A DNA stretch of 63,520 nt, filler included, from Octopus bimaculoides (Eukaryota), in assembly GCF_001194135.2 (NCBI RefSeq). It is 6 parts of 6 records of this genome, joined end to end, with 100 filler letters (N's around TTAATTAATTAA, not from the genome) between each part and the next. Parts side by side here need not be neighbours in the genome. Positions count along the whole stretch, not along the records: positions 38,004 to 57,832 come from NC_069007.1; 5 more parts are not named here. One strand, given 5' to 3'. The position numbers were made by a program, and so were the translations under genes. Each line of letters opens with the position of its first letter. Within the stretch, counting starts at the first letter, position 1. This document shows positions 1-63,520 of the stretch, one piece after another. Below the pieces are notes generated by a model. That model had not been told where the DNA came from and ran no database searches. It worked only from the letters and a program-made list of their open reading frames with translations.

Positions 1-26784: not shown

Positions 26785-27157
26785 GCGCAATGGTCCAGTG
26801 GTTAGGGCAGCGGACTCGTGGTCATAGGATCGCGGTTTCGATTCCCAGTCCGGCCGTTGTGAGTGTTTATTGAGTATAAACACCTAAAGCTCCATGCGGC
26901 TCCGGCAGGGTATGGTGGCGAACACTGCTGTTCTCTTTCACCACAACCTTCTCTCACTCTTACTTCCTGTTTCTGTTGTGCCTGTAATTCAAAGGGTCAG
27001 CCGTGTCACGATGAATATCCCCGAGAACTACGTTAAGGGTACACGTGTCTGTGGAGTGCTCACCCACTTGCACGTTAATTTCACGAGCTGGCTGTTCCGT
27101 TGATCGGATCAACTGGAACCCTCGACGTCGTAAGCGACGGAGTGCCAACAACAACAA
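26785..27157 (+). mobile_element. tRNA-derived SINE family C, full length with (AAC)n tail
   Basis: ggcgcaatggtccagtggttag (A box), gtttcgattccc (B box), body ending gacggagtgccaacaacaac. Confidence 0.82.
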
Positions 27158-27231
27158 TTTCATTTATTTATTTATTGTTATATTCGCCTTGTTAAGTATT
27201 AATTTTTGAATTTTTTCAGAGCTTAAATGTT

Positions 27232-27263
<32 letters not shown>

Positions 27264-27350
27264 AGTGTATGTATGTATGTATATTAACCGCCATGATTGA
27301 CCGCTAGCTCCAAAGGTTTTTTTTTTTACTCTCTCTCTCTCTCTCTCTCT

Positions 27351-27450
27351 NNNNNNNNNNNNNNNNNNNNNNNNNNNNNNNNNNNNNNNNNNNNTTAATT
27401 AATTAANNNNNNNNNNNNNNNNNNNNNNNNNNNNNNNNNNNNNNNNNNNN
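27351..27450. other. Assembly spacer N44-TTAATTAATTAA-N44
   Basis: Identical structure. Confidence 0.95.
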
Positions 27451-27479
27451 TGTGTGTGTGTGTGTGTGTGTGTGTGTCT

Positions 27480-27670
27480 GTGTTAATCCCCCAACATCCA
27501 TTGACAACCGATGCTGGTGTGTTTATGTCCCCGTAACTTAGCGGTTCGGCAAAACAGAACAATAGAATAAGTACTAGGCTTACAAAGAATAAGTCCCGGA
27601 GTCGATTTCTTTGACTAAAGGCGGTGCTCCAGCATGGTCACTGTCTAATAACTGAAGAGTAAAAGAGTAT
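27480..27670 (+). mobile_element. SINE family A tail
   Basis: ttgacaaccgatgctggtgtg...gcggtgctccagcatgg. Confidence 0.8.
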
Positions 27671-27859
27671 ATATTCAGATGCACACACGCATACATATAC
27701 TCACCTACATATCAATAAACACATTCACATCTATACATAGACGTTTATACATTTATCTACTCATTTCCATGTACATAGTTATATCGTTGAATGCTCCATT
27801 CTAAATACACTCCTATACATACATGAAGGCGGTAAATAATAGGTTTAGCGAGATAGAAT

Positions 27860-28516
27860 CATCATCATCATCGTCGTCGTTTAACGTCCGCTTTCCATGC
27901 AAGTATGGGTTGGACGATTTGACTGAGGACTGGTGAAACCAGATGGCTACACCAGGCTCCAATCTGATTTGGCAGAGTTTCTACAGCTGGATGCCCTTCC
28001 TAATGCCAACCACTCAGAGAGTGTAGAGGGTGCTTTTACGTGCCACCGGCACGAAGGCCAGTCAGGCGGTACTGGCAACGGCCACGTTCAAAATAGTGTA
28101 TTTTATGTGCCACGATCTCGCTCGAAAGTCCTTACACATACCATGGGCACAAGTGCCAGAAAGACGATGCTGGGCACAGGTGCCATCACAATTTCACTTT
28201 CACTTGCCCCAATAAGTCTTCGCAAGCTGAGTTTCGTGTCCAATGAAGGAGACGATGTTGGCATGGGTGCCAGTCGTTGAATTTAACTCAATTTTGATTT
28301 CACTTGCCTCAACAGGTCTTCGCAAGTGGAGTTTAGTGTCCAATGAAGGAAGGTATGCCTAAGTCGACTGGCTGAGGCCTTAGATTTAGGTCTCACTTGG
28401 TTTGCTGGGTCTTCTCACGCACAGCATTTGGCAGAGTTTCTACAGCTGGATGCCCTTCCTAAATGCCAACCACTCAGAGAGTGTAGTGGGTGCTTTTACG
28501 TGCCATCGGCACGAAG
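27860..28516 (-). mobile_element. RTE-clade LINE 3' UTR with (GAT)n tail and an internal duplication
   Basis: catcatcatcgtttaacgtccgctttccatgc...ggcagagtttctacagctggatgcccttcc; the latter block recurs at about 28428. Confidence 0.8.
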
Positions 28517-29809
28517 NNNNNNNNNNNNNNNNNNNNNNNNNNNNNNNNNNNNNNNNNNNNNNNNNNNNNNNNNNNNNNNNNNNNNNNNNNNNNNNNNNNN
28601 NNNNNNNNNNNNNNNNNNNNNNNNNNNNNNNNNNNNNNNNNNNNNNNNNNNNNNNNNNNNNNNNNNNNNNNNNNNNNNNNNNNNNNNNNNNNNNNNNNNN
28701 NNNNNNNNNNNNNNNNNNNNNNNNNNNNNNNNNNNNNNNNNNNNNNNNNNNNNNNNNNNNNNNNNNNNNNNNNNNNNNNNNNNNNNNNNNNNNNNNNNNN
28801 NNNNNNNNNNNNNNNNNNNNNNNNNNNNNNNNNNNNNNNNNNNNNNNNNNNNNNNNNNNNNNNNNNNNNNNNNNNNNNNNNNNNNNNNNNNNNNNNNNNN
28901 NNNNNNNNNNNNNNNNNNNNNNNNNNNNNNNNNNNNNNNNNNNNNNNNNNNNNNNNNNNNNNNNNNNNNNNNNNNNNNNNNNNNNNNNNNNNNNNNNNNN
29001 NNNNNNNTCTCAATTATAATTTATACACTGTTCCATCTGGAAAATGCATATTTGGCACGGTGGTTACATCTTGGAATTTTCTCATGTTTATTCACTAGAT
29101 TTTCATTACTCAGTAGAATACTCAGTGCTTCCTCAAGGCAAAGGTCATATTTGCCGGATAGTGAAGTACATGGATGTGCGTTTTTTTTATTTTTCACCAT
29201 TCTCTTTGGTATGTATGGAAACTCTCAGTGATCTATGGTATATTGGTGTGTAAGTGATTGTATAAGTATGAGCTAATGGATGAATGTATTTTGCATAATG
29301 GTACAGTTTGGCATGTGCAGAATAACATGTTGAAACTGAATAAATAAACAGACAACGTGTACATTGCAGCTCATGTCGAACGTGATAACACACTCATACC
29401 AAGCAAATTGAAACCGTCAGCATTTGTAAGTTTCAAAGAAGAAGCCATGAATGTTGTAGCATGAAAATCTAAATTTACTTACGGAGACAGCAACTGAGTA
29501 TCGCTGAGGAGATACATATAGATCTTCTTATACAGGTAAATCGTTACATAATTTAATTTAAACTTAACTTTACATCCTGTATATACAAGGATCTCTATGT
29601 ATCGAAGCATTTGTAGCGATTAAAAAATTGCCTAACCATACTTACTCTTCCTTTTCACTCTTTTACTTTTTACTTTCACACACGAGGAACACCTAAGACT
29701 AGAATTGGTAGCATACCATAAGAAGACTACCGGGTATTTTGGAATTCTAAGGGTGAACGAGCTCTATTTGTACTTTTTTACGTTTTTAGCAGAATACACC
29801 TCAACTATA

Positions 29810-30210
29810 TACTCTTTTACTTGTTTCAGTCATTTGACTGCGGCCATGCTGGAGCACCACCTTTAGTCAAGCAAAACGACCCCAGGACTTATTCTTTGGA
29901 TGCCTAGTACTTATTCTATCGGTCTTTTGTGCCGAACCGCTAAGTTACGAGGACCTAAACACACCACCATCAGTTGTCAAGCGATGTTGGGGGGACACAG
30001 ACACACAAACATATACACACACATACATATATATGTACATATATACGACGGGCTTCTTTCAGTTTCCATCTACCAAATCCACTCACAAGGCTTTGGTCAG
30101 CCTGAAGCTATAGCAGAAGACACTTGCCCAAGGTGCCACGCAGTGGGAATGAACTCGGAACCATGTGGTTGGTTGGTAAGCAAGCTACTTACCACACAGC
30201 CACTCCTGCG
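29810..30210 (-). mobile_element. SINE family A, full length
   Basis: Same head, spacer and tail on -. Confidence 0.85.
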
Positions 30211-30245
<35 letters not shown>

Positions 30246-30327
30246 TTTGTATTTGGTTTGCAAGATTCTTTATGTGAATTCGTGTGTTGAAGCATATTTT
30301 AATGTCTGGGGAGAGTCATTGTTTTAA

Positions 30328-30538
30328 CCCTTTCGTTATTTTGAGATGCTCTGTGTTTCTTTCATTTAATTTTAAATATAACAAAGAATTTAGTAAAATA
30401 ACTTAGTTATCATTAAGCTAGTGCTAGTAACAAATTGTGACAAAGGTTTGGTGGAAGATTTTAATTCAAAACTTATAAAAACAAAACATTTGTACTACAG
30501 AGCCAGAGGTGGTTTCAGCCAGGTTGGTATCGAAAGGG
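30328..30538. mobile_element. piggyBac-type MITE
   Basis: TTAA|CCCTTTCG ... CGAAAGGG|TTAA. Confidence 0.8.
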
Positions 30539-30751
30539 TTAACACCTTATTAAACAAACTCACTTCTTATTTATTCTAAAATTTTCGTTGCTTCTTGCAA
30601 CCTCTTCAATAGTCATTGATTCTGTTTGTTATTGGAGTTGCATCCTTTTTGTTTGTTTGTGTATATATGTGTGCATCAGTTTATACATACACTGGTAGAT
30701 TTGTTAGTAGGCTGTTATGCAGACATGCACACACACAAATATATATATATA

Positions 30752-30954
30752 AATTAAAAACGTTAAAATAAAAATAGAACCCAAAGGATTCCGCGGTACA
30801 CGTGCTTCAAGCTTTATAGTCGTTGCATCATTATATTGGTATATAATTGATGCAACGATTATATACCAATATAATGATGCAACGACTATAAAGCTTGAAA
30901 CACGTGTACCGCAGAATCCTTTGTGTTCTGCTTTTTATTTTTACGTTTGTAATT
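30752..30954. repeat. Long near-perfect inverted repeat (foldback)
   Basis: 30776-30847 pairs with 30858-30929 at 69/72 positions; 10-nt loop. Confidence 0.95.
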
Positions 30955-31439
30955 TATTCTTTCACCCCAGCCACGATCTGGCATATGCAGGTGCTTACAA
31001 TTATCAAGTATTACCTCTAACTTTTACTTTACCTACGTGATTCACCTTGTCCTTCTGATTGGTTTATATATATATGTATATATATATATACTTATATATA
31101 TATATATAGGTATATAGATATGTAAGTAAACAGATAGATATGTAGATAGATAGATACATAGGTAAAAGACAGACAAGCACACACTAGATAAAATGTGGAC
31201 ATCAAGTCGACCCGGTGTGCCTCCATGTTGGTCTTTGTCATGCTGGTAAAGTATGGAGGACAGTTTTTTTTGTCGTCATATTGTCTCAAATGTTCATTTA
31301 GTCTCCCCAATGTATATCATGTTCTTGTCTTTACAAGCACCGTCTATGCACCTTCATACATAATATCCCTACATAACAGATGCATGTTTATAGTCACGCA
31401 AACCCATACATATAGACACACTCAAAAATGCACATACAT

Positions 31440-31610
31440 CATCATTATCATCACTTAACATCCGCTTCCCATGCTGTCATGGATTGGCCTGGTACAGCCT
31501 CCTGGCTTGCCAGTCCTCAGTCAAACCGTCTGAGGACTGGCAAGCCAGGAGGTTGTACCAGGCCACAATCTGATCTGGCAAGTTTTCTACAGCTGGATGC
31601 CCTTCCAAAC
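31440..31610 (-). mobile_element. RTE LINE 3' end fragment
   Basis: catcatcattatcatcacttaacatccgcttcccatgc...tctacagctggatgcccttcc. Confidence 0.75.
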
Positions 31611-32014
31611 ATGAACACACAAACACATGAATATGCAGAATACATACATACAAAGGTACACACATGTATACATATATACATACATACATATGTATATACA
31701 CATGCACACACATGCGCACAAACAAAAAGAACACAGCTCCAATAATGGACAGAGTCAACGACTATTGAAGAAGATGCAAGAAGCAACAGAAATTTTAGAA
31801 AAAATAAATATGTAAATGAGTGGAAATCGAACTGGTGTGTGTGTTAATTAGTAAGGTATTAAAACAGAATGACTTCCCAAACACAATAAAATATATATAT
31901 ATATATAATTTACAGTTCCGTGATGGTAACATTGACAAAAAAGTACTCCATCTGGTGAAAGATAAATATCATTTAACACGTCTGGTGTCCTAGCACAATC
32001 TTCAGACATTACCT

Positions 32015-32056
<42 letters not shown>

Positions 32057-32181
32057 NNNNNNNNNNNNNNNNNNNTTAGTAATAAAATTAATAATTAACA
32101 ATTTTGCAGTTCTTTGGCTGCTATTTCTGAATTCTCAGTATGTTGGAGAAGCAGGTTACTGTCAATCCCTATATATTTATG

Positions 32182-32214
<33 letters not shown>

Positions 32215-32218
<4 letters not shown>

Positions 32219-33180
32219 TCAACTTCATGATCATCATCATTTAATGTCTGCTTTGACTGAGAACTGGCAAGCTGGGAGGCTGCACTAGGCTCCACTCTGG
32301 TTTCTACAGTTGGATGCCATTCCTAACACCAACCACTCCTAGAGTAGCGGGTGCTTTTTACATGCCACCAGAATGGGAGCCAGTCAGGCGACACTGTATT
32401 GGCCATGCTCAAATGGTGCTTTTTACATACCACCAGCACGGGTGCCAGTCAGGTGACACTGGCAACAGCCACACTCAAATGGTGCTTTTCACATGCCACC
32501 AGCATCGCCCACACTAAAATGGTGTTTTTCACATGCCACCAGCATTTAAACAGGCTAGTTATGTGAGACTAGCATTGGCTACAAATACAATCTCACATGG
32601 CTTGCTGGGTCTTCTCTAGCATGGCATGTCTCCAAAGGTCTCAATCGCTTGTCATTGCGTCTGTGAGGCCTAACATTCGAAGATCATGCTTCACCACTTC
32701 ATCCCATGTCTTTCTGGTTCAACCTTTTCCACAGGTTCCCTCCACTGTTAGAATGTGACACTTCTTCACACAACTGTTCTCAACCATACACATCACATGA
32801 CCATACCAGCACAGTCGTCTCTCTTGCACACCACATCTGATGCTTCTTATGTCCAACCTTTCTCTCAGGGAATTTACACTGTCATGTATGCACACTGACA
32901 TTATACATCCAGCAAACTATACTTGTTTCATTTCTTGCAAGCCTACATATGTCCTCAGCAGTCACAGCCCATGTTTTACTGCCATCTAGCATGGCTGTTT
33001 GCACACAGGCATCATACAGTCTACCTTTCACTCTGAGCGAGAGGCCCTTTGTTACCAGCAGAGGTACGCGGTCTCTGAACTTTGCCCAGCCTATTCTTAT
33101 TCTAGCAGCTATGCTCCCAGAACATCCACCTTCACTACTGACTTGATCATCTAGGTAACGGAAGCTATCAACTACTTCTA
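32215..33180 (-). mobile_element. RTE LINE 3' fragment (RT C-terminus and UTR with tandem 45-65 bp repeats)
   Basis: LRERLDIRSIRCGVQERRLCWYGHVM...VEGTCGKG; repeated ggtgcttttacatgccaccagc at 32350-32545. Confidence 0.85.
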
Positions 33181-34184
33181 GTTTTAAATAATTATATTAT
33201 TCAAAACAGTTTGATTCAGATTCCATGCTACTTCAAGTTTTGCTGTATCCTCAAGCTTGTGGAATATCCAAGTGAATGTAGAGGTAAAGGAAGTTCAAAA
33301 TGACTACCAGGAGATGGCTTGCAATTGGTAAAGGAAGGTCATGTGATGCCACAGTGGATGGTATTGCTTGATAAACGATAACAGTTACATGAGAAAAAAG
33401 AGTTTCTTTGACCGCATGGTTGGACAGGAAATTAGTGGTCACAGTGCGTCTGGGTATGGGATCAGTGGGGATGAACTTGTGTGCGTGCATGCATGTACAT
33501 GTGTGTGTGTATAAGTTTGTGTGTACGTGTATGTATGCATGTGTATATATATATGTACATGTGCACGTATGTGTGTGTAAATTTGTGTGGATGTGCATAT
33601 ACAAGTGGATTTGCATGTGAGCTGGCATGGCTAGTGTGGTGCTTATGTGTAGTGTGTGTGTGTGTGTGTGTGCATATATATATATGTATGTGCGTGTGTG
33701 CATATATATATGTGTGTGTGTATATATATAGTTACACACAGACACACATATACATGTATGTACACGATGATGATGTACAGATATGCATAAATGTATACGT
33801 GTGTGTGTATGCATGTATGAGTTTGTGTGTGTGAGTATATATGTATACTCGAATACATATGCATATATAAGGGGCATAGATCTGCAGCTGTACTGGCATG
33901 GGTGGTGTGGTGTTTATGTGTGCAGGCATTGCTTGGAGATGTATGGGTGTGTATGAGGGTGGACATGTAGGCAGATGTGCATGTGGATGCTTGTGTATTA
34001 GTTCATATGTGATTGCTTATGTATGAGCACTCCATATGTGAAGGCAGAATTAAGGGCTTGGTGGGTGTACAAGGCCATTGGGGTCAAACTACACAGACAC
34101 TGGGGGTTGGTGTTTGGCAACCTTGCTCCTGGAAGTTGGTGATGGTATCCTGATGCTAAGGTGGTATGTCTGGGTTGTCAGCAA

Positions 34185-34395
34185 CCAGTGGTTTGAAGTT
34201 CAACAGAAAGGCATACTTCTGGTGACAATAGAACAGTTTGTATTTCTTGTCAATGGATACTGCAGGTTATTAGATGTGTAGTCTTTCATCGAGGCAGAGT
34301 TGGCAATTACAGGCAGCTGGTGAATAAGGTGGCATTCTGTCAATGATGGCCCATTTGATGCTGGGCATTTTATTTTGGAGGTCATGGAGTCTCCA
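34185..34395 (-). mobile_element. Decayed Penelope-like GIY-YIG C-terminal fragment
   Basis: LHDLQNKMPSIKWAIIDRMPPYSPAACNCQLCLDERLHI**...YCHQ, same motif order as 58370-58590. Confidence 0.7.
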
Positions 34396-34589
34396 GAGGA
34401 AGCAGGACAGAAAAGTGGAATGCACACACACACACATCAGATATGTATCAACACTGAATGCTTAGAATCCGGGATATTATGGACTCTCAAGTTAAATGGT
34501 AGTCAATAAGTTTGGAAACACAGGAATTACAAACCCACTTCACCATGATACAGAATCATATTATACTTAATTGGAAGCCTCAGCTTGTT

Positions 34590-35020
34590 CAAGAGCTTCC
34601 TTGCTTTCATCAAGCAGTTCTCTTTGGACTTGGTTGTCAGAATTTGTCCCTTGTGCCTCTTGTATGAGTGATAGCAAAGGTCCTCATTCATGACCAGCTT
34701 CATGGTGGGGACTCCAACACTCATCTCTCACACCAAAATCTGGATTCCTTGCTTGAATCTTTCATCACTTTGTCCCAGAGTTGTTCGCTGAATTCCAGTG
34801 TGCAGATACAGTCCGAAAGCCTGCTGTCCTTTCTTGTTGACCACAGCTTTGTAGTCTGTTGTAACTGTCCATATCACATTTTACAGCCTTTACAGTAGTC
34901 ACAGAGCATTGAGCAGCAGTCATAATGTCAGCATTTTGATACTTGGCACAAATCATAATACAAGTAACTTGTAACTTTTTCTCAATTACAACTGTAATCT
35001 TTATGCTCTTCAATGCTGTT
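34590..35020 (-). mobile_element. Tc1/mariner-superfamily (maT/DD37D-like) transposase N-terminal fragment
   Basis: ADIMTAAQCSVTTVKAV and TMKLVMNEDLCYHSYKRHKGQILTTKSKENCLMKARKLLNKL; subfamily assignment is from motif recall only. Confidence 0.65.
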
Positions 35021-35099
35021 GACTGTTCAGCAACACATCAAGCTGTTCCTGGAAAAAAAGGAGACATAAAAAAAAATCGAATTTAGCCTGAACACCTTG

Positions 35100-35340
35100 T
35101 ATATCATTGGCATTTTACGCTTTTCTATGACTGCATGAGATGAACAATCCTTCTCCAGAGCAGAATCTTGCCACTCGTTGCAGTTTCCTGCCATTTTCTT
35201 TAGTGGGGCTAGCATCCTAAGATCAGCCTTCATTACTTCTTCCTCATCTACAGGCCCCTTCCACTTGGATTAACTGTCTTCATCTTCTATATACACCACA
35301 CATTTTCATCTTGCACCTTACACATTGTTTTCAACTCATC
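35100..35340 (-). mobile_element. Old RTE C-terminal fragment
   Basis: EEVMKADLRMLAPLKKMAGNCNEWQDSALEK parallels EVVKHDLRTL..MT.DRDLWR.AVLEK. Confidence 0.5.
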
Positions 35341-35374
35341 TGTATGCTATCATCGCACACATTAACATTTTCTA

Positions 35375-35550
35375 CTCCAGGCACAAAGCCTGAAATTTTG
35401 GGGGAGGAGCAGTTGATTAGATCAACCCCAGTATGCAACTGGTACTTTATTTATCGACCCCGAAAGGATGAAAGGCAAGGATGACCGTAGTAGAATTTAA
35501 ACTCAGAACGTTAAGACATGAAATACCACTAAGCATTTCTGCCAGCTCAC
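35375..35550 (-). mobile_element. SINE family B
   Basis: aggcacaaagcctgaaatttt...atcgaccccgaaaggatgaaaggc...ctaagcatttctgccagctc. Confidence 0.78.
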
Positions 35551-37903
35551 CACCTTGCACACTAATATTACATATCCAGCAGGGCATGCTTGCCTCATTT
35601 CTACCCAGCTTTTACCCATTCATTGCTACCCTGCAATATCACACATTATACAAAAGATCACACAAATTGCTTTGCCCTTGATGAAAGTATTTCTTGTGAA
35701 CAATGGTCACTACATGTATTCCACTAGTTTCAATTGATTTTATTATACCCACCTCCACCTAAGTGACAGAAGCTACCACTACTAGCAATTTATGTTAGCA
35801 TTTAATAGAATTAAAGTGTACTCTTACAGCTAACTACCTCTGTACATCTGTCTAAAGTATGTTTTCATTTGTAGTCTCTGTCAGCTCATTGCACTGGGTA
35901 TACCATGTACAATTCCTACCTAGTTTTTTTCTCCTTATGCATATATACATTTTACGATTTAAGCTCACATAATTATTCAGGTACTACAGTGTGGTGTTTA
36001 TCTAAACATACTTAGACACATACACACACTATATAAACGTGTGTGCATGTATGAAGAAAAGAGAACTCAATATACGTTGGCATGCTTATATGAAGGTTAA
36101 AACTTTGTTATATTGAATAAACGATATTGTAAATTTTATTTTTGTACTTAGAAATAAAATAAGGTATTGTATTTTCCTTCAGATTATAATGAACATTTAT
36201 GTAGCTTATTTACCTACACATACACACGCGCGCGCACACAATATCTGATGCAACAACACTGAACGACAGAAAACAAGTATTCGCGCTACCCGCTAGAAAC
36301 AGCAGCCAAATCCTTTCAACTCACTCACACTCAACTGTCTCAGAATCAAAAAGAACATTGAGATTCTTTCGATTCGCCAGAACATTTTTTTTAAATGATT
36401 TTATCGAGAGGAAGACTGCGTCTACGGCCTGCGCAGATACTCTATAAAATCGCGGAGAGTGATACGAGGGATATTTAGCCTGCTATGTGAGGCAGATGAA
36501 ATCAACGTCAAGTAGTTCGCGTTACCGGCATCAGTTTAAAATGTCTATTATATGCTCTGATAGTGGGAGTGACTTTAATTTCTGCACAAATACTCTAAGG
36601 TATAAAAAAAATTAATACCGTTAAAAGATAACGATCATTACTGAAGTAATCGATGATGCCGGTTGAGCAGATTGTTTAGTCAAATGACAGAAATACTGAA
36701 AAGATGTAAGCATAAAAGAGGAGGAATAAAGGAATGTTTGTCGGGTAGGAAACAGCTTTTTTTAAAGGGTGTGAATATTAACAGACACAAACATTTTATA
36801 GAGGTGTGCGTGAGTATTACGATATATACCCATGAGATAATATATTTAAACATAAAGGAAGCCTTAGAAATAGAGGTAAAACCCTAGTTTTTGATAAAAA
36901 AGATATATCCCATGTAAACACGAAATGAATTAATATTTACCACAATATATAGAAAAAATGCATTTAAGTGTCAATGATATTTTATCATTATTTTTTTCCT
37001 TTTTCTTGGTATTTGTGTATTTTAATCTGAGAAACTTCTGAAAAACCAACGAACTTGTTAGATATTAGCATAATGTTTTTTTATGGTAAAAATGAGTAAT
37101 TTCTCAACTGCATAGTGAGTAAAGAGATCACGAAGAGGACAATCCAGCAGATCGTGAAGAAGCTATAGGTAATATCTTATGATCAGTTTTTTTTTTGTTT
37201 TTTCTTTTAGTCGAGTTTCATTAATTTCAAATCATGTGCCATTTTCCCCTGAGCCTCTTTCAGTTGACCTAGATATCTTCTCCCACACCCCACCCGAATT
37301 TCTGATCTTTCTGATGTCTAAGGATGGATATCGACGTGTATGAGTCTGTTTTCTGGAGAACTGAAACGGCAAATTTACATTATCTTGTCTTACTCATTTT
37401 CCCTCATGCTCAAAGAGAAAGGGCGATTATTTTCTAAAATAGTGATCAGATTAAGTTATAATGCTTTTAATGCATTGAGGGAAGGCCTTTTGCTTGGCTG
37501 ATATAGTTTTCATAAAGTAGTGAACATCTCTAAAAAATATATATTTTGTCCCAAAGTCAAAAACATCTCATTTTGCTGCATACAGACCTTTTTTTTTTTT
37601 TTTTTTTTTTAAGTTCTCTAGAAATACCTTTCAGAGTGAGTAGATTACAATTTTATCAGAATTTAATATGGGGAAAAAAAAAAAAAAAAAATTTGGTGGA
37701 CTTGTACACATACTTATCACAATTTTTTTCTAAATTTCAAGTTGTATTTTGTAGATATGTGATGTGTCAGAATGCATGTGTACGAGACAACCATTTTTCT
37801 TTTTTCGTAATTAATTCCGATAAAATCGTAATTTACACACTCTAAAAGGTATTTGTAGAAAACTTCATTAAAATATGAGCCGTCTTTCTGAAAGTTATGA
37901 GGA

Positions 37904-38003
37904 NNNNNNNNNNNNNNNNNNNNNNNNNNNNNNNNNNNNNNNNNNNNTTAATTAATTAANNNNNNNNNNNNNNNNNNNNNNNNNNNNNNNNNNNNNNNNN
38001 NNN
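37904..38003. other. Assembly spacer N44-TTAATTAATTAA-N44
   Basis: Identical structure. Confidence 0.95.
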
Positions 38004-38778
38004 GAGAGAGAGGGAAGAGGGGTATGGGGGGAGAAAGGGAGGAAGAGAAAGAGAGTGAGAGAGAGGGGAAGAGAGTGAGAGAGTAAGGGTGAGAGAGTAA
38101 GAGAGTAAGAGAGTAAGGGTGAGAGAGTATGAGAGAGTAAGAGTGTAGATAGTAGGAGAGTAAGAGTGTAGAGAGTAAGAGTTAGAGAGGGGGGAGTATG
38201 AGAGAAGAGAGTGAGAGAGAGTAAGAGAGAGGAGAGAAAGAGTAGGGGTGAAGAGAAGTATGTAAAAGTAATTACGATTTAGTTAGTCCAGTATTATCCG
38301 CACGGCTCGAAGTAAGGCGAATATAATCAAAATTAATAACAGGATATCAAGTAGTAGTGCAGTACAACCATTTCAAGCGGCTCCATTTAATTGAATAATC
38401 CAATCATTACATCAATTTAAATACACTGCTATAATCAGCTGCAAAGCAATTATGGAATTTCAACAGACAAGTTATATTAATATAATTTTTTTAAATGTAC
38501 TGTCAGAGCTAGAGGTTGAAAAATTTCATGTTAGCACTATTGCAGCAAAAACCAATTACAATTTAATACTGGCAAGGGACTAACACTCTAAAATTGTGGT
38601 TAGAGTACTTGGCATATTTTCCTCCATAACTGTCAACTCTGAAGAGCACAGTGTTACATAATCGGGCTCTTATCTATCATCCTATTGAGTCCCTGGTGTG
38701 AAACTAGTTGATAAGATCAACTGCAATGGATATATAATACTATACGATTTGATTAATCCACACACAGAGTAGGGGTTT

Positions 38779-38815
<37 letters not shown>

Positions 38816-38887
38816 TATATTCATTAAAAGAAGAAATCAAAATTGACATTAGGAAGTTAATAATTGTTTATTATTAACAATAAGTGC

Positions 38888-39235
38888 AGGAGTGACTGTG
38901 TAGTAAGTAGCTTGCTTACCAACCACATATTCCTGGGTTCAGTCCCACTGCGTGGCACCTTGGTCAAGTTTCTTCTACTATACCCTTGGACCAACCAAAG
39001 CCTTGTGAGTGGATTTGGTAGACAGAAACTGAAAGAAGCCTGCTGTATATATATATATGTGTGTGTTTGTGTGTCTGTTTTTGTCCCACCACCATCGCTT
39101 GACAACCGATGCTGGTGTGATTACGTTCCCATAACTTAGCGGTTCGGCAAAAGAAACCGATAGAATGAGCTCGACTGAAGGCGGTGCTCCAGCATGGCCA
39201 CAGTCAAATGATTGAAGCAAATAAAAGTCAAAGAA
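38888..39235 (+). mobile_element. SINE family A, full length
   Basis: Same head, spacer and tail. Confidence 0.85.
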
Positions 39236-49822: not shown

Positions 49823-50809
49823 AGTGAAATTATTGGAAATGAACTCAAAGACTATAACGTTAAAATTAAATCTGGATACAGTACAAGTGTTCTTAATTTC
49901 AAGCATCCTATTGAACGTGGTATTATTACCAACTCGGATGAGATGGAGAAGATTTGGCTGCATGCATTCAAAGAGTTGAAAGTTGCACCTGCGGAAAGTT
50001 CTGTCTTGTTGACTGAGGCTGTTTTTAACTCCAAGGACAACAGAGAAAAGATGGCCGAAATTGTGTTTGAAAAGTTTAACACTCACGCATTATGCATTGC
50101 TGATCAGGCTTTACTGTCCCTCTTTGCTTCTGGTCGTATCACAGGTATGTCTGTGAATGTCGGTCATGGCATCACCCAAATTGTTCCTGTCTCTAGAGGG
50201 TCAATTATACGAGACGCTGCTGTCCAGTGGGAGTTTGGTGGTCAGGACATGACAGATTACCTTACGAGGATGTTGATTCAATGTGGCTATTCCTTTGACA
50301 GTCATTCTCAAACGGAAACTGTCTGTAACATCAAAGAGAAGTGCTGTTATGTTGCTCCAGACTTTGAACAGGAATTGCAGACTACAGCCTCTGAGAAATA
50401 TAAATTACCTGACAAACAAGTCATTAGCATTGGCAATGAATGATTCCGAACCCCGGAACTTATGTTCCAGCCAAGTTTAACTGGTGAAGAGTCTCAGAGT
50501 ATTCATGAAAGAATTCGTAAATCAATCATCAAATGTAATTGGTGGGTTAAACGGTCCCTATTTAAGAACATTGTATTGTCCGGTGGCTCTACAATATTCA
50601 GAGGCTTTTCCCAGCGCCTAAAAAAGGAAATGAGTTCCATTCTGGCACCTACCACAATATTTCAGATTATTGATTATGAAGAACGTAAATATGGTACATG
50701 GCTTGGTGGTGCCGCATTGGCTTCTCTGTCTACCTTTAAAGATCAGTGGATTAGCAGAGAAGAATATGATGAACATGGCTCAAATATTCTCGATAAAAAA
50801 TATATGTAA
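49823..50809 (+). CDS. Exon 2 of the actin-like gene, with one in-frame TGA at 50441-50443
   Basis: Acceptor tttgtatttcAG at 49821-49822, in frame with ORFs 49943..50443 and 50462..50809. Actin motifs: HPIERGIITNSDEMEKIW, VLLTEA, QALLSLFASGRITG, IKEKCCYVA, LPDKQVISIGNE*FRTPELMFQPS, IVLSGGST, ERKYGTWLGGAALASLSTFKDQWISREEYDEHG. Confidence 0.93.
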
Positions 50810-50823
50810 TATGTATGTGTCAT

Positions 50824-50860
<37 letters not shown>

Positions 50861-51359
50861 GAATATAAATCCCATTCTGTGTGTGTGTGGATGTGTGTAA
50901 AAGATTATAACGGCTGTATTGTTCAACTGATTTTCTCCAAACTGGGAACATACATTACTTATGTTCCAGGGATGGTTTTAGACTCTTAAAATTTTTCACA
51001 TAATGAGTAATGGGACCCCTGAGAGCAGCAAACATCCTTTCTTGAGTTACATGGAGAAGGGAGGTAACCCTTTGCGAAGTAACTTTTAGAAACTGATTGG
51101 GTCCTTTACATCCATTGATCAAAAAATTACCACAACCTCATCTAATATATAAAATAGAGATGTGTGTGTGTATTCGCTTTTCACACGAAAACAGCTTCAC
51201 CAATTGCTTCCATACTTGTGATGTATGAATAATTTGACCTTGGATACATATTAGGATCTTCATTTGATTTTTTATTTTAAAAAAATTGCTTTTTATATTA
51301 GATTCACGTCTTTGAAAGTTTTTTTTAAATATTTACTTCCGGTTTTCTAGCGTCAGTGA

Positions 51360-51552
51360 CATCTATATCTCTCTATCTATGTCTCTCTATCCATCTATCT
51401 CTATGTTTCTATATCTCTCTATCTATATCTTTCTATCCATCTCTATCTTTCTCTCTATCTATCTATCTGTCTATATCTTTCTATCCATCTCTATCTTTCT
51501 CTCTATCTATCTATCNNNNNNNNNNTTATCTATCTATCTATCTGTCTATATC

Positions 51553-51592
<40 letters not shown>

Positions 51593-51600
51593 ATCTATCT
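51360..51600. repeat. (TATC)n degenerate microsatellite
   Basis: Read directly from the sequence. Confidence 0.93.
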
Positions 51601-51619
51601 TATTTGTCTAACTAGCTAG

Positions 51620-53136
51620 CTCTCTCTATATATCTTACTCATTCTCTATTGTTTTCATTTTCATTTTTTAGACCCTATTGTTTTCACTTCAAGTCCAATT
51701 GCTATTGTTTTTACCGTATGTTTTCAATCGCTATTTACAAACAACAATGACAAATTACTGACAGAAAGAGGTTCACAATTACTGATGAAAGCAATTTCAT
51801 GCATAATTAACTGACAGAAGTAACTTCATATATTTCACTTCTATCCATACACTTCGTTAAATTTGCCTAAATTTACTTTTTCAATGTTTTGTGTTTTTTT
51901 GTTGTTGATTGAATTACTGAAAAAAGTAAGTTCATAATTTGCTGACAGAAGTAACTTAAAAAATTTTACTTAAATCCGCACACTTAGTTAATTTCCCTAA
52001 AAAATGTCTTATTTACTTTTGCAACAGCTTTTTCCTAGTTCCTTCGATACTGGGACTTTGGTTCACTGAGAAATTTCACTTCAACCTGTACAATACTTTA
52101 TTTTCAGTAAAAATTTCTTATTTACTTTCTGCCTGTCATATTAAGAAATATAATTTCCGTTACCCATTCATTTTCATTGTTTACTATCTTCTACACCTGT
52201 GTATTTCGGTATCTGTATCAAACCATGCCTAGAAGGAAAGTGTCAAATTTATTTACAATGTCAAGGTTAGCCAAAAGAATGTTTCTCTCCAGGGAGAGAG
52301 AGACAGCTGCAGAAAGGGAAGCATACCAAGAAACTAACAGACTGTGCACTACAAAAGCCAGAGCATCTCAAAGTGATGAACAGGTGTATGAATGGATGAC
52401 AGAGAATAGGATACCCACTGCATAACAAAGAGCAGTTGCAACAGCTCAGTGAAGTAACTTCTATGAAGCAGCTTTCAATTATGTTCCAGCAGTTCATTAT
52501 GCAGATGACACTAGCGTTTCTATTGGTGCAATGACAACTGAGTGCATACATTGTAAAGCAAGGAAGTGGCCTGGAGAGACACTTGCACTATACTGCAGTG
52601 GTGCAAAGGTTAAACTCCCTGCAACACCCCCAACCTCCAGAGCCACTGAAGAAACTGTTGTCATCAACTAACCGAGATTCCAAGCACTTCCAAAAACAAA
52701 ATTAGACAATACAACGCTGCACTACAGATAATATCATTTGGAACCATAAGAGATTTAACTGAGCCAGGATTCATGCAAACTTTCAAGATCCGAAGTCAGA
52801 TTTATCAACAGATTGGCTCTCTACTACCTCTGTTTATTGAATCACTAAAATCAGCTTTTCATTGATTATAATCTGTACCTGTTTTTTGGTTACGAAATAA
52901 GCTACACAAAACGTGTTTTTGAATTATGTGTATTTACTTTAGATACATATATGAGTTAAAAACTTTCTTTTAACATTTCATTTAACGTCTATGTTCCATG
53001 CTGGCATGGATTGGAGAGTTATTAATATAGAAAGTTAGAATTGCAGCTGCCAGCAGTTAAGACCGACGTGAACTAACCGGCATTTCTAAATTTCATTATT
53101 CTCTTTAACCCAGGCAAAGCTGGGTATTTATGCTAG
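51620..53136 (+). mobile_element. Internally deleted Helitron with decayed RepHel N-terminus (about 52225-52832); 5' end approximate
   Basis: IGAMTTECIHCKARKWPGE...KVKLP..PPEPLKKLL...IRQYNAALQIISFG...GFMQTFKIRSQIYQQIGSLLP. 3' hairpin cccag-gcaaag-ctggg (53109-53124), then CTAG (53133-53136) followed by T. Confidence 0.85.
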
Positions 53137-53660
53137 TATATATATATATATATATATATNNNNNNNNNNNNNNNNNNNNNNNNNNNNNNNNNNNNNNNNN
53201 NNNNNNNNNNNNNNNNNNNNNNNNNNNNNNNNNNNNNNNNNNNNNNNNNNNNNNNNNNNNNNNNNNNNNNNNNNNNNNNNNNNNNNNNNNNNNNNNNNNN
53301 NNNNNNNNNNNNNNNNNNNNNNNNNNNNNNNNNNNNNNNNNNNNNNNNNNNNNNNNNNNNNNNNNNNNNNNNNNNNNNNNNNNNNNNNNNNNNNNNNNNN
53401 NNNNNNNNNNNNNNNNNNNNNNNNNNNNNNNNNNNNNNNNNNNNNNNNNNNNNNNNNNNNNNNNNNNNNNNNNNNNNNNNNNNNNNNNNNNNNNNNNNNN
53501 NNNNNNNNNNNNNNNNNNNNNNNNNNNNNNNNNNNNNNNNNNNNNNNTATATAATATGTATATATATATGGCAAGTGTCAAGGCCAGTGTTAGTTGTTTA
53601 CTACTAAACTTTCAGATCCTCAGTGACAATCACCAGGGGATATTAAGGAACACCTACTAA

Positions 53661-53938
53661 CCCTTTCAATATCAATCTGCCTGAGACAAACCCCTGCTTC
53701 TATGATAAAGTGAGTTCCATTCAAAACTTCCATGTTAATTTATGTTCAAAACACCAGCATCATAGCGACAAATTCTTATTTTGAAAATTAATTTCAAGAA
53801 AACCATTTCGTTTTATCAGAAATATGGCAACAAAAGTGATAATAAAAATAACGAATTATTTTACGAAATTCTTCCTTATTTTCAAAATTAACTGAAACAG
53901 AGTTAAGGTATTACAATAGAAATATGGTAACGAAAGGG
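53661..53938. mobile_element. piggyBac-type MITE
   Basis: CTAA|CCCTTTC ... GAAAGGG|TTAA (one TSD base changed). Confidence 0.7.
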
Positions 53939-56254
53939 TTAATAATGCCATGGTAATTTTACTAAATTCTTCATTATTTTCATATTCTAAAAGAAATATG
54001 TTAATAAATGTTTTAAGTTAGTATTCGCATATTCTGTCTACAATATTCCAATCTAGAACCTATTTTCACTATTATAAGTTTGTTATTAACGGTAACATAA
54101 TGTTGTCCTAAACTGCCATGTAATCATAAAATTTTACTAAAAATTGCTTTTTGTGAGATCTGAAATTTAATAAAGAACTTTTTTAAAAAAATACTGGTCT
54201 GTTGTTTTTGATGAACTTTTAAGAACGTTATTGACTACAGCCAAACTGTAATGTCTTATAAGTGAGTGAGTGAGTGGGTGAGTGTGAGTGTAAGTATGTA
54301 TGTTGGTGTGAGCGAGCAAGAATATCTGCACTTGTGTGTGTGAAAGTGAGTCAGGGTGGGGTGTATGTGTGTTTGTGCTGTGTACACACCTGTATGTCCT
54401 GGTATACAGGTGATGCAGCCCTTGAAACTGCTGGCTACTTGAGCTTTGATGTAAGAGGCAGAAAGCTGCTGCATCAAGAATTTCTTTATCCAAGGAGTGA
54501 GCATAACATTTATGGTAAGATTGGTCTCAATGGTAACCCTCAGACCGAAGGAGTCAAGTGAGTGAAGAAAGAGATGGCTAATGCATCTTCCATACATAGA
54601 CCAAAGTGGGTTGATGGGAACTGCTCAGTTAAGGTGTCAAGTATATATAACCTTATGAGGTAACAAATATGTATGTCGTTGAATGCTCCCATCATCCTGC
54701 CAAAGGAACCTTCTGGGTCAAGTTGTTCAGCCCAGGTTGAACTTTAATCACACAGCAGGCATTTTCTGCTGTCTTTTATTATCTCTATGTTCCTATCACT
54801 AACATCAATGATCTCCTTCATGAAATTAAGTGCCCCTTTGACTCAGATGGGTAAAAGTCCATTATATCAAATTGGGGGAACTGTGCCCTGCCTTTCCTTC
54901 TCGTTTTAGTTCTTTTTTCACCACCAAACAGAACAACACAGCATATTTACCTCCTCCATTAAAGAGGCTCTGTGTTTCTGGCCAGAAGGTCTGAGAATTG
55001 TGTATGTTATCAGATGTAATAGTAGACATGGAACCAATGGTAGCTTTCTGACCATTAATATGCCATAACCAAAGATGTACTTTTTAACTACAAAAAAGTA
55101 GAACTTCACAAAGTTTTTTGCTGTTGTTCATTTTATATTTTTATGCATTTATTTACTCCATCATTCATCTATTTCTACATTTAAATTCCATTGGTTCCAA
55201 AGTTCATTTATCTGCTGTTTTGTTTTCTACCCCCCGCCCCTTACTCCCACTTCATCTTTCTTGTTCTACTATTCATTTGTAAATTACTAAATTAGTTAGT
55301 CAATTGCAAGTTTCCCTTTGCATTCTTTGATCATTCTGTCCATCCTACTTCATTCTCTCCTCTTAATATATTCCCTTTATTTTCTCTTCTTCTCACTCTC
55401 TTCTTTCTCCTGATTTATTCCTTTTCTCATTTTTATTTTCTTTTCTGTTTTCTTCCTTTCTTCCCTTTTTTTAAATTTCTTTCTTTTTCTTTATTCAATT
55501 TCTTCTTTGTTGTTTTTTTCTTCTTTTTTGCTGTTTTATCATAACATTTTCCTCCACCAGCTCACCCAATAAATAGCAAACTACATATAGATCTGGAAAT
55601 CCCATCAATTTTCAGTCCCAATTTGCCTCATAATACTCTGCTCCAACAGATGAAGCTCAGAGTAGCAAGAGACTGCTAAGACCAAAAAGAAATACATTGT
55701 ACAGAAAAAATCCTTACCATGGAGTACCATCCAACATTCTCACTTGAAACTGCTAAAGGATCTTACCTGTAACATTATTATTTATTAATTTTGGAACTGC
55801 ATTATGTTACCTATTTTACTCTGATCCTTCCTTCATTTTCGACAAAGTGGAATACACTAATATCCTCAAATGGGGATATTTCTTTATTTTTATATCTCTC
55901 TGACTTCCGCCTCTCTGTTGACAAAATACTCAGCTTATGGAATCCATACTCAATATCATGACCCACATGCTTGGCTATTCTAGAAACAGCCGTAAGAAAC
56001 TCTATCTGTTTATACTTTCCATCTAAATTAAAAGGTTTTTTTTAATATTTTTTGAGGGAGCCAGCATGCTTTGCATTTTCATTTTTCATTTTAATCTATA
56101 TCTACCCACTCAAAGAGAAACCACTTCTAGCTGCCTTCATTAGGCAGTGTCAACACGACATTCTTTAGTTGCAATTCAAGCCAGAATTTTGGTGGTAAAC
56201 CAAACTGAACACTCATAGTACATGCCTGTGATATTATGTCAGTTGACAAAAACT

Positions 56255-56700
56255 CCTTGTATTTGCTGTATATATCTCTCAGAATGAAAGACAGCTTGTA
56301 TGATGCCTGTGTGCGAACAGCTATGCTACATGGCAGTGAAACAGGGACTGTGGTAGCTGCGGACATGCATAGCCATGAAAGAAATGAAATCAGTAGGCTT
56401 CACTGGATGTGCAATGTCAGTGTGCATGTTTGACAGAGTGTAAGCATCTTGAGAGAAAAGTTGGGCATAAGAGCCATCAGATGTGGCATGCAAGAGAGAT
56501 GCCTATCCTGGTATGGTGATGCATATGGATAAGGACAGCTGTGTAAAGAAATGCCGATCCCGAACTGTGGAGGAAACCTGTGATAGAAGTAGACCCAGGA
56601 AGACATGATCTCTGAAGTCACATAGCAATGACTACTGACCAAGACCATTGGCAATATGTTGAGCTTGAGAAGTCCTGTCAAGCCAAGCGAAATTGTAGTC
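56255..56700 (+). mobile_element. RTE LINE RT C-terminal fragment
   Basis: LYDACVRTAMLHGSETG...ERNEISRLHWMCNVSVHV. Confidence 0.85.
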
Positions 56701-56778
56701 GTGGCTGATGCTGGAGATTAACCATTGGAATATCTTGGATTATACAATCCCTAATGAGGATATAACTTCCTTGAATTG

Positions 56779-56822
<44 letters not shown>

Positions 56823-57149
56823 GTATGTGTATTTTTTCAATGTGCACAACTAACACAGAAAAAATAAATAGTTAACAGGGTAGCAAAAATTCACATAGGT
56901 GCCAAGCAGATTACAGCCTACTTATAAATGTAGGGTTTAGTGAAATGTTTCAGTCTATCATAGCTAATTTAAGAAATGGGGTTAAATGCAGTTAAACACT
57001 TATTGATGTGTTTATTTCTCTTTTTTCCCCTGACAAGATGATTACATTGTTATACATCATTTTATTCCCTCAGGAATAATACCAATGTTTTCTTCGAAAC
57101 ATATGTCGGAACTATAAAGATTTGAATAACATAACTATAAAGATTTGAA

Positions 57150-57290
57150 GGGCATCCAGCTGTAGAAACTCTGCCAAATCAGATTGGAGCCTGGTGTAGA
57201 CATTTGGATCACCAGTCCTCAGTCAAATCGTCCAACCCATGCTAGCATGGAAAGCGGACGTTAAATGATGAAAATGATGATGATGATGAT
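57150..57290 (+). mobile_element. RTE LINE extreme 3' end
   Basis: gggcatccagctgtagaaactctgcc...ggaaagcggacgttaaatgatg. Confidence 0.8.
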
Positions 57291-57574
57291 ATATATAATG
57301 TGTAATTGTAAGATCCAAAGATCTAGATATAATAAGTTAGTAAGCTTCGAATGATCCATAGAAGATATAAAAAGCAACTACCAGGAACAATAATAATCTA
57401 TTGGCACAGAAGGATGTAGCTTTTTCCCATATAGAAATTTGGTAAGCTAAGAAAGTTATTTTATGGTTTGCAGTTAGCATCTATGGGTTGCTATGTATGC
57501 AAATAAAAATCCTTTTATTTACATACCTGCTCCATTCCCTCAGTTCGGATTTTTATTCACTCTAGATGCTTACC

Positions 57575-57740
57575 AGTGACTATATCACGGAGTGTTTGGT
57601 GTTAGGAAGGGCATCCAGCTGTAGAAACTCTGCCAGATCATATTGGAGCCTGGTGAAGCCATCTGGTTCACCAGTCCTCAGTCAAATTGTCCAACCCATG
57701 CTAGCATGGAAAGCGGACGTTAAACGATGATGATGATATG
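57575..57740 (+). mobile_element. RTE LINE extreme 3' end
   Basis: Same terminal motif with gatgatgat tail. Confidence 0.8.
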
Positions 57741-57801
57741 TATAAACGTGTATATGTGTGCATGTATGTATGTATGTATGTGTGTTTGTATATATATATA
57801 T

Positions 57802-57832
<31 letters not shown>

Positions 57833-57932
57833 NNNNNNNNNNNNNNNNNNNNNNNNNNNNNNNNNNNNNNNNNNNNTTAATTAATTAANNNNNNNNNNNN
57901 NNNNNNNNNNNNNNNNNNNNNNNNNNNNNNNN
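57833..57932. other. Assembly spacer N44-TTAATTAATTAA-N44
   Basis: Identical structure. Confidence 0.95.
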
Positions 57933-58592
57933 ACGGAACGTCAGACGAATTACATATCTAACAGTCCATATAACAATACCAATGTTAACGGCAGAAAGAA
58001 TCGAGGTGATGTAACTTCGAACAACCCAAATAGAGGTAGCAGCAATAATTATAACAGCAATGTAAGCGTAAACCCTAACCACCCGAGAACTGGCATAGGT
58101 AATAATACTATAAGCAGTTACCCCACGAATGTAAGCATAAGACGACCTAGCAATTATAAAATCGGGTGCAATTGTGTAACACCTTCGACATGTCCCTTAC
58201 GCGGAAACTGTTTAGCTAAAAACGTAATATACTCTTGCGAAATTATCACGGAAACTAATACCCTCACCTACCTTGGATGCTCTTCATCCTGGAAATCTAG
58301 GTTTTATAACCACAGATCTTCGTTTAGACTCAGACATAAGGCTAACAACACCTCATTATCTCGTAAAATTTTGGAGCTTAAGGACGATAAGATTAATTTT
58401 AGCCTTAGATGGTCAATTGTTGGATCGGCCCCAACGTATAAAGATAATAGAACTGGTTGCCAGTTATGCTCCCTTGAACTTTTGAAAATTATTAAATTCC
58501 CCAATAAGAATAAGCTAGTTAATAAGAGGTCAGATTTCAAACCTTCCTGTATCCATAAAATGATGAAAACCTTTAGATACTATAATCCCTAA
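57933..58592 (+). mobile_element. Penelope-like element C-terminus (linker and GIY-YIG endonuclease), uninterrupted frame
   Basis: 219 stop-free codons from the gap edge: Asn-rich linker, CNCVTPSTCPLRGNC, VIYSC..TYLGC (GIY-YIG variant), SRFYNH, WSIV, CQLCSLE, VNKRSD, CIH. Confidence 0.88.
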
Positions 58593-59804
58593 GTCCTCTC
58601 TTTCAATTATAAGCACTTCTACACCTTCTCTCATTAACTACTCCCACGTTAGATCCTGCCTACCACAATTCAGACACCGAATTAACAAAGCCCGTACACT
58701 ACCCCTAACCTAACTATGTACCTTAATAATTTTGTTTACCCTCGAATAGCTAGATTATGACCNNNNNNNNNNNNNNNNNNNNNNNNNNNNNNNNNNNNNN
58801 NNNNNNNNNNNNNNNNNNNNNNNNNNNNNNNNNNNNNNNNNNNNNNNNNNNNNNNNNNNNNNNNNNNNNNNNNNNNNNNNNNNNNNNTTTTTATATTATA
58901 TTTTTTTATTTTAAAATTTTTTTATTTAATCTTTTATTTTTTATTTTTTGCATTATTAATGTGGGTGCTATTATTTCCTATCACTATTATACTATATTAC
59001 TAAGGTTGAAATGCTCCCAATACTCTGTATTTTGAATTTTAACGTCCCTCTCCCATATACTTTATTTCCCTTTTCTTGTTGACATTTTCTAATTATTCAT
59101 TCTTTAAGGTCTTATATGTTCTAATTACCTTTTCCACTCCCTTCACCCTTTTATCATCTAGATAAGTGTATGTACCAATATAATAGATAAGTTCGTATAC
59201 TTAAGTTGTAATTCGCCTAAACTGACCACTCACCACAAGAATATCATATTTCAAGTTTACTCTAGCCTGACACTATTTATTTATGACCCACCACTGATCT
59301 AGGCAAACACAGCTCATATATATCTATCCCTTACGACCTTTAAGATCTCTGTATCTATATCTATTTATCTTCTTCTTCTACATTTAGATTTTTCCTCACC
59401 ACCCTTCTCCAACCCGTCTAAATAGCTTAGATGTATTTTACTTTACTATCCAGATTTTCTCTTATTGTTTCTTAGATTACCCGCCCCACCGATTTGACTC
59501 CTTTTATTTTTATTTTTGTATGAATATCTGTGTATTTTTCTTCTTAGTATTTTATATTCCTTATTTTATTTTATATTACTATTTCATTTCTGTTATATTG
59601 TTTTAACTACCAACTTCTTCCCTGCTATAAACTTTAGCCAGACTATAGATAACCAAATTACAACAGGTATATAGTCCAATTTTTGTTTTATAGTGCATTG
59701 TTGTACCATTCTAAACTTTTATTCTTTACAAACAATACACAATGCTTCAAGCGAACTACAATACTCTCCTATATATATATACATATATATATATATAATA
59801 CATA

Positions 59805-60290
59805 CACAGCAGTGAAACATGGGCCATGACTGCTGAAGCCATGCATAGGCTCAAAAGAAATGAAGCTAGTATGATCCGCTGGATGTGTAATGTCAGTGTG
59901 CACACACGACAGAGTGTAAGCACCCTGAGAGAAATATTGGATATAAGAAGCATCAAATGTGGTGTGCAAGAGAGACGACTGCACTGGTATGGTCATGTGC
60001 TAAGTATGGATGAAGAGAGCTGTGTGAAGAAGTGTTGGAACCCGCAGAAAATGGAGACCCAGAAAGACATGGGATGAGGTGGTGAAGCATGATCTTCGAA
60101 CGTTGAACCTCACAGAGGCAATGACAAAAGACCGAGACCTCTGGAGATATGCTGTGATTGAGAAGACCCGGCAAATAAAGTGAGTTCACAGCTGTAACCC
60201 ACATCAGTGTCACATAACCAGCCCATTTAAAAAATACCTTTGAATCGTTGGGTAACATTCCATGCTTGAGGAGACCAACTGAGTCAAGTA
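59805..60290 (+). mobile_element. RTE LINE RT C-terminal fragment
   Basis: MHRLKRNEASMIRWMCNVSVHTRQSVSTLREILDIRSIKCGVQERRLHWYGHV. Confidence 0.88.
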
Positions 60291-60589
60291 AATCAAAATC
60301 AAATCAAATTACAACATCCCAATGCTACACATATATAAATATCTGAACATTTGTAGAGATGGGCTACATTTGGAATAAAAAATGTAGATTCTCCACTTTA
60401 CCTTCAAACATTCAATTTTGGGGAGAATCCCTTGATGAAATGTATGCGTGTGTATGTGTGTGTGTGTGCACGTGTGTTTGGGAACATGTCCATGTTTATA
60501 CTGTGTAACTTCGATCACGTCTCTTTCAATTTCATCATTTTGCATTAGAGAACATAAGACTTACAAAATGTACTGCCTCCGCTTTTCTT

Positions 60590-60920
60590 TCAAGCATTCA
60601 ATTTTGGAGAGAATTTTTTGCTGAAATGTAGTTTCATTGCTTTTTGGTATTGCAGATCATCCCGTGCACATTTGTAAAGGGGAAAAATTTTGAATTTTCC
60701 ATCACTGCATATTTCCAGATGCTTACTTAATGGAATCATGCATAATTCCTCTTGTCGGATATGTTGCCTGTGGATTCTTGCACATTGGCAGAGGGAATTA
60801 TTTGTTTCACCAATGTAATTTTCCTTGCAGTTTGGGCAGGTAATGCAGTATATAAGGTTTTGCTTTTTGCAGTTCATATCTGTATTTATTTTGAAAAGGG
60901 ATCTGCTCTTGAATTTTATG
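60590..60920 (-). mobile_element. Penelope-like GIY-YIG endonuclease fragment of a second type (CxxC inside GIY-YIG)
   Basis: MNCKKQNLIYCITCPNCKENYIGETNNSL..ARIHRQHI...LSKHLEIC...FSPKLN. Confidence 0.82.
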
Positions 60921-61268
60921 TCGAAGGGGAGACAGTACATTTTGTATTCTAAATATAACTCAGAAGAGAAAAAGAAAGAGGGAAAAAAGAAGGAAAAGGG
61001 TAAGAGAGAAAGAAAGCAAAATGACTTTCCGTGATGACCAAACTGCACCTGTTTTTTTTTAAGAGGTCACCATCCTTAAACCCATTCCAAAACAATGATA
61101 AATAAATAAATGGTGAATAGGAAGGGGGATACCTCTTCTCTCTCTTCCTCTACCTATCTGACTGACTGTCTGTCTGTCTGTTTGTCTATCTATCTATCTA
61201 TCTCTCTATCTCTATGGATGGACGGTAGACGTGTCGGCTCCGTAAGTTTTGCCTTTTTCATGTTTTAA

Positions 61269-61368
61269 NNNNNNNNNNNNNNNNNNNNNNNNNNNNNNNN
61301 NNNNNNNNNNNNTTAATTAATTAANNNNNNNNNNNNNNNNNNNNNNNNNNNNNNNNNNNNNNNNNNNN
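61269..61368. other. Assembly spacer N44-TTAATTAATTAA-N44
   Basis: Identical structure. Confidence 0.95.

Positions 61369-63520: not shown

Follow-up and report, generated by a model that had tools for sequence, protein, structure and literature searches.

Two-exon actin-like gene with an internal TGA

The window is a stretch of 63,520 nucleotides of Octopus bimaculoides DNA, and the piece studied here occupies its positions 38004-57832, with a G+C content of 35% and several N gaps. We compared this piece with sequence CM046627.1 of assembly GCA_001194135.2 and found 19,829 of 19,829 positions to be identical. A coordinate on CM046627.1 equals the window coordinate plus 9,798,025, and window positions 50441 and 50443 are 9,848,466 and 9,848,468 on that sequence. 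The base call at the TGA described below comes from this one O. bimaculoides assembly. The v2 chromosome assembly was obtained by re-scaffolding the 2015 shotgun assembly with Hi-C (PMC9068888).

On the plus strand of the piece lies a two-exon actin-like gene, whose features are collected in Table 1. Direct reading confirmed what the sequence-only reading had reported, namely that exon 1 and exon 2 are joined across a GT-AG intron into 366 codons with one stop at codon 245. The TGA at this codon is the sole internal in-frame stop of the gene. The exon 1 sequence is the same as exon 1 of the RefSeq model XP_014767996.1, 'actin, cytoplasmic 2-like', in which the gene ends at the TGA and the product has 244 aa. 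The intron includes one of the assembly gaps as well as copies of a SINE-like interspersed repeat, and its position is the same in O. sinensis, O. vulgaris and the O. bimaculoides paralogue. We also considered whether the gene is a processed pseudogene (retrocopy) and rejected this, as a 6.6-kb GT-AG intron is kept.

Table 1. Positions of the gene, its lesions and neighbouring features along the window.
Feature	Position	Strand	Description
Exon 1	43094..43207	+	ATG and 37 further codons (MAVKVPSVVIDNGSYTCKVGLGCDDEPRIAISSDPRDQ); last codon CAG; ends at the actin codon 41/42 intron position
Private in-frame deletion	junction 43193/43194	+	9 nt (3 codons); from DNA alignment; protein alignment SSD---PRDQ
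Intron	43208..49822	+	phase 0, 6615 nt; GT at 43208-43209, AG at 49821-49822
Exon 2	49823..50809	+	329 codons including TAA; equivalent to actin residues 42-375; 50% identity to beta-actin
Phosphate-binding loop 2	about 50150-50180		SVNVGHGITQ
Gene-conversion tract with P0006	50198..50416	+	codons 164-236; partner XP_014767973.1, exon 2 in L003
In-frame TGA	50441..50443	+	codon 245 of 366, ..ISIGNE*FRTPE..; replaces Arg CGA (actin Arg254)
Peptide after the stop	within codons 246-366		FRTPELMFQPSLTGEESQSIHER
ATG-started ORF, 115 aa	50462..50809	+	C-terminal part of the same actin-like frame; separate protein entry P0121
Terminal TAA	50807..50809	+	position shared with O. sinensis orthologues (..ILDKKYM*)
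(TA)n microsatellite	50826-50858		begins 17 nt past the terminal TAA
Degenerate (TATC)n array	51366-51635		long; about 550 nt downstream; broken by an N gap
SINE-like repeat core	44854-44883, 48383-48412, 48483-48512	+	CAGCTGGATGCCCTTCC.AAC.CCAACCAC; the three intronic copies
SINE-like repeat core	57592-57621	-	fourth copy; chance expectation for the core, 0 copies
Assembly gaps	39883-40127, 42385-42394, 47282-47790, 51516-51525, 53160-53547		

In a tblastn comparison with beta-actin, the TGA was aligned with Arg254, the arginine of GNERFR, which is the residue that had been assigned to this position at the outset. The Pfam Actin profile (PF00022) matched residues 4-365 with E=1.6e-100 and 337 bits against a cut-off of 27. 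With an X placed at the stop, this match spans profile positions 3-409 of 410 and runs across the stop, and the terminal TAA stands at the orthologue position. The earlier statement that actin motifs continue to a normal C-terminus was thus borne out. In random sequence of the same composition, the chance of finding the 121 codons from 246 to 366 open is p ~2e-4. Since so long an open run is improbable by chance, we regard the frame downstream of the stop as preserved coding sequence. The separate listing of the 115-aa tail as a protein of its own is an annotation artefact of the stop. A protein search with 112 residues spanning the stop returned only this same-contig ORF and two unrelated ENA fragments.

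Relatives, ancestral codon and constraint

In a protein search, close relatives of the gene were found in Octopus only, and all other matches had at most 50% identity. The identities were 79% for XP_029652464.2 (P0001) and 73% for P0002, both from O. sinensis, 65% for P0008 from O. vulgaris, and 64% for the O. bimaculoides paralogue XP_014767973.1 (P0006). Arg occupies the position of codon 245 in 7 of 7 intact relatives from O. sinensis, O. vulgaris and O. bimaculoides, and also in conventional actins; XP_029652589.1 (P0124) of O. sinensis and CAI9741787.1 (P0125) of O. vulgaris are among the sequences with Arg at the stop position. We read the codon at the DNA level in five relatives. Four of these have CGA, namely O. 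sinensis copies A, B and C together with P0008 of O. vulgaris; the fifth, P0006, has AGA. The flanking codons, GGC AAT GAA before the site and TTC after it, are shared, and P0006 reads AGA CTC. From this distribution of CGA and AGA, the TGA is a C>T transition at a CpG, in agreement with the CGA>TGA change assumed before any related species had been compared. A CpG transition could produce a stop at just three CGA codons of the gene, namely 168, 245 and 247.

The distribution of residues at this site also bears on whether the UGA could be a selenocysteine codon. Apart from the codon being UGA, nothing speaks for this reading. The homologues carry Arg and not Cys or Sec, and we know of no selenoproteins among the actins. 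A SECIS element in the 3' region, which the sequence-only reading had proposed to look for, was not found; an Rfam scan of 49800-53100 on both strands gave no SECIS match at E<=10, and no Rfam family came near its gathering score. The probability that the codon specifies selenocysteine is therefore vanishingly small.

Conventional actins typically show more than 85-90% identity to metazoan actins and have the loops DNGSG and DSGDG and a histidine at position 161. The gene studied here has half of its residues in common with beta-actin, the loops DNGSY and NVGHG, and the replacement H161Q; these departures extend across the family, and we rejected its classification as a conventional actin. The earlier label 'actin-like' holds, with the adjustment that the gene is a fast-evolving paralogue at 50% identity with altered nucleotide-binding loops. 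Judged on these comparisons, the RefSeq name 'actin, cytoplasmic 2-like' overstates its similarity to actin. We noticed that in all Octopus family members phosphate-binding loop 2 is changed from DSGDG to (N/D/S)VGHG, together with H161Q and G15Y/H. These replacements suggest that ATP hydrolysis may be altered or lost across the Octopus actin-like family. Literature searches on the octopus actin-like family found nothing specific.

We next consider constraint. Within the family, pairwise omega by the Nei-Gojobori method (NG86) was 0.5-1.0, which far exceeds the values usual for conventional actins. The constraint on the family is weak and its evolution fast. The sequence-only reading had proposed that dN/dS be compared before and after the stop. 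In comparison with copies A and B of O. sinensis, the codons preceding the stop gave an omega of 0.47-0.53 and those following it 0.58-0.74 (Fisher p=0.38). On the terminal branch, by parsimony and with the conversion tract excluded, nonsynonymous and synonymous changes numbered 7 and 6 before the stop and 9 and 3 after it (p=0.41). Neither comparison gave a significant difference. Downstream of the stop, the intact O. sinensis branch has 12/4 where this branch has 9/3 (Fisher p=1.0), a comparison of small counts with low power. The C-terminal third evolves fast in both lineages. The dN/dS values fit a very young lesion and a still-translated frame equally well, and they give no positive support for pseudogene status.

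The gene had been described as otherwise intact. This stands for the frame, the splice sites and the terminal TAA, but not for the coding sequence as a whole, which has a private 9-nt deletion and seven private replacements. The 9 nt are kept in 4 of 4 aligned paralogues and orthologues, and the lost residues align near actin 34-37 (actin IVGR), at the end of exon 1. The replacements, W79S, M123V, Y166S, R210C, T249S, G273S and I289V, fall at sites that are invariant in eight other sequences including conventional actins. W79S, Y166S and R210C are radical changes, and R210C is a second CpG transition in the gene. The intact paralogue P0006 has 11 replacements at invariant sites, compared with 7 here. 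As P0006 carries a similar number, these replacements are better ascribed to weak constraint across the family than to an old decay peculiar to this copy.

Tandem cluster, gene conversion and age of the lesion

The gene is a member of a tandem cluster of actin-like genes, in which P0006 lies about 25 kb downstream in O. bimaculoides. The O. sinensis cluster comprises at least three intact copies, with a fourth actin gene adjacent. The cluster also contains dead copies. One of them, in O. bimaculoides (L001:3-330, CM046627.1 ~9,831,121-9,831,450), precedes exon 1 by 10 kb and falls beyond the piece; it reads TAA in frame (ITINK*RF) at the codon adjacent to the one mutated in our gene and has lost ~55 codons. 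This upstream fragment, which represents the 3' part only, is closer to conventional actin, with 66% identity over its length. In O. vulgaris, a copy beside the intact P0008 (L004:7121-8061, OX597840.1) is interrupted by a stop (GSIK*DAAV) and is also frameshifted; this broken copy is nevertheless annotated as a 323-aa protein. The cluster shows birth-and-death dynamics, and nonsense mutations are commonplace in gene families of this kind.

Sliding windows of 30 codons revealed a tract of gene conversion with P0006, in which identity between the two O. bimaculoides copies is 98-99% in the core and 92-94% at the edges, compared with 56-88% elsewhere in the exon. Derived residues in the tract (IQCG, H, P, L, T) are common to both copies but absent from the orthologue of either, and the radical shared changes are TERG>IQCG, P>H and L>P. 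The tract stops 25 nt 5' of the TGA. A related pattern was observed in O. sinensis, where dS between copies B and C (L002:1879-2868 and L005:13655-14644) rises from 0.02 in the first two thirds of exon 2 to 0.5 in the last third. From this step in dS, the B/C pair is a second conversion mosaic, a sign of concerted evolution in O. sinensis as well, with a breakpoint near the O. bimaculoides one.

So close a paralogue tract raises the question of whether the TGA is a consensus or assembly error, the animal really having CGA and an intact gene. The locus comes from a draft Illumina assembly with many gaps, and a tract 98-99% identical to a paralogue and ending so near the site could favour mis-assembly. 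However, P0006 reads AGA CTC at the site and not TGA TTC, so a chimeric consensus with this known, nearest paralogue cannot yield, and does not explain, the TGA. Per-base consensus error rates are very low in deep Illumina assemblies, and merely ~4.6% of random single-base errors in the coding sequence would create a stop, whereas genuine disabling mutations are common in the cluster. Because stop-making errors are rare among errors that are themselves rare, and disabling mutations are frequent in this cluster, an assembly error is improbable a priori, and we consider it very unlikely.

The age of the lesion can be bounded from the remaining coding sequence. The 1098 nt contain no second disabling lesion, and neither the frame nor the splice sites nor the terminal stop is damaged. 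With ~4.6% of point changes in the coding sequence making a stop, and frameshifting indels assumed to arise at 5-15% of the substitution rate, a rough calculation gives a 95% upper bound of about 0.016-0.03 for the neutral divergence accumulated after inactivation. The synonymous divergence of the lineage is ~0.06 (12 synonymous changes). Compared with this value, the bound suggests that the lesion is young relative to the O. sinensis/vulgaris split.

We consider it very probable that the TGA is a genuine, recent loss-of-function mutation without recoding, the gene being a young pseudogene or a null allele. In the proposed sequence of events, a germline C>T change at a CpG would have turned the CGA of actin Arg254 into TGA in one copy of a tandem, fast-evolving and Octopus-restricted group. 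With ordinary termination at the UGA, translation would then yield 244 residues and leave the last third of the actin fold unmade; such a copy would be a loss-of-function allele of recent origin, on its way to becoming a pseudogene. Three points are inferences: the lack of function of the truncated product, the recent date of the event, and the absence of recoding. The lesion may still segregate as a null allele and not yet be a fixed pseudogene. The ancestral CGA, the dead copies in the cluster and recoding features that were searched for and not found agree with the ranking given by the sequence-only reading, in which pseudogenisation or a null allele was the simplest explanation and recoding the least likely.

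If this loss-of-function reading is right, the locus adds one more case of birth-and-death evolution, with CpG decay and gene conversion shaping a lineage-specific octopus actin-like cluster. XP_014767996.1 would be the truncated product of a probable pseudogene and unsuitable as an actin sequence. Apart from the stop, the family itself may merit study, given that it was Octopus-restricted in our search and has ~50% identity to actin, an altered loop 2, H161Q and a high omega.

Recoding, short products and comparison with known systems

A different fate for the UGA would be conditional rescue, in which readthrough, or A-to-I editing that turns UGA into the Trp codon UGG, gives the full-length protein in some tissues. 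The UGA would then be a regulated switch, and the locus a lineage-specific conditional octopus gene encoding a divergent actin-like protein. Coleoids edit their mRNA heavily, and coleoid transcriptome pipelines list stop-loss editing of UAG to UGG among their classes (PMC8382921). Stop-loss editing is also found in fungi, as in Fusarium PUK1, where UAG is changed to UGG (PMC4817773). In the octopus gene, the frame downstream of the stop is still open, and the mRNA, with its stop in the last exon, should escape EJC-dependent NMD.

The sequence context argues against such a rescue. ADAR favours a 5' U or A and a 3' G next to its target, and a 5' G and a 3' U are the least favoured neighbours. 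The target A at 50443 lies in the context G-A-U, which is the worst for ADAR. Direct reading of G-A-U and UGA-UUC upheld the earlier remarks that the 5' G is disfavoured and that the stop is not in the classic readthrough context. We searched for a duplex at the site: a 300-nt fold was no better than its shuffles (z=+0.31), and an inverted-repeat search found no partner covering 50430-50455. The neighbours and the duplex expected of an ADAR target are therefore both missing here. The stop-loss class named in the coleoid work is UAG, whereas the stop here is UGA (PMC8382921). Moreover, the edited codon would specify Trp where all relatives have Arg, and Arg254Trp is pathogenic in human gamma-actin (PMC8776155).

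Readthrough meets similar objections. The stop is absent from all seven intact relatives, so it is no conserved regulatory feature, and programmed readthrough is marked by a conserved stop in a UGA-C or UGA-CUAG context, followed by coding sequence under constraint, compared with a private stop in UGA-UUC here. To our knowledge, neither UGA-U nor UGA-UUC is a leaky readthrough context. We thus regard rescue of the full-length protein, by editing or by readthrough, as highly unlikely. In an informal inspection, splicing out of the stop was also considered and rejected; no in-frame mini-intron is evident, and losing this conserved segment would destroy the fold.

It is likewise highly unlikely, to about the same degree, that a new functional product has arisen in the form of the 244-aa truncated protein or of the 115-aa ORF after the stop. 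RefSeq does model the 244-aa protein, and its mRNA would probably escape NMD. However, the C-terminal third of the Pfam Actin domain is lost in the truncated protein, and with it the LSGGST adenosine-binding loop and the conserved ERKY..W.GG..LASL segment, and a truncation at this place occurs in no relative across three species.

Turning to known systems, the octopus stop resembles the editable stops of Fusarium PUK1 and of coleoids in being an in-frame stop within an open, conserved frame in a heavy-ADAR organism (PMC4817773, PMC8382921). It differs from them in being UGA and not UAG, in having the worst neighbours and no predicted duplex, and in descending from Arg and not from Trp.

A second likeness is found at the level of the mutation. 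Human ACTG1 (gamma-actin) p.Arg254Trp (c.760C>T) is a listed Baraitser-Winter mutation (PMC8776155). In p.Arg254Trp and p.Arg210Cys, human ACTG1 is changed at the same two Arg codons as the octopus gene, by the same C>T change at CpG (PMC8776155). At Arg254, the human change is CGG to TGG (Trp), whereas the octopus change is CGA to TGA (stop). Human ACTG1 is a conventional, highly constrained actin, unlike the octopus gene.

As a family, the octopus genes can be compared with ACTL7A/B, ACTL9 and ACTRT1-3, the divergent, lineage-specific testis actin-like proteins of mammals. Both groups have the actin fold (PF00022), ~50% identity to actin and fast evolution. The octopus family differs in that every copy keeps the codon-41/42 intron, and it therefore arose by DNA duplication and not by retroposition. 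It also differs in being confined to Octopus in our search and in its replacements H161Q and DSGDG>NVGHG (DSGDG being the conventional loop), which are peculiar to the octopus family.

The gene itself has the marks of a non-processed pseudogene: its intron structure is kept, it is a paralogue of intact genes, and it has a single TGA where relatives have CGA. Compared with duplicated pseudogenes made by CpG nonsense mutation, it stands apart in having one disabling lesion, and relaxation beyond the high omega of its family is not measurable. In the other respects the likeness is close. The gene is a tandem paralogue with its intron kept, the change is CGA>TGA, conversion has taken place between copies, and neighbouring octopus copies bear stops, a frameshift and a deletion.
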